Shown here: positions 1 through 64,000 of the stretch, piece by piece | Layout: the number at the start of each line of letters is the position of its first letter | How positions within the stretch are numbered: the stretch's first letter is position 1 | Assembly: GCA_045590195.1 (NCBI GenBank) | Contig: JAZNQN010000044.1 | Span: 100,889-164,888 of the forward strand | DNA length: 64,000 nt | Origin: Clostridia bacterium | Lineage (GTDB): Bacteria; Bacillota; Clostridia; UMGS1883; UMGS1540 | Reading direction: 5' to 3' | Notes under the pieces: model-generated | The model's database searches: none | What the model was told of the DNA's origin: nothing | What the model saw: only the letters and a program-made list of their open reading frames with translations | Program-made: the position numbers and the translations under genes

Positions 1-347
1 CACTTCTGGAACTTTCAAAGCAGTTTTTCATAAGCCATTCAGCCCTCAGCCAGAATTTTAAACGAGAGGTTGGCACATCATTTAATACATATCTTCGGCA
101 AAGAAGAATTTTTGAAGCCTGCACCCTCTTGCAAAAGCAAAATGTAACAGTTGAGGAAATAGCCTCAAAAGTTGGTTACAGCGATACAAAATACTTCAGA
201 GAAGTGTTTAAAAAAATACTGGGCTGCACTCCAAGAGAGTTTAGGGGATTTGTGAGAAAATCCCAAATGTGTCCTCATAAAAAAAATTGTTTTGCCGAAA
301 ACAGGCATCTTACCTGCAGTTTGCAAAAATACTGCACTCACGATTAA
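1..347 (+). CDS. AraC-family transcriptional regulator, C-terminal HTH fragment (5' end outside window)
   Basis: Frame 3 reads ...FKREVGTSFNTYLRQRRIFEACTLLQKQNVTVEEIASKVGYSDTKYFREVFKKILGCTPREFRGF..., a classic AraC HTH_18 signature. It is open to the window edge and stops at 347. Confidence 0.8.
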   Translation, partial: LLELSKQFFISHSALSQNFKREVGTSFNTYLRQRRIFEACTLLQKQNVTVEEIASKVGYSDTKYFREVFKKILGCTPREFRGFVRKSQMCPHKKNCFAENRHLTCSLQKYCTHD

Positions 348-396
348 AGTATAGCATTGAAACTTTATATGAACAACCGATAAAATTTCGCGTTTA

Positions 397-430
397 GGGG
401 GTATTATTCACAAATACCCCTTTTCTTTTT
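397..430 (+). terminator. Rho-independent terminator after the AraC gene
   Basis: GGGGGTATT...AATACCCC stem followed by TTTTCTTTTT. Confidence 0.7.
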
Positions 431-436
431 CGCTCC

Positions 437-465
437 TTGACACTGCAGTATTTTAGTGATATATT
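437..465 (+). promoter_or_regulatory. sigma-A-type promoter for the 897-aa gene
   Basis: TTGACA (437-442), 17-nt spacer, TATATT (460-465). RBS AAGGTGG sits 9 nt before the ATG at 512. Confidence 0.55.
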
Positions 466-511
466 TTAAGTTAGGTTATAATTATTTTCTTATTTTAAGG
501 TGGTATAATTT

Positions 512-3205
512 ATGAAAAGAACAAACAAAGTTGACGACTTTTTTGAAAAACAACCTCCACTTTTATTTTTAAAAGATTTAAAAGCTCCCTTGCATCCTGA
601 GCTTCCAGGCCTTTTCAAGGAACGCAAAGCCAAAGAAGGCGAAGTTTCGGCAAAGGGGCTTTATTTAGTACCTGAATTTGATGATAAAAATGGTTTACTT
701 GAAACAGCTTACGATGATTTTAAATGTTTTTTAGATGCATACTGCCTTGGCGGAAATCTTTTTCCTGTAAAGACGAGATACTGCGAAACAGATGTTTTTG
801 AGCAGTACATAATTGAAATTACTGAAAACGGTGTTACCATTTGTGCAGGCGATACAGAAGGCATAAGACGTGGCATATTCTATATTGAAGACGAGCTTAA
901 ATCGCGCGAGGCGGCATTTTTGCCACTTGGTATTATAAAACGTACTCCGCACATAAGAAAACGTATTACGCGCGGATTTTTCAGCCCTACAAATCGTGCA
1001 CCAAAATTTGGCGACGAGCTTTCCGACGATATTGATTATTACGATGACAACTATTTAAACCGCCTTGCCCACGATGGCTCAAACGGTTTATGGATTTATA
1101 CAAGATATTCCGATTTGGTTAAAACAGATATTATTCCCGAGTACGGCGAAGGCGGCGAAAGAAGAATTGAAAAACTTCGCAGTGTTTGCAAAAAATGTGC
1201 AAGATATGGTATTGGTATTTACGTTTTTGCAATCGAACCTGAAGCCCCAACAAAGCCTGAAATTTACGAGGCTCATCCGGAACTTTTGGGTGGGCGATCG
1301 GGAAACAGCGAATTCAGAGCGGCAAACGGAATTAAAACATTTTGTACTCACACAGAGGCTGGCAGAGCTTACTGCATTGAAGCTACAAGAAGGCTTTGCG
1401 TTGCCGCACCTGAAATTGCCGGCATCATGAGCATTACCGCAGGCGAAAGAATAACTTCCTGTGCAGCAGAAGCAGGCAGCAATTGTCCAAACTGCGGCCA
1501 TATTCCACGTGGCGAAGGTTTAGCTCAAACTATTGACTGTATTCAGGAAGGCATAAGGCAAAGCGGAAGCAAAACCATTGAATATATTAGCTGGACTTAC
1601 GGCCATAGAATGTGGGACAAAGAGGAAGATATTATTGACTATGTAAAACACGCCCCCAGCGACGTTATGCTTATGCAAAATTTTGACGATATGGCATACG
1701 AAGAGCAACTAGGCCGTGTAAGGCAGGGCGTTGACTACTGGCTTTCATACCCCGGCCCATCTGATTTATTTAAAAACACTGCACTTGCGGCAAGGGAATA
1801 TAACAAACATATATATGCAAAAATGCAGGTATGTTGTTCGCACGAAATTGCAACAGTACCCTATGTTCCTGCACCAGGTATTATCTTTGATAAATTCAAA
1901 GGTGCACACGAACTCGGTGTTGAAGGCGTTTTGGAATGTTGGTATTTTGGAAACTATCCTTCAATTATGAGTAAAGCTGCAGGCGAGCTTTCCTTCTGGG
2001 AAGATTTTGGCGACAAAAAGGGGTTTTTAAATCGACTTGCATCTATCTATGGCGGACAGAGTAATGCTGAAAATCTTGTATCTGCCTGGTATCTTTTTGA
2101 GGAAGGTTACAGAAAATATCCGCTTAACGTAATGTTTAGCTACTACGGCCCTATGCACGATGGCGTTTGTTGGCAGCTTCAGCTAAAGCCTAAAAACTTT
2201 TCTCTTTCCCGTTCGTGGCTTTTAATGGACCGCCCTGATGGCGACAGAATTTACGAAGCGCTTGCCTGCGGACACACTCTTGATGAAGTTATTGCTTTAA
2301 CTGATGAAATGGCAACAAAATTTGAAGAAGGTTTAAAGGTAGTTGACGGAACACCTGTTCCAAAAGAGCACGAAAGCGTTATAAAGGCTATGGCAACTCT
2401 TTTCAGAAGCGGAAACAATGTTCTTAAGTTTTACAAAAAAAGAGAGCAAATAGGCTTTTCTGAAGGCGACAGTGCTACGTTACTTTCCGAAATGGAAGCT
2501 TTAGTTTATGATGAAATTAAAAACTCCGAAAAAATGATTGAAATTTGCAAAAATGACAACCGTTTAGGTTACCATTCTGAGGCGGAGGGTTATAAATATT
2601 TCCCCGAAAAAATTGAGGACAGAATAGAAAAGCTAAAAATGCTTTTAGAAACAGAATTTGCCGAAGTTAAAGAGCGAATTGAAAAAGGGCTTGAACCACT
2701 TCCCTACTTTTTATCAGGAAGCGATGATGAAGTTCACTTTTCTCTTATTAAGGATAATATAGAAAATGCTGAAAAGCATTTTCTTGACGATGATTCCTCA
2801 TACTTTAGCACCTCATATGACGATGAAAACATATATATAAAGGTTTCGGGAAATAAAAATTTTGTTATTTCTCCTGAATTTATTCCAATGCACCCATATC
2901 CACCTGTTTGCATTTCAGCCGATGGAAAAGCAAACTTTAATTACGAAGCGAAATTTTACTATAACTATTTTGGCGAAAGGTTAGTAAGTGAAATCGCAAA
3001 ATGGAAAGCAGAAAAAACAGATGATGGTGTTTTAGTTACAGTTTCAAGAAAAGGCATTGAGTGGAACGGTAAAACTCCTATAAAGCTTTGCATTTCAACA
3101 CTTGAAGGGGCTAAATGGCTTCGCGATGAAATGGCAATTTATTCGCTTGGAAAATCAACTGTTTCTCCTGGTGATTTAGGCTGGTTTATACCAACGGAAA
3201 TGTAA
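512..3205 (+). CDS. large uncharacterised protein (897 aa), Cys-rich central region; possibly a glycoside-hydrolase-like enzyme
   Basis: Long ORF with a good RBS. Cys motifs SNCPNCGH and QVCCSHE. Sits in a sugar-utilisation context (AraC regulators, sugar kinase, sugar isomerase). No family assigned with confidence. Confidence 0.85.
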   Translation: MKRTNKVDDFFEKQPPLLFLKDLKAPLHPELPGLFKERKAKEGEVSAKGLYLVPEFDDKNGLLETAYDDFKCFLDAYCLGGNLFPVKTRYCETDVFEQYIIEITENGVTICAGDTEGIRRGIFYIEDELKSREAAFLPLGIIKRTPHIRKRITRGFFSPTNRAPKFGDELSDDIDYYDDNYLNRLAHDGSNGLWIYTRYSDLVKTDIIPEYGEGGERRIEKLRSVCKKCARYGIGIYVFAIEPEAPTKPEIYEAHPELLGGRSGNSEFRAANGIKTFCTHTEAGRAYCIEATRRLCVAAPEIAGIMSITAGERITSCAAEAGSNCPNCGHIPRGEGLAQTIDCIQEGIRQSGSKTIEYISWTYGHRMWDKEEDIIDYVKHAPSDVMLMQNFDDMAYEEQLGRVRQGVDYWLSYPGPSDLFKNTALAAREYNKHIYAKMQVCCSHEIATVPYVPAPGIIFDKFKGAHELGVEGVLECWYFGNYPSIMSKAAGELSFWEDFGDKKGFLNRLASIYGGQSNAENLVSAWYLFEEGYRKYPLNVMFSYYGPMHDGVCWQLQLKPKNFSLSRSWLLMDRPDGDRIYEALACGHTLDEVIALTDEMATKFEEGLKVVDGTPVPKEHESVIKAMATLFRSGNNVLKFYKKREQIGFSEGDSATLLSEMEALVYDEIKNSEKMIEICKNDNRLGYHSEAEGYKYFPEKIEDRIEKLKMLLETEFAEVKERIEKGLEPLPYFLSGSDDEVHFSLIKDNIENAEKHFLDDDSSYFSTSYDDENIYIKVSGNKNFVISPEFIPMHPYPPVCISADGKANFNYEAKFYYNYFGERLVSEIAKWKAEKTDDGVLVTVSRKGIEWNGKTPIKLCISTLEGAKWLRDEMAIYSLGKSTVSPGDLGWFIPTEM

Positions 3206-3278
3206 AAATATTCCATATCACAAAAAGGCAAATAAACTTAAATTATAAATAGTGCTAAAGTACACATAATTATCAACA

Positions 3279-3310
3279 ATGAAAAAACCGCATTTTATAA
3301 TGCGGTTTTA
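3279..3310 (-). terminator. Rho-independent terminator, mainly for the minus-strand kinase gene, weakly bidirectional
   Basis: AACCGCATT-ttat-AATGCGGTT stem. U-tract on the minus strand (AAAAAA at 3282-3287 on the + strand); a weaker TTTTA on the + strand. Confidence 0.7.
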
Positions 3311-3330
3311 CTAATTTAAGCCTTTTTGTT

Positions 3331-3400
3331 ATGGACAAACTTCACCTCTCGGCGTATAACATACGCCTTCGGGTACCAACTATGTGTTCAGTTTGTCCAT
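3331..3400. repeat. nested inverted-repeat element (ATGGACAAACT...AGTTTGTCCAT enclosing GGCGTAT-aac-ATACGCC)
   Basis: Perfect 11-bp outer inverted repeat and perfect 7-bp inner palindrome, read directly from the sequence between two convergent genes. Confidence 0.6.
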
Positions 3401-3431
3401 TCTGAAAAATTTTTCCAAATTCCTTATAAAT

Positions 3432-4376
3432 TTATATTTGGTTTAAATAAGGCATCGCTTTAATTGCGCCACGTCTTTGAACACAAAAGCCTGCAACTTT
3501 ATTTGAAAAATCAGCAAACTCCTGTACTTTTTCAAGTAGAATTTCGCTACTGCCAAAGTTTGCAACGTTAAAGAGGAATGCTCCCATAAAAGCATCTCCT
3601 GCTCCGGTTGTATCAACAGCTTTTACGTCCATTGCAGCAGAAGTAACAACGCCTTCTTTTGTTCTTATTATTGCGCCTTCTGCACCTTTTGTAACAATTA
3701 CAGTTTTAATTCCCAAATCAACAAGCGCTTTCGATGCATCTTCAGGGCTTTCAAAATCGGTTAAAAGCTTTGTTTCTTCATCAGATATTTTAATAACATC
3801 AACAAAGCCGAGAATTGAACGCATTCCTTCAATTGCAGCTTTTTCGCTTTTCCAAAGCGGTGCTCTGTAATTAGGGTCATAGGAAATTATGCAGCCTGCT
3901 TTTTTCGCCTCTTCAAGGGCAAAAAGTGTTGCGCTTTTTGCAGGCTCATCAGTAAGGGAAAGCGAGCCTACATGGAATATTTTCGAGTTTTTAATAAGCT
4001 CAGTTTTAACTTCCTCTTTTGTAAGGCAAGTATCGGCACCAGGTTTTCTTGCAAAGGAAAAGCTTCGGTCACCATTTTCATTTATATTTACAAAAGCCAA
4101 AGTTGTGAAAACGCTATCGTCGCTTATAAGGGCATCGGTACAGATATTTTCGCTTTCAAGAGTTTCTCTCAAAAAGTCGCCATGCATATCTTTTCCTATT
4201 TTGCCGATAAGAGCGGCCTCTCCGCCAAGGCGTTTAACTGCCGAAAGAACGTTTGCAGGTGCGCCGCCGGGGTTTTGCTCAAAAAGAGTTTGTCCACCTT
4301 CGCTTTTTCCTGCATAAGTCATATCAATTAAAATTTCGCCAAGTGCTACTACATCAAAGGTTTTCATTAAATTCAC
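3432..4376 (-). CDS. PfkB-family carbohydrate kinase (fructokinase-like)
   Basis: N-terminal GG sugar-binding motif, and DTTGAGDAF near the C-terminus, the ribokinase/PfkB signature. 314 aa. Confidence 0.85.
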   Translation of the reverse strand: MNLMKTFDVVALGEILIDMTYAGKSEGGQTLFEQNPGGAPANVLSAVKRLGGEAALIGKIGKDMHGDFLRETLESENICTDALISDDSVFTTLAFVNINENGDRSFSFARKPGADTCLTKEEVKTELIKNSKIFHVGSLSLTDEPAKSATLFALEEAKKAGCIISYDPNYRAPLWKSEKAAIEGMRSILGFVDVIKISDEETKLLTDFESPEDASKALVDLGIKTVIVTKGAEGAIIRTKEGVVTSAAMDVKAVDTTGAGDAFMGAFLFNVANFGSSEILLEKVQEFADFSNKVAGFCVQRRGAIKAMPYLNQI

Positions 4377-4384
4377 CCTTTCAA

Positions 4385-4969
<585 letters not shown>

Positions 4970-4981
4970 TCAATAACACAG

Positions 4982-5010
4982 TTGACATTCTACCTTTATA
5001 ATGATAAAAT
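4982..5010 (+). promoter_or_regulatory. promoter for the AraC regulator gene
   Basis: TTGACA, 17-nt spacer, TG-n-TAAAAT extended -10. Confidence 0.5.
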
Positions 5011-5041
5011 AATTATACTATATTGATATTTTGGTGATTTG

Positions 5042-5881
5042 ATGAAATCCAAACTATACAAAAGCGACAGTTATGTTAGCCGAGATACGGGCTTTACACT
5101 GCGAATGAACTATAGCTTTACTGAAAATTTTGAATTGCACCACCATGATTATTACGAATTTTTCTTAACCCTTTCAGGTAAAGCGATTCAGGAAATTAAT
5201 GGCAAAAGGCAATCTCTGCCTGAGAGAAGCCTTGTTTTAGTGCGCCCGGGCGATGTTCATACGTATATTAAAGAGGGCGAATTTTCTTTTGTTAATTTAA
5301 CTTTTACAAGTGATACTATGAAAAAGCTTTGCGATTACTTTGGCAGCTCACTTGAAAATATTATTAAAAAAGAAATTCCTCCAACTGTAATTTTAAGCCG
5401 CGAAAATTTTGATTCAGTTTTTGAAAAACTGAATAATCTCAATACAATAAGCCTTAGCGATACCGAAAAGGCTAACCTTAAAATGAAGCTTATTTTAACA
5501 GATATAATGGCTTTTATTATTGAAGGCGATAGCGAGAGAAGCCGCTCACTTGCGCCATTATGGCTTTCCTCTCTTGTTCTTCATTGTAAAAAGGCAGAAA
5601 ATATAAATATAACCCTTCAGGAAATGGCAGAATTTTCAAATAAAAGCAGAGAACATATTTCAAGATGTTTTAAAAAGTATTACGGGGTTACTGTTGCCCA
5701 GTTTATGAACGAACAAAAACTAAATTACAGCGCAAATTTACTGCTTAACAGCAATCTGCCCGTAATTGATATTTGTTATGAATGTGGCTTTCAGAATTTA
5801 AGTTGGTTTTATAGAAAATTCAAAGAAAAGTTTGATTTAACTCCCCATCAGTTCAGAAAAAATGCGGGATTTAATACATAA
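5042..5881 (+). CDS. AraC-family transcriptional regulator (cupin N-domain + HTH)
   Basis: N-terminal cupin-like domain and C-terminal AraC HTH (QFMNEQKLNYSANLLLNSNLPVIDICYECGFQNLSWFYRKFKEKFDLTPHQFR). ATG at 5042 is preceded by GGTGA; the track start at 5039 is TTG. Confidence 0.88.
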   Translation: MKSKLYKSDSYVSRDTGFTLRMNYSFTENFELHHHDYYEFFLTLSGKAIQEINGKRQSLPERSLVLVRPGDVHTYIKEGEFSFVNLTFTSDTMKKLCDYFGSSLENIIKKEIPPTVILSRENFDSVFEKLNNLNTISLSDTEKANLKMKLILTDIMAFIIEGDSERSRSLAPLWLSSLVLHCKKAENINITLQEMAEFSNKSREHISRCFKKYYGVTVAQFMNEQKLNYSANLLLNSNLPVIDICYECGFQNLSWFYRKFKEKFDLTPHQFRKNAGFNT

Positions 5882-5915
5882 AAAAGCTGAAAACAAAAGT
5901 TTTCAGCTTTTCCTA

Positions 5916-7019
5916 TTAATTTATTTTTACGTTTTCCCAAAGAGTATTAAGATATCCCATCATATCAGTATCAAGATTTCGGAAAGCAAATTTATTATAT
6001 TTTTCCGAAAAGCTTCCAAGCTCAGGATAAAGAATTTCCATTGCCTTTTCGCCCATATCATCTTTATATGTTTCGTTATTATAAACAAGGCTGTTTGGCG
6101 ATGCATAACAGGTTGCCTTTGCATTTGCAACGGCAGGCTCTTCAGAGAGCATATAGTTTATAAATATTTCGGCAAGTTCTTTATTTTGTGCACAAGAAGG
6201 AATACACATAGCATCTACATAGAAGTTTGTTTGTTCAGGATAATAAATCTGAAGGTCAACATTTTCCGCCTGAGCCTCTGCCATTGTGAAATAGTCGCCA
6301 GCGTAATATGCACCAATTGCCGCTTCGCCCGATTCCATCATATTAAATATTTCGTCCATAACGTAGCTATATACATAAGGGCGCTGAGCAACAAGCTCTT
6401 CAAAGGCATCGTCCCAGTCGGCTTTGTTTGTTGAGTTTACATCGAGTCCAAGTTTGTAAATTGCAGTTCCAAATGCATCGCGAAGGTTATTAAACTGTAA
6501 AATACTTCCGCTGTATTTTTCGTTCCACATTAAATCCCAGCTACCGGTATCGGCTTTGTCAACAATATTGGCATCGTAAATTATACCAACTATGCCATAT
6601 GCATAAGGAATTGTGTATTTATTATCTTTATCATAATAAAGGCCTTTGAAAGTATCATCAATGTATTTATAATTTGGTATATTTTCAAAATTCAGTGGCA
6701 ATAGTAAATTCTCGTCAGCCATTTTTGCTATCATATAGTCAGATGGAATAATAACATCGTAGCTAACCGCTCCGCTTGAAATTTTGTTATACATATCTTC
6801 GTTTGAAGCAAATGTAGTATAATTTACGGTTATCTTTTGGCCATAAGTTTCTTCATACCATTTTTCAAATTCGCGGATAGTATCAAAGCTGCCTTCGCTT
6901 CCATCAGAAATATATTCGCCCCAGTTATATACATTAAGGGTTACTTTATTCCCGCCACAACCGCCAAAAAGCGGCAACATTATTAAAAGTGAAACTAAAA
7001 CTGCAATTATTTTTTTCAT
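5916..7019 (-). CDS. potD: ABC transporter substrate-binding lipoprotein, PotD (spermidine/putrescine) family
   Basis: Lipoprotein signal peptide (LFGGCGG), PotD-like length and motifs, last gene of an ATPase-permease-permease-SBP operon. Confidence 0.8.
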   Translation of the reverse strand: MKKIIAVLVSLLIMLPLFGGCGGNKVTLNVYNWGEYISDGSEGSFDTIREFEKWYEETYGQKITVNYTTFASNEDMYNKISSGAVSYDVIIPSDYMIAKMADENLLLPLNFENIPNYKYIDDTFKGLYYDKDNKYTIPYAYGIVGIIYDANIVDKADTGSWDLMWNEKYSGSILQFNNLRDAFGTAIYKLGLDVNSTNKADWDDAFEELVAQRPYVYSYVMDEIFNMMESGEAAIGAYYAGDYFTMAEAQAENVDLQIYYPEQTNFYVDAMCIPSCAQNKELAEIFINYMLSEEPAVANAKATCYASPNSLVYNNETYKDDMGEKAMEILYPELGSFSEKYNKFAFRNLDTDMMGYLNTLWENVKIN

Positions 7020-7849
7020 TTGGAAGTCCTCCCTTTTGCTTTCTTTTTATTAAGTTTTTTCATATCATCGTTATCAATAACATTGCTAATTAAAAGAAGT
7101 GCCATTGTTACAAAGAAAATAATGGTTGCAAGGGCATACATTTTCGGTGTAACAGTTTTTTTGGTCATACTGTAAATTCTGATAGGTAAAGTTTCAAAGC
7201 CGTTTCCTGAGGTAAAATAGCTTATTACAAAATCATCAAGCGAAAGAGTAAACGCCATAATAGCCCCTGTTATAATACCGGGCAGAATTTCAGGCAATTC
7301 AACCTTTAAAAAAGCTTTAAGCGGTGTACAGCCTAAATCCATTGCCGCTTCAGGAAGGGATTTATCCATCTGGCGAAGCTTCGGTAACACCTGCAAAATT
7401 ACATAGGGTGTACAAAAAGCAACGTGAGCTATAAGCATTGTTAAAAAGTTAAGGCTTGTTGATGCGCCGAAAAATCTTCCAACAAATACAAACATAAGCA
7501 TTAGTGAAATACCTGTTATAATATCAGGATTTGTCATAGGAAGGTCGGTAACGGTGTTCATAGCCGCACGATACCATTTTGAGCGGAGCTTATTTATTCC
7601 AACTGCCGCAAAAGTTCCCATAACTGTTGAAATAGCCGTTGCCGCAGTTGCAAGAATAAGCGTATTTTTTACGGCTTCAAGAGTATTTCTGTCACTTAAA
7701 AGCTCTTTATACCATTTAAGCGAAAAGCCCGAAAAAACCGATAAACTTTTCGATTCATTAAACGAGAAGAAAAGCAAAACAAGTATGGGAGCAAACAAAA
7801 AGCCAAAAATAACTGTGCTGTATATTTTAGATGACATTTTCATTTTCAC
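7016..7849 (-). CDS. potC: ABC transporter permease, PotC-like
   Basis: 6-TM permease with the ABC permease EAA-like region; 4-nt overlap with neighbouring genes. Confidence 0.85.
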   Translation of the reverse strand: MKMKMSSKIYSTVIFGFLFAPILVLLFFSFNESKSLSVFSGFSLKWYKELLSDRNTLEAVKNTLILATAATAISTVMGTFAAVGINKLRSKWYRAAMNTVTDLPMTNPDIITGISLMLMFVFVGRFFGASTSLNFLTMLIAHVAFCTPYVILQVLPKLRQMDKSLPEAAMDLGCTPLKAFLKVELPEILPGIITGAIMAFTLSLDDFVISYFTSGNGFETLPIRIYSMTKKTVTPKMYALATIIFFVTMALLLISNVIDNDDMKKLNKKKAKGRTSK

Positions 7850-8721
7850 TCACCCCCATATACATATTTGGCCGTAACATATTTTACAAGCGCCATAGCA
7901 ACGAGCAAAATTGCCATAAGAATAAATGCAATCGCCGCCGCAAAGTGAAGATTATTTGCAATATATTGGCCTTCAATAGCATCGCCTATGAGGAAAAACT
8001 TTCCGTTACCAAGCTTTTGCGAGATATAAAATGTGCTGATAGAAGGAATTAAAACCATAGTAATTCCCGATACAATACCCGGCATACTTAAAGGAAAAAC
8101 AACTCTTTTCATAACAGAAAAGCTGCCACAGCCAAGGTCTCTCGCGGCTTCTAAAAGGTTTAAATCAAGCTTTGCCAAAATTGAGTAAATAGGCAAAACC
8201 ATATATGGAAAATAATCGTAAACCATACCAATTATAACTGCAGTTTCCGTTCCTATAACGCTTATTGGCATTATGCCTAATTTAGAAAGAGCAGTATTTA
8301 TAATACCGGTATCCTGCAAAATAGTCATCCATGCGTATGTTCTTATAAGAAAGTTCATCCACATTGGAATCATAATAAGAGTAACCATTGTTTTTTGAGT
8401 TTTTTCTTTGGCACGTGCCATAATGTAAGCGATAGGATATCCCATTAAAAGGCACACTGCCGTTGAAATTACTGCAAGTTTTAAAGACCTTGCAAAAATT
8501 AAAAGGTAAGTACGAACTTCTCGGGTTGAGCCATCGTCTTCCAAAACATTACTTGTTGCCGTAAAAAAGCGAGTAATATTTTCAGTTGTGAAAGCAAAAT
8601 TATTGTCAGTAAAAGCATAATAAGCCACGAATATAAGCGGAACTATTACAAAAAGAACCGACCATACCGAGTATGGCGCAAGTGCCGCACGGTATGTATT
8701 TTGATTGTTTATTTTTTTCAT
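7846..8721 (-). CDS. potB: ABC transporter permease, PotB-like
   Basis: Polytopic permease, translationally coupled to potA and potC. Confidence 0.85.
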
Positions 8722-9836
8722 TCTTCGCCTTCACCTCCGGGGTTTGAAAGCTCGTCAAGCTCATTTGAAAACGAAGAATAATCGCCAAACATACCTGAAT
8801 ATTTCGATTTTTTCATAATGTGAATTGCATCAGGATCAAGAGAAATTCCGATATAAGAATCTTCGTAAACGGGGTCGGTTGTCTGAATCATCCATTTAAA
8901 GCCGCCAATATCAACAATTGCCTCGTTATGAACGCCCATAAATGTTACAGAAGTAACTTTTCCGCAAAGCATTCCATTGTCAGGCGATACAATGTCAACA
9001 TCTTCAGGGCGGATAACAACATCAACTGCCTCGCCCTTTTCAAAACCTTTGTCAAGGCATGAAAAAGTATGTCCGCCAAATGAAACTTTAAAATCTTCAA
9101 GCATAACGCCGTCAACTATGTTACTTTCGCCAATAAAATCGGCAACAAAGGCGTTTGCAGGCTCGTTATAAATATCTGTTGGCGTGCCGATCTGCTGAAT
9201 TTTACCCTCGCTCATAACAACAATTGTGTCAGACATACTGAGGGCCTCTTCCTGATCGTGAGTTACAAATATAAATGTAATTCCGGTATTTTTCTGAATT
9301 TTTTTAAGCTCCTGCTGCATATCTTTACGCAGTTTTAAATCAAGTGCACCAAGAGGTTCGTCAAGAAGTAAAACCTTTGGCTCGTTAACAAGCGCTCTCG
9401 CTATGGCAACCCTCTGCTGCTGACCGCCTGAAAGGCTTGTAACCTTTCTGTCGGCAAAGCCTGAAAGCATAACCATTTTAAGCATTGCGTCAACTTTTTC
9501 TTTAATTTCATCTTTTGGAACTTTTCTCTCTCTTAAAGGAAAAGCCACATTTTCAAATACATTAAGATGGGGAAACAATGCGTATTTCTGAAAAACTGTA
9601 TTTACGTGTCTTTTATGAGGAGGTACATCGTTTATTCTCTCTCCCATAAAAATCACGTCGCCATTGTCGGGGTTTTCAAATCCGCCGATAATTCGAAGAG
9701 TTGTTGTTTTACCGCAGCCTGAAGGGCCAAGCAAGGTAATAAACTCATTGTCGTGAATATCAAGGCTTATGCAGTCGAGAACCATTTCATCGCCAAATGT
9801 TTTGGAAATATTTTTAAGTTCAATGATTTTTTTCAT
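8718..9836 (-). CDS. potA: ABC transporter ATP-binding protein, PotA-like (with C-terminal TOBE-like domain)
   Basis: Walker [10 protein letters not shown], signature [15 protein letters not shown], Walker [12 protein letters not shown]. Start set at MKKIIELKN (9836) with an upstream GGGGA RBS. The 14-codon GTG extension in the track overlaps a terminator hairpin and is rejected. Confidence 0.9.
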
Positions 9837-9863
9837 TTCTATTCCCCTATCTTTTATCGCAGT

Positions 9864-9895
9864 AAAATTAAAAGGCACGCCGAATGCGGCATGCC
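9864..9895 (-). terminator. intrinsic-terminator-like hairpin in the potA 5' leader (attenuator candidate)
   Basis: Minus-strand RNA GGCAUGCCG-cauu-CGGCGUGCC followed by UUUUAAUUUU, ending about 25 nt before the potA RBS. Confidence 0.55.
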
Positions 9896-10232
9896 ACTTG
9901 TAAACAAATATTACGATATTTTACCGATAAATACAGAAAACCCATCACAAAAAATACCGGTATGCTAAATCGCAATCAGATCAGAGTCTATATAGTAAAG
10001 ATTACTTTTACTACTCTTATTGACCATTTCACAAGCTTATGCCCAAGGCATTTTCGGTTATAAAGTAACCAACTTATAAAACTGAGCTTTTAACTCAATC
10101 AATAAGGCAACTAAAGTCGCCAACCCTAAAGGGTTTTTCGGCATTCGACCCGGCTGTCCGTATGGCCTTAGTCTAAAAATAGACGGTCTTAAATCTTACT
10201 TTGGAAACACTGCTCCAATTGAGATCCATTAA

Positions 10233-10261
10233 AGTATAACATAAAGGATTTAAAAAGTCAA
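10233..10261 (-). promoter_or_regulatory. promoter of the pot operon (minus strand)
   Basis: TTGACT, 17-nt spacer, TATACT on the minus strand, about 385 nt upstream of the potA start. Confidence 0.55.
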
Positions 10262-10485
10262 TAAAAAAATATATTCCACCTGCCAACTTCTTCGCTGCCA
10301 AGCGGAATACCTTCATCAAATTTAAGCTCAAGCTCTGCTTTTACTCTTACCGCCGCCGCACTTGTCAACGCATTTGCGTTCCTCATTTCAACTGCTCTTT
10401 CAAAGTATCCTGTGCCGTTTCCAATTTTAAATCTGTGTTCTGCCATCTGAATCATCTTTGGTTGAATACTTGACAATAGCCTCAT
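10258..10485 (-). CDS. orphan 75-aa ORF, possibly a gene remnant; doubtful
   Basis: Protein-like composition (…AEHRFKIGNGTGYFERAVEMRNANALTSAAAVRVKAELELKF…) but no convincing RBS. An antisense promoter lies inside it. Confidence 0.25.
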   Translation of the reverse strand: MRLLSSIQPKMIQMAEHRFKIGNGTGYFERAVEMRNANALTSAAAVRVKAELELKFDEGIPLGSEEVGRWNIFFY

Positions 10486-10498
10486 TTTGTGGTATCAT
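10470..10498 (+). promoter_or_regulatory. strong sigma-A promoter with extended -10
   Basis: TTGACA, 17-nt spacer, TG-g-TATCAT. Confidence 0.55.
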
Positions 10499-10504
10499 TC
10501 TCTT

Positions 10505-10640
10505 TGAAGCTTTCTTGGTATTAGAGCGCCTCTGGCTTTCAGAGGAAGAGCCGTCGACGCCAGGAAAACTTCTTTTTTGATATGTTATTAATTTTATAGT
10601 AAAAAATGCTGTAACCCTAATGGTTACAGCATTTTTTATT
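10505..10640 (+). ncRNA. candidate small RNA (promoter-to-terminator unit of about 135 nt, no plausible ORF)
   Basis: Bounded by the promoter at 10470-10498 and the terminator at 10608-10640. Internal hairpin CCUCUG-gcuuu-CAGAGG. The only ORF is a 5-codon peptide. Confidence 0.35.
10608..10640. terminator. bidirectional rho-independent terminator
   Basis: GCTGTAACC-ctaat-GGTTACAGC flanked by AAAAAA and TTTTTTATT. Ends the + strand unit and the minus-strand tRNA. Confidence 0.7.
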
Positions 10641-10715
10641 GGAGCTGGTGGCGTGAATCGAACACGTGACCTTTTCATTACGAGTGAAATGCTCTACCGA
10701 CTGAGCTACACCAGC
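10640..10715 (-). tRNA. tRNA-Thr (anticodon CGU), 76 nt with encoded CCA
   Basis: Hand-folded: acceptor GCTGGTG/CACCAGC, D-arm GCTC/GAGC, anticodon stem TTTCA/TGAAA with loop CTCGTAA, T-loop TTCGATT, 3' TCCA. One A:C mismatch at the base of the T-stem. A TTGCGA/TAGAAT-like promoter lies just upstream at 10722-10760. Confidence 0.85.
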
Positions 10716-11042
10716 ATTTACATATTTATATATTATATTCTACCAGGAGTAAAAATGCTTGCTCGCAAGGGCATTTTTACAACGCCGTCAATTGGCATAC
10801 GTAGCCTGAAAGGCTGCAAGCAAGTTAAAAACTCGCAGGAGTTTTGCAAAGCAAAAATACATACATGCCAATTATAATGTAAAAACGCATTTTTGTCAAC
10901 AATTTAATTTTTTTACAAAATATTTTTTAACTAAATTGTTACAATATTTTGTACGGATTTTTTGAAAAAATACACTATTTTGTGGAATATTACGCTTTTT
11001 AATTGCATAGATTAAAAATAAATGTTAAGAAATTTTAAAAAG

Positions 11043-11065
11043 TTGTTAAAAAAGTTTGACAAAAT
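11043..11065 (+). promoter_or_regulatory. conserved upstream module, copy 1 (TTGTTAAAAAAGTTTGACAAAAT), containing the -35 of the first NlpC/P60 gene
   Basis: 23-nt identical to 11785-11807. The -35 TTGACA is at 11056-11061 and the -10 TG-t-TATTAT at 11079-11084. Confidence 0.6.
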
Positions 11066-11132
11066 TTAATTTTTATGTTATTATTAGCTTCGTTGCCTGA
11101 TGTGGCAACAGTACAGAAAGGAATGAATTTTG

Positions 11133-11693
11133 ATGAAAAAGATTATTTGCGGCGCAATTACGGCTGTATGTATCACAGTTTTTTCAGCCGCAGGAATATC
11201 TGCCGATAAAATTGTAACAACACCTTCAGTAAACGTTTCGGGCAATGAGGCCGAGGCTGATGGTATTGGAACATATTACATTTTAAATGAAAATAACGAG
11301 CTTAAAACATTTAAAGATTTTATCGACAAGTATATTGAAGAAATGAACACTCCCAAATACGAAGCGGTTTTGGAATATGCAAAAAACTTTATTGGTGTTC
11401 CATATGTTTATGGAGGAAGCACTCCACGTGGTTTCGACTGCAGCGGCTTTGTAAAATATGTTTTAAACAATTTTGATATCAATATGCCCCGTAGCTCTTA
11501 CGAACAGATGAACGTTGGCGAAGCTGTTGATGTTTCCGAAATTCAGCCCGGTGACATATTGTTTTTCCGCGGCGGCGGACATGTTGGTTTTTATGTGGGC
11601 GACGGAAATTATCTTCATGCTCCACAAAGCGGACGAACAGTTTCTATCGACCCTCTTACCCGCGACATTTATTGCGCAAGAAGAGTTTTTTAG
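11133..11693 (+). CDS. NlpC/P60-family peptidoglycan endopeptidase (secreted)
   Basis: Signal peptide. YVYGGSTPRGFDCSGFVKYV Cys-active-site motif and a downstream His typical of NlpC/P60. ATG at 11133 has RBS GAAAGGA; the track start is TTG at 11130. Confidence 0.88.
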   Translation: MKKIICGAITAVCITVFSAAGISADKIVTTPSVNVSGNEAEADGIGTYYILNENNELKTFKDFIDKYIEEMNTPKYEAVLEYAKNFIGVPYVYGGSTPRGFDCSGFVKYVLNNFDINMPRSSYEQMNVGEAVDVSEIQPGDILFFRGGGHVGFYVGDGNYLHAPQSGRTVSIDPLTRDIYCARRVF

Positions 11694-11784
11694 TAAAAAA
11701 TTTAAAAATTGTTACAAATATTTTTACACCAAAAAGCCCATTTTACGGGCTTTTTTAAGTTAATAATTAAGAAATTTCAAAAAA

Positions 11785-11807
11785 TTGTTAAAAAAGTTTG
11801 ACAAAAT
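11785..11807 (+). promoter_or_regulatory. conserved upstream module, copy 2, with the promoter of the second NlpC/P60 gene
   Basis: Identical 23-mer. TTGACA at 11798-11803, 17-nt spacer, TATAAT at 11821-11826. Confidence 0.6.
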
Positions 11808-11856
11808 GAAATAATTATGTTATAATTTTAATTGTTAAATGAGATTGGAGGTATTT

Positions 11857-12483
11857 ATGAGTAAAAAAATATTATCAGTATTATGTATTTTTGTTATTGC
11901 TATTTCTCTTTTTTCTATAAATGTTTCTGCTAATCAATATGTGTATGTAACAGGCGATGCTTTAAACATACGCAATGCCCCTTCAACAGATTCCCCAATT
12001 ATGGGACAGGCTTTGTATGGTGACTCGCTTATTGTTTACGGCAAAGAAGGTAACTGGTACTTAATTTATTACTGGGGCGTTATGGGTTATGTTAGTGGTG
12101 ACTATGTTTCAAATTATCATCCCGATAACAAGCCTACAACCGGCCAGCGAGTTGTGGATTATGCAAAAACCTTTACCGGTATCCCATACGTTTACGGTGG
12201 CAACTCCCCTTCACAGGGATTTGATTGTAGCGGATTTGTAAAATATGTGTTCGCTAACTTCGGTGTTAACCTTCCAAGAACATCTTATTCACAAATGAAT
12301 GTTGGAACCCCTGTTACACGCGATGAACTTATGCCCGGCGACTTGGTTGTTTTCCGTGGCGGCGGACATGTTGGTATTTACTGTGGTGACAATATTTATA
12401 TTCACGCACCTCAGACAGGCAGAACAATTACTGCTGAACCTATGAACAGAGAACTTTACTGTGCAAGAAGACTTGTATACTAA
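11857..12483 (+). CDS. SH3b-domain + NlpC/P60-family peptidoglycan endopeptidase (paralog of the previous gene)
   Basis: Signal peptide, SH3_3-like region (YVYVTGDALNIRNAPSTDSPIMGQALYGD…), then YVYGGNSPSQGFDCSGFVKYV and the catalytic His. Start at 11857 has a GGAGG RBS. Confidence 0.88.
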   Translation: MSKKILSVLCIFVIAISLFSINVSANQYVYVTGDALNIRNAPSTDSPIMGQALYGDSLIVYGKEGNWYLIYYWGVMGYVSGDYVSNYHPDNKPTTGQRVVDYAKTFTGIPYVYGGNSPSQGFDCSGFVKYVFANFGVNLPRTSYSQMNVGTPVTRDELMPGDLVVFRGGGHVGIYCGDNIYIHAPQTGRTITAEPMNRELYCARRLVY

Positions 12484-12494
12484 TTAAAAAAATT

Positions 12495-12524
12495 AAGGTT
12501 GTGGATTTTTCCGCAACCTTTTTT
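12495..12524 (+). terminator. rho-independent terminator after the NlpC/P60 pair
   Basis: AAGGTTGTGG...CCGCAACCTT followed by TTTTTT. Confidence 0.65.
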
Positions 12525-12530
12525 GCTACC

Positions 12531-12562
12531 AAAAAATCCCGAAAGTATATTTCGGGATTTTT
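12531..12562 (-). terminator. rho-independent terminator for the minus-strand EamA transporter gene
   Basis: ATCCCGAAA-gtatat-TTTCGGGAT flanked by A/T runs, directly after the stop at 12564. Confidence 0.65.
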
Positions 12563-12563
12563 A

Positions 12564-13439
12564 TTATTTATTGGATATGTAAATTCCTCCTGCAATAAGT
12601 AAAAACGACGCAAGGTACTGAATTTGAAAAATGTTCTCGCCAAGAATAATTGCCCCGAACACGCATGCAAAAAGCGGCTCGGCAAATTTAATGATAAATA
12701 AATTTGAAAGGTGGCCTTTATCAAGGAGCAAGTACCACATACAGTAGCTTGAAACTGATGCAAAGCAAATATAAAGCAGAATAAGAAGTGACGTGTCAAA
12801 TCTGAAAACCATTCTGCCACCCATGGCAAAACCAACCACAAGCAGTATCACGCCGCCAAAAATCTGTGAAATACCAGCCGATGTTATGGGGTTTACAGTT
12901 TTAAAAACATTTTTGCCGATTACGTTTGAAAAGACTGTGCAAAGTGATGCTGCAATTATAAAAGCATCTCCAAGGGTAAAGGATATTCCTGTAATATTGG
13001 TATTTATCGCAACAATGCCTAAAAATCCAAGCACTACACCAACAACCTTTTTCCATGTAACGTGGTCATCTTTAATAAAGAAAGATGAAAAGCAAACATA
13101 CAAAAGTGCACCAATTTGTTTTAAAATTGCAGTTTTTGAGCTGTCGGTTGAAGTAAGCGCTGCATATGTAAAGCCATAATGAAGTATAATGGCAAAAAAG
13201 CCAATCATAAAAATTGAAAAAAGCTTTGGCTTTGCGCTTTTAAACGACGATTTGTTATTTATGAAGGAATAACCGAAAATAACCGCTCCGCAAATTACAA
13301 ATCTTACACCGGCGAAAAAAAGAATATCGCCTGTACCGGAAATATCATACGCTTTAAACCCAAGCTTTACCATGGGGAAAAGTGTTCCCCACAGAAGCAT
13401 TACAATAAGCGCTTTAATAATATTACTTTTTTTACTCAT
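12564..13439 (-). CDS. EamA/DMT-family drug/metabolite transporter (10 TM)
   Basis: Two EamA-like halves, hydrophobic throughout, 291 aa. Confidence 0.8.
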   Translation of the reverse strand: MSKKSNIIKALIVMLLWGTLFPMVKLGFKAYDISGTGDILFFAGVRFVICGAVIFGYSFINNKSSFKSAKPKLFSIFMIGFFAIILHYGFTYAALTSTDSSKTAILKQIGALLYVCFSSFFIKDDHVTWKKVVGVVLGFLGIVAINTNITGISFTLGDAFIIAASLCTVFSNVIGKNVFKTVNPITSAGISQIFGGVILLVVGFAMGGRMVFRFDTSLLILLYICFASVSSYCMWYLLLDKGHLSNLFIIKFAEPLFACVFGAIILGENIFQIQYLASFLLIAGGIYISNK

Positions 13440-14412
13440 TACAAACCCTCAATACAACTTTTCCTATATTTTCACTGCGCTGCAAAATCGCGTGAGCCTC
13501 TTCTGCCTGCTCAATAGGAAGAACCTTATAAATCGAAGGCTTTATAGCACCGCTTTCAATTTTAGGCCAAACCTTTTCAACAAGCTGCGAAAGAATATAC
13601 GCCTTAAACTGAGGCGTTCTGTTTCTTAGCATACTGCCAACCAAGTGAAGGCCTTTTGTTAAAAGAGGTCTTAAAAGAACATTTGTTTCAACACCTGCAA
13701 GAGTTGAAATTACAATCCAGTATCCCCCTCTTGCCATAAACGGAAGGCTTTTACCAAGTGTTTCGCCGCTTAAGCAATCCATTGAAACATTTACGGGTGT
13801 TCCGTTTTGTTCTTCCTCTGCAAGTATCTCTTCAACACATTCTTTTGAAGAATTTATAATTCTGTCAGCGCCGAGATTTTTTATTTTTTCTGCAATTTCA
13901 TCAGATAAAACCGATGTTATAACCCTGGCACCAAAAGCCTTTGCCATAGGAATTGCAACCGATGCAAGCCCTGATGCGCCCGCAGGAACAAAAGCAGTTT
14001 GTCCCTCTTCAAGATGGCCTTCAATAAAAAGGTTTAAGTAAGATGTTGCATAAGCTTCGGGAAGTGCCGATGCTTCTTCCATTGTAAGCCCCTTTGGAAT
14101 CGGCATTAACATATCGTATTTAACTGCTACATATTCGGCATATCCGCCACCGCCTAAAAGCGCACAAACACTGTCGCCAACGCTCCAGGTAGTAACATTT
14201 TTACCAACTTCAACTATTTTTCCGGCAATTTCAAGCCCCATCCACTCAGGGCAGCCTGCAGGAGATGGGTATTTGCCCTGTCTTTGTAATAGGTCTGCGC
14301 GGTTTAAAGCCGCAGCATAAATTTTAACCAAAACCTCATCGTCTTTTATTTTTGGATCTTCAACATCGCTCCATACAAGGTTTTTGTTATCATCAATAAG
14401 CATAGCTTTCAT
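13432..14412 (-). CDS. NAD(P)H:quinone oxidoreductase / zinc-type ADH-superfamily (MDR) oxidoreductase
   Basis: MDR-family layout: GroES-like N-domain, and PAGASGLASVAIPMAKAFGARV Rossmann motif (GxSGxxS/A). 326 aa. Confidence 0.8.
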   Translation of the reverse strand: MKAMLIDDNKNLVWSDVEDPKIKDDEVLVKIYAAALNRADLLQRQGKYPSPAGCPEWMGLEIAGKIVEVGKNVTTWSVGDSVCALLGGGGYAEYVAVKYDMLMPIPKGLTMEEASALPEAYATSYLNLFIEGHLEEGQTAFVPAGASGLASVAIPMAKAFGARVITSVLSDEIAEKIKNLGADRIINSSKECVEEILAEEEQNGTPVNVSMDCLSGETLGKSLPFMARGGYWIVISTLAGVETNVLLRPLLTKGLHLVGSMLRNRTPQFKAYILSQLVEKVWPKIESGAIKPSIYKVLPIEQAEEAHAILQRSENIGKVVLRVCNE

Positions 14413-14413
14413 A

Positions 14414-15190
14414 TCAGTCAGTTCCTTTCATTGATAAACTTCTTCCGCCATCACAAACATAAGTTTGTCCTGTAACAAATCTTGCCTTGTCTGATGCAAG
14501 AAATTCAACAAGATTTGCAATATCGGTGGCTGTGCATTTTTCGCCAAGAAGATTTGTTTCATATGCATAATGCCTTCCCGATTCGCTTTCAGTATCAACC
14601 TCAGGGCGGCAAACAACACCAGGTGCTACGGAGTTTACGTTTATCTTGTGTGGTCCAAGCTCTTTGGCAAGGGCTTTTGTAAGAGATATTACACCGCCCT
14701 TTGAAGCCGCATAATCGCAGCTCCAGGAAAGGCCGTTAAGGCCAACGGCTGAAGAAAAGTTTATTATTTTTCCGCCCTTTCCTTCTCTTACCATTATTCT
14801 CGCTGCCGCACGGCTAGCCCAGAAAGCGCCGTATAAATTAACCTTTAAAACAGTATCGATAACATAATCTTCCTGCTCAATAAGCGGCGCATATTTTGCA
14901 TTTTTACCTGCAATTCTTGCGCTTCCACCTGCCACATGTACCATTATATCAAGTCCGCCCAAATCTGTAAAGGCCTGATTGATAACTTCGTCAACATTTT
15001 TTGAATCAGTTACATCAATAACATAGCCTTTGGCAACTCCGCCTTCCTCTTCAATTCTTTTTACGGTTTTTAAGGCTGTTTCTTCGTTAATGTCGCAAAC
15101 TGCAACTTTAATGCCTGATCTGGCAAGAGTTACGGCAACCTCGCCGCCTATATAACCGCCGCCACCTGTAATTACTGCTACTTTACTCAT
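14414..15190 (-). CDS. SDR-family short-chain dehydrogenase/reductase
   Basis: TGGGGYIG cofactor motif, NNAG-like region, and a S…Y…K catalytic triad with YAASK. Confidence 0.85.
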   Translation of the reverse strand: MSKVAVITGGGGYIGGEVAVTLARSGIKVAVCDINEETALKTVKRIEEEGGVAKGYVIDVTDSKNVDEVINQAFTDLGGLDIMVHVAGGSARIAGKNAKYAPLIEQEDYVIDTVLKVNLYGAFWASRAAARIMVREGKGGKIINFSSAVGLNGLSWSCDYAASKGGVISLTKALAKELGPHKINVNSVAPGVVCRPEVDTESESGRHYAYETNLLGEKCTATDIANLVEFLASDKARFVTGQTYVCDGGRSLSMKGTD

Positions 15191-15203
15191 TTTTATTCTC
15201 CTT

Positions 15204-16193
15204 TCAATTTTCGCCTACAACCTTGCATAAGGTTTTTTGTACTATATATTCGTGTTCGTAAGAATATGGATTTTCTTTCTCTCCCAGAATTGACAAATAA
15301 AAATCTTTCATCATTTCATCATATCTTGAGAGAGTTGGAACATCAGCAGTTTCAATTTCTTCTGTCAAATCAGAGTAATTCTTTTCTGCATAATCCCTGC
15401 CCGAACAAGTCATTTTAACATCAAGCTCAATAGGCTTAATTTCAACTGTTTTTTTGCTGCCCATAACGGCAAAACGCCTCATCCCCCAGCCGTTTGGCTC
15501 AACAGAAAGGGTTGTAACTTTTGCTACAGCTCTTTCGTATTCCAAAACTGCAAAGCCGTTGTCATCGGAAAAAACTCCTTCAAAACCTGTTTGCTTAATA
15601 AACGGGGTAACCTTTTTTGGCTCGCCTAAAATGCTAATTATTAGGTCAATTAAATGTGAACCGAATATGTACATACTGCCGCCTTTAAATCTTTTAAGCC
15701 ACTGCCTGTACTCCTTTGGATGATAAGTGCTCATTTCGGCATCTATCTGATATATTTCGCCAACTTCGCCAGATTTTATCATATTCATAAGCTTTTGCAA
15801 AGCAAAATTATATCTGTACATATACCCCATTTGAACAGTTAACTTCTGCTCTTTTGCACACATAAGCAAACCCTCAAACTCAGCAAGTGTTCCGCTTGCA
15901 GGCTTATCAATATGAACGTGTTTTCCGGCATCTATACACTTTTGCGCTTTTTTTGTAAGATTCCATACATCACATTCAATTAAAAGCGCATCACATTTTT
16001 CAATAAGCTCGTCCTCACTGTAGCGATTTAAATCACGATAACATTCGTAATCTCCTCGCTCTTTTATCCATTCTTCACTTTCTTCGGCATAACCTACTAT
16101 TTCAAAAAGCTCGGGAAATTTTCTTGCCGCCAGCATTTTTCCCATGCCGTGATTGTGGCCAATTCCAATTTGGCCAAGTCTGATCTTTTTCAT
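15204..16193 (-). CDS. Gfo/Idh/MocA-family oxidoreductase
   Basis: N-terminal Rossmann (IGIGHNHG…), EKP-like motif (HIDKPAS), and C-terminal alpha/beta domain. Confidence 0.8.
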   Translation of the reverse strand: MKKIRLGQIGIGHNHGMGKMLAARKFPELFEIVGYAEESEEWIKERGDYECYRDLNRYSEDELIEKCDALLIECDVWNLTKKAQKCIDAGKHVHIDKPASGTLAEFEGLLMCAKEQKLTVQMGYMYRYNFALQKLMNMIKSGEVGEIYQIDAEMSTYHPKEYRQWLKRFKGGSMYIFGSHLIDLIISILGEPKKVTPFIKQTGFEGVFSDDNGFAVLEYERAVAKVTTLSVEPNGWGMRRFAVMGSKKTVEIKPIELDVKMTCSGRDYAEKNYSDLTEEIETADVPTLSRYDEMMKDFYLSILGEKENPYSYEHEYIVQKTLCKVVGEN

Positions 16194-16342
16194 TTCCTGC
16201 CTCCAAAATAATACTTACTAAGGGTATTGTAGCAAACTATTATATCTCAGTAAATATCAAATATGATATTTTTAACATTTTTGATGCTTAAAATATTGAA
16301 TTAAATTAAATTTTATGATAATATTAAGCTTGGGTGATAAAA

Positions 16343-17101
16343 ATGGATATAAATATTTTAACAAATCTGATTGTAAATTGCGTTTATTCGGCTTCTACTA
16401 TGTTCAACGAGAAAAACACAAAGCTTAAAAGGGAAAACCGCCCCTGCTGGGCTATTGTTATAAAGTTTGAGGGCGAAACCGTTTACACTTCAAAAGGCCG
16501 TGAATATGTTTCAAACATAAATAATGTTGTTATTTTGCCAAAAGGCTGCTCTTACGAATGGCATTGTACCGAATCCGGCCACTACTCAATTATCGAGTTT
16601 GAAAGCAACAAAGAAAGCGACGAAATATTTACTTTTAAAATAAGAAACGGCGAAAAATTATTAAATATTTTCCACTCACTTGAATACAGCAACACTATTA
16701 AAACCCCCACAACAAATCTTCAAAATATTCGTACTGTATATTCCATTTTGCTAATGCTTTTACGAAGCCGCGAAAGAGAATATTTTTCGTCTGAAAAAGA
16801 GCAAAAAATTGCCCCTGCCCTTGATTTTATTTCAAAAAACTATAATAAAGTTATTACTAACGACGAGCTTGCTAAGCTTTGCTCGCTTTCAACCGTTTAT
16901 TTTCGAAAGCTTTTTACAAAAATTATGGGCACTTCTCCTATTTCATATATTCATAATCTAAGAATTGAAAAAGCGAAAGAAATGCTTAAAAGCGACTACG
17001 GAAGTATTACCGATATTGCTTTTTCTCTGGGATACAGCAGTATCTACGATTTTTCACGAACCTTTAAAAAACTTTGCGGAATTCCGCCATCGAAGTATTA
17101 A
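16343..17101 (+). CDS. AraC-family transcriptional regulator
   Basis: C-terminal AraC HTH (…LAKLCSLSTVYFRKLFTKIMGTSPISYIHNLRIEKAKEML…SITDIAFSLGYSSIYDFSRTFKK). ATG at 16343; the track start at 16334 is GTG. Divergent from the oxidoreductase operon. Confidence 0.85.
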   Translation: MDINILTNLIVNCVYSASTMFNEKNTKLKRENRPCWAIVIKFEGETVYTSKGREYVSNINNVVILPKGCSYEWHCTESGHYSIIEFESNKESDEIFTFKIRNGEKLLNIFHSLEYSNTIKTPTTNLQNIRTVYSILLMLLRSREREYFSSEKEQKIAPALDFISKNYNKVITNDELAKLCSLSTVYFRKLFTKIMGTSPISYIHNLRIEKAKEMLKSDYGSITDIAFSLGYSSIYDFSRTFKKLCGIPPSKY

Positions 17102-17193
17102 GCAATTTTTTTACATAACAAGGCAAAAATGTTCATTTACAACACAATTTTTTTCTATTATAATGTAACTATAACATATTTTTGGAGGTTATT

Positions 17194-18054
17194 ATGTACG
17201 ATTTTTCAATTGGTGTAATAGTTGATTCTTTCAAGCTCCCAACAAAGGAGGCAATTTTAAAGGCGGCTTCAATTAAAGCTGAAGGCCTTCAGATGTACTG
17301 CACAAACGGCGTAAACTCGCCTGATAATCTTGTTGGCAGGGAAAGACGTGAGCTTTTAAACTTTGCAAAAGACAACGGCCTTAAATTTTCTGCCATCTGT
17401 GGCGACCTTGGCGAAGGTTTCTGGCGTGTAGAAAGAAATCCATATCTTATTGAGCGCTCAAAAAGAATTTTAGACTTGGCTCTCGATATGGAAACAAACG
17501 TTGTTACAACTCATATAGGTATTGTTCCTGAAGATAAAAATTGTGACCGCTACAAAATTATGCAGGAAGCCTGCTTTGAGCTTTCACAGTATGCCGATAA
17601 GCTTGGCGCTCATTTTGCAATTGAAACAGGCCCCGAACTTGCAAAAACACTTCGCGAATTTTTAGATAGCCTAAATTCAAAAGGCGTTGCCGTAAACCTT
17701 GACCCTGCAAACTTTGTAATGGTTACAGGCCAAGACCCCGTGGAAGCTGTTGAAATTCTTGCTCCTTACATAGTTCACACTCACGCGAAAGACGGTGTTA
17801 AGCTTTGCCCCGACTTTTCTCCAGAAGAAGTTTACGAGGCAAAATATGGCGACAGCATTGAAAGGCCAAAACTTTTTGAAGAAGTTCCACTTGGACAAGG
17901 CAGTGTTGATTTTGCAGCTTACCTTAAAGCCCTCGACTTAATTGGTTACAAAGGCTTTTTAACAATTGAAAGAGAATGCGGCGCCGACCCCGCGGCTGAT
18001 ATTTCTCTTGCGGCCGATTTCCTTCGCCAGCATATTGCAAAAGGCAGAGCATAA
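17194..18054 (+). CDS. sugar phosphate isomerase/epimerase (xylose-isomerase-like TIM barrel)
   Basis: AP-endonuclease-2/xylose-isomerase-like TIM family features. ATG at 17194 is 5 nt after GGAGG; the track start at 17182 is TTG. Confidence 0.75.
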   Translation: MYDFSIGVIVDSFKLPTKEAILKAASIKAEGLQMYCTNGVNSPDNLVGRERRELLNFAKDNGLKFSAICGDLGEGFWRVERNPYLIERSKRILDLALDMETNVVTTHIGIVPEDKNCDRYKIMQEACFELSQYADKLGAHFAIETGPELAKTLREFLDSLNSKGVAVNLDPANFVMVTGQDPVEAVEILAPYIVHTHAKDGVKLCPDFSPEEVYEAKYGDSIERPKLFEEVPLGQGSVDFAAYLKALDLIGYKGFLTIERECGADPAADISLAADFLRQHIAKGRA

Positions 18055-18062
18055 AATTTTTA

Positions 18063-18092
18063 AACCCATAGCTTTGGTTATGGGTTTTTTTC
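18063..18092 (+). terminator. rho-independent terminator
   Basis: AACCCATA-gctttggt-TATGGGTT followed by TTTTT. Confidence 0.7.
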
Positions 18093-18100
18093 ATTTTCTA

Positions 18101-18128
18101 TTGAAATTATTTAAAAATGTGGTAAAAT
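18101..18128 (+). promoter_or_regulatory. promoter of ahcY
   Basis: TTGAAA, 16-nt spacer, TG-g-TAAAAT extended -10. Confidence 0.5.
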
Positions 18129-18164
18129 ATACTCAGGTAATTATTATATACAAAGGAGCAAATT

Positions 18165-19397
18165 ATGAGTATTGTTAAAGACAAATCTCTTTACAAAAGT
18201 GGCGAAGCAAAAATATCGTGGGTTAAAAAGAATATGCCCCTTCTTCGCTCAATTGAAGAAGATTTTATAAAAACAAAGCCTTTTGATGGCGCGAAAATTT
18301 CGATAAGTATTCACGTTGAAGCTAAAACTGCTTATATGGCACGTGTTCTTCAGTCTGGTGGTGCAAAAGTAACCGTAACCGGTTGTAACCCGCTTTCAAC
18401 TCAGGACGATGTTGCCGCTGCACTTTATGAGGGCGGAATTGAAACATTTGCAGTTCACGGCGTTTCTGACGAAGAATATTTTAAACACATAGGCTATTCT
18501 CTTGACAACTGCCCCGATATTTTCCTTGACGACGGTGGCGACCTTGTAAGTGCACTTCACGGCGAAAAAAGAGAGCTTGCAAAAAATGTTAAAGGCGGAA
18601 GCGAAGAAACAACAACCGGCGTTATGCGCCTTAAAGCAAGACAGGCACGAGGAGATTTGCTCTTCCCTATGATTTCGGCAAATGATGCTTTGTGCAAACA
18701 CCTCTTTGATAACCGATATGGTACAGGACAAAGCGTGTGGGACGGTTTTTCAAGAACAACAAACCTTATTATTGCCGGCAAAACCGTTGTAATTGCTGGA
18801 TACGGCTGGTGTGGCAGAGGCTGCGCTATGCGAGCAAAAGGTATGGGTGCAAGAGTTATTATATGCGAAATAGATGCGGTTAAAGCTATTGAAGCGGTTA
18901 TGGACGGATACGATGTTATGAGTATGGACGACGCCGCAGCTCTTGGCGATATTTTTATTACAGTTACAGGCTGCAAAGATGTTATAACCAAAAGGCATTT
19001 TGAAAAAATGAAAGATGGTGCAATTATGGGTAATGCAGGCCACTTCGATGTTGAAGTTTCACTTACCGACCTTGAAGGAATTTCCAGTGAACATTTTGAC
19101 ATAAAGCCTAACATAACCCAGTACAATGTTGGAAACAAAAACCTTTTTGTTTTAGCTTATGGCAGACTTTTGAACCTTGCCGCAGGCGATGGCCACCCGG
19201 CAGAAATTATGGATATGAGCTTTGCAATTCAAACAAAATCTCTTGAATATCTTATTAAAAACCACGCTTCAATGGAAAACAAAGTTTATGATGTTCCTGC
19301 CGAAATTGACGAATTTGTTGCCCGCCTTAAGCTTAAAGCCTGGGGCAAAACAATAGATGAGTTAACACCCGAACAGAAAGAATATATTTCAAAATAA
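18165..19397 (+). CDS. ahcY: adenosylhomocysteinase (S-adenosyl-L-homocysteine hydrolase)
   Basis: 410 aa with an NAD-binding GYGWCGRGCA motif, typical of the short bacterial/archaeal form of SAH hydrolase. Confidence 0.88.
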   Translation: MSIVKDKSLYKSGEAKISWVKKNMPLLRSIEEDFIKTKPFDGAKISISIHVEAKTAYMARVLQSGGAKVTVTGCNPLSTQDDVAAALYEGGIETFAVHGVSDEEYFKHIGYSLDNCPDIFLDDGGDLVSALHGEKRELAKNVKGGSEETTTGVMRLKARQARGDLLFPMISANDALCKHLFDNRYGTGQSVWDGFSRTTNLIIAGKTVVIAGYGWCGRGCAMRAKGMGARVIICEIDAVKAIEAVMDGYDVMSMDDAAALGDIFITVTGCKDVITKRHFEKMKDGAIMGNAGHFDVEVSLTDLEGISSEHFDIKPNITQYNVGNKNLFVLAYGRLLNLAAGDGHPAEIMDMSFAIQTKSLEYLIKNHASMENKVYDVPAEIDEFVARLKLKAWGKTIDELTPEQKEYISK

Positions 19398-19408
19398 TTT
19401 ATTCCATA

Positions 19409-19440
19409 AAAAATAAGCCTTGCAGAGGCTTATTTTTTAT
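19409..19440. terminator. bidirectional rho-independent terminator between ahcY and the antiporter gene
   Basis: AATAAGCCT-tgcag-AGGCTTATT flanked by AAAAAA and TTTTTT. It overlaps the antiporter stop codon. Confidence 0.7.
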
Positions 19441-21022
19441 GGTGTATAATAACATCGTCTTCTTTTATAACTGTTTTGCCGTGAGGAATAATAACTCTGC
19501 CGTTTCGTTTAATCATTATAATAAGCTCGTCAGACTGCGGAAGTTCACTAAGTTTCTTCCCTATTCTTGAATCTCCTTCATCAATATCGTGTTCGCTTAT
19601 TGAAAGCCCTTCAATACTGTCGCCCGATTCGCCGCCTAGAAACAAAGTATCGCGCGGCTTTAAAACAGTTTCGCCGTTTGGAACGATTTTTTCGTGGTTT
19701 CTTATTATAAGGGTTACCATAACCCCCGGCGGAAGGCCAATATTTTTTATTTTCTCTCCAACCCACTTATGTTTTTCAGAAAGCTGAAGTTTTATAAAGC
19801 TTACAGGCAGTTCATAAGTATAGTCGGTAAAAGTTTTCATAACATCGCCGCTTAAATCTGTCATATTAAGTTTTTTGGCGATAAAAGGAAGTAGTGTTCC
19901 CTGAATTAAAATTGAAAACAATACGATAAAGAACACTATGTGAAAAATATCGTTATCAGTTACAACGGGGCTTACCACCGCCAAAATTGCAAAAACAATT
20001 GATGCTGCACCTCGAAGCCCTGACCAGGAAATTAAAAGCTGCTGATTTATTGGGCACTTAAATGGCGTTAATAGTAAAAATACTGCCAACGGTCTTGCAA
20101 CAAATGTTATAAAAAGCGCAATCAAAAGCCCGGGCAGTGCAACAGCATCAAACTGTGAAGGAAAGGCCAAAAGCCCCAGTAAAAAGAAACAAAGTAGCTG
20201 CATAAGGCCAGTTACACCATCAAAAAAGTGAATAAGTGAGCGGCGGTTTCTGATTTCAGTATTACCTAAAATAATACCGGTAATATATGCACTTAAATAT
20301 CCGTTACCGCCAATGCATGCAGGCAAAGCATAGGATATAAGTGCAACTGCAACTATAAACACTGCGTCGAACCCTTCGGTGTGAAAACGATGTTTTTTAA
20401 GAAAAATCATCGAAGCCCATGCAACCAAAACGCCGCATGCCGCACCAAAAAACACCTGTGCAAAAAGCATATATAATATGGAACCTGTTGCCGTTTTACC
20501 CTCCATAAAAGAAAGCACCAAAATGGTAAGCATATAAGAAAAGGGGTCGTTACTGCCGCTTTCCATTTCAAGAAGTGAGGCGGTATTATATTTAAGGCTT
20601 AATTTTTTAGACCTTAATATTGAAAACACCGATGCCGCATCAGTTGAACTTATAACCGAGCCTATAAGAAAGCTCTCAAAAAAGCCTATTTTAAGAACAT
20701 AGTGGCAGAAAAGGCCCACAAATAATGCAGTTAACAAAACGCCTAATGTTGAAAGCAGAATTGACTTTCCCATAACCTTTTTCGCCTGAGAAATTCTAAC
20801 GCCCGCACCACCATAAAACATAATAAAAATAAGAGCTATGGTACAAATCTGCTCGGCAAACTGATAGTTTTCAAAAGGAATTTTAAAAATCCCGTCAGAG
20901 CCAAGTATCATACCAAGTATAATAAAAGCCAGAAGAGCAGGAACGCCGATTTTGCCCGATATTTTATTAAATATAACACACGCCAAAATTACAAGCGCCG
21001 CAATTAAAAGATAGCCAGGCAT
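19430..21022 (-). CDS. monovalent cation:proton antiporter (CPA1/NhaP-type K+/H+ antiporter) with a C-terminal TrkA-C-like regulatory domain
   Basis: About 400 aa of polytopic membrane domain plus a cytoplasmic C-terminal domain. Abuts the stop codon of the amylase gene. Confidence 0.78.
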   Translation of the reverse strand: MPGYLLIAALVILACVIFNKISGKIGVPALLAFIILGMILGSDGIFKIPFENYQFAEQICTIALIFIMFYGGAGVRISQAKKVMGKSILLSTLGVLLTALFVGLFCHYVLKIGFFESFLIGSVISSTDAASVFSILRSKKLSLKYNTASLLEMESGSNDPFSYMLTILVLSFMEGKTATGSILYMLFAQVFFGAACGVLVAWASMIFLKKHRFHTEGFDAVFIVAVALISYALPACIGGNGYLSAYITGIILGNTEIRNRRSLIHFFDGVTGLMQLLCFFLLGLLAFPSQFDAVALPGLLIALFITFVARPLAVFLLLTPFKCPINQQLLISWSGLRGAASIVFAILAVVSPVVTDNDIFHIVFFIVLFSILIQGTLLPFIAKKLNMTDLSGDVMKTFTDYTYELPVSFIKLQLSEKHKWVGEKIKNIGLPPGVMVTLIIRNHEKIVPNGETVLKPRDTLFLGGESGDSIEGLSISEHDIDEGDSRIGKKLSELPQSDELIIMIKRNGRVIIPHGKTVIKEDDVIIHHKK

Positions 21023-22873
21023 TTATTTTCCTTCCTCTCTTAAAAACAGGGCAAAACCCTTCTCGCCAATTAAAACTTTATCATCACTTGATTCTGCATT
21101 TCTTAAAACTGCAGGATTTAAAAATTCACAAGCAAATTGATTTTTACCCATGTTTATAACCATAGTGGCAGTTTCGTTTTTATATTTTCTTCCAAAAACC
21201 AAAACATTCTCTTCTGTTTCAAAAGTTATGTTACCTCTTTGTAAAGCAACATTTTCATTTTTAAACTTTGAAAGTGTTTTTATAAACTCAAAAAGCTCGT
21301 CGTTTTTAAACTTTTCAGTAAAATAGCCGCGGCAAAAGGGGTCGCCAAAGCCTTGCATAGCCACCTCGTCGCCATAATATATGCAGGCTGTACCGGGCAA
21401 GGTAAACTGTAAAAATGTTGCCACAAAAACCTTTTGAATTGCTTTATCAAGTTCCTCGCCGCAAAGAATATATTCAGCTTTTTCAGCTTTAGTCATATTT
21501 TTGTCAGCTTCAGAAAGAGCTGTTATAATTCTTTCAGTATCGTGAGTTGAAAGGCTGTTCATAAGGCTATGCAGTGCATCGGCAGGGTAGTTTTCCGCAA
21601 TATTCATAATTTGCGAAGCAAAGTCTTTCACAGAAATTTTGCCACAAACTAAATCAATAATCGCATTTTTGAAAACATAGTTCATAACGCTGTCAAGCTC
21701 GGCGTGAGAAAAATATTTTCTTCTTTTGCCATAGCTTATTTTGTTTGAAGCATCTTCCCAAACCTCGCCGATTACAAAGCTTTCCTTCTTAACTTCTTTA
21801 ACCTTATCCCTAAGAAGTTTTATAAACTCATCAGGCAGTTCATCGGCTACATCAAGGCGAAAGCCATCTGCGCCAAGTGAAAGCCAATGCTCTACTACGC
21901 TATCTTTATCGCGGATAATGTAATTTAAAAAGCCCTCACTAAGTTCCTCTACACAGGGCAGTGTTTCTATTCCCCACCATGCATCATATTTATCGGGAAA
22001 ACTTATAAAATTAAACCAATCCTTATAAGGCGAGGTTTCATTTGAGCAAACACCGCTGCCAAATTCATTTTCTTTGTCAAAATAAATACTGCGGCTTCCT
22101 GTATGAGAAAAAACGCCGTCAAGTATAATTTTAATTCCCCTCTCGTGTGCCGAGCGACAAAGTGATTTAAAATCGTTTTCATTACCTAAAAGCGGGTCAA
22201 TAGTTTTATAATCGCAGGTATCGTATCTGTGATTTGAATAAGCCTTGAAAATAGGGTTTAAATATATAATGGAAACCCCAAGGCTTTTAATATAATCAAG
22301 CTTTTTCTCTATTCCCTCTAAGTTTCCGCCATAAAAGTCACAATTTAAAACTTTTCCGTTTTCATCAGGCAGAAATTCAGGGGTTTCTTCCAAATCAGTA
22401 TGAATTTTAAAAGGCTTTAATTTTTCATCAAAGGGGCAAAGTCGCACTCTATGAAATCTGTCAGGAAAAATCTGATACATAACCTTGCCCTGAAAACATT
22501 CGGGCACGGCAAAATTTTTGTCATAACAGGTTATCTGCCAAAGGTTGCCCTCTTCAATATTTGTATCGCTCTCGCCATATTTATAAAGGGCAAAATCAGA
22601 TTCTTCGCAGTAAAAATAAAAATAATAAAAATATAGGCCGCAATCCGATAATGAAAAAGTGGCAGAATATGTTTCGTAACTGTCACATTTTCCTGAAAGC
22701 GAAAGGGAAACAATAAATTCCCCTCCGCTTATATCGTTTTTAAGCCTACACTCTACCGCCTTTGTGCGGCAGGAAGCGGGAACTTTAACTGAAATTTTAC
22801 ATTCCTCTCCCTGCCTTAGTGCACCAAAAGGCGATTTATATTCAGTTTTTTTGGAATCGTAAAGTATTCTCAA
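21023..22873 (-). CDS. GH13 alpha-amylase-family enzyme (neopullulanase/cyclomaltodextrinase-like, N-terminal beta-domain)
   Basis: GH13 regions: DGVFSHTG, GADGFRLDVADELP (catalytic Asp), VIGEVWED (Glu), and NSLSTHDTER (His/Asp region IV). Confidence 0.88.
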   Translation of the reverse strand: MRILYDSKKTEYKSPFGALRQGEECKISVKVPASCRTKAVECRLKNDISGGEFIVSLSLSGKCDSYETYSATFSLSDCGLYFYYFYFYCEESDFALYKYGESDTNIEEGNLWQITCYDKNFAVPECFQGKVMYQIFPDRFHRVRLCPFDEKLKPFKIHTDLEETPEFLPDENGKVLNCDFYGGNLEGIEKKLDYIKSLGVSIIYLNPIFKAYSNHRYDTCDYKTIDPLLGNENDFKSLCRSAHERGIKIILDGVFSHTGSRSIYFDKENEFGSGVCSNETSPYKDWFNFISFPDKYDAWWGIETLPCVEELSEGFLNYIIRDKDSVVEHWLSLGADGFRLDVADELPDEFIKLLRDKVKEVKKESFVIGEVWEDASNKISYGKRRKYFSHAELDSVMNYVFKNAIIDLVCGKISVKDFASQIMNIAENYPADALHSLMNSLSTHDTERIITALSEADKNMTKAEKAEYILCGEELDKAIQKVFVATFLQFTLPGTACIYYGDEVAMQGFGDPFCRGYFTEKFKNDELFEFIKTLSKFKNENVALQRGNITFETEENVLVFGRKYKNETATMVINMGKNQFACEFLNPAVLRNAESSDDKVLIGEKGFALFLREEGK

Positions 22874-22892
22874 ATCAACCTATCCTTTTATA

Positions 22893-25304
22893 TTATTTGC
22901 AATGCCAGATGTTTTTTGCATATTCAAGCACAGCTCTGTCAGAGGAGAAAATGCCTGCTTTTGCAATATTAACAAGCGACATATCGAAAAACTTATTCTT
23001 ATCCATATAAGTTTCGCCAACTCTCTGCTGAGCTTTTACATAAGAATCGAAATCTGCAATAGTCATATATGCATCGGCTGTGCCATATGCGTTTGTAAGA
23101 AGCGATGCGGCAATATCATCAAATCTTGCGCCGAGCACATTTGAAGTAAGCATATCCAAAACCTTTTTAAGGCTGTCGTTATTTCTTATAAAGTCGGTTG
23201 GAGAATAGCCTTTGCGCCATAAATCTTCAACCTCGTCGGCATGCATACCAAAAAGGAAAATGTTATCCTCGCCAACTGCCTCGGAAATTTCAACATTAGC
23301 GCCATCAAGTGTACCAAGGGTTACAGCGCCGTTTATCATAAGTTTCATATTACCTGTTCCCGATGCCTCTTTGCCGGCAATTGAAATCTGCTCGGAAATA
23401 TCAGCCGCAGGAATAATTTTTTCTGCAAGAGAAACGCGGTAATCTTCGATAAATACAACTTTAATTTTGTCCCTTACAACGGGGTCGTTATTTACAAGGT
23501 TTGAAACTGCAACAATAAGCCTAATAATCTGTTTTGCCATAAAGTAACCTGCCGATGCTTTTGCCGCAAAAACAAATGTTCTTGGCGGAATGTTAATGGA
23601 AGGGTTTTCTTTAATAACATTATACATATGCATAATCTGCAAAACATTTAAAAGCTGACGTTTGTATTCGTGAAGCCTTTTAATCTGAATATCAAATAAA
23701 GAATCCGGGTCTACATTTACGCCATTTGCAGTGGAAATGTATTTTGCAAGTCTTATTTTATTGTTTCTTTTAATTTTTTCAAGATTTTCATGAACTGCTG
23801 CATCGCCCCTGAATTTCATTAAATCTTCAAGCGCAGTTGCATTTTTCTTAAATTTAGGGCCGATAAGTTCTTCAATATAGTCAGTAAGTTCAGGGTTTGC
23901 CTGCATAAGCCATCTTCTGTAAGCAATACCGTTTGTAACGTTAGTAAACTTTTTGGGGGCAATATTATAGTAATCTTTAAAAATGCTCTCAGTTAAAATG
24001 TTTGAATGAAGCTTTGAAACGCCGTTTACGCTGTGGCAGCAGGCAAGACAAAGGTTAGCCATTTTAACTTCGCCAAAAGCGATTGGAGCCATATATTCGA
24101 TTTTTGCGTGGTCGCCCGGATAAATTTCGTAAAGCGACTGCACAAGGCGGCGGTTAATTTCCGCAACAATCTGATAAATTCTTGGCAGCTGATCGCGGAA
24201 CATATTTTCGTTCCAGCGCTCCAGTGCTTCGCTCATAACTGTGTGGTTAGTGTAAGAGAGAGTCTTCTCTGCAATTGCCCATGCATCGTCCCAGCCGTAT
24301 GAATATTCGTCCATTAAAATACGCATAAGCTCAGGTACACAAAGGGCAGGATGAGTATCGTTTATATGAACCGAAACTTTATCTGCAAGGTTATCAAGAG
24401 TTTTGTATCTCTTAAAGTGCTTTGAAACAATTGTCTGAAGCGATGCACTAACAAAGAAATACTGCTGACGAAGCCTTAAAATTTTGCCGTCAATATGGTC
24501 ATCGGCAGGATACAAAATTTTAGAAATAACCTCTGCTCTTGTATTCTCTTCAAGAGCTTTTGCATAATCGCCGCGCGAAAAAGCTGCCATATCAAGGCTT
24601 TTTGGCGATTTAGCGCTCCACAAAACAAGTTTGTTAACAGCCGCACTATCGTAACCTGATATAAACATATCATAAGGCACGGCGATAACCGATGAATAAT
24701 CTACGTGCTGTGCACTGTAGCCGTTTTCATCGAATTTTTCCAAAACTCTGCCGCCGAATTTAACTTCCATTGATTCATCTGCTCTTGCGCTGAGCCATAC
24801 ATCGCCCATTCCCAGCCAATCGTCAGGAAATTCCATCTGCCATCCGTCAACAACCTTCTGCCTGAAAATACCAAACTCGTATCTGATAGAATAACCTGTT
24901 GCAGGTATTCCAGTGGAAGAGAGCGAGTCCATATAGCAGGAAGCAAGCCTTCCAAGGCCGCCGTTACCAAGGCCTGCATCAGGCTCCATTTCGTAAAGCT
25001 TATCAATATCAATGCCCATTTTCTTAAGAGCACCGCGGAACTGTTTTTCAATTTTTAAGTTGGAAAGATTATTTCGAAGTGAAGTACCTACCAAAAATTC
25101 CATTGAAAGGTAATACACCTGTTTTTCTTCTTTTTCTTTTACCTTTTTGTTAAACTCAAGGTTTTTCTCTGCCAAAATATCGCGAATAACCAAGCAAAGG
25201 CTTTTGTAAACCTGGATATCAGTAGCATCGGCAATAGTACAGCCAAACTGCTTTTTACAGGTTTCCTCCATCAGATTAAGCGCTGTTTTCTGGTCCATTT
25301 TCAT
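22893..25304 (-). CDS. glgP: glycogen/alpha-glucan phosphorylase
   Basis: EASGTGNMKLMINGAVTLGTLDGANVEI PLP-lysine region and a GT35 layout. Start set at MKMDQKT (25304) with an AAAGGA RBS; the track extension to 25367 is rejected. Confidence 0.92.
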   Translation of the reverse strand: MKMDQKTALNLMEETCKKQFGCTIADATDIQVYKSLCLVIRDILAEKNLEFNKKVKEKEEKQVYYLSMEFLVGTSLRNNLSNLKIEKQFRGALKKMGIDIDKLYEMEPDAGLGNGGLGRLASCYMDSLSSTGIPATGYSIRYEFGIFRQKVVDGWQMEFPDDWLGMGDVWLSARADESMEVKFGGRVLEKFDENGYSAQHVDYSSVIAVPYDMFISGYDSAAVNKLVLWSAKSPKSLDMAAFSRGDYAKALEENTRAEVISKILYPADDHIDGKILRLRQQYFFVSASLQTIVSKHFKRYKTLDNLADKVSVHINDTHPALCVPELMRILMDEYSYGWDDAWAIAEKTLSYTNHTVMSEALERWNENMFRDQLPRIYQIVAEINRRLVQSLYEIYPGDHAKIEYMAPIAFGEVKMANLCLACCHSVNGVSKLHSNILTESIFKDYYNIAPKKFTNVTNGIAYRRWLMQANPELTDYIEELIGPKFKKNATALEDLMKFRGDAAVHENLEKIKRNNKIRLAKYISTANGVNVDPDSLFDIQIKRLHEYKRQLLNVLQIMHMYNVIKENPSINIPPRTFVFAAKASAGYFMAKQIIRLIVAVSNLVNNDPVVRDKIKVVFIEDYRVSLAEKIIPAADISEQISIAGKEASGTGNMKLMINGAVTLGTLDGANVEISEAVGEDNIFLFGMHADEVEDLWRKGYSPTDFIRNNDSLKKVLDMLTSNVLGARFDDIAASLLTNAYGTADAYMTIADFDSYVKAQQRVGETYMDKNKFFDMSLVNIAKAGIFSSDRAVLEYAKNIWHCK

Positions 25305-25329
25305 ATATATAACACATCCTTTCAAAAGT

Positions 25330-25365
25330 GTAAAAACATAAATTGGGAAGACAAAAAGTCTTCCC
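25330..25365 (-). terminator. hairpin in the glgA-glgP intergenic region (partial terminator or processing site)
   Basis: GGGAAGAC-aaaaa-GTCTTCCC, then an interrupted U-tract on the minus strand. Confidence 0.35.
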
Positions 25366-25400
25366 AAAAATTATATCACAAATTCAACTAAAAATCAAGT

Positions 25401-26855
25401 TTATTGGCAAATCTCTCTGTAAAGCCATAAATATTTTTCCCCAGCCTCTTCCCAGCTGAAATCAATTTTCATAACACCCGCGCGAAGTTTTGCCATTTTT
25501 TCGCTGTCCTTATAAAAATCGGCCGCTCTTTCAATGGCATAAAGCATATCGTGAGCATTGAAAAGTTTAAAGGTAAAACCTCTGCCCTCACTGGTTTCCG
25601 TATTTACAGGCTTAACAGTATCAAAAAGGCCACCTGTTTCTCTTACAATTGGAATTGTGCCATAGCGCATTGCAATCATCTGCGAAAGGCCACAAGGCTC
25701 ACTTTTTGATGGCATTAAGAAAAAGTCGGCCGCGGCATAAAGCTTTGATGCCATTTTAGCATCAAACAAAATATTTGCCGAAATTTTTTCAGGATAAGCC
25801 TGAGCCGCGTGTTTAAACATTTCTTCAAAATGCTTGTCACCCGTACCGATTATTACAAGCTGAATATCCATTTTTGCAAGGTTTTCCAAAACGCCTTCAA
25901 CAAGCTCTAGGCCTTTGTGTTTCACAAGGCGGGTAATCATAGCAAACATCGGTACATCACTTTCGGGAAGCCCCAGCTCTTTCTGCAACGCTTTTTTGCA
26001 TTTTTCCTTGCCCGCAAGTTTTTCAGCGGTAAATTTATGCGGAATTTTTTCGTCCTTTGCGCTATTATATAAATCGGTGTCAATGCCGTTTACAATGCCG
26101 CAGGTTTTATATCGATTATCGCTTATAATATCCTGAAGGCCGTGAGCAAAGTATGAAAACGAAAGCTCGTTTGCATAAGTTTCGGAAACTGTTGTAAGCT
26201 TATCACAAAGCACAATTGCGCATTTCATTGCGTTTATCATATTATCGTGGGTAGCATCAATTCTGTATTTTTCATCAACACCCAAAACATCCTGCAGAAA
26301 ATCGCCGTTTGCAAGGCCCTGGTATTCGATATTATGAATTGTGTATACTGTTTTAATGTTTTTGTATAAGTCAATATGGCTGTAATGTGCTTTTAAAAAC
26401 AGCGGCAAAAAGCCAGTTTGCCAGTCGTTTGCGTGAATTATATCAGGCACAAAATCAATATGCTGCAAAGCCTCTAAAACTGCTTTTGAAAAATAGGCAA
26501 ATCTTTCGCCGTCGTCCTCGCAACCATAAAGTGTGCCGCGGCAAAAATAGCTTTCATTATCAACAAAGTAATATGTTACTTTTGTTCCTTTTCTTTTGCC
26601 CGCACCTCTCTTTTTAATCTCAGCCTTAAAAATACCAACATGGCAATTTCTCCAGGCAAGAGTCATTCCAAAAGAGGTTAAAAATTCAATATTTTCAAAC
26701 CCCGCTTCTTTTATCTTGTCGTAGTAAGGTAAAATAACCGCTACTTCCGCATCGGGATTTTTTGAAAGCTGTGGTGGCAGAGCACCCATAACATCGCCAA
26801 GACCGCCCGATTTAATAAAAGGTGCCGCTTCGCTTGCTGCAAATAAAATTTTCAT
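25401..26855 (-). CDS. glgA: glycogen synthase (ADP-glucose-type, GT5)
   Basis: N-terminal EAAPFIKSGGLGDV motif (KxGGL) and a GT-B fold. Confidence 0.92.
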   Translation of the reverse strand: MKILFAASEAAPFIKSGGLGDVMGALPPQLSKNPDAEVAVILPYYDKIKEAGFENIEFLTSFGMTLAWRNCHVGIFKAEIKKRGAGKRKGTKVTYYFVDNESYFCRGTLYGCEDDGERFAYFSKAVLEALQHIDFVPDIIHANDWQTGFLPLFLKAHYSHIDLYKNIKTVYTIHNIEYQGLANGDFLQDVLGVDEKYRIDATHDNMINAMKCAIVLCDKLTTVSETYANELSFSYFAHGLQDIISDNRYKTCGIVNGIDTDLYNSAKDEKIPHKFTAEKLAGKEKCKKALQKELGLPESDVPMFAMITRLVKHKGLELVEGVLENLAKMDIQLVIIGTGDKHFEEMFKHAAQAYPEKISANILFDAKMASKLYAAADFFLMPSKSEPCGLSQMIAMRYGTIPIVRETGGLFDTVKPVNTETSEGRGFTFKLFNAHDMLYAIERAADFYKDSEKMAKLRAGVMKIDFSWEEAGEKYLWLYREICQ

Positions 26856-26885
26856 ATATTTTGTCTATTCCTTTCAATGTGTGTA

Positions 26886-28004
26886 TCAGATAGTAACTCC
26901 TTTGTGAATTACAATAGGAGAAGATGAACCGCCCACAAGCACAGCGCCGGGGGTTATAGTTGCATCTTTATCTATAATTGCGTTTTCTATTCTTGCGCCT
27001 TTTCCAATGGTTGTTCCCTGCATTATTATGGAGTTTTTAACCTTTGCCCCCTCCTCAACAGAAACATTGCGGAATAAAACCGAGTTTTCAAGCTTTCCGC
27101 CAATAACGCAACCGTCGGCAACAAGGCAATCGGATACAGAAGAACCATCAGCATAATATGTTGGCGCTTCATCACGAACTTTTGTGTAGATTGGCGCTTT
27201 TTTATAAAATATATCTACTCTAACATTTTCGTCCATAAGTTTAAAATTATTCTTAAAATAAGATAAAATGTTATGGTTTCGAAGAACGGGCCTGTCAAAT
27301 TTAAACACATTTATTTTGATGCTGTCTTCAACAAAGCTTGAAAGCAAAAAGTCTTTTTCAAAGCTGTAACGGCCCCTTGAAACATAGTTATTTATAATAT
27401 TTATCAAAAACTTTCTTTCAACTATGAACATTCCCATACCGATAAGGGAATCGTCGCCTAAATTTTTGCCGATAGCAAGGTCGATAACCTCTCCTCTTGA
27501 ATTGGTTTTAAGGTGAAGGTCGCTATCGTCTTTTTCATAGCCTTCAATGTCTGCACTGGCAATAGCAGTAACATCGGCACCTGATTTAATATGATTTTCA
27601 AGAGCCTGTTCAAAATCTATATTGCAAATAACCGCAGTATCACACATTACAACGTAATCAGGCTTATTCTGCTGAAGGAAATTAACGGCGTTTGAAAGTG
27701 CCTCCAAATTTCCTCTGTAAACATTTGTTCCGCCTGTAACAAACGGTGGTAAAAAGTAAAGATTTGTATTTTTATGATTTAAATCCCACTCAAGGCCTGA
27801 ACCAATATGGTCCATAAGCGACTGGTAGTTGTATTTTGTAATAATACCAATTTTGGAAATGTTTGAATTTACCATATTTGAAAGGGCAAAGTCAACCAGG
27901 CGGTATCTGCCGCCAAAAGGCAGAGATGCCACAGTTCTTCTCATTGTTAAATCTCCAAGAGAGGTATCGTAAATATTCGAAAATATAATTCCTGTCATTT
28001 TCAT
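26886..28004 (-). CDS. glgD: glucose-1-phosphate adenylyltransferase regulatory subunit GlgD
   Basis: NTP-transferase fold lacking the catalytic G-rich loop (…SLPFGGRYRLVDFALSNMVNS), then a left-handed beta-helix. Sits immediately downstream of glgC. Confidence 0.88.
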   Translation of the reverse strand: MKMTGIIFSNIYDTSLGDLTMRRTVASLPFGGRYRLVDFALSNMVNSNISKIGIITKYNYQSLMDHIGSGLEWDLNHKNTNLYFLPPFVTGGTNVYRGNLEALSNAVNFLQQNKPDYVVMCDTAVICNIDFEQALENHIKSGADVTAIASADIEGYEKDDSDLHLKTNSRGEVIDLAIGKNLGDDSLIGMGMFIVERKFLINIINNYVSRGRYSFEKDFLLSSFVEDSIKINVFKFDRPVLRNHNILSYFKNNFKLMDENVRVDIFYKKAPIYTKVRDEAPTYYADGSSVSDCLVADGCVIGGKLENSVLFRNVSVEEGAKVKNSIIMQGTTIGKGARIENAIIDKDATITPGAVLVGGSSSPIVIHKGVTI

Positions 28005-28018
28005 AGTAGTGCCCTCCC

Positions 28019-29197
28019 TTAAAGTATAGTTTCGTCGGCATCAACTACTGTGCCCTTGCCGACAACACAAATATTTTTCTTTGTAGCTGATGGATTTGAC
28101 GGAATTTTTCCTATCTTCGCGCCCGTTCCAATAGTACACTGTTCGCCGATAATTGAGTATTTTACAACTGCGCCCTGTTCAACTTTTGTATCCGGCATAA
28201 TAACACTGTTCATAATTACAGCGTCTTCCGCAATTGTGCAGCCTGTTGAAATAATTGAGTTTATAACATTTCCCTTAACCCTGCTGCCCTCTGCCACAAA
28301 GGAATTTTTAATTTCGGCAGTTTTTGAAATAAGTGCCGGTGGCTCAGCATAGTTTCTGGCATATATTTTAAACTTAGAGTCTTTAATCTCTATAGGAACA
28401 TCAGGGTCAAGCAAATCCATATTAGCTTCCCAAAGGCTCTGAATTGTTCCAACATCTTTCCAATAACCTGAAAATTCGTATGCAAAAACCTTCTTCTTAT
28501 CGTCTAAAAGTGCATTTATAATGTTTTTACCAAAATCGTTTGAAGAATTTGGGTCGGCCTCGTCGGCAATAAGATATTTTTTAAGCACCTTCCAGTTAAA
28601 AAGATATATTCCCATAGAAGCCTTTGTGCTTTTTGGCTGCTTTGGTTTTTCTTCGAATTCGTAAATTGAGTGGTCTGCCCTTGTGTTCATAATACCAAAA
28701 CGTGATGCCTCTTCAATAGGAACATCTAAAACGGCTATTGTACATTCGCTGCCTTTTTCTTTGTGGTAGCGAAGCATTTTATGATAGTCCATTTTATAAA
28801 TATGGTCACCTGAAAGAACAAGAACATATTCAGGGTCATACCTGTCAACAAAATTTATATTCTGATAAATTGCATTGGCAGTTCCTTTGTACCATTCACT
28901 TTTTTTACTTTTGGCGTACGGCGGCAAAACGTGAACGCCGCCAAAGTTACGGCTAAGGCCCCAAGGAGCGCCGTTTCCTATGTAATCGTTAAGTTCAAGT
29001 GGCTGATACTGAGTCATAATTCCAACTGTATCAATACCTGAATTTACACAGTTTGACAAAGGAAAATCGATAATACGGTATTTCCCTCCGAAAGGAACTG
29101 CAGGTTTGGCCGTTTTTTCTGTTAAAACCTGAAGTCTGCTGCCCTGACCGCCTGCAAGGAGCATTGCAATACATTCTTTACTTCTTCCGCGTATCAT
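28019..29197 (-). CDS. glgC: glucose-1-phosphate adenylyltransferase
   Basis: LAGGQGSRL…[23 protein letters not shown] motifs. GGAGGTG RBS 9 nt upstream. Confidence 0.92.
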
Positions 29198-29370
29198 AAA
29201 AGATACACCTCCAATTTGTTATGATGTCCTTTAAAAAAACAATGTACAACAAATACAATAATCTCCTTTTTTTGGAAATTACCGACAAGTTGCATAATTA
29301 TTTTATAAATATTATATCACATTTAGTTAAAAATTACTATATAAATTTTATACAAAAATACAATTCTTTT

Positions 29371-30345
29371 TTATTGAAATACAATAAAATCTGCCGGATT
29401 TACCGCATTTCCGTTATATCTTATTTCAAAATGGAGATGCGGACCGGTGCTGTTTCCCGTACTTCCAACCTCGCCAATTTTCTGCCCTTTTGAAACTGTT
29501 TCTCCTTCGGCAACACTTCTTTTGCTCATATGGGCATAATAACTATCATATCCGCCATCATGCTCTATTATTACAAGATTTCCGAAAGAGCTTTCAAAAC
29601 CACTGAATTTTACCTTTCCATCATTGGCTGCCAAAATACTGTCGCCCTCGTTTGCGGCAAAATCTATTCCCTTATGCTCTCTGCCCCAACGCTTACCAAA
29701 ATAAGAAGATACCTCTGCCACAACGGGCTGCAAAAAACCTGTTTCTTCAACTACTTCGTTTTGCATTTCTTTTAAATAATCCAAAGCATTTTTATAGTTT
29801 TTTCCTGCATTTTTAAAAATACCATATTCAATTTTAAAGTCGCCTTCAAGCTTTATTTCATTTTGTTTTTCAAACTCGTTAATAAGTGCAAGAATTATTT
29901 GTTCATCTTTTGCCAGAAAAATTACATCTTCGCCCATTTTCAGCGCAAAGCCCCTTTTAAAATTACCGCTTGACAATAAAATGTTTTCACAAAGTTCGCT
30001 TTCCTTTGAAAAATTTCCCATAAAACACAACGACGGGTATATAGAAAACGATTTTTGGATTTTTTCTCCGTTTTTTTCACAGGCCATATTATATGCGCTT
30101 TCAAGGGTTGCAGTATCTTTTACTGTTCCAATTTTTGCCCCGCCACAAAAAACATTATACGAAAACACCACGTTTCCTGAATTTATTAAAAAAACTATTG
30201 TAATTACAAGTGATGATGCAATTATTACTTTTTTAAAATTAACTTTTCTTAATATTTTAGTTATCAAAGCTGAAAGAAAACCAAGCTCTTCGTCGCAACT
30301 TAAATGCATTTTTCTTTTTCGTACACGGGCAATTTTTATCTGCAT
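29371..30345 (-). CDS. M23-family metallopeptidase (LytM-type), membrane-anchored
   Basis: HxxxD motif (HKGIDFAANEGD) and HxH motif (GPHLHFEIRYNG) at the C-terminus. N-terminal TM segment. GAGGTG RBS. Confidence 0.88.
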   Translation of the reverse strand: MQIKIARVRKRKMHLSCDEELGFLSALITKILRKVNFKKVIIASSLVITIVFLINSGNVVFSYNVFCGGAKIGTVKDTATLESAYNMACEKNGEKIQKSFSIYPSLCFMGNFSKESELCENILLSSGNFKRGFALKMGEDVIFLAKDEQIILALINEFEKQNEIKLEGDFKIEYGIFKNAGKNYKNALDYLKEMQNEVVEETGFLQPVVAEVSSYFGKRWGREHKGIDFAANEGDSILAANDGKVKFSGFESSFGNLVIIEHDGGYDSYYAHMSKRSVAEGETVSKGQKIGEVGSTGNSTGPHLHFEIRYNGNAVNPADFIVFQ

Positions 30346-30472
30346 TTTTCACCTCGGCAATATATTTATTATAATTATAAATTACATCGCGAGGAAAAAT
30401 CCATCGAAGAGTGCAAAATAAAAGCGCTGGTTTTGACGTTTAAATCAAAATCAGCGCAGCTTTTGCCGAAAA

Positions 30473-30910
30473 CTATTTATCGATAAGGTCGCCCATCTGG
30501 CTTTCATATTTACGAAGAGTTGCCACAGCAGATGCCTTAAGCTCGTTAATTTGCTGACGAAGCTTTTCAAGCTCCTCGTTGGCAAGGGCAATTTCTGCCA
30601 TTTTGTTAGCTTTAAGTGTTGCCATTTCCTTTTCAGTATCTTCCATTACTTTCTGAGCTCTCTGTTCAGCGGAAATAACTGCTTTGGAAATATATTCCCT
30701 CTCCGCCTCAAGCTCGCAAAGCTTTTTAAAGCTATCGGCATTTTCTTCTGTTAAAACTGCATTTTGTTTTTTAAGAGTAGTACACTCTTCCTGCATTTGC
30801 AAAAGCTTTTTTTCATATTTTTCACAAAGCTCTGCAACATATGCATTTACATATTTTTTTCTGTATCCGAATAAACCTTTTTTAAGTTTTCCTTTTTCCA
30901 TTTGTATCAA
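30473..30910 (-). CDS. DivIVA-domain protein
   Basis: N-terminal KGLFGYRKKYVNAYVAELCEKYE matches the DivIVA F-x-x-x-x-RGY-x-x-x-EVD-x-FLD type motif. The rest is coiled-coil. Confidence 0.7.
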   Translation of the reverse strand: MIQMEKGKLKKGLFGYRKKYVNAYVAELCEKYEKKLLQMQEECTTLKKQNAVLTEENADSFKKLCELEAEREYISKAVISAEQRAQKVMEDTEKEMATLKANKMAEIALANEELEKLRQQINELKASAVATLRKYESQMGDLIDK

Positions 30911-30913
30911 CTC

Positions 30914-32356
30914 CTACGAAAGTTTTTCAATTCCTTTTTTGATTCTTTCAATAGTTTCCTCTTTGCCAAGAAGTGTGGCAATTTCAATGCCGCCGCCCGG
31001 AGTAAATGCTTTGCCTGAAAGTGCAACACGCATAGGCCAAAGTACAATGCCGTTTTTAACTTCCATTTTGCCTGCAAGCTCAATCATTTTGTCGTGAATA
31101 ATTTCAGCTTCCCAAGTGTCAATTCCTTCGAGAATTGGCAAAATAGCTTTAAGTGATGCAAGTGAATTTTCAGGATTTGTTTTCATTTTCTTGTGAGTGT
31201 AAAGCTCAATATCGTAATCAGGAAGATTATCAATAAAGTCAATCTGCTCAGGAATATCAGAAAATTTCTCGCATCTGTCGTGGAGGCATTTTGAGAGTAT
31301 CATTGTATCAACATCTCTTTTAACTGCTTCTTTGTAATAAGGCATAGCCGCCTCGTTAAATTCTTCAAGAGTCATTCTTCTGATATACTCGCCGTTGAGC
31401 CAGTTAAGCTTGTTAACATCGAAAATAGCAGGAGATTTGCTGATACCCTTAACGTTGAAGGCTTCAACCATTTCATCAAGAGTCATAATCTCTCTGTCAT
31501 CCCCGGGGCTCCAGCCGAGAAGGGCTATATAGTTAAGAACTGCCTCTTTAAGATAGCCTTTGCCTATAAAATCTTCGTAAGATGCATCACCTTCACGCTT
31601 TGAAAGCTTTTTCTGTGCATCTTTCATAACAGGCGAACAATGAACATATTTTGGAATTTCCCAGCCAAAAGCTTTGTAAAGCAAGTTATATTTTGGTGTT
31701 GACGAAAGGTATTCGCTGCCACGGATAACGTGTGTAATATTCATAAGATGGTCGTCAACAACGTTTGCAAAGTTGTAGGTTGGAAGCCCGTCACTTTTAA
31801 GAAGAACGTTATCGTCAAGTGTATCGTTTGGTGCAGTAATTGTACCAAAAACTTCATCGTCAAATGAAGTTGTGCCCGTCTGCGGAATTTTCTGTCTTAT
31901 AACATAAGGCACGCCTGCGGCGAGTTTTTCTTCAATTTCTTCTTTAGTAAGGCTTTTACAGTGGCCGTCATATTTAGGCGGAAGTTTTGCCGCTTCCTGC
32001 TGAGCTCTTACGCTGTCAAGGCGCTCTTTGTCACAGAAACAATAGTAAGCCTCGCCTTTTTCAACAAGCTCGAGAGCATATTTTTTGTAAAGGTCACGTC
32101 TTTCGCTCTGAATATATGGGCCGTATTCGCCGCCAACATCAGGGCCTTCATCGTGCACAAGGCCTGTATCTTTAAGCGCCTTATAAATAAGGTCTACCGC
32201 GCCATCAACATATCTTTCCTGGTCGGTATCTTCAATTCTTAAAATAAAGTCGCCGCCATCGTGCTTTGCAAGAAGATATGCATAAAGAGCAGTTCTGAGG
32301 TTTCCAACGTGCATATATCCTGTTGGGCTTGGGGCAAATCTTGTTCTAATTTTCAT
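30914..32356 (-). CDS. gltX: glutamate--tRNA ligase
   Basis: [22 protein letters not shown] (HIGH region) and a KLSKR (KMSKS) motif. Start at MKIRTRF (32356) with an AAAGGA RBS; the 24-codon track extension is rejected. Confidence 0.92.
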
Positions 32357-32372
32357 AGCTTTTTCCTTTCGC

Positions 32373-33521
32373 TTATATATTAAAATCTTCAGGGCGTTTT
32401 CCTTCGCCAAGCATATAGATAATCGCATCTACAGTTCTTTTTGAAGCTAAGCCATCGCCATAAGGATTTACAGCTTTAGCCATTTTATCATATTCGCATT
32501 TATCGCTTAAAAGAGTTTTTGTCATATTATAAATATCTTCTTCTAAAACGCCTGCAAGCCTTGCAGTACCTGCTTCAATTGCTTCAGGGCGCTCTGTTTC
32601 ATGTCTTAAAACGAGAACAGGCTTTCCAAGTGAAGGAGCCTCTTCCTGAAGGCCGCCAGAGTCGGTTAAAATTAAATCAGCTCTTGCCATTGCGTTATGC
32701 ATATCGCCCGGCTCAAGGGGCTCGATAAGATGAATTCTGGGGTGATTACCCATATTCTTTCTTGCAACTTCACGAACAGCAGGGTTTAAGTGCATTGGGT
32801 AAACAAGTTCAACATCAGGGAACTCATCAACAATTCTTCTTGCCGCTTTTGTTATGTTTTCAAGGGGCTCGCCAAGATTTTCCCTTCTGTGTGCAGTCAT
32901 TAAAATTTTTCTGCAGTTATGGCTTAAAAGCTCTCCAAGCAATTTATCGTTAAATTCATAATTGTCACAAACAGTTGTTTTAAGGGCATCAATTACTGTG
33001 TTGCCTGTAATAAATATTGTATCGGGATTTACGCCCTCGCGAAGTAAATTCTCACGGTTTCTTATAGTTGGCGAAAAATGAATATCGGTCATAGCGCCTG
33101 TTAAGCGGCGGTTCATTTCCTCAGGGAAAGGCGACCATTTATCAAAGGTACGAAGGCCTGCTTCAACGTGACCTACTTTTGCGCCTGAATAAAATGCCGC
33201 AAGTGCACCTGCAAATGTAGTTGTAGTATCGCCGTGAACCAACACAATATCAGGTTTTGCTTCTTTTAAAACTTCTTCAAGCCCTTCAATAACTCTCGAA
33301 GTAATTCCTGTAAGAGTTTGTCTTTCCTTCATAATATCAAGGTCATAGTCGGGTTTAATTTTAAAAAGCGTAAGAACCTGGTCAAGCATTTCACGATGCT
33401 GTGCAGTAACGCAAACTATTGATTCAATTTCTTCTCTTTTCTGGAGTTCCAAAACCAGCGGAGCCATTTTTATAGCCTCAGGTCTTGTTCCGAAAACGGT
33501 CATAACTTTAATTTTATTCAT
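32373..33521 (-). CDS. wecB: UDP-N-acetylglucosamine 2-epimerase (non-hydrolysing)
   Basis: [16 protein letters not shown]-terminus, HGDTTTT, and a HVEAGLRT motif. Start at MNKIKV (33521), supported by a GTGGTGA RBS. Confidence 0.9.
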
Positions 33522-34608
33522 TAGTTTCACCACTTTCATTTTTATCGTTAAATCTGATTATTCTCTCATCTATGGTTTCTTTATTGCTTTCGCCTTTTTT
33601 CAAAACAACAAATGCAACAACTATTGCAATAATTACAGCGGCAAGCAAAACCATGGCCCTAACTGCTCCAACGCCGATTAAAACAACGGCTGAAAGACCC
33701 AAAACTGTGCTTATAAGATACAAAATACTTACAGTTTGTTTTTGCGAAAAGCCCATATCCAGAAGTTTATGATGAAGATGACCTCTGTCAGCCTCCATAA
33801 TTGGTTTATGGTTTTTAAGTCGCCTTAAAATAGCAAAGCTTGTATCAAAAAGAGGAAGTCCAAGTACTATAAACGGAACTATAAAACTGATTACTGCATA
33901 AGCCTTGAAAAGCCCCATAATCGACACGGTTGACAAAATAAAGCCCAAAAACATAGCTCCCGTATCGCCCATAAATATTTTAGCGGGGTTGAAATTATAT
34001 GGCAAAAAGCCAAAGCAAGCTCCTGCCAGAGCGGCAGTTATAATAGCAATATTGCTTTCGCTGGCAATAAGGGCAATGCAGAAAAGCGTCATAGATGCAA
34101 TTGCACTAACGCCCGATGCAAGGCCATCAAGCCCATCGATAAGATTTACTGCGTTTGTAACACCAACAATCCAGATAATTGTTATAGGAACTGAAAATAC
34201 ACCAAGCTCCAAAGCACCACTTGGCGCAATAAATGTTGGCATACTTATGCGTGTTATAACGGTTCCGTGAAGTACAATAATTACAGCCGCAAGCACTTGG
34301 AAAAGAAGCTTTACAAGCGGTCGCATAGGGTGTATATCATCAAAAACACCACAAACTACAATTACAATGCTGCCAATCATCATACCTCTGACACCGGCAT
34401 CAATATCGCAAAGGCACAAAACGCTTATGGCAAAGCCGTAAAAAATGGCTATACCACCAAGAAGCGGCGTTGATTTTTTATGAACTCTTCTCTCTTCGCC
34501 GGGTTTATCAACTGCGCCTATTCTGATTGCAAGCGACTTAACAAACGGAGTTGTTCCAAAAGCCACCGCAAAAGCAATTACAAACGAAAGAGCCAATCCT
34601 ATCGACAC
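33514..34608 (-). CDS. glycosyltransferase family 4 UDP-GlcNAc:undecaprenyl-phosphate GlcNAc-1-phosphate transferase (WecA/TagO-like)
   Basis: MraY/WecA family: 10-11 TM, DDxxD-like (GVFDDIHP), NAVNLIDGLDGLA motif. GTG start with an AGGAGG RBS. Confidence 0.88.
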   Translation of the reverse strand: MSIGLALSFVIAFAVAFGTTPFVKSLAIRIGAVDKPGEERRVHKKSTPLLGGIAIFYGFAISVLCLCDIDAGVRGMMIGSIVIVVCGVFDDIHPMRPLVKLLFQVLAAVIIVLHGTVITRISMPTFIAPSGALELGVFSVPITIIWIVGVTNAVNLIDGLDGLASGVSAIASMTLFCIALIASESNIAIITAALAGACFGFLPYNFNPAKIFMGDTGAMFLGFILSTVSIMGLFKAYAVISFIVPFIVLGLPLFDTSFAILRRLKNHKPIMEADRGHLHHKLLDMGFSQKQTVSILYLISTVLGLSAVVLIGVGAVRAMVLLAAVIIAIVVAFVVLKKGESNKETIDERIIRFNDKNESGETNE

Positions 34609-34636
34609 TGCCCTCTCCTCCTTTATTTTTCAGCTG

Positions 34637-35641
34637 TTATCTGAATTTTCTGTCAACAAAGCCAATTCTTCTATGTACTTTCGAAAGTGTTTTTGCCGCA
34701 ATGCGTGCAGCTTTTTCAGCACCCTCTTTATAAACTGTTTCAATATAGTCTTTGTTTTTTACAAGGTCGTCATATTTTTCTCTCACAGGTGCCAAAGCTT
34801 CAATTACAGCCTCTGCAACCCTTACTTTAAAGTCGCCATAGCCAAGGCCGGCAAATTCATCTGCCGCTTTTTCGGGAGAAATACCGCAGATTGCACCATA
34901 AATCGAAAGAAGATTACAAATACCGTCTTTTCCTTCTTTATACGCAATTTCGCCGTCGCTATCTGTAACAGCACGTTTTATTTTACGCATAATTGTATCA
35001 GGGTCATCAAGTATCCAGATATATCCGTTAGGATTAGGGTCGCTTTTACTCATTTTTGCAGTTGGCTCCTGAAGTGACATAATTTTAGCCCCAACAGGCG
35101 GAATATATCCTTCGGGAACTTTAAAAGTATCGCCGTAAACGCCGTTAAATCTGCCTGCAATATCCCTTGCAAGCTCAAGGTGCTGTTTCTGGTCAACCCC
35201 AACGGGTACAACATCTGTCTGATAAAGCAAAATATCGCTTGCCATAAGCACGGGATATGTAAAAAGACCTGCGTTAATATTTTCCTCGTGTTTTGCAGAT
35301 TTATCCTTAAACTGTGTCATACGGGAAAGCTCGCCCATATAAGTATAACAGTTTAAAATCCAGGAAAGCTCTGCGTGAGCAGAAACGTGTGACTGGAAAA
35401 ACATTATCGACTTCTCGCTGTCAATTCCGCAGGCAAGATACTGGCAGAGAAACTGCATACATCTTTTGCGAAGCTCCACGGGGTCTTGTCTTACAGTGAT
35501 TGAATGCATATCAACAACTGAGAAAAGACAATCGTATTCATCCTGAAGTTTAATCCAGTTTTTAACCGCTCCTATATAATTACCAAGGGTAATACAGCCG
35601 GTTGGCTGAATACCGCTGAAAACTCTTTTTTTCTGTTCCAT
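34637..35641 (-). CDS. trpS: tryptophan--tRNA ligase
   Basis: FSGIQPTGCITLGNYIGA (HIGH-like) and KMSKS (AKMSKSD). 334 aa. Confidence 0.92.
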   Translation of the reverse strand: MEQKKRVFSGIQPTGCITLGNYIGAVKNWIKLQDEYDCLFSVVDMHSITVRQDPVELRKRCMQFLCQYLACGIDSEKSIMFFQSHVSAHAELSWILNCYTYMGELSRMTQFKDKSAKHEENINAGLFTYPVLMASDILLYQTDVVPVGVDQKQHLELARDIAGRFNGVYGDTFKVPEGYIPPVGAKIMSLQEPTAKMSKSDPNPNGYIWILDDPDTIMRKIKRAVTDSDGEIAYKEGKDGICNLLSIYGAICGISPEKAADEFAGLGYGDFKVRVAEAVIEALAPVREKYDDLVKNKDYIETVYKEGAEKAARIAAKTLSKVHRRIGFVDRKFR

Positions 35642-35649
35642 TTCGTCAC

Positions 35650-36834
35650 CTATTTATATTCTTTAATAACATCGCCCAAAATTTTAATACCTTTGTCAAT
35701 TTTCTCTTCATCAGGAAGTGAAAAGTTAAGTCTTAATTCATTTGATGGGGCTGACATATCGATTTGTGCAGTAGAGCCTGATACAAATGCTACGCCTTTG
35801 TCAATTGCAACTTTGAGCATTTTGTCGCAATCGTAGCCTTCAGGAAGTGTACACCAGAGGAATATACCGCCTTCAGGTCTTGTATATTTTGCAAAAGAAG
35901 GAAAATATTTATCCATAGCAGTAAGCATTGCATCGCATCTTTTGCCATAAAGGTCACAGCTTTTTTTGATGTGGGCATCAAAATCGTATCTTTTAAGAAA
36001 CTCTGCCGCCATCATCTGTGTTAAAACAGGAGTATGTACATCGGAAACCTGCTTACAGATTACCATTTTTTCCATAATGTCTTCCCTTGCAACTGCGAAA
36101 CCAATTCTCATACCTGATGACAAAACCTTTGAAAGTGAGCCTGCGTAAATTACTCTGCCCTCAGTATCCATTGATTTAATTGTTGCAACATCTTCGCCTT
36201 TGAAACGAAGCTCGCCATAAGGATTATCCTCAAGAACGTAAAAATCGTATTTTGAAGCAAGCTCTAAAATTTTCTTACGTTTTTCAAGGCACATTGTAAT
36301 GCCTGAAGGATTCTGGAAAGTTGTAATTGTATAAAGAAGTTTAATTTTCTTTTCTTTTGCAACTTCTTCAAGCTTATCGGTATCAAGGCCATCTTCCATT
36401 ACGGGAACACCGTAAAGGTCTGCCCCGTATGAACGGAGAGCATTAAGGCCACCAATAAATGAAGGCGCTTCAACTGCAACCGGATCGCCCTCGTTAATTA
36501 AAGTTTTAAAAGCCAAATCAAGCGCCTGATTGCCACCTGTTGTAATTATTACTTTATCGTGTGCGTGAATGTTACCTAGTTTATTCATTCTGCCTTCGAT
36601 AAATTCAAGAAGCGGGCCGTAGCCTTCTGTAACGCCATACTGAAGGGCAACAGCACCGTTATTTTTTATAATTTCAGCCGCAATTTCCGAAAGCTGTTCA
36701 GTTGGGAAAAGCGCCGGTGCCGGTGCTCCGCCTGCAAATGAAATAATTCCGGGTTTTGCGAGAAGTTTAAACATTTCTCTTATAGCAGAGCCTTTAAGTG
36801 GCGCCACTCTGTCTGCAAATAACATAAATTCCAT
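35650..36834 (-). CDS. PLP-dependent aminotransferase (class I/II fold)
   Basis: 394 aa. Aminotransferase class-I layout with a conserved SLSKVLSSGMRIGF PLP-lysine region. Confidence 0.82.
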   Translation of the reverse strand: MEFMLFADRVAPLKGSAIREMFKLLAKPGIISFAGGAPAPALFPTEQLSEIAAEIIKNNGAVALQYGVTEGYGPLLEFIEGRMNKLGNIHAHDKVIITTGGNQALDLAFKTLINEGDPVAVEAPSFIGGLNALRSYGADLYGVPVMEDGLDTDKLEEVAKEKKIKLLYTITTFQNPSGITMCLEKRKKILELASKYDFYVLEDNPYGELRFKGEDVATIKSMDTEGRVIYAGSLSKVLSSGMRIGFAVAREDIMEKMVICKQVSDVHTPVLTQMMAAEFLKRYDFDAHIKKSCDLYGKRCDAMLTAMDKYFPSFAKYTRPEGGIFLWCTLPEGYDCDKMLKVAIDKGVAFVSGSTAQIDMSAPSNELRLNFSLPDEEKIDKGIKILGDVIKEYK

Positions 36835-36894
36835 CTCCTAAATTTAGATTACAGTATATTTTATCATATTCAAGTGTAAAAGTAAATACAAAAG

Positions 36895-37506
36895 TTATTT
36901 CTTTTTCTTTTTCTTTTTCTTTTCTATTAAAATCTTTTCTATTGCCTCTAATTCACATATGCAAAGTGCAGATTTACTATTTATCGAAGCATATTTTAAA
37001 ATACTTTTTTTGTAAAAAATTAATTCTTCTACAGAGTATATTTTTAAAAATTCATATCTTTCATAGATGAATTTTTCCTTTGAATAAATTCTATCATTTA
37101 ATTTAAAATACAATTTTCCCTTTTCTTGCATTTCAGTATGTGAAAGTTCCAAAGAATAACGCATGTCAAATTTTTCAATAAAGACCGGTTCCTTAAAAAC
37201 TGGATTGTATGCCACTTTTTTATGGTATTCATCGATATGTACATATTTTTTCTTTAGCGAAACATAATTTATCCAATACGCCAAGCCAACTCCTAAAATA
37301 GTAACATCCCCAACTACAAAGATAGACGAAACGAGTACATATAAAACCCGAATTACAAAATAAGAAATAACACCATTTATCATTGCTACATAATTTGCTT
37401 GTTGCTTGGTCATTGAATTATTTTTAGGCTTATAAACAAAAATCGGGTAAATAAAATAAATTATACTTGATAAAATTAAAAATAATAAAGAAATCATCTT
37501 TCGCAC
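36895..37506 (-). CDS. hypothetical membrane protein (about 3 N-terminal TM helices, soluble C-domain, C-terminal poly-Lys tail); strongly AT-rich gene
   Basis: AAGAAAGAGGTG RBS 7 nt before the ATG. The hexanucleotide (TTTTTC)n on the + strand encodes EKKKKKKKK. G+C is far below the flanking genes. Confidence 0.75.
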   Translation of the reverse strand: MRKMISLLFLILSSIIYFIYPIFVYKPKNNSMTKQQANYVAMINGVISYFVIRVLYVLVSSIFVVGDVTILGVGLAYWINYVSLKKKYVHIDEYHKKVAYNPVFKEPVFIEKFDMRYSLELSHTEMQEKGKLYFKLNDRIYSKEKFIYERYEFLKIYSVEELIFYKKSILKYASINSKSALCICELEAIEKILIEKKKKKKKK

Positions 37507-37534
37507 CTCTTTCTTAAACTAATTGTACTTAACT

Positions 37535-39907
37535 CTATTTAAGCTCTACAACGGTTACACCATCGCCGCCTTCGGAAAGCGCTCCCATTCTGAAAGATTT
37601 AACCGAGCGGTTGCTTTTTAAAAACTCGGTAATACCTGCTTTTAAAACGCCTGTTCCGCGGCCGTGAATAATAGTTACTACGTTGTGATGGCTCATAACC
37701 GCATCATCGAGATATTTGTCAACTGCGGCAATAGCATCATCGAGTATCATTCCTCTTAAATCAATTTCACTTTTAACGGCATTGCCTTTATAAAAAGCTG
37801 CAGGAATTTTTGTTTTAGGCTCTTGTTTTTTAGGCTTTGATGCCATAATTTCAATGGTTGAAAGTTTTGTTTTAATTTTCATTCCGCCAACCATAACCTC
37901 TAAATTGCCATTTTTATCAGGAAGCGACAAAACCTCGCCCTCGGCGCTCATTGCGGGGAGATAAATGTCCATTCCTATTTTAATTTCTTCGGGTTTTGGA
38001 TTTTTATGGGTTTTGAAAAGACCACGGGTAAGTTTATCGTCAATCTCGCCGATATTTTTGCCAAGAGAGTTTCTAGCCTCCTGCATAACTTTTGCTTTTT
38101 CTTTATAAGTTCCCCTTGCCGCCCTTTCAATTTCACGCATTTTTTCCGAAATTTCACTTTTGGCATCTTCAAGCATTTTCTTGGCCTCTCTGCGTGCCTC
38201 GTCCAAAATTCTGTCACGCATTTTCTTTTGTTTTTCGTCTTCTGCCTTTAATTTATCTTTAATGCTTTGCGCCATCTGGCGGTCACGCTCGGCCTGTTTT
38301 GAAACGTTTTCAGCCTTTATTCTGTTTTTCTCAAGCTTTGAAACAATATCTTCAAACTGAGTGTTTTCGGCATCTACAAGGCCTCTCGCCTCGTCGATTA
38401 CACTATCCGCTATTCCAAGCCTTTTGGCAATATCAAAGGCACAGCTTTTACCAAGTGCACCAACATAAAGCCTATAAGTAGGCTTCAGGGAATTTACATC
38501 AAATTCACAGGCCGCATTTTCCACTCCGGGGGTTGAAAGAGCATACATTTTTATTTCGCTATAATGAGTTGTTGCCGCAACCAAAGCGCCTTTTGCACGA
38601 ACATTTTTGAGTATCGCCGTTGCAAGGGCAGCTCCCTCGGCAGGGTCGGTTCCTGCGCCAAGCTCGTCAAATAAAACAAGGCTTTTTTTGCCGCAATTCT
38701 TTAAAATTCCAACAATATTTACCATATGTGATGAAAAAGTTGAAAGAGATTGCTCAATACTTTGTTCATCGCCTATATCTGCAAAAATTTCGTCGAAAAT
38801 ACAAAGGCGTGAGCTTTCGCGGCAAGGCGTGTGAAGGCCGCATTGTGCCATTAAAGAGAAAAGGCCAAGGGTTTTAAGGGAAACGGTTTTGCCGCCTGTA
38901 TTAGGGCCGGTTATAACCAAAGTATCAAAATCTTCGCCAAGGCGGATATTTATTGGCACTACCTTCTTTTTATCAATAAGCGGATGCCTTCCATCTTTAA
39001 TATCTATTATATTTTTATCGTTAATCTGCGGTTTTGCCGCCTCTATACTATCTGCATAAGCGGCTTTTGCAAATATAAAATCAATGTGAGAAATTATTTC
39101 AAAATTATCGGTAAGATTATCGGCAATTTCGGCTATCTCGCCTGAAATTTCTGCCAAAATGCGTTCAATTTCTTCTTTTTCGTCAGCCGCAAGTTCACGA
39201 ATCTTATTATTTGTTTCAACAACTTTCATTGGCTCTATAAAAAGTGTACCACCGCTTTGGGAAGTATCGTGAACAACGCCGCCTATAGAAGATTTGTATT
39301 CACTTTTTACGGGAACAACATATCTGTCGCCGCGCATGGAAACAATTGGCTCCTGCAGTGCCTTGGCATAAGATGGCGAATGGATTATCTCCTGCAAAAT
39401 ATCTTTAACCTTATTCTGAAGCGACATCTTTTTTCTTCTTATTTCTGAAAGCTTTAAAGAGGCATTATCATCTATTTCGCTATCGCTTAAAATGCAGGAG
39501 AAAATTTTGTTTTCACGAAGCTTATCTTCATAAAGCAGATTTTTATATTTAAGCAAAAGAGGAAACTGCTCCTCGAAATTATCAACGCTGAAATATATTA
39601 TAATTGTTCTGGCGCTCCTTAAAACGTGGCCAACTGTCAAAAGCTCGCCACATGAAAGCGTTGCCCCTATTTTAAGCCTTTTAACTGCCGCCCCTATTTC
39701 TGAAAGGGGCACAACCGGCGGGCGCGAATGTTTTACTGTAAAAACTCTGCCCTCATCGGTTTCGTTTAAAAGCTTTTCAACTTCCGAAAGCGATGAAGAA
39801 GGCTCAATTTTTAAAAGCGCCTCTTTGGTTTTATTCATAACTGCAAATTCTGAAAGCTTTTCAAGTATTTTATCAAGTTCCAGTATTTTTCTTACTTTTT
39901 TGTTCAT
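37535..39907 (-). CDS. mutS2: endonuclease MutS2 (MutS domains + C-terminal Smr)
   Basis: Walker A GPNTGGKT, and a C-terminal Smr domain (DLRGMILDDAIAAVDKYLDDA…HGRGTGVLK). Start at MNKKVRK (39907) with a GGGAG RBS. Confidence 0.92.
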   Translation of the reverse strand: MNKKVRKILELDKILEKLSEFAVMNKTKEALLKIEPSSSLSEVEKLLNETDEGRVFTVKHSRPPVVPLSEIGAAVKRLKIGATLSCGELLTVGHVLRSARTIIIYFSVDNFEEQFPLLLKYKNLLYEDKLRENKIFSCILSDSEIDDNASLKLSEIRRKKMSLQNKVKDILQEIIHSPSYAKALQEPIVSMRGDRYVVPVKSEYKSSIGGVVHDTSQSGGTLFIEPMKVVETNNKIRELAADEKEEIERILAEISGEIAEIADNLTDNFEIISHIDFIFAKAAYADSIEAAKPQINDKNIIDIKDGRHPLIDKKKVVPINIRLGEDFDTLVITGPNTGGKTVSLKTLGLFSLMAQCGLHTPCRESSRLCIFDEIFADIGDEQSIEQSLSTFSSHMVNIVGILKNCGKKSLVLFDELGAGTDPAEGAALATAILKNVRAKGALVAATTHYSEIKMYALSTPGVENAACEFDVNSLKPTYRLYVGALGKSCAFDIAKRLGIADSVIDEARGLVDAENTQFEDIVSKLEKNRIKAENVSKQAERDRQMAQSIKDKLKAEDEKQKKMRDRILDEARREAKKMLEDAKSEISEKMREIERAARGTYKEKAKVMQEARNSLGKNIGEIDDKLTRGLFKTHKNPKPEEIKIGMDIYLPAMSAEGEVLSLPDKNGNLEVMVGGMKIKTKLSTIEIMASKPKKQEPKTKIPAAFYKGNAVKSEIDLRGMILDDAIAAVDKYLDDAVMSHHNVVTIIHGRGTGVLKAGITEFLKSNRSVKSFRMGALSEGGDGVTVVELK

Positions 39908-39968
39908 TTTATGCTCCCAATTTAAGCTTATAAAATTTTGAGCGTGTATTTTCATACACACTCATTTT

Positions 39969-41000
39969 TTACTCTGCATCAAATTCTTCTTTATACAAAA
40001 CTTTTCCCGAAAGATTTGTAAAATATGATGCGCCTTCATATCTTCTGCTGAAAATTTTATTATCGACAACAGAAATGCTGTTAACATAGCCGGTTTCTCC
40101 CAAAAACGTTGCTTTTCCGCTTTTAATGTTAACTTTATAAATGCCATCTTCGCCTGTAAGCAACAACTGGCCACTATGATAATTCATTTTAGAAACATCT
40201 GAAATTTTTTCATAATCAGCGGAATTGAAAATTTCGGCTCTTTCGCCACTTTTCTTATTCACAGTATAAACTTTCATTTCTTTATAGTTTACAACGAAAA
40301 TTTTACTACCGCTTACAAAAATGGGTTTTTCAAATTCTCCGGCGGAGCAAACTATTTCACTTTCTCCGTTTGAAATGTTAATTCTTTCAACCTTACCGTC
40401 GTTGAAAACATACATTTTGTTATCAGATATAACTGCATTACCTCTGCAAAAGCCTTTAAGGGCTGAGGTTTTAATATCAAAAACGTAAACACTTTCGTCG
40501 ATTAAAAAATAGATGCTGTTTTTATTATTTCCAATTACAGAAACTTCTTTTTCTGCTGAAAGTTTTAAAAGTTCTGACTTAACCCTTTTTTCGGGGGAAT
40601 ATCTGCACAAAACATTATCTTTTACATAATAAAGGTCGCCCTCTACTTCATTTAAGCAGAATATTTCGCCGCCTTTATCAATAAGTTCTGAATTTTTAAA
40701 TCTTTCATCAATTCCGCAAAGTTCATCGCCATCGGAATAATAAAAATGGTTTCCTATTTTTTCTGCATAGGACATATTTATCCCATTACCATTTTCTTCG
40801 CCCTCAACTTTAAAGCCTGATGCGTAAGAAATTGCCCATACAAGGGCAGAAATAATCAGAACCGACAAAAGCATAACTATTATCAGTTTGCCGCGGTTTG
40901 AAAGCTTTTTCTTTGGTTTTTTAGGCTCTTCAAAAACATCACAATCTGGACAGAGCGTACTGCCGATTATGAGTTCTTTGCCACATTTGGGGCAAGTCAT
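39969..41000 (-). CDS. zinc-ribbon/TM/beta-propeller-like protein (DUF5050-like), function unknown
   Basis: CPKCG…CPDC zinc ribbon, one TM, repeated hydrophobic/aromatic blades. ATG at 41000 is 6 nt after the ADH stop. Confidence 0.75.
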   Translation of the reverse strand: MTCPKCGKELIIGSTLCPDCDVFEEPKKPKKKLSNRGKLIIVMLLSVLIISALVWAISYASGFKVEGEENGNGINMSYAEKIGNHFYYSDGDELCGIDERFKNSELIDKGGEIFCLNEVEGDLYYVKDNVLCRYSPEKRVKSELLKLSAEKEVSVIGNNKNSIYFLIDESVYVFDIKTSALKGFCRGNAVISDNKMYVFNDGKVERINISNGESEIVCSAGEFEKPIFVSGSKIFVVNYKEMKVYTVNKKSGERAEIFNSADYEKISDVSKMNYHSGQLLLTGEDGIYKVNIKSGKATFLGETGYVNSISVVDNKIFSRRYEGASYFTNLSGKVLYKEEFDAE

Positions 41001-41005
41001 ATATA

Positions 41006-42097
41006 TCAACCTTTCAGGCTTAAAATTTCTCTTTCCTGCAGAAAATCAATTTTCCACGGATTTAGCGCAACATTTGCAGCTTTTATTGTTTTTTCTGCAA
41101 AACGGGCTGCCTCTTCATCTGTTACCGGTGTTTCGGGCAGATTAAGTTTTTCAAAAAGATTTTTGAAACCTTCGTAATCTTTACAGCCAAGTGCCTCGAA
41201 AATATCTTTGCAATCCTCGGGTACATTTTCGTTTGCAAATCTCATATAAGGAATTAAAAGTTTTCCGTTTGCAAGGCCGTGAGGCATATCTTTATAATAA
41301 GTTAAAGCATAGCCCATAGAGTGAACAACAATTGTTCCTGTTTGTGCTATTGCAACGCCGCCAAGCATAGCAGCGTGCAAAAGTGCCTCCCTGTCTTCAT
41401 CGGGAATTGGGAAAAGATTTGTTTTTTCAATGTGTTTGCCCAAAATTTCAAGGCCTTTAAGAGAAATCGCACGGCTATCTGCTGTGCATTTTTTGCTTAA
41501 AATACCTTCTATAAAGTGGCTCATTGTATCAAGAGCGGTATTTTTAGCAATACTTTCAGGCAAATCTTTAGTATATCTTGCATCTAAAAAGGCAAGGGCA
41601 GGAAACATCCAGTCGCCTTTGGCTGTAACTTTTGTTTCTTTTTCGGGCACTGTTAAAACGCTGTACTGAGTAGCCTCGCTTCCGGTTCCTGCTGTTGTTG
41701 GAATTGCCACAAACGGAAGAGGACTATTTTCGGGCTCGTCATAAATTTCCATAGGCTCAATATCGTTTGCAGCATAAAGAGCAGCCGCTTTACCAAGGTC
41801 GAGTGGCGAGCCGCCGCCTATTCCCACAACGAAATCGGCTTTGAATTCTTTCGCAAGCTGACCAGCCTCGAAAGCATTGGCAACTGTCGGGTTATTCTGC
41901 ACATTGTCATAAACAACATAGCAGATTGAAAGCCCGTCTAAAACGTCCTGCACATCGTAAAGTGCACCGCTTTTTGCACCTGATGTTTTACCCGTTACAA
42001 TAAGCGCCCTTTTTCCAAGGCGGGAAAGTTCCTCGCCGTTATCAAATATACATCCTCTGCCTTCAAAAATTTTAGTAGGCATATAAAATCTTTCCAT
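41006..42097 (-). CDS. iron-containing alcohol dehydrogenase family protein
   Basis: GGGSPLDLGKA motif and His-rich metal site typical of Fe-ADH. Confidence 0.85.
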   Translation of the reverse strand: MERFYMPTKIFEGRGCIFDNGEELSRLGKRALIVTGKTSGAKSGALYDVQDVLDGLSICYVVYDNVQNNPTVANAFEAGQLAKEFKADFVVGIGGGSPLDLGKAAALYAANDIEPMEIYDEPENSPLPFVAIPTTAGTGSEATQYSVLTVPEKETKVTAKGDWMFPALAFLDARYTKDLPESIAKNTALDTMSHFIEGILSKKCTADSRAISLKGLEILGKHIEKTNLFPIPDEDREALLHAAMLGGVAIAQTGTIVVHSMGYALTYYKDMPHGLANGKLLIPYMRFANENVPEDCKDIFEALGCKDYEGFKNLFEKLNLPETPVTDEEAARFAEKTIKAANVALNPWKIDFLQEREILSLKG

Positions 42098-42111
42098 TTT
42101 TCCTCCAAAAA

Positions 42112-43560
42112 CTACTTAGAATGCTTTTTAAGTAAATCGTGTTTAATGTTCCAAAGCTTTTCTGTCATATCAACATAATATTTATGGGGATTTTCAAAAC
42201 GCTGAACTTCATCCCAAATTCTGCCAAGCTCCTCTTTGCAACGTTTCTGAATTTCTTTAAGGCTTGGCTCTTTATAAACAAGTTTACCCTTATCAAAAAT
42301 TTTAACAAGAAGTTTTTCAGCTTTGAAATCGGTAATTTTCTTTCTTTTCCATGTGTGATCAGGGTCGAAAAGTTCAAAAGGCTCGTCCTCGGAAATTTCT
42401 TCATCGAAAAGTGCCAGAACATCGGCAATAGCCTTATTACTGTCTTTCTCAAAAAGCCTGTAAACCTGCTTAAAGCAAGGGTTTGTAATCTTTTCAACGT
42501 TTTCTGAAACTTTGATTTTAGGAATAGCTTCCCCATCTTTCCAGACCTGAGTAAGCTTATAAACGCCACCAAAAACAGGCTCAGATTTAGAGGTAATAAG
42601 CCTTTCGCCTACACCAAAGGAATCGATGCAGGCACCCTGAGCCAAAGTTCCCCTTATGATATACTCATCAAGCGAGTTGGAAACACAGATTTTTGTGTTT
42701 TCCATTCCTTCGCTATCAAGTTTAGCTCTTATTTTTTTAGTGAGATATGTAATATCGCCACTGTCAATTCTAATACCTTTAAGGCTTTTGCCCATTGGCT
42801 GCAACACTTCTTTATGAACTCTTATTGCGTTTGGCAAACCTGATTTCAAAACATTATAGGTATCGATAAGAAGGGTACAATCATCGGGATAAGAAAGCGC
42901 ATAGGCCTTAAATGCTTCAAACTCGTTATCGAAAAGCTGAACCCAGCTATGAGCCATTGTTCCCATAGCGGGAAAATCGAACATTTTTTCAGAAATTGTA
43001 CAGGATGAGCCTGCGCAACCGCCAACAAATGCCGCACGTGAGCCATTTATAGCGCCGCTTGGTCCCTGAGCTCTTCTTGCACCAAATTCCATAACAGGTC
43101 TGCCCTTAGCCGCACGTACAATTCGGCTTGCTTTTGTTGCAATAAGCGACTGATGGTTTATTGAAAGCAAAAGCATAGTTTCAATAAGCTGAGCCTGTAC
43201 AACAGGCCCTACAACAGTTACAATAGGCTCGCCAGGGAAAATTGGAACGCCTTCTTCAATTGCGTAAACATCACAACAAAACTCGAAGTTTTCGAGATAG
43301 TTTAAAAACTTTTCTGAAAAAATATTTTTGTTTCTCAGATACTCAATATCCTCTTTTGAGAAAGAAAGATTTTTAAGGTAATCGATGAGCTGTGAAAGAC
43401 CTGCAGAAATAGCATATCCGCCGCCATCGGGAACCTTTCTGAAAAACATATCAAAACAAGCGGTTACCTCTTCCATTTTATTGTCAAAATAGCCGTTTGC
43501 CATGGTAAACTCGTAAAAGTCTGCCAGCATTGTAAGATTATCAGAATTTCTAATGTCCAT
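42112..43560 (-). CDS. pncB: nicotinate phosphoribosyltransferase
   Basis: N-terminal LTMLADFYEFTMANGYF, typical NAPRTase. 482 aa. Confidence 0.88.
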   Translation of the reverse strand: MDIRNSDNLTMLADFYEFTMANGYFDNKMEEVTACFDMFFRKVPDGGGYAISAGLSQLIDYLKNLSFSKEDIEYLRNKNIFSEKFLNYLENFEFCCDVYAIEEGVPIFPGEPIVTVVGPVVQAQLIETMLLLSINHQSLIATKASRIVRAAKGRPVMEFGARRAQGPSGAINGSRAAFVGGCAGSSCTISEKMFDFPAMGTMAHSWVQLFDNEFEAFKAYALSYPDDCTLLIDTYNVLKSGLPNAIRVHKEVLQPMGKSLKGIRIDSGDITYLTKKIRAKLDSEGMENTKICVSNSLDEYIIRGTLAQGACIDSFGVGERLITSKSEPVFGGVYKLTQVWKDGEAIPKIKVSENVEKITNPCFKQVYRLFEKDSNKAIADVLALFDEEISEDEPFELFDPDHTWKRKKITDFKAEKLLVKIFDKGKLVYKEPSLKEIQKRCKEELGRIWDEVQRFENPHKYYVDMTEKLWNIKHDLLKKHSK

Positions 43561-43570
43561 TTTTTACTCC

Positions 43571-43843
43571 TTACTGAACATACGAAAGAGCATCATTCAG
43601 CCAGTATTCAGCAATATCCATTGCCGCATACATTCCTTCTCTTTCTGCTTTTTTAATCATTTTTCCGCTACCGTTATTTTCCTGAAGAATAATTGAAATA
43701 TTCTTTGATATTTCAAGGTCCTGAACTTTTTCGCTTGAGTTTACTCGGAGCAAGATTATATACGGGTCTTCAGGGTTTCCGTAATAAATCATATCTCCTC
43801 TTCTAACCAAAGGTTTATCTTTGTATTTTAAAATCTCAGCCAT
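43571..43843 (-). CDS. hypothetical small protein (90 aa)
   Basis: Good RBS (AAAGGAAGG). No recognisable family. Confidence 0.6.
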   Translation of the reverse strand: MAEILKYKDKPLVRRGDMIYYGNPEDPYIILLRVNSSEKVQDLEISKNISIILQENNGSGKMIKKAEREGMYAAMDIAEYWLNDALSYVQ

Positions 43844-43858
43844 AATTTCCTTCCTTTC

Positions 43859-44254
43859 TTATTCACCGTAACCAACCATTAAGGTAAGCTCATATTTTTC
43901 GCCATCGCTGATTTCGATACTGCTTATACCCAGCTGAATGCTTTCGCCGCCTTTGGTAATGCACCACCACTCCTCGTTATCGGAATCGGCTTTTATACCT
44001 GCCACTTCTGTTATAAAAAGGCCATACTGTCCCTCTTCGCCTTTTATAATTCCTTCATTCAAAAGTGCATCGCCAAGGTATTTACAATCGGTTTCAATAT
44101 CATAAAGTTGCGAATTCTCATTTGCAACAACTGTTATCTGAATGTTTTTCATATCGCTTTTTTCGCTGTTACCGCCAAAAAACGAAAGAGCTACACCTGC
44201 CAAAATCAAAAGCACTGCCAGAAAAAGTGAAACGCTTAAAACCTTCTTTTTCAT
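43859..44254 (-). CDS. DUF4430-like secreted/lipid-anchored protein
   Basis: Signal peptide plus a domain resembling DUF4430 (transcobalamin-like fold). ATGA overlap with the upstream gene. Confidence 0.65.
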   Translation of the reverse strand: MKKKVLSVSLFLAVLLILAGVALSFFGGNSEKSDMKNIQITVVANENSQLYDIETDCKYLGDALLNEGIIKGEEGQYGLFITEVAGIKADSDNEEWWCITKGGESIQLGISSIEISDGEKYELTLMVGYGE

Positions 44255-45423
44255 GCTTTCAGCTCCTTGGTAAATTTAACTTTAAAGTCTTCCAGAGAAG
44301 TATTTTTAAGTTCGTTTGAAATTGCTTTGATTTCGTTTATTTCTTCATCAGAAAGTTCGCTTACAGTTTTTAAAAGCTCATCAATTTCCATACCTGTATC
44401 CTGGCCCGGGAATGACAAAGCTGCGGCAATTCCTACTTTTATGTAATCGCAGGAAAGGCCCTGTTCTTTGCACATATTATATGCACCTACAAGGCGGTCG
44501 CGTTTTGCAAGCTTTCTTTTTATATCATTACCAACCCTTGCAACTGTATCGCCAAGCTGACGGTTTGCAAAGCGCTGAAGCAAATCGAGAACATGGTCGT
44601 AAATTTCATCAATAGAAACGCCGTGGCGTTTTGAAAGAGCAATTGCTGACTGAGTCATCGCTTTTGAAACAAGAAGATGAATGTATGGGTTTTCAATTGC
44701 CTGCCAGATATATTCATATCCGCAAAGGCTGCCAAGATATGCACACATAGCGTGGCCCATATTGTGAATAAAAAGTTTTCTTTCGATGTAATATTCAAAT
44801 GGTGTATACCAAACTGCATTCTTAATTGCAGGCAAATCGCCTTTTACTGCATTTGAATCGAGAGGAAGCTTATTATAAGCTTCAACACAAACTCTAAGTG
44901 GGTTATCGCCCTGCATTTGGGGTGTCTGAACAGGAACCATTCTGCCGATAGAAGCTTCAACAAAGCCAACAAGCTCTGAAAGTTTTTCCTTTTCATCATC
45001 GTTCATTTCGTTTTCAATAAGACCTTTAAGGTATGCATCGGCACCAATAAGGTTTTCGCAAATAATAATATTAAGCGGTGTCATATTGCCCTGCTGCCAT
45101 CTTTTCTTAAGGCCAAGAGCAATTGGAGCGGCAATAAATTTAAGAACATTTACGCCAACTGCTGTTGCCATAATGTCAGCCTGTGCAATTGCTGTTGCTA
45201 CGATTTCAGGGTCTCTGCCATCGATACCATACACATTTTTAACAATTTCTTCGCGGCTTTCACTGCCAAGCAAAATATTTACAGGATACTGTTTCTGCTC
45301 GCAAAGCTGATTTACAACTTTTTCGTTAACATCAACAAATCCAACCTCATAACCGGAAAGGGACAAAAGCTGCCCTATAAAGCCCCTTCCGATATTTCCT
45401 GCTCCGTACATTACTGCTTTCAT
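44251..45423 (-). CDS. mannitol-dehydrogenase-family enzyme (mannitol-1-phosphate 5-dehydrogenase-like)
   Basis: N-terminus [20 protein letters not shown] aligns well by eye with E. coli MtlD ([20 protein letters not shown]). Conserved ERKLF…HNMGHA region also present. Confidence 0.8.
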   Translation of the reverse strand: [390 protein letters not shown]

Positions 45424-45443
45424 TTTTTCTCTCGCCTTTCTTT

Positions 45444-47111
45444 TTATATTTCCATAACAATTGGTAAAATCATTGGTTTTCTTTTGGTTTCTTCATAAAT
45501 AAAGTCGGAAAGCCTGTTTCTTACGTTACTTTTAAAGTAAGTGAAATCGTTTCCGTGTTTATGACGGGCGCTTTCAACTGCATCGAAAACAACATCTCTT
45601 ATTTCTTCCATAAGGTCGCCCGATTCTTTTACATAAACAAAACCACGGGATATAACCTCAGGCCCTGACAAAATGTTTCCGCTGCCGTCAACCCCGACTA
45701 CCACAACAATAATTCCATCCTCGCCAAGGTGTTTTCTGTCACGAAGTACAACGTTACCAACATCACCAACACCATATCCGTCAACCAAAACCCTGCCGGC
45801 ACATACTTTGTCGCCGATTTTTGCGGTTTTTTCGTCAATTTCAAGAGTGTCGCCTATATCCATAATAAATATATTTTTCTCTTTTACGCCAACCGCCTGA
45901 GCAAGTTGCTTATGCTTTACAAGGTGCCTGTGTTCGCCGTGAACAGGCATAAAATATTTTGGCTTTATAAGGCTTAAAATTATTTTAAGTTCCTCGCTGC
46001 ACGCGTGGCCTGAAACGTGAACTTCGGAAAGTGATTCGTAAATTACATCTACGCCTTTTTTGAAAAGTTCATTTATAAGGTTTGAAACCGATTTTTCATT
46101 TCCCGGAATAGGGCTTGATGAAAAAATAACAAGGTCGCCTATTCCAAGCTCAATTTTCTTATGGTCGGAAAAAGCCATTCTTGTAAGGGCACTCATAGCC
46201 TCGCCCTGGCTTCCTGTTGTGATAATAACAAGCTGATTTGGCTTATATCTGTTAATTGTGTCAAGATCAATTATCGTATTTTCCGGAACATGAAGATATC
46301 CAAGTTTCATTGCAACATCAATTACATTTAGCATACTTCTGCCGGAAACGGCAATTTTTCTCTTGTATTTTACTGCAGCATTTATAATCTGCTGCACTCT
46401 GTGAATGTTTGAAGAAAAGGTTGCTACTATAATTCGCTTCGACTGAGAATTTCTGAAAATATCGTCAAACCTTTCTCCAACACTGCTCTCAGACATGGTA
46501 AAACCACGTCTTTCAACATTTGTACTGTCGCTCATTAAAAGCAAAACTCCACGCTTGCCAATTTCGCCAAAGCGGGCAAGGTCGATCATTTCGCTTTCAA
46601 TGGGAGTTGTATCAATTTTGAAGTCGCCTGTGTGAACAATTGTTCCCTGCGGAGTTGTTATGGCAAGGCCAACAGAATCTGCAATAGAATGATTAACCCT
46701 TACAAATTCTACCTTAAAGCTTGAACCAAGTTTTATCTGGCTTCCTGCTTTTATGGTTTTAAGGGTACTCTCGCCAAGTACTCCGTGCTCGCTGAGTTTA
46801 AGCTCAACAAGCCCAAGCGTTAAACGTGTTCCGTAAACGGGAACCTGTAAATTCTTCAGTATATATGGCAGAGCACCGATATGGTCTTCGTGGCCATGGG
46901 TTAGCACAATACCCCTCACCTTGTCTGCATTTTTTACAAGGTAAGATGCATCGGGGATAACTATATCCACCCCTAAAAGCTCTCCGTCAGGGAAAGCAAG
47001 GCCGCAGTCAATCACAATAATATCGTTTCCATATTCGATAACTGTCATATTCTTCCCAATCTCGTTAAGACCGCCGAGTGGGATAATTTTCAATTTTGGT
47101 TTTTTTGGCAC
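45444..47111 (-). CDS. rnj: ribonuclease J
   Basis: Metallo-beta-lactamase HGHEDHIG motif, beta-CASP and C-terminal domain. The true start is a GTG (MPKKPKLKIIPLGG) 7 nt after AGGAGG. The track extension to 47216 overlaps the promoter and is rejected. Confidence 0.9.
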   Translation of the reverse strand: MPKKPKLKIIPLGGLNEIGKNMTVIEYGNDIIVIDCGLAFPDGELLGVDIVIPDASYLVKNADKVRGIVLTHGHEDHIGALPYILKNLQVPVYGTRLTLGLVELKLSEHGVLGESTLKTIKAGSQIKLGSSFKVEFVRVNHSIADSVGLAITTPQGTIVHTGDFKIDTTPIESEMIDLARFGEIGKRGVLLLMSDSTNVERRGFTMSESSVGERFDDIFRNSQSKRIIVATFSSNIHRVQQIINAAVKYKRKIAVSGRSMLNVIDVAMKLGYLHVPENTIIDLDTINRYKPNQLVIITTGSQGEAMSALTRMAFSDHKKIELGIGDLVIFSSSPIPGNEKSVSNLINELFKKGVDVIYESLSEVHVSGHACSEELKIILSLIKPKYFMPVHGEHRHLVKHKQLAQAVGVKEKNIFIMDIGDTLEIDEKTAKIGDKVCAGRVLVDGYGVGDVGNVVLRDRKHLGEDGIIVVVVGVDGSGNILSGPEVISRGFVYVKESGDLMEEIRDVVFDAVESARHKHGNDFTYFKSNVRNRLSDFIYEETKRKPMILPIVMEI

Positions 47112-47126
47112 TAAATATCCTCCTGA

Positions 47127-47150
47127 TTTTTTCGGGCCGCCCTTGCCGCA
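47127..47150 (-). promoter_or_regulatory. GC-rich hairpin in the rnj 5' UTR
   Basis: GCCGCC-tgcggcaag-GGCGGC between the TSS and the RBS. Confidence 0.4.
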
Positions 47151-47187
47151 GGCGGCTTTATATTTCTCGTACACAATATTACAGATT

Positions 47188-47216
47188 ATTATAACATTAT
47201 AAATAATATTTGTCAA
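47188..47216 (-). promoter_or_regulatory. consensus sigma-A promoter of rnj
   Basis: TTGACA, 17-nt spacer, TATAAT on the minus strand. Confidence 0.6.
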
Positions 47217-47390
47217 ATGATAATAATATATCCGGCTTAATTATTTTTTTATTTTTTCTCCTTCTTTTTTTAAAATATTACAAAATTATTTTAAAATTTT
47301 GTTAAAAATTTATATTTTTCCTTGCAAAAAAGCGAAAAAAAGGTTATTATATATATTAGGTAATTTTATTTTCTAAAAGGAGTGTTAAAA

Positions 47391-48470
47391 TTGACCAATA
47401 AGATTATAGGATCTACTATTTCAAAACTTTGTGATACCTTAGGCTGCAAAGTTGGCGTTATTGACGATGTTTCGGTAATTCCTTTTTCCAATATTCCCGA
47501 AATTCAATCTAATATAAGCCTTATCAGCGAAGAGGCAAAAGAGAAAGCTCTTCCATTTAAAATGTTCGGTTACACTTTTTGTTGCCCTGCGGCAAATCCC
47601 GGAATTGATTATATTTATTTTGCAGAAGGTACCGATGATGCTGCAATGAAAAATCTTGACATTCTTATGATAAGCATCAACGGCATTAAAAAAATTCACG
47701 ACGAAAAGTTTGACAAGTTCAATTTTATGAAAAATGTTGTTCTTGACAATATTCTTACAGGCGACCTTGTGACAAAAGCTAAAGATCTCCGCATAAGCTA
47801 CGAGCAGCAGAGAATTGTTTTTCTTATTAAAACTCTTAACTTTTCCGATGTTTCCATAAGCGAAATTTTAAGCGGAGTTTTTCCGGACAAGCTTCATGAT
47901 TTTATTGTTAATATCGACGAAAACACTTATGTGCTTGTAAAAGAAATTTCCTCCTATTCAACCGCGCAGTGCCGCGAAATTGCAAAAAGCATTATTTCAA
48001 CACTCAGCTCTGAGGCTATGTGTCAGGCAATTGTGGGCATTGGAACTGTTTCGCAGAATATTACAACTTTGGCTAAATCTTATAAAGATGCTTGTGTTGC
48101 TCTTGAAGTTGGCAAAGTTTTTGATACCGACAAGGAAATTGTTTCTTACGACAACTTAGGTATTGCAAGGCTTATTTATCACCTTCCCACAACTCTTTGT
48201 GAACTTTTCTTGTCAGAAGTTTTCAAAAAAGAGTCTATCGATGTTTTAGACCAGGAAACCATCTACACTATTCAAAAGTTTTTTGAAAACAACTTAAATG
48301 TTTCCGAAACTTCACGTCAGCTTTATGTACATAGAAATACGCTGGTATACCGCCTTGACAAAGTTCAGAAACTTACAGGCCTTGACCTTCGTATTTTTGA
48401 ACACGCAATTATATTTAAGGTTGCAATGATGGTTAGAAAATATCTTACCTCAAATCCGATTAAATTATAA
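47391..48470 (+). CDS. PucR/CdaR-family transcriptional regulator
   Basis: C-terminal PucR-type HTH (NVSETSRQLYVHRNTLVYRLDKVQKLTGLDL). Likely TTG start at 47391, 8 nt after AAAAGGAG; the track GTG at 47382 is too close to the RBS. Confidence 0.75.
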   Translation: MTNKIIGSTISKLCDTLGCKVGVIDDVSVIPFSNIPEIQSNISLISEEAKEKALPFKMFGYTFCCPAANPGIDYIYFAEGTDDAAMKNLDILMISINGIKKIHDEKFDKFNFMKNVVLDNILTGDLVTKAKDLRISYEQQRIVFLIKTLNFSDVSISEILSGVFPDKLHDFIVNIDENTYVLVKEISSYSTAQCREIAKSIISTLSSEAMCQAIVGIGTVSQNITTLAKSYKDACVALEVGKVFDTDKEIVSYDNLGIARLIYHLPTTLCELFLSEVFKKESIDVLDQETIYTIQKFFENNLNVSETSRQLYVHRNTLVYRLDKVQKLTGLDLRIFEHAIIFKVAMMVRKYLTSNPIKL

Positions 48471-48485
48471 TACAGGAGTAGATTT

Positions 48486-49175
48486 ATGATAGTATTTGAC
48501 AGTGTAAGCAAAATATATGAAGATAACAACACCGTTGCCCTCGACAATGTCAGCTTTAAAGTTGAAAAAGGTGAATTTGTGTTCCTTGTAGGTCACAGCG
48601 GTGCAGGTAAATCTTCTGTTATAAGAATGCTTCTTTGTGAAGAACGCCCTACAAGCGGAACTGTTATGGTAAACGGCTTTAACATAGGCGAGCTTGAAAG
48701 ACGTGAAATTCCCGCACTTCGCAGAAGCCTTGGCGTTGTTTTTCAGGATTTCAGACTGCTGCAAAACAGAACTGTTTACGACAACGTTGCTTTTGCAATG
48801 AATGTTGTTGGTGCTCCGCCAAAGCAGATACGCCGCCGCGTTCCCGAGGTTTTAAGCCTTGTTGACCTTTCGCACAAAGCAAAGGCTTACCCTTCACAGC
48901 TTTCAGGCGGTGAACAGCAGCGTGTTTCAATGGCTCGTGCACTTGCTAACAACCCTTCAATTCTTATTGCCGACGAGCCTACCGGTAACCTTGACTTAAA
49001 GAGAAGCGACGAGGTTATGGCTATTTTGGAAAAAATAAATCGCAAGGGCACTACCATTGTTATGGCAACCCATGCTGAAAAAATTGTTAATTCTATGCAA
49101 AAGCGCGTTATAACCCTTGATATGGGTACCATTTTGCGTGATGAAGAGAAAGGTGGTTACAACATTGGGGTTTAA
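48486..49175 (+). CDS. ftsE: cell-division ABC transporter ATP-binding protein FtsE
   Basis: Walker A GHSGAGKSS, signature LSGGEQQRVSMARAL, Walker B ILIADEPTGNLD. 229 aa. Confidence 0.92.
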   Translation: MIVFDSVSKIYEDNNTVALDNVSFKVEKGEFVFLVGHSGAGKSSVIRMLLCEERPTSGTVMVNGFNIGELERREIPALRRSLGVVFQDFRLLQNRTVYDNVAFAMNVVGAPPKQIRRRVPEVLSLVDLSHKAKAYPSQLSGGEQQRVSMARALANNPSILIADEPTGNLDLKRSDEVMAILEKINRKGTTIVMATHAEKIVNSMQKRVITLDMGTILRDEEKGGYNIGV

Positions 49176-50052
49176 TGGTTTTCGTTATTATTTAAGTGAA
49201 TCTTTCAAAAGTATATGGTATAATAAGCCCATGGCAATAACTTCTGTAATTACCGTAATGGGTTGCCTTTTGCTTTTTGGTTTCTTTATGGTTTTGGGCC
49301 TTAACATCAACTACATAACACAGCAAGTTGAACAGCAGTGTGAAATGCAGGCATATCTTCCCATGGATGCCACCGCAGAGCAGGAGGCGGCAACCTTAAA
49401 TGCCGTTAAAGCCGTACCCGGAATTGGCACAGTTACTTTTGAAACCAGAGAACAGGCTTATGAAAATTACAAAGAAATGCTCGGCGAAAAGGCAATTGTT
49501 TTAAAAGACCTTGACCCTGCCGACTTTTTACCTGCATCATGCAGAATTGTTCCCGACGACATTACTAAAATTCCGGAACTTATTAAACTTGTTGAAAAAA
49601 TTGAAGGTGTTGACGAGGTTGTAACCCCTACCGACACCATTGACAACATTATTTCTGCAACTGCTGCAATCAGAATGGGATGCATAATTTTTACAGTTTT
49701 ACTTGCAATTATTGCGGTGTTTATTATTACAAACACAATTAAACTTGATATTCACGCAAGGCAGAAAGAAATTCACATTATGAAATATGTTGGCGCAACC
49801 GACTGGTTTATAAGATGGCCTTTTATTATTGAAGGTATTATTGTTGGTTTAATTGGCGCTATTATTTCAATTTTTATTTTAAGCGGTGCAGTTTCCGCAG
49901 TTATTGAGGCTATAACAGCTAATTTCCAGGCATTTAAGCTTTTAACTGCCGCATCTGTTATGCCGATACTTATTGGTGTTCTGGCAATTTTCGGTGCTCT
50001 TATCGGCGCACTTGGCAGCCTTATAGCAATAAGAAAACATTTAAGGGTGTAA
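49141..50052 (+). CDS. ftsX: cell-division permease FtsX
   Basis: 4-TM FtsX topology with a large first extracellular loop. Start uncertain: ATG 49141, or TTG 49165 after an AGAAAGGTGG RBS. Overlaps the ftsE 3' end. Confidence 0.85.
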   Translation: MKRKVVTTLGFNGFRYYLSESFKSIWYNKPMAITSVITVMGCLLLFGFFMVLGLNINYITQQVEQQCEMQAYLPMDATAEQEAATLNAVKAVPGIGTVTFETREQAYENYKEMLGEKAIVLKDLDPADFLPASCRIVPDDITKIPELIKLVEKIEGVDEVVTPTDTIDNIISATAAIRMGCIIFTVLLAIIAVFIITNTIKLDIHARQKEIHIMKYVGATDWFIRWPFIIEGIIVGLIGAIISIFILSGAVSAVIEAITANFQAFKLLTAASVMPILIGVLAIFGALIGALGSLIAIRKHLRV

Positions 50053-50070
50053 CAGAAAGGAGATTTTATT

Positions 50071-51198
50071 ATGAAACGCAAAAGATATGTTGCCATAATT
50101 GCAATTATCTCTTTAATTGCTTTTCTCGCAATAACACTCCTGCCTACAATTTCAAATATTGTTTATGCGGCCGGAACAAGAGCTCAGCTTGAAGAAAAAC
50201 TTAAACAGTCACAGGCCAGCAAATCTGCGGCAGAACAAAAGGTTAAAGACCTTAATGCACAAAAAAGCTCTATAAAAGAAGAGCTTGAAGCTTTAAATTC
50301 TCAGATTGCCGAGGTTGAAAACGAAGTAAACGAAATGAACGCGGCAATTGCAGAAAACAATGCTCAAATTGAAGCTCAGCAGGAAAAAATTGATATTTAC
50401 GACGATGAATTCAAAGAAAGAGCCCGCACCATGTACAAACACGGCTCCGTTTCCTACCTTGATGTACTTTTTGGGGCAAACAGTTTCAGCGATTTGATGT
50501 ATAAAGTTAAAATGGTAGAGCGAATAATAAATTACGACAGAGCTATTATTCAGGAAATGACCGACGCAAGAACTGCTCTTGAAAAACAAAGGGAAGAAAA
50601 AGAATTTAACCTTCAGATTCTTGAAAACAAGCAAAGCGAATACAATTCAAAAATTGCTTTAAGAAACGAGAAGATAAACCAGATTAACTCCGATGTTGAA
50701 GCAGCACGTGCCCAGGCCGACAAAGAAGAAGCCGAAATGGCATCACTTCGCAGCCAGATAGCAAAGCTTGGTTCTTCCACATCGTCGGGCCCTTCTGTTG
50801 CATCTTATGGCTCTATGCAGTGGCCTTCGGCTACATCGAAATATATTACTTCACCTTACGGAACAAGATTCCACCCCATTCAGAAGCGCTACAAAACCCA
50901 CACAGGTATTGACATTGGTGCCGCTTCGGGAACACCTGTACTTGCAGCTGAATCGGGCAAGGTTATTATGGCTCAGTGGAACGGCGGCTACGGAAAATGT
51001 GTTGTAATTGACCACGGCGGCGGAATAACAACTCTTTACGGCCACAATAGTTCTTTAAGTGTAAGCGTTGGCCAGAAGGTTACAAAAGGCCAGCAAATTG
51101 CCCTTGTTGGCTCGACAGGCAACTCCACAGGCCCTCACATTCATTTCGAAGTACTTATAAATGGTAAGCATACCGATCCTATGGCATATGTAAGATAA
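50071..51198 (+). CDS. coiled-coil + M23 peptidase (EnvC/PcsB-like FtsEX-associated murein hydrolase activator/hydrolase)
   Basis: Signal/TM, long coiled coil, and a C-terminal M23 domain (HTGIDIGA…GPHIHFEV). Confidence 0.88.
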   Translation: MKRKRYVAIIAIISLIAFLAITLLPTISNIVYAAGTRAQLEEKLKQSQASKSAAEQKVKDLNAQKSSIKEELEALNSQIAEVENEVNEMNAAIAENNAQIEAQQEKIDIYDDEFKERARTMYKHGSVSYLDVLFGANSFSDLMYKVKMVERIINYDRAIIQEMTDARTALEKQREEKEFNLQILENKQSEYNSKIALRNEKINQINSDVEAARAQADKEEAEMASLRSQIAKLGSSTSSGPSVASYGSMQWPSATSKYITSPYGTRFHPIQKRYKTHTGIDIGAASGTPVLAAESGKVIMAQWNGGYGKCVVIDHGGGITTLYGHNSSLSVSVGQKVTKGQQIALVGSTGNSTGPHIHFEVLINGKHTDPMAYVR

Positions 51199-51216
51199 TT
51201 AAACCATATAATTTAC

Positions 51217-51236
51217 GGGCGGCATTTTTGCCGCCC
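51217..51236 (+). other. GC hairpin between the M23 gene and the protease gene (no U-tract)
   Basis: GGGCGGC-attttt-GCCGCCC. Confidence 0.4.
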
Positions 51237-51264
51237 ATAATAATGTTCGAAAGGAAGTTTTATT

Positions 51265-52422
51265 TTGTCGGAACGTAAAAAAATTATTCTGTCTGTAATA
51301 ATTACTTTTCTTGTTACTGTTTTTGGTGTTAACCTCTTTTATGGATTTACAGGCTCTAAAAGCGAGCTTGTTGAAAGCATTATAAAAGAACACTTTGTTG
51401 AAGATGTTGACAGCAGTAAAATTGATGAATATATGGCAAAAGGTGCTGCAGCAGCACTGGGTGACGACTATTCATATTACCTTACTTCTGAAGAGTACAC
51501 CGCACTTATGTCAGACATTACAGGCGAATACAAGGGAATTGGCGTTGAAGTTTATGTTAGTGCAGAAGGAAATTTAACTGTTTCAAACGTGTTTATGAAC
51601 ACTCCTGCCGAAAAAGCAGGCCTTCGCGCAGGCGACATTATTTATCAGGTTGACGATATTGTTGTTGATATGGAAACTTCGGCAGATGCCATAAGCTATA
51701 TGCGCGGCCTTTCAGAAGAAGGTAAAAAAGCTGAAACTATGACAATTCAGGTGATTCGCAACAACAACACTTTTTCAGCTGAACTAACACGCGATGAAAT
51801 TGTTGCTCAAACTATTTTCTCAAAGAATATTGACAATATAAAATATATTCGCATATCGTCCTTCTCCCCTTCAACCTATCAGGAATTTGTTACGGCTTTA
51901 AATGATATCGACAAATGCAAGGGGCTTATAATCGACGTTCGAAATAATCCCGGCGGAATACTTCAGACAGTTGTAGACATATGCGACACACTTTTGCCTC
52001 AGTCAACCGTTGTTTACACTAAAACGCGCGACGGAAAAGAAAAACATTTCAAAAGCGACAAAAGCTTTATAAATCTTCCCGTGGCAGTTTTAATAAATGG
52101 CGAAAGTGCATCTGCATCGGAAATTTTAGCAGGGGCTATTAAAGATAACAAAGCCGGCTTACTTATCGGCGAAAAAACCTACGGTAAGGGCAGTGTTCAG
52201 GAGATTTTTCCATTTAAGGACAATAGTGCTTTAAAACTTACAATTGCTTATTACTACACTCCTTCAGGCGTTTGCATAAACGGGATTGGTATTGAACCTG
52301 ATTTTGAAGTTGCAATACCCGAAGATACATTGAATCAACCCGTTACTACTTTGTCGGCAGATAACGACCCTCAGCTTTTAAAAGCCATTGAGCTTATATC
52401 AAGCGGAAAAATTACAAGATAA
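51265..52422 (+). CDS. S41-family carboxyl-terminal processing protease (CtpA/CtpB-like) with PDZ domain
   Basis: PDZ region, a GGI motif around the catalytic Ser (SASASEILAGAIKD) and Lys (TYGKGSVQ). TTG start 7 nt after AAGGAAG. Confidence 0.88.
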   Translation: MSERKKIILSVIITFLVTVFGVNLFYGFTGSKSELVESIIKEHFVEDVDSSKIDEYMAKGAAAALGDDYSYYLTSEEYTALMSDITGEYKGIGVEVYVSAEGNLTVSNVFMNTPAEKAGLRAGDIIYQVDDIVVDMETSADAISYMRGLSEEGKKAETMTIQVIRNNNTFSAELTRDEIVAQTIFSKNIDNIKYIRISSFSPSTYQEFVTALNDIDKCKGLIIDVRNNPGGILQTVVDICDTLLPQSTVVYTKTRDGKEKHFKSDKSFINLPVAVLINGESASASEILAGAIKDNKAGLLIGEKTYGKGSVQEIFPFKDNSALKLTIAYYYTPSGVCINGIGIEPDFEVAIPEDTLNQPVTTLSADNDPQLLKAIELISSGKITR

Positions 52423-52475
52423 CGAATAATCAATTAAATTGCGGTTATAACATTTTTTGTAAGGAGCTGCAATTT

Positions 52476-52844
52476 ATGATTTATCCAATTTTATTTATTA
52501 TTGGTGGCACAGGTTACTGTTTGCTTGAAATTATCTGGCGAGGCTATACTCATTGGAGTATGGCTCTGGCAGGTGCGCTTTCACTTGTGTTTATGGGTTA
52601 TTTATGCTTAAACTTTAAAGAATTGCCTGTTTTTTTCAAAGCACTGCTTTCTTCTTTGTTCATTACGGGCACAGAACTTATATTCGGCATAATATTTAAC
52701 CTTTATTTTAATATGGATGTGTGGAACTATTCAAACAGTCCATTTAATTTTGCAGGCCAGATTTGCCCACAGTTTTCGCTTTTATGGTTCTTTTTAAGCT
52801 ATGGGGTAATATTCACTTTGGAAAAGGTTTTTTTAACGCTTTAA
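52476..52844 (+). CDS. small hydrophobic membrane protein (4 TM), function unknown
   Basis: AAGGAG RBS. 122 aa, almost entirely hydrophobic. Confidence 0.65.
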   Translation: MIYPILFIIGGTGYCLLEIIWRGYTHWSMALAGALSLVFMGYLCLNFKELPVFFKALLSSLFITGTELIFGIIFNLYFNMDVWNYSNSPFNFAGQICPQFSLLWFFLSYGVIFTLEKVFLTL

Positions 52845-52858
52845 TTTTGTCTTTTTCT

Positions 52859-52887
52859 ATTGACAAGCCTTAAAAGGTGTTATAAAA
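52859..52887 (+). promoter_or_regulatory. promoter upstream of the small-exporter-like gene and metK
   Basis: TTGACA, 17-nt spacer, TAAAAT. Confidence 0.5.
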
Positions 52888-52919
52888 TTATATATTATCA
52901 AATTACAGATGAGGTAACT

Positions 52920-53399
52920 ATGTCATCATTTTTAAATTTATTTACAAAAGAAATTTATGTGGCATTTGTTTCAATGCTTCCTCTTATTGAACTGCGAGGT
53001 GCTATTCCTGTTGGTGCAGCTTTGGGGCTTTCAACACTTACAACCTACATAATAGCAGTAATAGGAAATTTATTGCCAATTCCGTTTATTCTCTGGTTTT
53101 CAAGGCCAATTATGGCGTGGCTTAAAAAAACAAAGCCCCTTCGCCCTATTGCCGAAAAGCTTGAACAGAAAACAGAGGCAAACAGAGAAAAAATTATGAA
53201 GTACAGCGCATTTGGCCTTTTCCTGTTTGTTGCCATTCCTCTTCCGGGAACAGGCGCATGGTCGGGCGCTCTTGCTGCTGCACTTTTTGATATGAGATTT
53301 AAATATGCATTTCCAAGCATTGCGCTTGGCGTTTTAGCCGCAGGGCTTATAATGTGTTTTGGAACTTCTATTGTTGGGTGGATTATTGGTATTTTTTAG
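52920..53399 (+). CDS. small membrane protein of the putative small-multidrug-export family (COG2426-like)
   Basis: LPLIELRGAIPVGAALGL and PLPGTGAWSGALAA motifs. ATG at 52920 with a GAGGT RBS. The track extension from 52860 overlaps the promoter. Confidence 0.7.
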   Translation: MSSFLNLFTKEIYVAFVSMLPLIELRGAIPVGAALGLSTLTTYIIAVIGNLLPIPFILWFSRPIMAWLKKTKPLRPIAEKLEQKTEANREKIMKYSAFGLFLFVAIPLPGTGAWSGALAAALFDMRFKYAFPSIALGVLAAGLIMCFGTSIVGWIIGIF

Positions 53400-53423
53400 T
53401 ATTTTAAAGAAAGGCTTTTACTT

Positions 53424-54581
53424 ATGAGAAAATTTTTTACTTCAGAATCAGTTACAGAAGGTCATCCTGATAAAATGTGTGACCGCATTTCAGATAATAT
53501 TCTTGATGCTATTTTAGCTCAGGACAAGAACGCAAGGGTTGCCTGCGAAACCTGTACAACAACAGGTATTGTTATGGTTATGGGCGAAATTACAACAAAT
53601 TGCCATGTTGATTTCCCGACAATTGTAAGAGATACTGTTAAAGATATTGGCTACACAAACTCTGCCTACGGTTTTGACGCTGAAACCTGCTCTGTTTTAA
53701 ACAGTATTCACGGCCAGTCGCCTGATATTGCTTTAGGGGTTGATTTATCTCTTGAAGCTAAAGAAGGTTCCTGCAACTGCGGCAGCGGCGCAGGCGACCA
53801 GGGTATGATGTTCGGCTATGCCTGCAACGAAACAAAAACTTTAATGCCTATGCCTATATCTCTCGCTCACAAGCTTTCCAAAAAGCTTTCCGAGGTTAGG
53901 AAAAATGGAACTCTTACATATTTAAGACCTGACGGCAAAAGCCAGGTAACTGTTGAATATGAAAACGACAAGCCCGTAAGAATTGACACGGTTGTAATCT
54001 CTACTCAGCACGACCCTGATGTTACACTCGAGCAAATTCGTGAAGATATGATTAAATATGTTATTATTCCTTCACTTCCACAAAATCTTTTAGACGACAA
54101 AACAAAATATTTTATAAACCCAACAGGCAGATTTGTTGTTGGCGGACCTCACGGCGACAGCGGCCTTACAGGAAGAAAAATTATTGTTGACACTTATGGC
54201 GGAATGGCTCGCCACGGTGGCGGGGCTTTCTCCGGCAAAGACCCTTCAAAGGTTGACAGAAGCGCGGCTTACATGGCAAGATACGTTGCAAAAAATCTTG
54301 TTGCCGCTTCTCTTGCTGAAAAATGTGAAGTTCAGCTTGCTTATGCAATTGGTGTTGCAAAGCCTGTATCTGTCAGAGTTGATACTTTCGGCACTTCAAA
54401 GCTTTCTGAAAGTCAGCTTGTAGAAATTGTTAACAAAAACTTCGACCTTCGCCCTGACAGCATTATCGAAACTCTCGATTTGAAGCGCCCTATTTACGGC
54501 CAGACAGCGGCTTATGGTCACTTTGGAAGAGAAGATGTTGCCCTCCCCTGGGAAAACACTTCAATTTCACTTAATCTGTAA
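53424..54581 (+). CDS. metK: S-adenosylmethionine synthetase
   Basis: [22 protein letters not shown], and the GGGAFSGKD signature. 385 aa. Confidence 0.93.
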
Positions 54582-54610
54582 CATTACTATCCCCCTTTTC
54601 ATATAATGAA

Positions 54611-54895
54611 TTGGGGGTGGTTTATAAGGTGCAATATATTTTGCCTGCCCTGCTTGTTTTTCTTGTTGGCATTATCGGGCTTGTTATTTTGAATTTTTCG
54701 CTTTTGCGCCTCAATAGTGAAAGCGTTAAAATTGTAATTGACGGTGATGCTTCTCCCGAAAACCTTGAAGGGCTTGTAATTGCTGCAAAAGATGTGGCAG
54801 AAAGATATTTAATTGGTGCACAGATATACATAGAAGGCGGAAGCGAATTCCAGGTTGATTTGCTTTGCAAAAGGTATGATGTGCAAAAAATATAA
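54611..54895 (+). CDS. hypothetical membrane-anchored small protein
   Basis: N-terminal TM then an 80-aa soluble part. TTG at 54611, or GTG at 54629 downstream of GGGGGTGG. Confidence 0.5.
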   Translation: MGVVYKVQYILPALLVFLVGIIGLVILNFSLLRLNSESVKIVIDGDASPENLEGLVIAAKDVAERYLIGAQIYIEGGSEFQVDLLCKRYDVQKI

Positions 54896-54918
54896 GTGCC
54901 CGCAGGGGCACTTTTTAT
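54895..54918 (+). terminator. rho-independent terminator directly abutting the recD2 RBS
   Basis: AGTGCCC-gcag-GGGCACT followed by TTTTTAT, then AAGGAAAGGAG and ATG at 54936. Confidence 0.6.
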
Positions 54919-54935
54919 AAGGAAAGGAGAATGAT

Positions 54936-57137
54936 ATGGAACAAAACTTTGCCGAAGGCGTTGTTTCGGAAATTATTTTTACAAATGAAGATAACGGCTA
55001 TACAGTATGTTCCATCGACAATGGCGATGATGAATTTGTTGCCGTTGGAATTATGCCCTCCCTTTCCGCAGGCGAAAGCATAAGAATTTACGGCGAATGG
55101 ACAACCCATCCCGACTATGGCCATCAGTTTAAAGTAACAAGCTACGAAAACATTCTTCCGAAAACTCAAACTCAAATTCTTATGTACCTTTCTATGGGAA
55201 TTATAAAGGGTGTTGGCCCTTCAACTGCCAGTAAAATTGTTAAAAAATTTGGCGATAAGGCCCTTGATATTATGCGTGACGACCCCATGCAGCTTACCGT
55301 AATTAAAGGCATAAGCGAAAACAAGGCTCTTATTATGAGTCAGTCGCTTATTTCAAAGCAGGTTATGCAAAACCTTGTTATGTTTTTGCAGCCATTTGGC
55401 GTAACGGCGGCCTTTGCCCTGAAGGTTTTTAAAAAATTCGGCCCCGAGGCTGTAAATAAAATAAAAGAAAACCCATATATTCTTTGCGAGGTTGACGGAA
55501 TTGGTTTTTTAACGGCGGACAAGCTTGCAGCTAAAATAGGTGTTGAGCCTGACAACGAGCAGCGCCTTACGCAGGGTGTTTTATATTGTTTAAAAGAATA
55601 CTCGCAAAACGGGCACACCTGCGTTGAATACGAAGGGCTTATCTCACTTAGCCAGAAGGTTTTAAAATGTGATAATACTTGTGCCGAAAACGCAATTTTC
55701 TCGCTTATTACAACAGGCAAAATTATAAAAGAAAATATTGGCGACAAGATTTTTTGCTATCTTCCTGCGTTTTTTAATGCTGAGGTTGGCGTTGCAAGGC
55801 GCCTTGAAGCTCTGCTTTTGGAAAGAGGCTCTACTTTATGCAAATCTTTTGATGAAACAGTTAAAGCCATTGAAATAAGCAGCGGTATAACTTTATCACA
55901 GGAGCAGAAAGAGGCATGCTTTAAAGCCTGTACAAACAGCGTTTTTATTATTACAGGCGGCCCGGGAACTGGAAAAACAACCATTATAAACACTATTATT
56001 TCAATTTTGGAAAAAGAAGATAAAACTGTTGCACTTTGTGCGCCTACAGGCCGCGCAGCAAAAAGGCTTACAGAAACTTGTGGAATGGAAGCCAAAACCA
56101 TTCATCGCCTACTTGAAATATGTTTTTCCGAGGGCGAAATGCAAAGCTTTATGCGAAGCGAAACCTTTCCCGTTGAAGAAGATGTTATAATTGTTGACGA
56201 GATGAGTATGGTTGACATACTTTTAATGAATTCGCTTTTAAAGGCAATAAAGCCCGGTGCAACCCTTATTATGGCAGGAGATTTTGACCAGCTTCCCTCA
56301 GTTGGAGCAGGAAATGTTCTTTGCGATATGATAAATTCGGGCAAAATTCCGTTTTTAAGGCTTACGGAGATTTATCGTCAGGCATCGGAAAGTATGATAG
56401 TTGTAAATGCACATAAAATAAACGCCGGCGAAGCACCGATTTTAAACCAAAAGGACCGCGACTTTTTCTTTATGGAAAGAGAAGATGCCGACGATATTTT
56501 AAATACTGTTTCTGCCCTTTATACAACACGCCTTCCAAATGCGTACGGATACGACAAAATGGCAGAAATTCAGGTTATATCCCCTGCCAGAAAAACAAGG
56601 CTTGGCGTAATTGAACTGAACCGCCGCCTTCAGGCAGATGTAAACCCACCTACCGACAAGAAAAACGAAAAAACCTTTGGAGAGTACACTTTCCGCGAAG
56701 GCGACAAGGTTATGCAGATAAAGAATAACTACACTACCACCTGGAAAAATATTTACGATGGCAGTGAGGGCATTGGCATTTTCAACGGCGATATCGGAAG
56801 AATTGTTACAATAAACAGTTACGAAAAAACTATTACAATTGTTTTTGACGAGGAGCGGCGCGTTATATACGATTTTTCGCAGTTTGAAGAAATTGAGCCT
56901 GCATATGCAGTTACTGTTCACAAAAGCCAGGGAAGTGAATTTCCTGCGGTAATAATTCCTATGTACCCATCTGCCCCACAGCTTATGAACCGCAACCTTT
57001 TATACACGGCTCTTACAAGAGCGAAAAATCTTGTTGTTTTTGTTGGGAGAAAAGATTGTCTTTACAAAATGATTCAAAATACCAATGTTTCAGTTAGAAA
57101 CTGCGGACTTAGAAATAAACTGGAGAAACTGCTTTGA
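54936..57137 (+). CDS. recD2: ATP-dependent RecD-like DNA helicase (RecD2)
   Basis: N-terminal HhH region, Walker A GGPGTGKTT, DEMSMVD Walker B, and C-terminal SH3/UvrD_C_2 (VTVHKSQGSEF). Confidence 0.9.
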   Translation: MEQNFAEGVVSEIIFTNEDNGYTVCSIDNGDDEFVAVGIMPSLSAGESIRIYGEWTTHPDYGHQFKVTSYENILPKTQTQILMYLSMGIIKGVGPSTASKIVKKFGDKALDIMRDDPMQLTVIKGISENKALIMSQSLISKQVMQNLVMFLQPFGVTAAFALKVFKKFGPEAVNKIKENPYILCEVDGIGFLTADKLAAKIGVEPDNEQRLTQGVLYCLKEYSQNGHTCVEYEGLISLSQKVLKCDNTCAENAIFSLITTGKIIKENIGDKIFCYLPAFFNAEVGVARRLEALLLERGSTLCKSFDETVKAIEISSGITLSQEQKEACFKACTNSVFIITGGPGTGKTTIINTIISILEKEDKTVALCAPTGRAAKRLTETCGMEAKTIHRLLEICFSEGEMQSFMRSETFPVEEDVIIVDEMSMVDILLMNSLLKAIKPGATLIMAGDFDQLPSVGAGNVLCDMINSGKIPFLRLTEIYRQASESMIVVNAHKINAGEAPILNQKDRDFFFMEREDADDILNTVSALYTTRLPNAYGYDKMAEIQVISPARKTRLGVIELNRRLQADVNPPTDKKNEKTFGEYTFREGDKVMQIKNNYTTTWKNIYDGSEGIGIFNGDIGRIVTINSYEKTITIVFDEERRVIYDFSQFEEIEPAYAVTVHKSQGSEFPAVIIPMYPSAPQLMNRNLLYTALTRAKNLVVFVGRKDCLYKMIQNTNVSVRNCGLRNKLEKLL

Positions 57138-57853
57138 AAAAACTGATTTCAAAAATACTTCACGTGCTTTATCCAACAAAATGTGTTTTTTGCGAAGGCT
57201 TTATAAAAGACAGCAAAATTCGAATTTGCAATAAATGTGCGAAAAATATAAGCTATAACAAAAATTACTGCCTTAAATGCGGCGACAGAATTGACGCCGT
57301 TTTCGGCGCTCCTATTTGCCAGCACTGCCGCGGCAAAAGCAGGCACTTTGAAAGAGTTTTTGTTCCACTTATATATAAAGATAAAGTACGAAATTCTATA
57401 TTAAGCTTCAAATTTCGCGGAAGGAAAAGCTATAGCAAAACTTTTGCAATTTTAATTTTTACACATCTTCGCCAACACGGTTTTATTCCCGACAAAGTAA
57501 CCTTTGTTCCAATTCATAAGAAACGCCTTCTCAAAAGAGGTTACAACCAAACAGAGGTTGTTGCAAAAGAACTGGCTGCGCTTTTAAACGTTCCGTGTTT
57601 GCCTCTTCTTAAAAAGAGCTATTTTACGCCTAAGCTTTCAAATCTTTCATTCGCTCAGCGAATTAATACAGTTAAAGGCTCTTTTGAGGCAATAAATACC
57701 GGCGAAAATTTAAAAGATAATAATATTTTACTTGTTGATGACATTATTACAACATCTGCAACTGCAGAAGAATGTTGTTCTGTTCTTAAAAAAGCATTTG
57801 GTTGCAAACTATATGTTGCCGCCATTGCATCATCAGAAAGGCATAAAAAATAA
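57134..57853 (+). CDS. comFC: ComF-family protein (ComFC-type: double zinc ribbon + phosphoribosyltransferase domain)
   Basis: CxxC…CxxC x2 N-terminus and a PRTase motif LLVDDIITTSATA. TTG start overlapping the recD2 stop. Confidence 0.85.
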   Translation: MKKLISKILHVLYPTKCVFCEGFIKDSKIRICNKCAKNISYNKNYCLKCGDRIDAVFGAPICQHCRGKSRHFERVFVPLIYKDKVRNSILSFKFRGRKSYSKTFAILIFTHLRQHGFIPDKVTFVPIHKKRLLKRGYNQTEVVAKELAALLNVPCLPLLKKSYFTPKLSNLSFAQRINTVKGSFEAINTGENLKDNNILLVDDIITTSATAEECCSVLKKAFGCKLYVAAIASSERHKK

Positions 57854-57884
57854 CCCATCGAAAGATGGGTTATTTTTGTTTTTA
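57853..57884. terminator. bidirectional rho-independent terminator between comFC and upp
   Basis: AACCCATC-gaaa-GATGGGTT with AAAAAA on the left and TTTTTGTTTTT on the right. Confidence 0.7.
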
Positions 57885-58511
57885 TTAAAGTGTTCCGAAA
57901 AGTCTGTCGCCGGCATCTCCAAGGCCGGGAACAATATAAGCATTTTCGTTAAGTTTTTCATCGAGAGCTGCAACATAAATATCAACATCAGGATGAGCTT
58001 TCTGAACAACCTCAACGCCCTCGGGAGCTGCAATTACGCACATAAGCTTAATTTTTTTAGCTCCGCGTTTTTTAATAAAATCAATTGCTGCCGCAGAAGA
58101 GCCACCTGTTGCAAGCATTGGGTCAACAACGATTACCTGGCGCTGTTCAATATCTGTTGGCAGTTTGCAATAATACTCAACAGGCTGATGAGTATCATGG
58201 TCGCGATAAAGGCCTATATGCCCAACTTTAGCCGCAGGAATAAGGCTCATTAAAGCATCAACCATTCCAAGGCCGGCACGAAGTATTGGCACAATTGCAA
58301 CCTGTTTTTTAATTTCTTTACCAATTGTTTCACAAATAGGTGTTTTAACCTTTTTGTCAGTAAGTTCGAGGTCTTTAGTAGCCTCGTATCCCATAAGAAG
58401 AGCAATTTCGTTTACAAGTTCACGAAAGTCTTTTACAGTTGTGTTTTCATCTCTAAGCATTGTCACTTTATGGGCAATTAAGGGATGATTCATTACATAA
58501 AGTTCACTCAT
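57885..58511 (-). CDS. upp: uracil phosphoribosyltransferase
   Basis: [18 protein letters not shown]-terminus and a PRPP motif [13 protein letters not shown]. Confidence 0.92.
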
Positions 58512-58527
58512 TTTTATCCCTCTTTTA

Positions 58528-59961
58528 TTAAAGTTTGAAGTTTACGCTATCGTCGCCTTCGCCTTCAGCATTAAATTCATAATCTTTACCAGGCAAAATT
58601 GCGTTAAGTACGATACCGAGAATAGAAGCCACAGCCAAAGCTGAAAGTGAAATTGTTACAGAACCAATTGTAAATGTAGCGGCAGTTCCAAGACCAAGAG
58701 CTGAAACCAAAATTACAGCTGCAACAATTAAGTTACGGCTCTTTGTGAAGTCAACTTTGTTTTCAACAACGTTTCTGACACCGATTGCAGAAATCATACC
58801 ATAAAGGATAAATGAAATACCACCGATTACAGCTGTTGGAATAACGTTTACCAAAGCTGCAAATTTAGGTGAGAACGAAAGAAGTACTGCGATTACAGCC
58901 GCAATACGAACAACCTTTGGATCGTATACTTTTGAAAGCGCCAAAACGCCTGTGTTTTCGCCATAAGTAGTATTTGCAGGACCACCGAAAATAGCTGAAA
59001 GTGATGTTGCAAGACCATCACCCATAAGTGAACGATGAAGACCGGGAGATGCGATAAAGTTTTTACCAACTGTTGAAGAAATAGCTGAAATATCGCCGAT
59101 ATGTTCCATCATTGTAGCAAGTGAAATTGGCATAATAGCAACAATTGAACTGATTACAAGTGAAGTATTTGACCAGTCAACACCACCGAAAATTGTATTG
59201 TTCCATTTAATTGGGAAACCAATCCAAGCAGCTTCTTTAAGCTGATCAAGTGCTGAGGCTGAGAAAAGGCGCATATTGTCGCTTCCGAGGAAAGCAATAT
59301 AGCTGTTTCCATCAGCACCAACGATTTCACTTCCGCCAACTAAAGCAAGAATTGCACCAATAGCTACTGAACCGAGAACGCCAATTAAGATAGGAATAAT
59401 TTTAGCCATTCCTTTGCCCCAGATGTTGAAAATTACAACAAGTGCAAGCGCGATAACAGCCAAAAGCCAGTTTGATGTACAGTTTCCTACTGCACTGCCT
59501 GCAAGGCCAAGACCAATACAAATAATGATTGGGCCTGTTACTACAGGTGGGAAAAACTTCATAACCTTTTTAATGCCAACGGCTTTAATAAGCCCAGCCA
59601 ACACAAGGTATACAAGACCTGCCGCAGCAACACCTATTCCAGCGTATGGAAGAAGTTGTGCATTTGTCATTTCGCCTACACCTGCCATAGGTGCAATAGC
59701 TGCATATCCGCCCAAAAATGCGAATGATGAACCTAAAAATGCAGGAACTTTTCCGCCTGTTAAAAGGTGGAATAAAAGTGTTCCAAGACCTGCCATTAAA
59801 AGAGTTGTTGCAATGTCAAGTCCAGTTAACAAAGGCACGAGCACAGTTGCACCAAACATTGCAAATGTGTGCTGAAAACCGAGAACTAACATCTTCGGTA
59901 TGCCTAAAACCTTGGCATCATGAATACCTTCATTGCCGATAACAAATTTTTCTTTTGCCAC
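58528..59961 (-). CDS. pyrP: uracil permease (NCS2 family)
   Basis: NCS2 motifs (…[20 protein letters not shown]…) and 12-14 TM. GTG start with an AGAAGG RBS. Upstream of upp, as in many Firmicutes. Confidence 0.88.
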
Positions 59962-60003
59962 TTGAATTACCTTCTTTCTTTTGAATTTAGTTTAACCTTT
60001 ATT

Positions 60004-60032
60004 ATTATACATTATTTGACAAATGTTGTCAA
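60004..60032 (-). promoter_or_regulatory. consensus promoter of pyrP-upp with an overlapping 7-3-7 palindrome
   Basis: TTGACA, 17-nt spacer, TATAAT on the minus strand. TTGACAAatgTTGTCAA at 60016-60032 covers the -35. Confidence 0.6.
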
Positions 60033-60047
60033 CGAAAACATATAAAA

Positions 60048-60076
60048 CAGTTTTATATTGAATTTTTTTGAAAAAT
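60048..60076 (+). promoter_or_regulatory. promoter of the ABC-F gene
   Basis: TTGAAT, 17-nt spacer, TATAAT. Confidence 0.5.
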
Positions 60077-60116
60077 AATATATAATGTTAAAAGACAAAA
60101 ATTTTGAGGTGAATTT

Positions 60117-62006
60117 ATGGCAATTTTAAGCATTGGAAGCCTTAGCAAAAGTTTTGGCGAAAATGTTCTTTTTGAAAATGTTTCGTTCTCTGTTTCTGAA
60201 AACGACAAAATTGGTTTTATTGGCGGAAACGGAGCAGGAAAAACTACTCTTTTTAAAATAATTTGCGGCGAAGAGCTTAAAGATAATGGAACGCTTTCTA
60301 TCTCTTCCCAAATAAAAATTTCATATATGCAGCAGTTTCCTTTAAAAGATTCTGAAAAAACTGTTTACGATGAAGCACTTCAGGTTTTTTCATATCTTGA
60401 AGAAATTGAGAAAAAAGAAAAAGAAGTGACCGACAAAATAGCTCTAGGCCTTGATATACCTAAATACATTGAGCTTCAGCACGATTTGAGAGTTCAGTTT
60501 GAAAATATGGGCGGACTTACCTATAAATCGAGGACCAGATCAATGCTTTTGGGGCTTGGTTTTTCGGAAAATGACTTAGATTTACCTGTATCCGCTTTAA
60601 GCGGTGGCGAAAAAACAAGGGTTTCGCTTGCAAAAATGCTTTTATCTGACTCTGATTTACTTCTTCTTGACGAGCCTACAAATCATCTTGACATGGATGC
60701 GGTGGCTTTTCTGGAGGACTACTTAAAAGCCTGGAAAAAAGCTTTTATCGTAATTTCTCACGACCGCTATTTTCTTGACAGCGTAACAGAAAAAACAATG
60801 GAGCTTGAAAACAAAAATTTAAAGCTTTTCAATGCGCCTTATTCTAAATATTTAAGTTTTAAGGAAAACGACTGGGAAATTACCAAGAAACACTACGAAA
60901 ACGATTTAAAAGAAATTAAGCGAATTGAAGGAATAATTGAACAGCAGCGAAGATGGAACAGAGAAAAAAACATCAGAACGGCTGAAAGCAAACAGAAAAT
61001 GCTTGACAAAATGGTTTCAAACCTCAAAAAGCCTGATGCCCTTCAAAAAGATGTTGCAATTTCTTTTTCGGCTAAAGTACAAAGCGGATTTGATGTTTTA
61101 AAATGCGATTCACTTTCAAAAGCATTTGATAGTGAACAGCTTTTCAGCAACTTGTCCATTGACATTAAAAGAGGCGACCGTGCGTTTATTATTGGCGGTA
61201 ACGGAACAGGAAAATCTACGCTATTTAATATAATAACCAGACGTATTGAAGCCGACAGCGGAACTTTTTCCCTTGGTACAAAGGTTGATTTGGGATATTT
61301 TGACCAGCACTCTTCCGACCTTTCTGCATCAGGAACAGTAATTTCAGAAATAAGAAATGCACATCCACAGATGACTGATACGGAAATAAGATGCGCTCTG
61401 GCAGGATTTTTATTCTTTGGCGATGATGTTTTTAAAGAAATTTCTGCCCTCAGCGGTGGCGAAAGAGCCAGGGTTGCCTTACTTAAGCTTATGCTTTCAG
61501 GCCACAATTTACTGCTTCTTGACGAGCCTACAAACCATCTTGACATTAAAAGCCGTGAGGCGCTTGAAGATGCGCTTTTATCTTACAACGGAACTGTTCT
61601 GGCAATTTCTCACGACCGTTATTTTATAAACAAGCTTGCAACAAGAATTTATGCTTTGCAAAAAAATGGTATGAGCCTTTATGAAGGTAATTATGATTAT
61701 TACAAGCAGAAAAAGATTGAGGCTACGCCTCAGGCGGTTAAATCCCCCAAAAAAGAAAATACTTACGAAATTCAAAAAGCTGAAAGAGCCGAGCTTAAAC
61801 GCCTTCAGCGAAATTTAGAAAAATGTGAAGGCGATATTGCCAAAAACGAAGAAAGAGTAAAAACACTTGAAGAAGAGCTTTTAAAAGCAGGCTCAGATTA
61901 CGTTAAGGCCACAGAAATCACCGAAGAAATTTCCGCTTTAAACGAGGCTTTGGCAGATTTATACGCACTTTGGGAGGAGCTTTCTTTAAAGCTTTCGGAA
62001 AATTAA
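60117..62006 (+). CDS. ABC-F family ATP-binding cassette protein (Uup/YdiF-like, two ABC domains + C-terminal coiled coil)
   Basis: Two Walker A (GGNGAGKTT and GGNGTGKST), two signatures (LSGGEKTRVSLA and LSGGERARVALL), an inter-domain linker of about 80 aa, and a C-terminal coiled coil. Confidence 0.9.
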   Translation: MAILSIGSLSKSFGENVLFENVSFSVSENDKIGFIGGNGAGKTTLFKIICGEELKDNGTLSISSQIKISYMQQFPLKDSEKTVYDEALQVFSYLEEIEKKEKEVTDKIALGLDIPKYIELQHDLRVQFENMGGLTYKSRTRSMLLGLGFSENDLDLPVSALSGGEKTRVSLAKMLLSDSDLLLLDEPTNHLDMDAVAFLEDYLKAWKKAFIVISHDRYFLDSVTEKTMELENKNLKLFNAPYSKYLSFKENDWEITKKHYENDLKEIKRIEGIIEQQRRWNREKNIRTAESKQKMLDKMVSNLKKPDALQKDVAISFSAKVQSGFDVLKCDSLSKAFDSEQLFSNLSIDIKRGDRAFIIGGNGTGKSTLFNIITRRIEADSGTFSLGTKVDLGYFDQHSSDLSASGTVISEIRNAHPQMTDTEIRCALAGFLFFGDDVFKEISALSGGERARVALLKLMLSGHNLLLLDEPTNHLDIKSREALEDALLSYNGTVLAISHDRYFINKLATRIYALQKNGMSLYEGNYDYYKQKKIEATPQAVKSPKKENTYEIQKAERAELKRLQRNLEKCEGDIAKNEERVKTLEEELLKAGSDYVKATEITEEISALNEALADLYALWEELSLKLSEN

Positions 62007-63112
62007 TAAAATACTCCCACAAATATTTTTACGCTTTTTTTGAAAAGCTCATAAAAATTATCTTTTTCTGGGAGCAGTACATCGCGGTTTGAAATAAGCG
62101 CACACTCTCCCATTTTAACTCCATTTAAAGTAACTGTGACCTTTCCCACCTTTTGCCCCCTCTTTACGGGCAGGGTAATTTTCAGGGGAAGGTCGGTATA
62201 TTTTTCAAGGTTTTTAGCTTCGGCATCGCTTAAGAACACTCCAATATTGTTTTCACACACAACGGGTACTCTTTCGCCGTTTTCTGCCATTATTTCGCCA
62301 AACTCACTTCCGCCCTCAACAGGAATTATAAGCTTATAGTTTTCATATATGTAATCAAAAAGCTTTGTATGGTCGCTCCAGTCATCAGGGGCGTTTAATG
62401 TTACGGCAATTATTCTTTTTCCGCCTCTTTCGCAGGCAGAAACCAAACAACGGCCGCTTTTTTTGGTGTAGCCGGTTTTAACCCCTATTACCCCATCACA
62501 CATTTTTAAAAGCTTATTATGGTTTGTATAAGTTGCCCTTTCAGTTGTTTTCTGCCATGTGGCGGCTATTTCTGCAAAAAGTTTATTATTCATTGCGTGG
62601 GCAGTTATTTTAGCCATATCAAGGGCAGTTGTAATATGCCCTTCTTCATCAAGGCCGTTTGGGTTTTTAAAGCTTGTTTGCAAGGCTCCGATTTCGTGTG
62701 CACGCTGTGTCATTTTTTCTGCAAAAGCAGATACGTTTCCGCTAATATGCTCGGCAAGGGCAACGGCGGCATCGTTACCTGAGGGCAGCATAAGCCCCCA
62801 CAAAAGCTCGGAAACAGTTACTTTTTCCCCTACTTTTAAATACATTGAACTGCCTTCCTGATATGCGGCGTTTTGAGAAACAGTTACTATTTCATCGCCT
62901 TTTCCATATTCGCAGGCCAAAAGTGCCGTCATAATTTTTGTTGTGCTTGCCATAGTCATCGGTGCAGTTGCATTTTTTGAATATAGTACTCTGCCGTTTT
63001 CGGCATCTATTACTACTGCGCTTCTGGCTGAAAGGTTTAACCCATCAGCATACACAGAGCAGGATAATATTAAAAATACTAAAATTACACTTATTCTTTT
63101 CAAAAAAATCAC
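62003..63112 (-). CDS. D-alanyl-D-alanine carboxypeptidase (S11, PBP5/DacB-type)
   Basis: SxxK (ASTTKIMT), SGN (LPSGND), KTG (VKTGYT). Signal peptide. The start is more likely TTG at 63103 (GGGTGA RBS) than the GTG at 63112. Confidence 0.88.
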   Translation of the reverse strand: MIFLKRISVILVFLILSCSVYADGLNLSARSAVVIDAENGRVLYSKNATAPMTMASTTKIMTALLACEYGKGDEIVTVSQNAAYQEGSSMYLKVGEKVTVSELLWGLMLPSGNDAAVALAEHISGNVSAFAEKMTQRAHEIGALQTSFKNPNGLDEEGHITTALDMAKITAHAMNNKLFAEIAATWQKTTERATYTNHNKLLKMCDGVIGVKTGYTKKSGRCLVSACERGGKRIIAVTLNAPDDWSDHTKLFDYIYENYKLIIPVEGGSEFGEIMAENGERVPVVCENNIGVFLSDAEAKNLEKYTDLPLKITLPVKRGQKVGKVTVTLNGVKMGECALISNRDVLLPEKDNFYELFKKSVKIFVGVFY

Positions 63113-63148
63113 CCATATAAACTATATGAGTGATTTTTTGAAATTTGC

Positions 63149-64000
63149 TTACTTTTTAACAAGATATTTTCTTACATCAATTGAAACTGCAAGAATAATA
63201 ATTATGCCCTTTATTATATACTGCAGATACGGGCTTACGCCTATAAAATTAAGTCCGTAATTTATAAACTGCAAAATAACTGTTCCTATTAAAACCCCCG
63301 GAATTGTTCCAACGCCGCCTGAAAACGAAACGCCACCAACTACGCAGGCCGAAATTGCATCAAGCTCATAGTTTATGCCCGTATTACTGGTTGCCGAGCC
63401 TATTCGTCCTGCCTCAAGGAAACCGGCAATACCATATAAAATGCCCGAAATTATAAAAATTGTTATTATATTCTTTGCCAGGTTTACGCCCGAAACTGCT
63501 GCCGCTTCGGGGTTTCCGCCAATTGCGAACATATTTCTGCCAAGGCGGGTTTTGTTCCATATAAACCACATAATTGCCGCTATAACAATAAGATAAATTA
63601 TAAGATACGGCAACTCGAAACTGCCTATTTTAAGAGAGCCTGTTACAAAGTTTGTATACCTTTCATCAAAATTTGCAATCGGCTGTGCGCCAAGTGGTGG
63701 TCGGTCGATATAAATACAGGAAAGGCCATAGGCAATAAGCTGTGTTCCAAGGGTTATAATAAATGCGTGAACCTTAAGCTTTGCCACGCCAAAACCGTTT
63801 ACCGCACCAAACGCAGCACCTACTGCCGCAGAAATTAAAAGCGGCACAATTATAGGTAGTTGCGGCAAATCGGGATACATTCTTGAAGAATAGCTTACCG
63901 ACTGCAAAAGCGATGCCGCAAGTATTGCGGTAAGGCCTAAAATTCTGCCGGCAGAAAGGTCGGTTCCCTGAAGCACTATAAGCCCTGCAACCCCCAAAGC
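63149..64000 (-). CDS. ABC transporter permease (branched-chain/ribose-type inner-membrane subunit), 3' part; N-terminus beyond window
   Basis: Polytopic hydrophobic sequence typical of the BPD/branched-chain ABC permease family. The ORF is open at the window edge. Confidence 0.75.
   Translation of the reverse strand, partial: ALGVAGLIVLQGTDLSAGRILGLTAILAASLLQSVSYSSRMYPDLPQLPIIVPLLISAAVGAAFGAVNGFGVAKLKVHAFIITLGTQLIAYGLSCIYIDRPPLGAQPIANFDERYTNFVTGSLKIGSFELPYLIIYLIVIAAIMWFIWNKTRLGRNMFAIGGNPEAAAVSGVNLAKNIITIFIISGILYGIAGFLEAGRIGSATSNTGINYELDAISACVVGGVSFSGGVGTIPGVLIGTVILQFINYGLNFIGVSPYLQYIIKGIIIILAVSIDVRKYLVKK

Follow-up and report, generated by a model that had tools for sequence, protein, structure and literature searches.

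The Pfam domain DUF4838 (PF16126) holds two CAZy families of glycoside hydrolases, GH163, which includes the endo-beta-GlcNAcase BT1035, and GH185, which includes the 6-sulfo-beta-GlcNAcase Sp_0475. The authors of the GH185 study proposed Asp309 of Sp_0475 as the acid/base, an assignment that is not definitive, and our literature search for a structure or metal site of GH163 or GH185 gave nothing relevant. Here we analysed a window of 64,000 nucleotides of a Clostridia bacterium, in which an ORF close to the left edge encodes a protein of 897 aa (Table 1). The initial annotation called this protein Cys-rich and of unrecognised family, and suspected a cysteine glycosidase leading a mannose/lyxose-type sugar island.

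Table 1. Features of the locus, with positions in the window
Feature	Position	Strand	Basis
AraC-family regulator gene, 3' end (HTH domain), truncated by window edge	3..347	+	Translation is a typical AraC C-terminal HTH
Terminator-like hairpin 3' of AraC gene	396..422	+	10-bp stem, then T run
Sigma-70-like promoter TTGACA-17-TATATT, extended -10 TG	437..465	+	11/12 matches, the region's best
RBS AAGGTGG, 8 nt 5' of ATG	497..503	+	Sequence; same in 89% ortholog
Gene of the 897-aa protein	512..3205	+	ATG ORF
N-terminal alpha/beta domain, GH20b-like, aa 44-145	641..946	+	AF2 secondary structure; aligns with DUF4838 N-domain
(beta/alpha)8-barrel catalytic domain, aa 150-480	959..1951	+	AF2 model
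Putative acid E312 within four-Cys putative metal site	1343..1495	+	Conservation in 88 cluster representatives
C278	1343-1345	+	87/88 representatives
Putative catalytic acid E312	1445-1447	+	88/88 representatives
C317	1460-1462	+	88/88 representatives
C325	1484-1486	+	88/88 representatives
C328	1493-1495	+	Fourth Cys as CxxC or CxxxC in 88/88
QVCCSHE segment, aa 439-445, family-specific	1826..1846	+	S443, H444, E445 conserved, C441 not
Helical bundle domain, aa 485-735	1964..2716	+	AF2 model
C-terminal beta-sandwich, aa 740-897, least conserved part	2729..3202	+	AF2 model
Hairpin between convergent genes, A and T runs on both sides	3284..3309	.	11-bp stem, T-rich tail
PfkB kinase	3432..4376	-	Fructokinase homolog, E 1e-49 to 5ey7
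Cupin, clear D-lyxose/D-mannose isomerase	4385..4939	-	E 7e-65 to 7nzo and 2y0o
Second AraC-family gene, divergent from isomerase-kinase pair	5039..5881

Family, fold and relation to DUF4838

The 897-aa protein gave no match in Pfam or NCBIfam at E<=1 and none among PDB sequences with phmmer, which bears out the description as an unrecognised family; tblastn against plasmids returned zero matches. The family comprises 1,342 clusters at 50% identity, and at least 535 species-representative genomes carry relatives, mostly genomes of gut or rumen Clostridia, with a concentration in poorly cultured Oscillospiraceae and other Clostridia; all public copies are named 'hypothetical'. Since Pfam, NCBIfam and PGAP naming do not see it, this large family is missed by metagenomic CAZyme inventories based on them. 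It may found or belong to an uncurated GH-like family, and a recent CAZy family might cover it; a literature search for a recently established GH family of such an architecture gave nothing relevant, many of the text matches to 'GH163' being, by their titles, apparently 'GH16_3'. The label Cys-rich applies only mildly: with 21 Cys, or 2.3% of its residues, the protein ranks 4 of 41 among the large ORFs of the window, whose median is 1.5%. No signal peptide is present, and the protein is a real, probably cytoplasmic enzyme; cytoplasmic subgroups are found in DUF4838 (GH163/GH185) as well (PMC10570127).

The AlphaFold (AF2) model was confident (pLDDT 91.5), and the fold search suggested in the initial annotation returned TIM-barrel glycoside hydrolases as its top matches, the fold neighbours being glycoside hydrolases throughout (GH138, GH84, GH20, GH67 and GH115). 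A helical domain comparable to that of the model follows the barrel in the GH138, GH67, GH115, GH84 and GH20C matches, and the alignment of many distant relatives stops at about residue 730. Comparison of the family profile with DUF4838 by hhalign gave a probability of 98.0% (E 2.5e-13, 388 columns; 97.5% in a rerun), with an alignment that spans the N-domain, the barrel and the beginning of the helical domain. This profile evidence relates the family to DUF4838 by remote homology at the superfamily level; PF16126 itself matches neither the window protein at E<=1 nor any of 52 diverse members at E<=0.01 (0/52). Distant relatives carry fusions to GH2, GH28, DUF4838 and GDSL modules, and in some bacteria modules of the family and of DUF4838 are fused or neighbouring. 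Model and sequence comparisons together indicate that the 897-aa protein is very probably a glycosidase. This part of the initial annotation is upheld by fold matches to glycoside hydrolases only, the remote homology to DUF4838, the hydrolase fusions and the conserved CPxC, whereas the cysteine-glycosidase mechanism attached to it fails.

Conserved cysteines and the putative active site

Both Cys motifs singled out from the sequence are real, SNCPNCGH at residues 323-330 and QVCCSHE at residues 439-445; their conservation differs sharply, with C325 of the CPxC invariant (88/88) and the vicinal pair poorly kept (C441 15/88, C442 58/88). Gly, Ser or Ala takes the place of C441 in 70 of the 88 representatives and Asn that of C442 in 16, while Q439 (84/88), S443 (78/88), H444 (78/88) and E445 (85/88) are retained. 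The universal cysteines lie elsewhere: C278, C317, C325 and C328 flank the putative Glu312, and all four are present in 87/88, because the fourth is found as CxxC or CxxxC in every representative and C278 in 87.

The catalytic domain of HypBA1 (GH127) is an (alpha/alpha)6 barrel. The initial annotation had likened C441-C442, beside H444 and E445, to the catalytic Zn-Cys centre of GH127/GH146 enzymes, and the 897-aa protein very probably does have a metal site formed by cysteines; C441-C442-S-H-E is moreover invariant in close relatives of at least 47% identity (47/47 and 42/47). The likeness goes no further than the broad notion that cysteines and a metal lie close to an active site. The protein has a TIM barrel, a fold other than that of GH127/GH146, its sequence is unrelated, PF07944 (Glyco_hydro_127/DUF1680) has no match at E<=1 in it and none in 52 diverse members, the vicinal cysteines are replaced across the family as described above, and the universal ones correspond to a site with a structural role in GH42. 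Conservation and fold thus largely refute a cysteine glycosidase, which we regard as scarcely credible.

The account that we favour, and consider fairly probable as a whole, is a cytoplasmic glycoside hydrolase with Glu312 as acid/base and the four cysteines as a metal brace, transcribed alone and probably controlled by an AraC-type regulator. Glu312, at the end of barrel strand 304-310, would be the general acid/base and the counterpart of the sole invariant carboxylate of DUF4838. Against this assignment stands the Gly before it, a position at which clan GH-A typically has Asn and the catalytic pairs of GH20 and GH84 have Asp. A tetrahedral metal, most likely Zn2+, would sit on Cys278, Cys317, Cys325 and Cys328 and stiffen the loop of Glu312; the predicted site is similar to one in GH42 beta-galactosidases, a structural Zn(Cys)4 located after the acid/base Glu, and by this analogy the role of the metal is most likely structural. 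We judge it improbable that the Cys4 centre is instead essential to function, serving to switch activity under the control of redox state or metal. Hydrolysis would probably be retaining, with an enzyme carboxylate as the second catalytic residue (Glu445, Glu242 or Asp/Glu392, all conserved in the family and absent from DUF4838) rather than the substrate itself, and the enzyme would trim imported oligosaccharides.

Transcription and independence from the isomerase-kinase pair

As noted before, the gene lies between two AraC-family genes, one of them partial, and a promoter is present upstream of it. Its -35 and -10 elements, like the RBS and the start codon, are kept in the 89% ortholog; promoter-like sites in the region equal the shuffle expectation in number, so the support for this one comes from its position and conservation. 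The hairpin 3' of the truncated AraC gene keeps its left arm and loop in the same ortholog and not its right arm, which makes its role uncertain; the left arm falls within a block conserved in the ortholog and is a possible operator candidate. The hairpin beyond the stop codon owes its scan score to the minus strand, and its flanking A and T runs make it probably a bidirectional terminator. Judged from these sequence signals, the gene has a promoter and a terminator to itself and is monocistronic. At the position of the truncated AraC gene, the 89% ortholog has a complete AraC of 309 aa (HTH_18/HTH_AraC), and an AraC gene is the commonest neighbour of the family (25/85 loci, 15 of the genes within two genes of the target). 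The upstream AraC is therefore a candidate regulator, and the 897-aa gene would be transcribed alone from its own promoter, probably under this regulator.

The gene is indeed convergent with the PfkB kinase and the D-lyxose/D-mannose-type cupin isomerase, the arrangement from which it had been read as the lead enzyme of a mannose/lyxose island. In such an island it would be a mannosidase or lyxoside-cleaving enzyme that feeds the adjacent isomerase and fructokinase in one catabolic route. Against this stand the separate promoters of the convergent genes, the terminator between them and the second AraC gene, which sits divergently next to the pair. Moreover, kinase and isomerase are missing from all 85 other clustered family loci, which lie outside the window's lineage, and both form singleton clusters; the kinase is kept only in the 89% ortholog, fetched after the clustering, and is lacking in the 66% and 64% orthologs. 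Conversely, the pair occurs together in 12 of 35 metagenomic loci, with a family member in none of the 35. The pair is a separate conserved module that is not functionally tied to the 897-aa protein, and the island is quite improbable.

Gene neighbourhoods were rejected as a guide to the substrate, the contexts of the family being too heterogeneous; for distant members, the look-ups covered short contigs only. GFO/IDH/MocA and xylose-isomerase-like TIM genes recur at family loci, and such neighbours occur in oxidative glycoside-cleavage pathways. They would suit a GH-like scaffold adapted to a phosphorylase, lyase or transglycosylase, or a metal/redox protein, given the concentration of the family in strict anaerobes and its four conserved Cys, which are conceivable ligands of an Fe-S cluster. 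However, the structural and sequence relatives are hydrolases without exception, the fusion partners are hydrolases and esterases, and the CPxC knuckle with two distal Cys in a GH42-like spacing points to structural Zn, so that we consider a non-hydrolase very improbable.

Comparison with known glycoside hydrolases

In overall multidomain architecture the 897-aa protein corresponds to GH138 (the alpha-galacturonidase BT0997/BPa0997, PDB 6hze), at 11-12% identity in structural alignments; 6hze is missing from the PDB sequence matches of both the protein and the family profile at E<=10. Identity to the GH20/GH84 beta-N-acetylhexosaminidases is 9-15%. The family profile matched the N-terminal domains of GH20 structures in the PDB (7dvb/7dup, E 3.5e-4; 4pys), and PF02838 was weakly matched by 4 of the 52 members (best E 9e-5), while the catalytic domains of GH20 and GH84 (including PF00728) had no Pfam match in the protein or in the 52 members.

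The catalytic pair is Asp-Glu in GH20 and Asp-Asp in GH84. An enzyme of the substrate-assisted beta-N-acetylhexosaminidase type, like GH163, GH185, GH20 and GH84, would likewise use Glu312 as acid/base, with the 2-acetamido group of the substrate as nucleophile, polarised by Glu242 or Asn191 with help from Tyr409. In the family, however, Gly-Glu-Arg stands at the acid/base position in place of an Asp-Glu or Asp-Asp pair; the three further conserved carboxylates without a DUF4838 counterpart also speak against it. Among the annotated neighbours in the inspected loci there are no Pfam families of the NagA/NagB type, and plant-glycan-type genes are found instead. GH67, GH115 and GH138, which have a similar architecture, are not hexosaminidases. 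We therefore regard substrate-assisted catalysis as possible but rather unlikely, and catalysis by an enzyme carboxylate as the preferred reading.

GH42 beta-galactosidases have a structural Zn(Cys)4 site, Cys113/153/155/158, around the acid/base Glu148. The four Cys of the family are spaced around Glu312 in the same way, in a register that is kept only in low-confidence alignments. Against real GH42 sequences, collected with a GanA-like bait, hhalign gave a probability of about 1% for the family and a marginal 22% for DUF4838. As hhalign was not significant and PF02449 had no match, homology to GH42 was rejected in favour of a structural analogy only. GH42 also differs in its Asn-Glu motif, which the family lacks, and in its accessory domains, and no GH42 gene occurs among the fetched family loci.

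The closest relation remains that to DUF4838, whose kinship narrows the range of substrates to screen, and the placement as its remote sister provides targets in Glu312, the Cys4 site, Tyr363, Tyr409 and the family-specific Ser-His-Glu445. E312 aligns with D323 of DUF4838 (54/54), a Glu in the family and an Asp in DUF4838; D323 is the only invariant carboxylate there, and we infer that it corresponds to Asp309 of Sp_0475. C278 has its counterpart in C284 (54/54) and C325/C328 in C331/C334, the family motif C-x7-CPxC standing against CxCPxC in DUF4838. The Cys4 centre, invariant in DUF4838 too, is unmentioned in the GH185 study, the one paper searched for it, and the motif thus appears to be an invariant, apparently undiscussed trait of GH163/GH185-type enzymes. 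Y363 and Y409 correspond to Y373 (54/54) and Y433 (53/54), and an HPE motif is common to both. By contrast, E242, E392 and the segment with K437, Q439 and S443-H444-E445 have no conserved counterpart in DUF4838, the K437-E445 segment being entirely unmatched in the alignment, and the C-terminal beta-sandwich is an addition of the family.

The gene and its family

Translation of the window confirmed the 897-codon ORF and both cysteine motifs named in the initial annotation, which had also called the product Cys-rich; with 21 cysteines (2.3%; the window median is 1.5%), it is only mildly so. The promoter-like site of the gene is the joint-best match (11/12) in the first 5.2 kb of the window, and alignment showed that the closest relative, an 89% identical ortholog, keeps the -35, the -10, the ribosome-binding site and the start codon. 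The terminator-like hairpins on either side make the gene look monocistronic. A block upstream of the -35 (375-432) is likewise shared with this ortholog. It overlaps the upstream hairpin at the left arm and loop, the right arm not being conserved; the block may be an operator for an AraC protein instead of a terminator. Downstream, the opposite strand carries the PfkB kinase and cupin genes, followed by a second AraC gene.

Features of the window, the 897-aa protein and related loci (residue counts are over 88 family representatives or 54 DUF4838 proteins; DUF4838 residues mapped by hhalign)
Feature	Position	Strand	Basis or family conservation	DUF4838 residue
C-terminal HTH of AraC-family protein, upstream of 897-aa gene	3..347
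Terminator-like hairpin, upstream	396-422
Promoter-like site TTGACA-17-TATATT, extended -10	437-465	+	motif scan
Ribosome-binding site AAGGTGG	8 nt 5' of ATG	+	sequence
ORF of 897 codons, ATG start	512..3205	+	translation
Terminator-like hairpin, downstream	3284-3309
Fructokinase-like PfkB kinase	3432-4376	-	matches fructokinases, E 1e-49
D-lyxose/D-mannose isomerase (cupin)	4385-4939	-	matches solved D-lyxose/D-mannose isomerases, E 7e-65
AraC gene, divergent from isomerase-kinase pair	5039-5881	+	best NCBIfam match ChbR
ldcC/SpF59 RNA motif (Rfam), upstream of spermidine/putrescine-type ABC transporter operon (about 5916-9878, -)	10138-10189	-	68.5 bits, E 7e-11
tRNA-Thr (CGT)	10640-10715	-
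N-terminal alpha/beta domain	about residues 44-145		AlphaFold2 model
Beta/alpha barrel	residues 150-480		AlphaFold2 model
Helical bundle	residues 485-735		AlphaFold2 model
C-terminal beta-sandwich	residues 740-897		AlphaFold2 model
SNCPNCGH motif	residues 323-330
QVCCSHE motif	residues 439-445
Cysteine	C278		87/88	C284 (54/54)
Glutamate in Gly-Glu-Arg motif, end of strand 304-310	E312		88/88	D323 (54/54; sole invariant carboxylate)
Cysteine	C317		88/88	none aligned; own invariant C329 two residues before C331
Cysteine	C325		88/88	C331 (53/54)
Cysteine	C328		77/88 (CxxxC for CxxC in other 11)	C334 (53/54)
Tyrosine	Y363			Y373 (54/54)
Tyrosine	Y409			Y433 (53/54)
Vicinal cysteine	C441		15/88 (Gly, Ser or Ala in 70)
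Vicinal cysteine	C442		58/88 (Asn in 16)
Ser / His / Glu	S443 / H444 / E445		78 / 78 / 85 of 88
ASRT/M24/creatininase trio in fetched loci	L001/L013 5700-7988; L016-L018; L053; L089/L090 15257-17577

As the initial annotation had judged, the family is unrecognised: the protein matched no Pfam-A or NCBIfam model even at E<=1, and phmmer against all PDB sequences returned nothing meaningful. A word-indexed search of 5.8 billion proteins found more than 1,575 homologs, the closest among the matches listed being full length and 47-89% identical. Within the family region, no Pfam domain was seen in any of the 120 best-listed homologs, though P0119 bears a PF02522 acetyltransferase domain at its N-terminus that is unrelated to the family. 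All of those that are named are called 'hypothetical protein'. An exhaustive search of 50%-identity representatives counted 1,342 clusters with E<=1e-3, of which 459 reached E<=1e-30. At least 535 stretches of species-representative genomes encode a relative, the best 80 coming almost all from gut/rumen MAGs of Oscillospiraceae, Eubacteriales, Acutalibacteraceae, Lachnospiraceae and similar groups. The protein is one member of a large glycoside-hydrolase-like family that is uncurated. A signal-peptide-like N-terminus was seen in 0/119 close and 14/111 distant relatives, many of the latter 14 being long multidomain proteins. Tandem paralogs lie side by side in two fetched loci (L009 8001-13400; L036 4554-10100) and as NCBI MBE6695540/MBE6695541.

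Predicted fold and relationship to DUF4838

An AlphaFold2 model built with a 47-sequence alignment was confident (mean pLDDT 91.5, pTM 0.92). Its top Foldseek match in the PDB was a GH138 alpha-galacturonidase (E 1e-20, 11-12% identity, full-length TM 0.51); GH20, GH67, GH84 and GH115 enzymes came next. GH127 and GH146 enzymes have an (alpha/alpha)6 architecture, which the predicted beta/alpha barrel excludes; the catalytic cysteine centre of that type proposed initially was judged wrong.

A profile of 88 diverse members matched only GH20 N-terminal domains among PDB sequences (E 3.5e-4); in one-by-one Pfam scans of 52 diverse members, four weakly matched Glyco_hydro_20b and none matched a catalytic-domain model. 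Several long relatives carry a DUF4838 (PF16126) module on the same polypeptide, and one has a DUF4838 gene directly upstream of the family gene; therefore, we compared DUF4838 directly. A five-sequence DUF4838 profile, from which copies fused to the family were left out, gave 64% probability (E 6e-5). With an enlarged set of 88 standalone PF16126 proteins, 54 of them aligned, hhalign gave 98.0% probability (E 2.5e-13; 388 columns, query residues 51-538), and a local rerun gave 97.5%. On this match, the family is a remote sister of DUF4838, not a member. Both GH163 and GH185 of CAZy belong to DUF4838 and are distant GH20 relatives that use substrate-assisted catalysis on beta-GlcNAc linkages (PMC10570127). 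The predicted glycoside-hydrolase fold neighbours and the DUF4838 homology both speak for the original idea that the 897-aa protein is a glycosidase, which it very probably is.

Genomic neighbourhoods

The isomerase and kinase genes are as initially described, but the functional link proposed between them and the 897-aa protein found no support. When ORFs from 85 other family loci and the first 14 kb of the window were clustered, the window kinase and cupin were singletons. The order AraC, family gene and convergent PfkB is kept only in the 89% ortholog, fetched after clustering, and is absent from the 66% and 64% orthologs. Conversely, none of 35 metagenomic loci encoding relatives of the isomerase contains a family member; at 12 of these loci, for the most part ones at least 67% identical and with enough flank, PfkB lies immediately 3' of the isomerase. 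The pair recurs without the family and the family without the pair; therefore, the pair with its own divergent AraC gene is a self-contained, compact two-gene catabolic module whose position next to the 897-aa gene is lineage-specific.

Fusion partners of distant relatives (DUF4838, four times; GH28 and GDSL esterases, twice each; GH2, a GDPD domain and an F5/8 type C domain) and neighbouring genes further support a carbohydrate-active role. AraC-type regulators are the neighbours met most often (25 loci). Sugar ABC permeases (8 and 6 loci) and GFO/IDH/MocA oxidoreductases (6 loci) are less frequent, and there are also SGNH esterases, xylose-isomerase-like TIM proteins and YesM-type kinases; around the 66% ortholog lie GH2 and GH36 genes, three GFO/IDH/MocA genes and an ABC transporter. 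In 5 loci, the gene directly 3' of the family member encodes a CE15-like, glucuronoyl-esterase-type hydrolase; this may point to substrates that contain uronic acids, which would agree with the structural resemblance to GH138, GH67 and GH115. One such neighbour is a 335-aa Abhydrolase_7/fungal-glucuronoyl-esterase-like gene (L049 10696-11703), with counterparts in four other loci. Many other family genes occur singly among housekeeping genes, and the neighbourhoods indicate no particular substrate. In 6-8 loci, the family gene has beside it or close by a trio of genes of the ASRT (PF07100), M24/creatinase-like and creatininase-fold types; the trio comes in L089 together with FGGY kinase, SDR, PHP, ureidoglycolate-lyase-like and mannitol-dehydrogenase-family genes.

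Conserved cysteines and the putative active site

Across 88 representatives, down to 28% identity to the query, the CPxC-type motif is conserved, the fourth cysteine being always present as CxxC or CxxxC, and all four cysteines (C278, C317, C325 and C328) occur in 87. The vicinal pair, considered important in the initial annotation, is not conserved, and the K437-E445 segment has no DUF4838 counterpart. We propose that E312 is the putative general acid/base, equivalent to the D309 proposed for GH185 (PMC10570127), and that the four cysteines would hold a structural metal shaping the E312 loop. For the second catalytic group, E445, E242 and D/E392, carboxylates specific to this family, point to a classical mechanism with two carboxylates; given the homology to hexosaminidases, a substrate-assisted mechanism may apply instead.

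DUF4838 proteins (alignment A6; P0416-P0503) carry a C...D...CxCPxC set (C284, D323 and C329, 54/54; C331 and C334, 53/54) whose spacing matches the GH42 zinc site. The GH185 paper mentions neither cysteine nor zinc (PMC10570127), and a probable metal site in GH163/GH185 therefore seems undiscussed. The structural zinc site of GH42 comprises Cys113, Cys153, Cys155 and Cys158 around the acid/base Glu148, and in a related GH42 enzyme the zinc lends stability to the catalytic domain and has no part in the reaction itself (PMC8573354). For the 897-aa family, GH42 would serve as an analogy only: direct comparison was not significant (about 1% probability), nor was that of DUF4838 with GH42 (22%, E 1e-3). 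Though not significant, these comparisons preserve the register of cysteines and carboxylate, and the 897-aa family, like GH42, has one cysteine ~35 residues upstream, the putative catalytic carboxylate and then three cysteines.

Follow-up and report, generated by a model that had tools for sequence, protein, structure and literature searches.

To our knowledge, how most Firmicutes sense polyamines has not been established, and the locus analyzed here raises the question of what controls a polyamine importer operon, potABCD, that follows a leader of ~390 nt on the minus strand of a 64-kb stretch of DNA (hereafter, the window). A preliminary description, based on the sequence alone, had read this leader as a cis-acting attenuator or riboswitch candidate, naming a consensus minus-strand promoter at 10233-10261, a leader of ~385 nt, and a terminator hairpin with a U-rich tract upstream of potA. 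All three elements were recovered. No further promoter-like site was found between 10233 and potA by a consensus scan of the minus strand, and transcription is predicted to start near 10226, ~7 nt past the -10 element, which gives a leader of ~390 nt up to the potA ATG at 9836. An equally strong promoter occupies the same position relative to the conserved domain described below in 11 potA-type relatives among the matches listed. The spacing at the other end needed correction: the U-tract ends ~15 nt before the ribosome-binding site (GGGG, 9847-9844), rather than ~25 nt before it, and 27 nt before the potA ATG. The four genes were assigned by NCBIfam matches.

The ldcC-motif family and its downstream genes

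The whole window was scanned against Rfam 15. Two matches reached the gathering threshold: one tRNA, and the ldcC motif, also known as SpF59 (RF02440), which was matched at 10189-10138 on the minus strand over the full length of the model (positions 1-54 of 54) with 68.5 bits against a gathering score of 37.2 (E = 3e-10, cmscan of the 64-kb window). Both the invariant AAGGCCAUACGGACAGCCGG (10169-10150) and the tail AAUGCCGA (10145-10138) of the family were found in the leader. The leader of potABCD belongs at full length to the ldcC-motif RNA family. The preliminary description had suggested that the element could be undescribed, having found no match to a known aptamer, and had proposed a cmscan search; the search shows instead a new member of a catalogued orphan family, whose association with potA is already published. 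For the window itself, the result is more ordinary: one further example of an RNA family already on record.

The ldcC motif was reported as widespread in Firmicutes and as "a hairpin with a bulge" that may also form a pseudoknot, the nucleotides of which are invariant; it sits in the 5' UTRs of genes for arginine, ornithine, or SAM decarboxylases and for PotA, and a possible link to polyamine homeostasis was proposed at that time (Weinberg 2017, PMC5737381). The leader shares with the published element its bulge sequence, its 5'-UTR position, its phylum, and its gene set (decarboxylases and PotA). Rfam types RF02440 as "Gene; sRNA", and the name SpF59 comes from a Streptococcus sRNA. No Rfam family besides RF02440 gave a match at E <= 1 within 9700-10800, which rules out a T-box, SAM-I, M-box, or other known aptamer in this interval. 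A stretch, UUAGGGUUGG, that had been described as loosely resembling a T-box is not T-box-like; it covers a variable hairpin (10134-10123) and runs into the hairpin that follows. Sub-threshold Rfam matches elsewhere in the window, to VrrA (E = 0.004), Plastid-ycf2, and RAGATH-8, were set aside as chance matches; those to VrrA and ycf2 arise from the opposite strand of the tRNA-Thr gene and its terminator.

Relatives of the locus were collected, one genome per species, by an exact match to the 20-nt core AAGGCCATACGGACAGCCGG; this gave at least 120 loci, a set biased by the exact-core selection toward well-conserved members. The matches listed came from Oscillospiraceae, Lachnospiraceae, Christensenellaceae, Peptococcaceae, Paenibacillus, many Bacillaceae, Brevibacillus, and Acidaminococcus. 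The nearest relatives of the window locus among them were Oscillospiraceae. A PotA homolog lies downstream in 19 of the matches listed, and the closest of these homologs, from Faecousia sp. and UMGS1484, are 88% identical to that of the window.

The first substantial downstream gene was a polyamine gene in 109 of 110 loci among the matches listed. Orn/Lys/Arg decarboxylases accounted for 36 of these 110 loci, AdoMet decarboxylases for 29, saccharopine-dehydrogenase-like proteins of the carboxy(nor)spermidine dehydrogenase type for 24, and PotA-type ABC ATPases for 20. The sole exception (one locus) was an FtsJ gene, at locus L093, where the family profile described below matches only a 26-nt core.

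Table. Features of the potABCD leader and operon, all on the minus strand and with coordinates in the direction of transcription.
Feature	Coordinates	Basis or remark
Sigma-70-type promoter, TTGACT-17-TATACT	10261-10233	Consensus scan; 10/12 consensus matches, TG extension
Extended ldcC domain (~260 nt), whole conserved structured unit	10226-9968	nhmmer 240 bits; MFE z = -4.0
Closing helix P1, 5' strand GAUCUCAAU	10226-10218	Pairs with 9976-9968, one U-C mismatch
5' hairpin UGGAG-CAGUGU-UUCCA	10217-10202	Sequence reading; poorly aligned in A1
Long-range helix, 5' strand AGUAAGAUU	10200-10192	Pairs with 10003-9994; lies between 5' hairpin and ldcC stem
ldcC motif / SpF59, bulged hairpin	10189-10138	cmscan RF02440; stem covariation
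Extra variable hairpin ACCC-UUUA-GGGU	10134-10123	Alignment A1
Conserved hairpin GGCGAC-UUUA-GUUGCC	10121-10106	95% paired across 107 loci
Helix UUAUUGA/UCAAUAA	10105-10099 with 10023-10017	99% paired; in MFE fold
Hairpin UUGAGU-UAAAA-GCUCAG	10098-10082	95% paired; 4 pairs with double-sided changes
Switch helix, 5' strand UUUUAUAAGUU	10081-10071	Pairs with 10037-10027; 97% paired, few changes; in MFE fold
Two hairpins inside switch helix	10070-10039	GGUUA..UAACC 10070-10056; variable AUGCC..GGCAU 10051-10039
Switch strand GGGCAUAAGCUUGUGAAA	10044-10027	Switch-helix 3' strand, or antiterminator 5' half
Near-invariant block AGAGUAGUAAAAGUAAUCUUUACUAUAUAGACUCU	10017-9983	AGAGU/ACUCU can pair; interior is long-range helix 3' strand
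Long-range helix, 3' strand AAUCUUUACU	10003-9994	Stretch preceding UUGCUAUAU; strand covariation
Closing helix P1, 3' strand AUUGCGAUU	9976-9968	Pairs with 10226-10218
Spacer, non-conserved	9967-9905	Local hairpin predicted in both conformers
Expression platform: antiterminator 3' half, terminator, U-tract	9904-9864	
Antiterminator 3' half	9904-9896 and 9892-9888	UUUACAAGU and AUGCC
Terminator hairpin GGCAUGCCG-CAUU-CGGCGUGCC	9895-9874	Folds at -16.8 kcal/mol
U-tract UUUUAAUUUU	9873-9864	
potABCD operon, regulated	9848-5916	NCBIfam matches to PotA, PotB, PotC, and PotD models
potA RBS AGGGGA	9848-9843	
potA	9836-8718	NCBIfam PotA
potB	8721-7846	NCBIfam PotB
potC	7849-7016	NCBIfam PotC
potD	7019-5916	NCBIfam PotD

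Extent and structure of the conserved domain

An nhmmer profile was built from 16 potA-type leaders and compared with the at least 120 loci. Nearly all matched over ~240 positions (profile ~20-260) with E values of ~1e-30 to 1e-55, whatever the taxon or the downstream gene among the matches listed, and members were cleanly separated. In the window, the profile gave a single match (10228-9959, 240 bits). Alignment of leaders from related Clostridia had been put forward as a check on the original reading, and conservation proved to reach well past that group. About 190 nt beyond the motif core are common to nearly all of the at least 120 loci, which suggests, as judged from sequence, that the conserved RNA exceeds its database model about fivefold in size. 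From Bacilli to Clostridia and Negativicutes, near-invariance extends over ~100 nt of the domain among the matches listed, single-stranded stretches included. Conservation is sharply bounded: no counterparts were found in related loci for the sequence upstream of the promoter, the adjacent 75-aa ORF, or the spacer that follows the domain.

The published and Rfam versions of the element are a 54-nt bulged hairpin with a possible pseudoknot, whereas the conserved unit here spans ~260 nt, to which belong a helix that closes the domain, a long-range helix with covariation, some six other hairpins or helices, and a putative terminator/antiterminator platform. We found this larger architecture and switch described nowhere in Rfam or in the searchable literature, a search that covered sources other than the 2017 supplement. 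Within that literature, the extent of the 260-nt family, its two long-range helices, and a terminator/antiterminator switch on one invariant strand appear to be new.

The domain of the window has a predicted minimum free energy of -76.9 kcal/mol (z = -4.0), none of 200 shuffled sequences folded as well, and most of the helices that we derived were recovered in this fold. The leader is therefore more than a chance arrangement, as its fold z-score and the recurrence of promoter position, domain, and terminator in related genomes attest. The structure was evaluated on an alignment of 107 sequences (A1, MAFFT). With the hand-derived structure, 89% of cells were paired, compared with 32-46% when the 3' partners were slid and 85.6% after shuffling. 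The covariation score was 0.145 as drawn versus 0.02-0.05 for slid and 0.095 for shuffled alignments, and none of 500 shuffles reached 0.145. RNAalifold found compensatory changes that back the local hairpins in the 107 sequences; on the MAFFT alignment it recovered local hairpins only and none of the long-range helices. Long-range pairing was examined by comparing each locus's own strands with strands swapped between loci, RNAduplex predictions on whole flanks being over-extended and noisy.

In helix P1, the initial nucleotides of the transcript pair with those that close the domain, and its sequence varies by lineage: UCUCAAU/AUUGAGA in potA-type relatives, GUCUG/CGGAC in one further member (L007), and AAUAUUCAA...GGAUC/GAUCC...UUGAAUAUU in Bacilli. 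Own flanks paired better than swapped flanks family-wide among the matches listed (p = 9e-10); the P1 of the window itself, with its one mismatch, ranked at 0.45 and was not significant alone. For the long-range helix formed by 10200-10192 and 10003-9994, own strands family-wide gave 8.3 bp and swapped strands 6.8 bp (p = 4e-12), with many compensatory pair types, and the window carries a C-G to U-A double change relative to its three nearest relatives (L055, L065, and L101). A local hairpin, AGUAAA/UUUACU, within 10017-9983 showed no double-sided changes, and we favored the long-range helix that shares its 3' strand and does co-vary. Around AGAGU/ACUCU in the 10017-9983 block, the topology could be that of a pseudoknot; the alternative, as in other lineages, would be GACUC base-paired to a 5' GAGUC.

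Double-sided changes also mark the local elements. They occur in 29-45 of the 107 sequences at individual pairs of the ldcC stems and in 24-28 at two pairs of the 10121-10106 hairpin, and the variable AUGCC..GGCAU hairpin exchanges UA for CG at one pair (34 versus 32 sequences). The equivalent of the 5' hairpin in relatives is GGAAAG...CUUUCC. The hairpin at 10134-10123 is present only in potA-associated members, with differing stem sequences, and is absent elsewhere among the matches listed. A terminator scan had flagged 10121-10106 as a weak terminator; it is a structural hairpin of the domain, conserved and co-varying, with the invariant UUAUUGAUUG after it. UUAUUGA/UCAAUAA and UUUUAUAAGUU/AACUUGUGAAA are at least 97% paired and almost invariant, so that for these two helices the sequences are consistent with pairing rather than proof of it by covariation.

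Terminators and an alternative pairing partner

An intrinsic terminator was detected in 74 of the 104 loci with enough downstream sequence among the matches listed, starting at a median of 85 nt past the domain. Under the criteria used, none was detected in the other 30 of these 104 loci, mostly from Bacillaceae and Paenibacillaceae. All 20 potA-type loci among the matches listed had a terminator within ~140 nt of potA, in most cases 19-74 nt ahead of the gene; its position is conserved, and the sequence of the stem is each locus's own.

CAAG(U/C)nGUG recurs in the 5' arms of these terminators and is complementary to ...ACUUGUG, an invariant strand of the internal helix. When arm duplex energies were calculated in windows sliding along the leader, one sharp minimum appeared, at the ...ACUUGUG strand, with a mean of -11.4 kcal/mol versus -5.7 kcal/mol for shuffled arms. 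This strand was the global minimum in 58% of loci among the matches listed, against 2.8% with shuffled arms. Arms paired better with the strand of their own locus than with swapped ones (-12.7 versus -11.0, p = 3e-5), an advantage also seen in the variable part of the arm alone (p = 0.02).

The same pairing is predicted in the window. A search for an antiterminator alternative by folding, suggested in the preliminary description, found that UUUACAAGU..AUGCC (9904-9888) pairs with GGCAU..GCUUGUGAA (10043-10028) at -17.8 kcal/mol, comparable to the -16.8 kcal/mol of the terminator hairpin. GCUUGUGAA is the 10036-10028 portion of the switch strand, and nothing else in the whole leader pairs as well as the switch strand with the terminator-arm region 9904-9887. 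The antiterminator 3' half includes ACAAGU, upstream of GGCAUGCCG, which starts the terminator stem. For the nascent RNA up to 9883, the folded-domain and antiterminator conformers were near-isoenergetic (-92.7 and -91.7 kcal/mol), and once the 3' arm and U-tract were included (RNA to 9864) the values were -106.1 and -100.2 kcal/mol, all of these being nearest-neighbor predictions that ignore tertiary structure and kinetics. Near-equal energies, as modeled here, are the signature of a balanced switch. In silico, the conserved domain is thus coupled to an expression platform whose alternative structures exclude one another.

Proposed switch and competing explanations

The cis-acting reading of the leader is supported by the conservation of leader and terminator position and by the recurrent antiterminator pairing. 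With slightly better than even confidence, we take the potABCD leader, as an ldcC family member, to be most likely a transcription-attenuation off-switch that responds to polyamine status. Transcription from near 10226 would first yield the closed multi-helix domain of ~260 nt (10226-9968), in which the internal strand GGGCAUAAGCUUGUGAAA (10044-10027) would have two alternative partners. If the domain is folded, GGGCAUAAGCUUGUGAAA would pair with UUUUAUAAGUU (10081-10071), leaving the 9895-9874 hairpin and the U-tract free, and transcription would terminate before potA. If the domain is not locked, GGGCAUAAGCUUGUGAAA would pair with UUUACAAGU..AUGCC (9904-9888) as an antiterminator that takes up 5 of the 9 nt of the terminator 5' arm, and transcription would read through into potABCD. 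Since the folded domain would favor termination, any stabilizer of it would turn the operon off. The signal is probably polyamine sufficiency because essentially every family member precedes genes for polyamine synthesis or uptake, and shutting off when polyamines are plentiful is a coherent logic given that both synthesis and uptake genes are controlled. The transcription start and the direction of the switch are those that we infer. The effector would most likely be a polyamine that binds the RNA directly, such as spermidine, the end product that the regulated pathways have in common, in which case the domain would act as a riboswitch.

More tentatively, and at somewhat below even confidence, we suggest that the ~260-nt domain may be the true aptamer of a second and far more widespread class of polyamine-sensing riboswitch, a polycation sensor of the Bacillota that would govern decarboxylases, AdoMet decarboxylase, the carboxyspermidine pathway, and PotABCD uptake. 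A first class exists, so that the preliminary statement that no polyamine riboswitch had been characterized is out of date: a spermidine riboswitch, a variant of SAM-I known from 13 representatives in a few genera of Bacilli, has been validated (Salvail 2023, PMC10853860). The searchable literature yielded no further polyamine riboswitch of relevance here. Like the potA leader, it lies upstream of polyamine genes (ldcC, speE, and speB) in Bacillota (PMC10853860), and it is an off-switch in which an intrinsic terminator competes with an antiterminator, the direction that we propose for the potA leader. It differs in having a four-stem SAM-I fold, to which the structure derived here is unrelated (no SAM-clan Rfam family matched at E <= 1 in 9700-10800), and in a proven ligand, compared with a conjectured one for the potA leader. 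The two also differ in distribution, with 13 representatives on one side and, for the ldcC element, at least 120 species across Bacilli, Clostridia, and Negativicutes on the other.

The proposed mechanism may be compared with that of the M-box (ykoK), a large multi-helix leader in which Mg2+-driven compaction hides the antiterminator strand and which acts as an off-switch. The likeness would be a functional analogy only; there is no sequence or Rfam similarity, and ligand and fold differ. The speF, potC, potE, and odc1 motifs are likewise candidate cis-regulators upstream of polyamine genes, but they belong to other phyla, have other structures, and none of them matches in the leader.

Well over a hundred species, major gut Clostridia among them, carry the ldcC motif ahead of genes for polyamine synthesis or uptake, compared with 13 known representatives of the one polyamine riboswitch validated so far (PMC10853860). 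If the functional unit is the 260-nt domain with a defined switch strand, this would supply a concrete construct and mutants for tests with spermidine and related amines, any earlier probing limited to the 54-nt core could not have been informative, and the boundaries of the Rfam model would need revising. If the domain is an aptamer, the recognition and modeling of no more than its 54-nt core would explain why the family is still an orphan. A switch on an invariant strand would make polyamine sensing in Firmicutes directly testable.

The evidence for attenuation, namely conserved terminators, antiterminator complementarity with its co-variation, and near-isoenergetic states, fits equally well a mechanism in which an RNA-binding protein or other macromolecule that reflects polyamine status locks the domain and the RNA itself binds no polyamine. 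PyrR, TRAP, and ribosomal-protein leaders are examples of such attenuation. The ~100 near-invariant nucleotides, including single-stranded stretches, would suit sequence-specific recognition, and this extreme invariance also fits binding by a protein or other macromolecule; moreover, the searchable literature since 2017 yielded no ligand or mechanism for ldcC/SpF59. That missing ligand says little, however, since any published probing would have used the 54-nt core only. No regulator gene recurs among the immediate downstream genes surveyed, which encode enzymes or transporters, we know of no candidate protein regulator for the ldcC element, and the size, closed architecture, and many helices of the domain resemble those of large aptamers. 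We consider a protein-mediated mechanism unlikely, though well short of negligible.

The Rfam typing of RF02440 as an sRNA points to another reading. The element could act mainly in trans, like SpF59, with 9895-9874 as its own terminator and potA expressed by constitutive read-through, and premature termination would indeed release a stable structured RNA of ~360 nt. Such a role is very improbable as the main function: in 109 of the 110 loci listed the element lies a short way ahead of polyamine genes and in their orientation, the terminator and the potA start codon are only 27 nt apart with no promoter between them, and a conserved, co-varying antiterminator complementarity would be purposeless for a plain sRNA terminator. 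A secondary role in trans may exist beside the cis function.

Polyamine-sensing arrest peptides exist in other systems, and ribosome-mediated attenuation through a small upstream ORF, as in speFL or the eukaryotic AdoMetDC uORFs, was also considered. An ATG-initiated ORF of 25 codons does run through the terminator in the window, but it lacks a Shine-Dalgarno sequence. Small ORFs preceded by such a sequence occurred in only 11 of 74 leaders among the matches listed, and their peptides were unrelated. The preliminary view that the potA leader has no convincing uORF was confirmed, and the 74 leaders share no conserved leader peptide. Conservation tracks RNA helices rather than codons, as in one member (L030) that swaps the 25-nt interior of a hairpin and keeps its stem, and a leader peptide is hardly plausible.

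It is equally far-fetched that a T-box or other characterized riboswitch class was overlooked: T-boxes resemble the potA leader in length (200-300 nt), in their terminator/antiterminator decision, and in a conserved sequence in the terminator 5' arm, but the T-box covariance model gave no match at E <= 1 in 9700-10800, where RF02440 was the only family at that level, neither a specifier nor a T-box sequence was seen, and the downstream genes are polyamine genes rather than aminoacyl-tRNA-related ones.

Pairing register and insertions within the domain

Within the conserved domain of the potABCD leader, the GACUCU sequence of the AGAGU...GACUCU block (window 10017-9983) has two possible conserved partners, namely the internal AGAGU and a 5' AGAGUC that was found in many lineages. 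A 5' GAGUC or GGAUC precedes CUUUCC in many loci, and in Bacilli with GGAUC, pairing occurs instead with a GAUCC a little downstream. From one lineage to another, the inner closing helix apparently differs in register, and its topology may be nested or a pseudoknot.

In some family members (related loci L111, L054, L066, L076, L102, and L120), the domain is interrupted by insertions that are lineage-specific and 25-170 nt long, revealing positions that tolerate extra hairpins. The insertion follows UUAUUGA in L111 and lies inside the AGAGU...ACUCU block in L066. At one related locus, L093:6443 (oriented coordinates), the profile match was limited to the 26-nt core, the sole such case among the matches listed. 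The Pfam tally of first substantial downstream genes contained, among the matches listed, a single non-polyamine gene, encoding an FtsJ-like methyltransferase, which we take to be that of L093. The L093 sequence is probably either a degenerate element or a chance match.

Spacer and loci without a called terminator

For the non-conserved spacer between domain and terminator (9905-9967, minus strand), folding predicted a separate hairpin of ~45 nt that is common to the two conformers. Across the family, this spacer is typically 50-130 nt long, and such spacers might set the time window of the switch, for example, via pausing.

By our criteria, no terminator was called within 330 nt in 30 of 104 loci among the matches listed. 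These loci were mostly from Bacillaceae and Paenibacillaceae and included L002, L015, L024, L033, L036, L048, L053, L059, L060, L063, L068, L070, L074, L089, L098, L104, L106, and L109, among others. GCUUUC is conserved in their 3' flank, and a 5' GAAAGC is a potential pairing partner for it. These loci may have imperfect terminators or a different expression platform, possibly a translational one.

Genes surrounding the leader

No polyamine-biosynthesis genes were detectable across the whole 64-kb window. Sub-threshold Rfam matches to VrrA and Plastid-ycf2 were rejected, as they correspond to the tRNA-Thr terminator and tRNA-Thr itself, read on the opposite strand. Neither Pfam nor NCBIfam gave a match for the 75-aa ORF, which lacks an obvious Shine-Dalgarno sequence and has no equivalent in related loci; it may be an orphan gene or non-coding filler.

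Features neighboring the pot leader
Feature	Window position	Strand	Remark
AraC-family regulator	5039-5881	+	convergent with potD
75-aa ORF	10258-10485	-	stop codon overlaps -35 box of pot promoter
Interval, tRNA-Thr terminator to pot promoter	10258-10605	-	~340 nt; sole content the 75-aa ORF
tRNA-Thr terminator	~10606-10637	-	strong; the gene's own
tRNA-Thr (anticodon CGU)	10640-10715	-	shortly upstream of pot leader
tRNA-Thr promoter	10871-10899	-	TTGACA-17-TATAAT; perfect consensus
NlpC/P60 peptidoglycan hydrolase	11130-11693	+	first of tandem pair
NlpC/P60 peptidoglycan hydrolase with SH3 domain	11839-12483	+	second of tandem pair
EamA-family transporter	12564-13439	-

Follow-up and report, generated by a model that had tools for sequence, protein, structure and literature searches.

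Short cis-antisense RNAs of phages, as lambda OOP, paQ and P22 sar, are transcribed from promoters that are either constitutive or regulated. OOP, which is 77 nt long, damps cII, and paQ damps Q. A second group of antisense RNAs is formed by the type I toxin-antitoxin RNAs of Firmicutes prophages (e.g., RatA/txpA and SR4/bsrG), in which a constitutive antitoxin RNA overlaps the 3' part of the mRNA of a harmful gene and of which orphan copies are common. Palindromic units can also lie in frame in genes, as occurs with the Rickettsia palindromic elements and the Neisseria Correia elements, both of about 100–150 bp; Correia elements can in addition carry promoter boxes and act as terminators. Finally, integron attC sites are structure-defined, strand-specific imperfect palindromes of variable sequence that are located at cassette boundaries.

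The locus described here lies in a 64-kb stretch of a Clostridia genome (the window, a term that refers to the whole stretch analysed). On balance, positions 10470–10578 (+) of the window probably hold a complete copy of an antisense transcription unit that is conserved at phage polyvalent-protein linkers, a judgement that combines high confidence in family membership, a fair likelihood of a discrete RNA and a tentative attribution of antisense repression. The unit resembles OOP, paQ and sar in having its own promoter in or beside a coding region, an intrinsic terminator and full complementarity to a phage mRNA. However, it has no sequence or structural relation to these RNAs, occurs up to five times per gene at inter-domain linkers of one giant ORF, and forms one closed multi-branch structure whose sequence dictates the peptide of the opposite strand, its function being proposed by analogy. 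With the type I systems it shares the arrangement of an antisense sRNA over the mRNA of a harmful gene, often prophage-borne and with orphan copies, but its partner is a linker in a protein of 2,000–4,000 aa and not a small hydrophobic peptide. In the window, the RNA overlaps no small hydrophobic toxin ORF, the opposite strand being the relic of a polyvalent-protein linker, and the neighbouring 65/75-aa ORF is divergent from the RNA and not hydrophobic. Rickettsia and Correia elements are recent repeats of high identity, whereas the linker units are highly diverged with compensatory changes and are confined to one gene class and one strand. Like an attC site, the linker unit is a boundary-marking imperfect palindrome that is strand-specific, defined by its structure and variable in sequence; in contrast to attC sites, it has no R/L boxes, is situated within an ORF, has a canonical promoter as well as a T-tract, and is accompanied by no integrase that was seen. 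Phage cis-antisense RNA is a known kind of element, and it is the embedding in linkers, the repetition within a gene and the dual coding that appear to be new. The features of the unit in the window are as follows, P1 being the closing stem of 14 bp.

10430–10549 (−): remnant of a phage gene for a polyvalent-protein domain, comprising its 3' end (linker), from tblastn
10470–10475 (+): −35 hexamer TTGACA, from sequence and family logo
10488–10498 (+): TGTG (−16 region, extended −10) and −10 hexamer TATCAT, from sequence and family logo
10506–10578 (+): predicted RNA of about 73 nt with P1, inner hairpin, GAAGAGCC motif and U6 tail, from fold and covariance model
10506–10519 (+): 5' arm of P1, GAAGCUUUCUUGGU, predicted to pair with 10559–10572
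10529–10545 (+): inner hairpin CCUCUG-GCUUU-CAGAGG, covarying in relatives
10545–10552 (+): conserved GAAGAGCC motif of type 2 units, with AAGAGCC invariant in alignments A5 and A6
10559–10572 (+): 3' arm of P1, GCCAGGAAAACUUC, predicted to pair with 10506–10519
10573–10578 (+): U6 tract (TTTTTT) directly after P1, putative tail of the proximal intrinsic terminator
10601–10637 (both strands): bidirectional terminator of tRNA-Thr and putative back-up stop for read-through of the RNA, from sequence and fold

The near-consensus extended −10 promoter that the initial annotation had reported (TTGACA-17-TGgTATCAT, 10470–10498) is confirmed in the sequence: the −35 hexamer is followed by a 17-nt spacer with TGTGG at its end and by the −10 hexamer at 10493–10498, which gives 11 of 12 matches plus the TG. 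Near-consensus promoters with TG are rare in the window, where 13 sites with at least 11/12 matches occur (1.8 expected from Markov resamples), eight TG-extended sites being found versus 0.2 expected in the same way. Several of the other near-consensus sites (437, 4982, 11056 and 11798) lie just 5' of long ORFs. Two of these ORFs are tandem NlpC/P60 paralogues (11056–11693 and 11798–12483, +), each with a near-perfect extended −10 promoter of its own (TTGACA-17-TATTAT and TTGACA-17-TATAAT, respectively). When metagenome contigs were scanned for exact occurrences of the promoter sequence of the unit, no match was obtained. A promoter of the σA/σ70 type with a TGTG extended −10, as this one, would drive the unit from the host RNA polymerase (σA holoenzyme), which would produce a discrete RNA of ~70–80 nt; we infer G10506 as its first nucleotide.

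The kind of RNA that this could be is indicated by the opposite strand. The 3.8-kb JGI contig L081 is 97.8% identical to the window over 2.6 kb, a similarity that begins at potB and is lost directly after the −10 hexamer, past which the two sequences are unrelated. There, opposite to the promoter strand, L081 contains a 131-aa ORF (P0004) whose last 40 residues (92–131) match the window at 10549–10430 with 67.5% identity over 40 aa (tblastn, E 4e-12), and the window promoter and the first part of the transcript are therefore antisense to a relic of this gene. The L081 ORF is a member of a real protein family (17 database proteins) with the core ...HxFAxDGFxYRTAYFxDxDGxYY..T.SVG.NG.I.TIYNVGK.K, for which 33 metagenome and 59 viral loci (IMG/VR viral contigs) were fetched. 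In most phage contigs this domain is one module in an ORF of 2,100–4,100 aa, and because these ORFs contain PBECR3, LPD3, MuF_C or ART-PolyVal domains (Pfam) they are polyvalent proteins. After the domain, the polyvalent ORF runs on through a linker of ~45 residues, and in nearly every locus, over a GC range of 28–56% and protein identities down to ~32%, a promoter lies antisense to this linker at a fixed position. Typically, TTGACA-17-TATACT-like boxes are followed 5–9 nt later by a closing stem of 10–19 bp, which encloses one or two hairpins, and then by a T-rich tract. Family units were defined by TTGnnn, 17 nt and TAnnnT, often with TGTG before the −10, and by a P1 of at least 10 bp that starts 5–9 nt past the −10 and encloses 40–60 nt with one or two hairpins; the median predicted RNA across the family has 76 nt. 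Units are also present at further linkers within these giant genes, which encode MuF-fused virion proteins with toxin and anti-defence domains; there they follow unrelated domains, in numbers of one to five per gene and always antisense. The low-complexity linker peptide (K/E-rich ... GS ... S-I-P-Q-x3-N-V-K) is for the most part what the reverse complement of the unit encodes, from the terminator tail through the stem to the −10 and −35 boxes. All these units are known from uncultured phage and metagenome sequences, in which they recur in about 100 related loci; searches of INPHARED phages and PLSDB plasmids with the domain and an ART-type neighbouring segment gave no match, so that no cultured system with the domain was found.

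In this phage family, the unit is under selection at the nucleic-acid level and is more than the shadow of a conserved peptide. On the antisense strand, 58 of 76 unique regions reach a promoter score of at least 10/12 (17-nt spacer), whereas no sense-strand counterpart (0 of 76) and no control region (0 of 75) does, and a composite scan for promoter, stem and T-tract gives 114 matches, 110 of them antisense, versus 22 in block-shuffled loci; since the sequences are uncultured and mutually related, these statistics overstate independence. Among 35 unique units, the −35 reads TTG in all 35, followed by A in 30, C in 30 and A in 29, and the −10 has T in 33, A in 35, T in 29, A in 30, any base and T in 35, with an A at the seventh nucleotide past the −10 in 31. 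The 8 nt after P1 hold on average 5.0 T on the antisense strand and 2.3 on the other strand.

The alternative that survives best, although we consider it unlikely, is that there is no RNA function and that the linker peptide is what is selected (e.g., for cleavage, packaging or flexibility), the boxes and the repeat being by-products of peptide, codon usage and spread by recombination. The ORFs stay open across the unit, mosaic joints flank the promoter segment, and the boxes fall on a recurrent peptide, S/T-I/V-P-Q-x3-N/D-V-K/N; the coinciding conserved motif SIPQ...NVK is possibly selected as protein. However, the amino acids at the boxes vary whereas the promoter-critical nucleotides do not. 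On the other strand the −10 always corresponds to two in-frame codons, A-n-T and then A/G-T-A. The residue encoded by the first varies (S, T, N, M or I). Almost every unit has ATA or GTA as the second codon (one has ATG), and where this codon stands for Ile, ATA is chosen without exception, also in ORFs that use it least among the Ile codons (1 of 41 in locus L142 and 3 of 35 in L167). Likewise, the −35 reads (aa)T GTC AAr on that strand, and the G of its TTG is a third-position C that is kept in GTC (Val), AGC (Ser) and TAC (Tyr). Promoter-critical bases are thus preserved by codon choice and not by amino-acid identity. The hairpin GGC-CUUUGA-GCC is kept in all three frames of the sense ORF, where it encodes GSKA, AQRP or GLKGP, and the arms of the stem covary though they encode unrelated residues. 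Synonymous differences per identical-amino-acid codon amount to 0.048 in the linker and 0.259 in the adjacent domain, and amino-acid differences to 0.206 and 0.075, respectively (129 pairs, not independent). Synonymous change is therefore suppressed five-fold in the linker while its amino-acid divergence is about three times that of the domain, an inverted substitution pattern that speaks against this alternative. Moreover, the unit outlives the reading frame in the window and in two other loci, L082 and L112; in L112 (1660–1780) stop codons break the sense ORF in the linker, and the antisense promoter, the stem and a U7 tail are intact.

Evidence for an RNA structure comes from covariation of the stems. 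Because a joint MAFFT alignment across the unit types failed to bring the stems into register, stems were searched per sequence with a matched cross-pair control. The own arms of P1 form 12.8 pairs, versus 8.5 for arms combined across sequences (permutation p ≤ 1e-4). In a model-based alignment 89% of the cells pair, versus 73% when shuffled and 42–56% with a slid partner, and both sides change in 16 of 20 pairs, although this alignment was fitted to the model and leans towards it; RNAalifold on a MAFFT alignment finds 6 of 19 pairs compensatory. These pair statistics draw on related, non-independent sequences. The inner hairpin occurs as CCGGA/UCCGG in L142, CGCC/GGUG in L140, CGCC/GGCG in L167 and UGCCG/CGGCA in L137. 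With regard to the strand, P1 contains 24 G·U against 8 A·C combinations (p = 0.007, symmetric stem finder), the antisense fold is more stable than the sense fold in 19 of 25 units, and a T-tract is found 3' of the stem only on the antisense strand. Together with the promoter, these observations point to an antisense RNA rather than to an mRNA structure.

A second alternative, somewhat less probable than selection on the peptide, is that the unit acts as DNA, as a cassette-boundary site for the exchange of domain modules (attC-like or an in-frame palindromic mobile element), with the boxes serving as protein-binding sites. Units lie exactly at domain boundaries, and their structure is conserved more than their sequence, as is also known for attC sites. 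In addition, a group of near-identical phages (L142–L166, contigs of IMG/VR 3300045988, linker at ~1700–1830) shares a common RNA body that is joined to three 29-nt promoter-segment variants and to at least four different downstream domains, combinations that imply mosaic joints on both sides of the promoter segment. The homology between the window and L081 also stops exactly after the −10 hexamer (10498/10499 in the window, 1170 in L081); beyond the break the window has an RNA body of type 2 and L081 one of type 1, with tRNA-Thr and NlpC/P60 genes as neighbours in the window versus the domain ORF, spoVAC and cotJA in L081. Nevertheless, a recombination site gives no reason for boxes that fit TTGACA-17-TATAAT, for TRTG or for a purine at +7, and both the T-tract and the surplus of G·U pairs show the strand bias that an RNA would produce. 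No recombinase gene was noticed travelling with the units in what was not a systematic search, and joints at linkers are also expected from ordinary recombination combined with selection for intact domains.

That the window copy is part of the antisense family was assessed with a covariance model (R1) built from nine phage type 2 units (GAGCGCC-hairpin-GAAGAGCC; type 1 units carry GGCCUUUGAGCC instead), from which the window and L082, a 1-kb ENA contig, were left out. The model matches the window at 10502–10583 over its full length (positions 1–80) with 41.3 bits and an E-value of ~6e-9, which is rough because the calibration was short, and this is the only significant R1 match in the 64 kb. 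The score of L082 is 47.5 bits, and those of copies within intact genes are 60–94 bits. The window copy thus has the promoter of the family, P1 with its hairpin, the T-tract and a significant covariance-model match, but the open linker-coding segment of the family is absent opposite to it, where ~40 relic codons remain. From its sequence, the window unit is very likely a family member in an orphan context, as are L082 and L112. Searches with tblastx and blastn of window 10200–10620 against all phage loci gave no match; the link between the window and the phages rests on L081 and the covariance model. Elsewhere in the window, several members of the phage domain family give weak tblastn matches at 20200–20400 (−), inside a 530-aa ORF (19430–21022), with E 0.2–6, which are probably due to chance.

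Searches of Rfam over the region, at gathering thresholds and at E ≤ 10, retain only the ldcC RNA and the tRNA, and nothing was found at the unit in 16 family loci. What was found at the window unit lies below threshold and is the VrrA RNA (RF01456), with 31.4 bits over 10497–10638 (E 0.005 in a 1.5-kb search) versus a gathering score of 50. This match is full-length but weak, being carried by the terminator and U-rich stretches, and VrrA is a Vibrio RNA whereas the window is from a Clostridia genome; the candidate was rejected. The literature on polyvalent proteins with antisense RNA, linkers or intragenic promoters yielded nothing relevant, and the linker antisense unit is apparently undescribed in both Rfam and the literature.

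The initial annotation interpreted the locus as a stand-alone unit for a candidate small RNA in which the promoter fires towards a strong bidirectional terminator next to tRNA-Thr, yielding a transcript of about 135 nt. Its parts are present: the terminator, A6-TGCTGTAACC-CTAAT-GGTTACAGCA-T6, is found at 10601–10637 directly 3' of tRNA-Thr(CGU) (10640–10715, −), the internal hairpin at 10529–10545, and the sole ORF before the terminator is limited to five codons (ATG TTA TTA ATT TTA TAG). The palindrome CGTCGACG is likewise present at 10552–10559 (+), but is not conserved even in the closest relative, L082. The promoter-to-terminator unit is thus real, but a nearer 3' end had been missed. In the window, P1 has 13 pairs and one C·A mismatch in the fold, encloses an interior of 39 nt and is followed immediately by U6. 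A simple terminator scanner made no call there; this proximal structure is multi-branched with an AU-rich stem base, unlike a textbook hairpin, and the T-tract is interrupted in many relatives of the unit. The 5' domain of the window RNA alone folds no better than shuffled sequences (z = −1.4). However, because this 3' end is conserved in the family, P1 and U6 are regarded as the unit's own 3' end, and homology favours a native RNA of ~73 nt over one of 130–140 nt as the most likely product. Transcription would stop at U6 (73 nt) or, on read-through, at the tRNA terminator (~132 nt).

The corresponding third alternative, an independent trans-acting chromosomal sRNA of ~135 nt that runs from the promoter to the tRNA-Thr terminator and belongs to a tRNA-adjacent class, is improbable, and more so than a DNA site. 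It is favoured by the presence of both a promoter and a strong terminator and by L082, which keeps the layout of the window with the tRNA included. Against it, the proximal stem and U6 precede the tRNA terminator, the stretch 10579–10600 falls outside the covariance-model match, and the relatives of the unit are all inside phage genes and not beside tRNAs. Furthermore, L081, despite its identity across the pot region, keeps the promoter with another RNA body and has no tRNA nearby, so that the expected synteny with tRNA-Thr does not hold and the unit is not tied to this gene. In a PotA-based genome scan, the closest species representatives (79–82% PotA identity) have no tRNA in the fetched flanks. 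The initial reading is therefore supported in that a promoter, a structured transcript and a terminator form a unit under nucleic-acid-level selection, which recurs in the related loci with covarying stems, but not as regards a tRNA-tied chromosomal sRNA. Between the window and L082, the C·A mismatch of P1 is repaired in L082 and two further changes in the 3' arm retain pairing. Divergence is higher in the RNA body, with ~10 differences over 80 nt, than in its flanks (~3%), which fits decay or patchy recombination as well as function. Upstream of tRNA-Thr, a perfect-consensus promoter (TTGACA-17-TATAAT, 10899–10871, −) lies at ~155 nt, and the leader in between (10716–10899, −) has no Rfam match.

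The RNA had also been considered antisense to a 75-aa ORF (10258–10485, −), but the two are arranged divergently, the first codons of this ORF being overlapped by no more than the −35 region, and the window RNA is antisense instead to the different, decayed reading frame at 10430–10549 (−). The 75-aa ORF, annotated as 65–68 aa in relatives, was rejected as a real gene and is very likely spurious. It has three near-identical matches among 5.8 billion proteins and no Pfam match, and among three strains it shows six nonsynonymous changes, one synonymous change, a 1-nt frameshift and a 3-nt deletion; the mostly nonsynonymous changes and the frameshift led us to treat it as non-coding. An 83-aa ORF (10427–10678, −), likewise annotated by gene callers in relatives, is very likely spurious as well, as it reads through the terminator into the tRNA gene. 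On the same strand, an ldcC RNA motif (RF02440, 68.5 bits) is present at 10138–10189, upstream of the potABCD polyamine transporter, flanked by a TTGACT-17-TGnTATACT promoter (10261–10233) and a terminator-like hairpin (10121–10106). This region (10106–10261, −), whose sequence does not differ in L081 or L082, is a candidate orphan riboswitch arranged like a textbook attenuator. As for the reservation made initially that the region might be antisense to a real protein gene, this is what is found in the relatives, where the gene is the polyvalent-protein linker, and the window keeps ~40 codons of it; such an arrangement does not refute the RNA, but defines its kind.

The weakest alternative, a structure of the sense mRNA that slows ribosomes at domain boundaries or has another cis effect on translation or stability of the giant mRNA, would suit an inverted repeat that folds on both strands and a location at domain boundaries, where pauses fit co-translational folding, but is very improbable given that the G·U excess and the more stable folds favour the antisense strand and that the promoter boxes and the T-tract are left unexplained.

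The reading preferred here is thus that of an antisense unit, which is likely to be transcribed as a discrete RNA. In the proposed mechanism, the ends of this RNA would pair in P1 around the inner hairpin and GAAGAGCC, the paired 5' and 3' ends giving it stability, and the U-tract after P1 should stop transcription. In an intact phage, the RNA would base-pair with the linker segment of the polyvalent-protein mRNA, to which it is fully complementary, and lower the expression of this mRNA. By analogy with known phage antisense RNAs, such repression of the polyvalent-protein mRNA is a tentative proposal that we hold with less than even confidence; a possible use would be the silencing of a toxic late gene, rich in toxin domains, in lysogens. 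The conserved CUUUGA loop contains UUUG, which we take to be YUNR-like, as is typical of antisense loops that pair rapidly. Of the protein gene, no more than ~40 codons are left in the window, which makes the unit an orphan; it is probably still transcribed, but would be without a target in cis, and its present function is uncertain or none. A bolder extension, which we regard as a long shot, considers the linkers as dual-coding 'punctuation' in which the RNA and not the peptide is the main target of selection. The RNAs would jointly silence the late gene in lysogens, and orphans retained in bacterial chromosomes would target linker mRNAs of incoming phages in trans, through the conserved motifs of 9–12 nt (GGCCUUUGAGCC or GAGCGCC...GAAGAGCC), thus conferring an RNA-based superinfection immunity.

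For the window alone the conclusion is a modest one, namely that a prophage gene has left a relic here, which is not a housekeeping sRNA. If the units are transcribed, however, phage genes of a widespread class in gut and rumen would carry hidden antisense RNA genes, which screens of intergenic regions miss because the units lie wholly inside ORFs. In that case, the recurrent 'linker motif' seen in polyvalent proteins would mirror a promoter and a terminator instead of being a protein feature, and would be a clear example of a protein sequence moulded by an RNA gene. In addition, the units would provide a handle on how phages control giant multi-toxin virion proteins, and would bear on why domain modules exchange exactly at linker joints.

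Follow-up and report, generated by a model that had tools for sequence, protein, structure and literature searches.

A short AT-rich reading frame between mutS2 and an aminotransferase gene raises the question of whether it is a real gene at all and, if it is, how it came to lie among housekeeping neighbours and what its product may do. Throughout, the window denotes the whole 64-kb stretch of DNA that was analysed, and the gene in question is called the orphan. The locus is made up of the following features, in the order of transcription:

37535-39907, minus strand: mutS2, 790 aa (Pfam MutS_V, MSSS and Smr on identical or near-identical proteins)
36895-37534, minus strand: the whole insertion of 640 bp, leader plus ORF (pairwise and multiple alignments with the empty sites L001, L064, L065, L068, L070 and L071)
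37504-37511, minus strand: near-consensus Shine-Dalgarno sequence (SD) AAGAGGTG, 6 nt upstream of the ATG (read from the sequence)
36895-37497, minus strand: coding sequence of the orphan, 200 aa plus TAA stop, with its ATG at 37497-37495
36853-36886, minus strand: conserved aminotransferase-trpS promoter, TTTACT, 17 nt, TG-TAAAAT (promoter scan and alignment)
35650-36825, minus strand: PLP-dependent aminotransferase, 391 aa (PF00155, PF12897)
34637-35641, following the aminotransferase gene: trpS (PF00579 on the trpS ortholog)

A single uninterrupted stop-free frame fills positions 36895-37506 of the minus strand, as the preliminary description had it. When the 700-nt interval was shuffled 20,000 times, no shuffle reached the 207 stop-free codons of this frame (maximum 159), for which reason we take the orphan to be a coding sequence and not a chance ORF; the analytic probability of such a run is about 8e-10. 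The start codon, in contrast, has to be revised. The frame had been read as 203 aa initiated at a GTG, but the ribosome-binding site cited for it, AAGAAAGAGGTG, itself contains that GTG, which lies at 37506 and forms the last triplet of the SD. Initiation at ATG 37497, 6 nt downstream of GAGGTG as read from the sequence, yields 200 aa, the same length as the NCBI protein P0001, its sole database entry. As the GTG sits within the SD, the GTG-R-K-ATG sequence seen here is not usable as a dual start, and the 'dual-start' holin motif was rejected. A comparable ambiguity is seen at the neighbouring aminotransferase gene, where an ATG at 36834 (MEFMLF...) falls inside that gene's own SD AGGAGATGG (36825-36834, minus strand), and where database proteins and all orthologs start at ATG 36825 (MLFADR..., 391 aa).

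In base composition the orphan stands apart from everything else in the window. Its G+C content of 25.5% is the lowest among 55 ORFs (mean 38.6%, sd 3.1), none of the others falling below 33.8%, and across these 55 crude gene calls it is also the lowest at each codon position (GC1/GC2/GC3 of 32/21/23% vs 49/35/32%). When G+C was scanned along the 64 kb, 0.08% of 612-nt windows were as AT-rich as the orphan, every one of them overlapping it. The compositional break that first drew attention to the gene is therefore present but had been overestimated: mutS2 (39.8%), the aminotransferase gene (39.6%) and trpS (40.9%) lie near 40% and not at 45-50%, with 38.4% for the window as a whole, and the contrast amounts to about 14 points and not to 20-25. 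Other low-G+C patches, at about 10.8-11.5, 29.8-30.4 and 47.0-47.9 kb (the last covering an intergenic gap at 47217-47381), were ruled out as similar coding outliers, which leaves the orphan as the sole one.

A low G+C content may simply mirror the encoded protein, and amino-acid composition does explain much of it here, with FYMINK residues at 48% vs 32 ± 4% and GARP residues at 10% vs 22%. Synonymous choice contributes too, so protein composition alone is not the cause. Leucine is encoded by TTA in 12 of 19 cases (63%; host genes average 18%, and none of 54 exceeds 32%; binomial P = 3e-5), and by CTT in only 2 of 19 (11%, host 59%; P = 2e-5); all eight asparagines use AAT (host 53%). Overall the synonymous shift is moderate (GC3s 0.20 vs 0.27 expected from host usage, z = -2.2). 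The dinucleotide signature showed nothing unusual for a 640-nt tile, a length at which this measure is not discriminating.

The predicted product is a membrane protein with a long basic end, laid out as follows:

37432-37491, minus strand: TM helix 1, residues 3-22 (Kyte-Doolittle windows > 1.6; AF2 helix 2-21)
37318-37395, minus strand: TM helix 2, residues 35-60, after the +3 loop KPKNNSMTKQQA (hydropathy, AF2)
37258-37305, minus strand: TM helix 3, residues 65-80, after the tight turn VVGD (hydropathy, AF2)
36898-37257, minus strand: basic domain, predicted to be cytoplasmic, residues 81-200, net charge +11, pI 9.5 (charge)
36918-36943, minus strand: two copies of the 11-nt motif AATAGAAAAGA, spaced 15 nt (IEKIL/IEKKK; repeat search, family D8)
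36898-36923, minus strand: hexanucleotide array (AAGAAA)x4.3 encoding the K8 tail (TRF, (TTTCTT)x4.3, 100% matches)

Hydropathy and composition thus agree with the earlier outline of three N-terminal TM helices followed by a 120-aa Lys/Tyr/Glu-rich domain, the latter being rich in Lys (14.6%), Tyr (9.5%), Ile and Glu. Basic stretches occur in the loop after TM1 (net +3) and in the segment after TM3 (LKKK...); since both fall on the same side, the positive-inside rule gives an N-out/C-in orientation, with the basic domain and the K8 tail predicted to lie in the cytoplasm. Single-sequence AF2 draws TM2 and TM3 as one long helix, although hydropathy and charge suit three TM helices in this orientation, and its model of the whole protein is weak (pLDDT 64). 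Modelled alone, the C-terminal domain reaches a pTM of 0.61, with a sheet of three strands and then three helices over residues ~120-199. Fold searches returned generic helical matches only and no fold match.

Both the EKKKKKKKK ending and the hexanucleotide microsatellite behind it, noted at the outset, were recovered. The eight lysine codons of the tail strictly alternate between AAG and AAA, while the other lysine codons of the orphan divide into 14 AAA and 7 AAG. This alternation, together with the adjacent duplication, points to past local repeat expansion as the source of the tail, which would have grown by AAGAAA hexamers. It also limits A-runs to 5 nt, which avoids the kind of sliding on homopolymeric A that has been reported for successive AAA codons (PMC4363877). 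With a unit of 6 nt, slippage stays in frame, but with only 4.3 in-frame copies it is doubtful that the tail is hypermutable at present. A phase-variable simple-sequence contingency locus, acting as a switch of frame or promoter spacing, was ruled out by the 6-nt unit, the 4.3 copies and their location at the extreme 3' end.

No family had been recognised for this protein, and wider searches did not change that: neither a housekeeping family nor any other relative was found at the level of proteins, profiles, metagenomes, viruses, phages, plasmids or PDB sequences. A word-indexed search of 5.8 billion clustered proteins and an exhaustive phmmer search of 1.84 billion representatives each returned the orphan protein itself only, the protein cluster of P0001 is a singleton, and an exact-sequence contig look-up of P0001 gave no record. 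There was no match in NCBIfam or among PDB sequences, no significant match in PHROGs and no hit to any PADLOC family. Back-translated peptide scans of JGI metagenome contigs and IMG/VR, as well as tblastn against phage and plasmid records, detected no relative, and no paralog or source sequence lies in the window or in any of the 75 loci searched, out of 77 fetched. In Pfam nothing exceeded threshold, the best scores being 16 bits for FTR1 and 16.5 bits for DUF4870 against cut-offs of about 25. The DUF4870 alignment (PF09685, a small multi-pass membrane domain; E = 0.0086, gathering score 25) spans the three TM helices, residues 6-80 aligning to profile positions 11-84 of 107; as FTR1, an unrelated permease, scores the same, this weak match probably reflects hydrophobic composition only.

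Comparison with relatives is what turns an anonymous gene into an insertion. In the nearest genome within the GTDB species set, a Clostridia MAG whose MutS2 is 85% identical (L001), mutS2 is followed by 88 bp, the aminotransferase gene and trpS, with no orphan, and alignment with the window gives a clean 640-bp indel. Five further empty junctions were found via aminotransferase orthologs (86-98% protein identity), with these spacers between mutS2 and the aminotransferase gene:

L068: 71 bp
L064: 82 bp
L065: 87 bp
L070 and L071: 89 bp

The relatives fall into three subclades, all of them species other than that of the window (aminotransferase-gene DNA identity <= 90%), and because each of the three includes empty sites, the ancestral junction is the one without an insert. 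The gene is thus not conserved in position, six related lineages having 71-89 bp only at the junction. A chimeric query joining the MutS2 C-terminus to the aminotransferase N-terminus found only distant relatives (<=45% identity) among metagenome contigs.

The insertion lies between the stop codon of mutS2 and the -35 box of the aminotransferase-trpS promoter. That promoter, TTTACT-17-TGnTAAAAT, is kept in 9 related sequences and is intact directly downstream of the insert. The preliminary description placed the gene inside a housekeeping operon; the housekeeping neighbours stand, but the aminotransferase-trpS unit has its own conserved promoter, which puts the orphan at the boundary of two transcription units. 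Within the downstream unit, only 8 nt separate trpS from the aminotransferase gene, and the two therefore appear to share a transcript. No terminator-like site was seen between mutS2 and the orphan, and promoter-like sites within the insert numbered 8, compared with 5.5 ± 2.5 in shuffles, none of them standing out. A short direct repeat, AAATA(G/A), is present at both insertion ends, which is weak evidence in AT-rich DNA; neither terminal inverted repeats nor a convincing target-site duplication was found, and this single gene between core genes has no integrase, tRNA or inverted repeats beside it. The mutS2 stop codon (37535-37537, minus strand) is TAG in the window and in L077, the second sample of the species described below, and TAA in every relative without the orphan, a difference consistent with a left insertion boundary inside the stop codon itself.

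Three other lineages carry different DNA at this junction (L063, L066 and L067/L076), and the region between mutS2 and the aminotransferase gene is clearly labile. In L063 (JGI 3300029305, positions 1-179), the 3' end of an unrelated gene, with a product ending in IVALPAGIITAEYIKMLGSKD, takes the place of mutS2 directly upstream of the conserved promoter; the aminotransferase there is 89% identical, and the contig begins within the unrelated gene. L066 (SRR24260327) has a different, non-mutS2 sequence. In a sister species (run SRR27608053; L076:5001-5054 and L067:1-82), the space between mutS2 and the promoter holds a GC-rich hairpin element of ~55-70 nt, with core TCAAAGATTGCGGNCGGGTA, in two or more copies that have diverged from each other. 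The end of the hairpin unit, GTTGTAGTTACAATAA, mimics the mutS2 3' end GTTGTAGAGCTTAAATAA, and its RNA folds have only a slight margin over shuffled sequence (z = -1.9). No copy occurs in the window or in any of the other 75 loci, and neither the element, the other alternative junction sequences nor the insert matched Rfam. All these inserts, the orphan block among them, fall between the mutS2 stop and the conserved promoter; only about 10-35 nt there are free of function, so a shared insertion position is expected from selection and is by itself no sign of a site-specific mechanism.

A second sample of the species comes from JGI metagenome 3300031555 (L077), a contig whose MutS2 shares a 90% cluster with that of the window. 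Along window positions 41753-37419 the two are colinear at 97.9% identity (89 mismatches, no gaps), and the contig's mutS2 is 97.6% identical, with 46 synonymous and 8 non-synonymous codon differences. Past the same TAG stop, 116 nt remain to the contig end, which falls 79 nt into the coding sequence; they comprise the leader and the first 26 codons of the orphan and are 100% identical to the window, although zero differences over this length is not significant (P ~ 0.06). The orphan therefore occurs in two independent samples of one species.

In our view the orphan is probably a genuine, taxonomically restricted ORFan, acquired horizontally as a compact, promoterless SD plus ORF block of 640 bp. 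The suggestion that a single gene had been acquired by transfer is supported by the six empty junctions and by the foreign synonymous codon usage. As the analysis turned up neither a donor nor a phage context nor any hallmark of a mobile element (integrase, tRNA, inverted repeats), the transfer is inferred from absence in relatives and from composition only; the block may have come from an AT-rich phage, a plasmid or another Firmicute. Given an insert with no promoter or terminator of its own, transcription would most likely arise by read-through from mutS2, and translation would start at ATG 37497 behind its optimally spaced SD. The product would then insert into the membrane with its basic domain facing the cytoplasm.

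The serious alternative to a functional ORFan is an AT-rich insert whose ORF has no selection at the protein level, be it a neutral passenger, a 3'-truncated donor fragment with a stop and tail made at the junction, or a de novo 'TM-first' proto-gene. We consider it unlikely, while acknowledging that several observations speak for it. No homolog exists among about 15 billion proteins, and hydrophobic or basic peptides with much Phe, Tyr, Ile, Asn and Lys are what AT-rich DNA specifies by default. A 'TM-first' model of gene birth has been discussed (PMC12315717). The K8 tail, moreover, is a product of repeat expansion, and the orphan stop lies within a few nt of the right junction with AAATA(A/G) at both ends, so that tail or stop could be junction-derived. 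An open frame of 200 codons at 25% G+C (P about 1e-9), the near-consensus SD at 6-nt spacing, three well-formed TM segments obeying the positive-inside rule and the compactness of the C-terminal 80 residues in single-sequence AF2 (pTM 0.61) argue in the other direction. Birth in situ is impossible, as an empty site of 71-89 bp could not have given rise to the ORF.

It is very unlikely that the orphan is an ancestral gene of this junction which other lineages have precisely deleted. The lability of the junction, with other sequences in L063, L066 and L067/L076, would favour such losses, but three or more subclades would have had to delete the gene cleanly and independently, with a spacer of the normal 71-89 bp left every time. 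In addition, the codon usage of the orphan is unlike that of host genes, none of the 75 loci searched, out of 77 fetched, has a remnant of the ORF, and more distant relatives carry unrelated genes downstream of mutS2.

This last point bears equally on the idea that the orphan is a diverged ortholog of a conserved small membrane protein normally found after mutS2, which we regard as improbable in the extreme. In Bacillus subtilis, mutSB is followed by yshE, and L005 has a low-G+C, 159-aa multi-TM ORF directly after mutS2. However, the downstream neighbours are diverse in the 39 loci, out of 40, with enough downstream sequence, none of them, L005 included, resembles the orphan (best blastp E = 2.9), and no Pfam family exceeds threshold; a conserved mutS2-downstream membrane protein was therefore rejected as the orphan's identity. 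The L005 ORF (MutS2 50% identical; ~8489-8968, plus strand), unrelated to the orphan and with 39% G+C next to a mutS2 of 50% G+C, is nonetheless a second case of a low-G+C small membrane gene 3' of mutS2.

An assembly or binning artefact, with reads of a low-G+C organism built into the contig as a chimera, is conceivable in what is probably a metagenome-assembled genome and with several related contigs breaking at the junction. It is effectively refuted, as L077, an independent contig, reads across the left junction without a difference, gene order resumes on either side of the insert within a single contig, and the right junction can be aligned base by base to the promoter found in relatives.

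Returning to a horizontally acquired ORFan, what might such a protein do? It is possible, though not probable, that it is an accessory protein at the level of strains, with its site of action at the membrane, for example in phage exclusion or abortive infection, or in a holin-like or toxin-like manner; its polybasic cytoplasmic end would then contact anionic lipid or nucleic acid. There is a comparable chance that it is merely tolerated as a passenger and does little or nothing. Any defence or holin-like role is conjecture by analogy, and no phage or mobile-element context was found for a phage-exclusion, Abi or toxin role, with zero PADLOC families and nothing significant in PHROGs.

Two analogies are worth setting out. 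AbiP of Lactococcus and PdpSau of S. aureus prophages, of an abortive-infection type that confers phage resistance with membrane depolarisation on infection, have in common with the orphan an N-terminal membrane anchor, a positively charged cytoplasmic C-terminal domain and the status of a single accessory gene (PMC10127798). They differ in having one TM helix where three are predicted for the orphan, and in their OB-fold-like nucleic-acid-binding domain, of which none was recognised in the orphan model; the orphan, for its part, has chromosomal housekeeping neighbours in place of a prophage or plasmid context, and neither a PADLOC match nor sequence similarity to them. Class I holins of the lambda S type (PMC3359269) have three TM helices in an N-out/C-in orientation, an arrangement that the hydropathy and charge of the orphan would fit but in which AF2 joins TM2 and TM3; they resemble the orphan in their highly charged basic C-terminal end. 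An endolysin lies adjacent to them in a lysis cassette, whereas the orphan is flanked by mutS2 and the PLP aminotransferase gene with no phage context. Moreover, the cytoplasmic part of a typical holin comprises a few tens of residues, compared with about 120 in the orphan, with a net charge of +11 and ending in K8, and no holin family in Pfam or PHROGs matched at E up to 10.

A bolder version of this idea, which we hold to be improbable, would make the orphan the founder of an undescribed class of single-gene membrane effectors, anti-phage or holin-like, residing in a mutS2-downstream hotspot and with a tail length tuned by in-frame slippage. If that were true, the gene in L063 and the hairpin-repeat array in L067/L076 would be other cargo of the hotspot in sister species.

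Set against what is known of bacterial ORFans (Daubin and Ochman 2004; Yu and Stoltzfus 2012, PMC3514957; reviewed in PMC12315717), the orphan is in many respects ordinary. Short length and AT-richness are typical of ORFans and of phage or phage-derived genes (PMC12315717, PMC3514957), and the orphan is likewise short, AT-richer than its host, confined to one species and devoid of detectable homologs. It differs from ORFans found in clusters of atypical genes or integrative elements (Cortez 2009, PMC2718499) in being a single gene, and from other ORFans in being unusually well delimited. Six empty sites for comparison and an independent contig of the same species make it a clean case, with sharp bounds, of the way in which an ORFan appears, apparently as an SD plus ORF block dropped into the sole permissive few nt that separate a stop codon from the promoter after it. 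Examples of this kind supply material for working out where ORFans come from, a question yet to be settled (PMC12315717); as a protein, the orphan adds one more anonymous accessory membrane protein and no new principle. The variation seen just after mutS2 may also be of use for telling strains or species apart in this uncultured Clostridia genus.

Some further observations concern the surroundings of the locus. Upstream of mutS2, a gene of 346 aa (39969-41009, minus strand; G+C 34%) encodes a zinc-ribbon-like CxxC...CxxC N-terminal segment followed by a TM segment. It is 55% identical to its ortholog in L001, neighbouring genes being 85-94% identical, and appears from its sequence to specify a fast-evolving envelope protein near the orphan. 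No T-box leader was detected anywhere in the window. Rfam matches at gathering level were obtained on the minus strand at 10138-10189 and 10643-10715, for the SpF59 sRNA / ldcC RNA motif (68.5 bits) and a tRNA.
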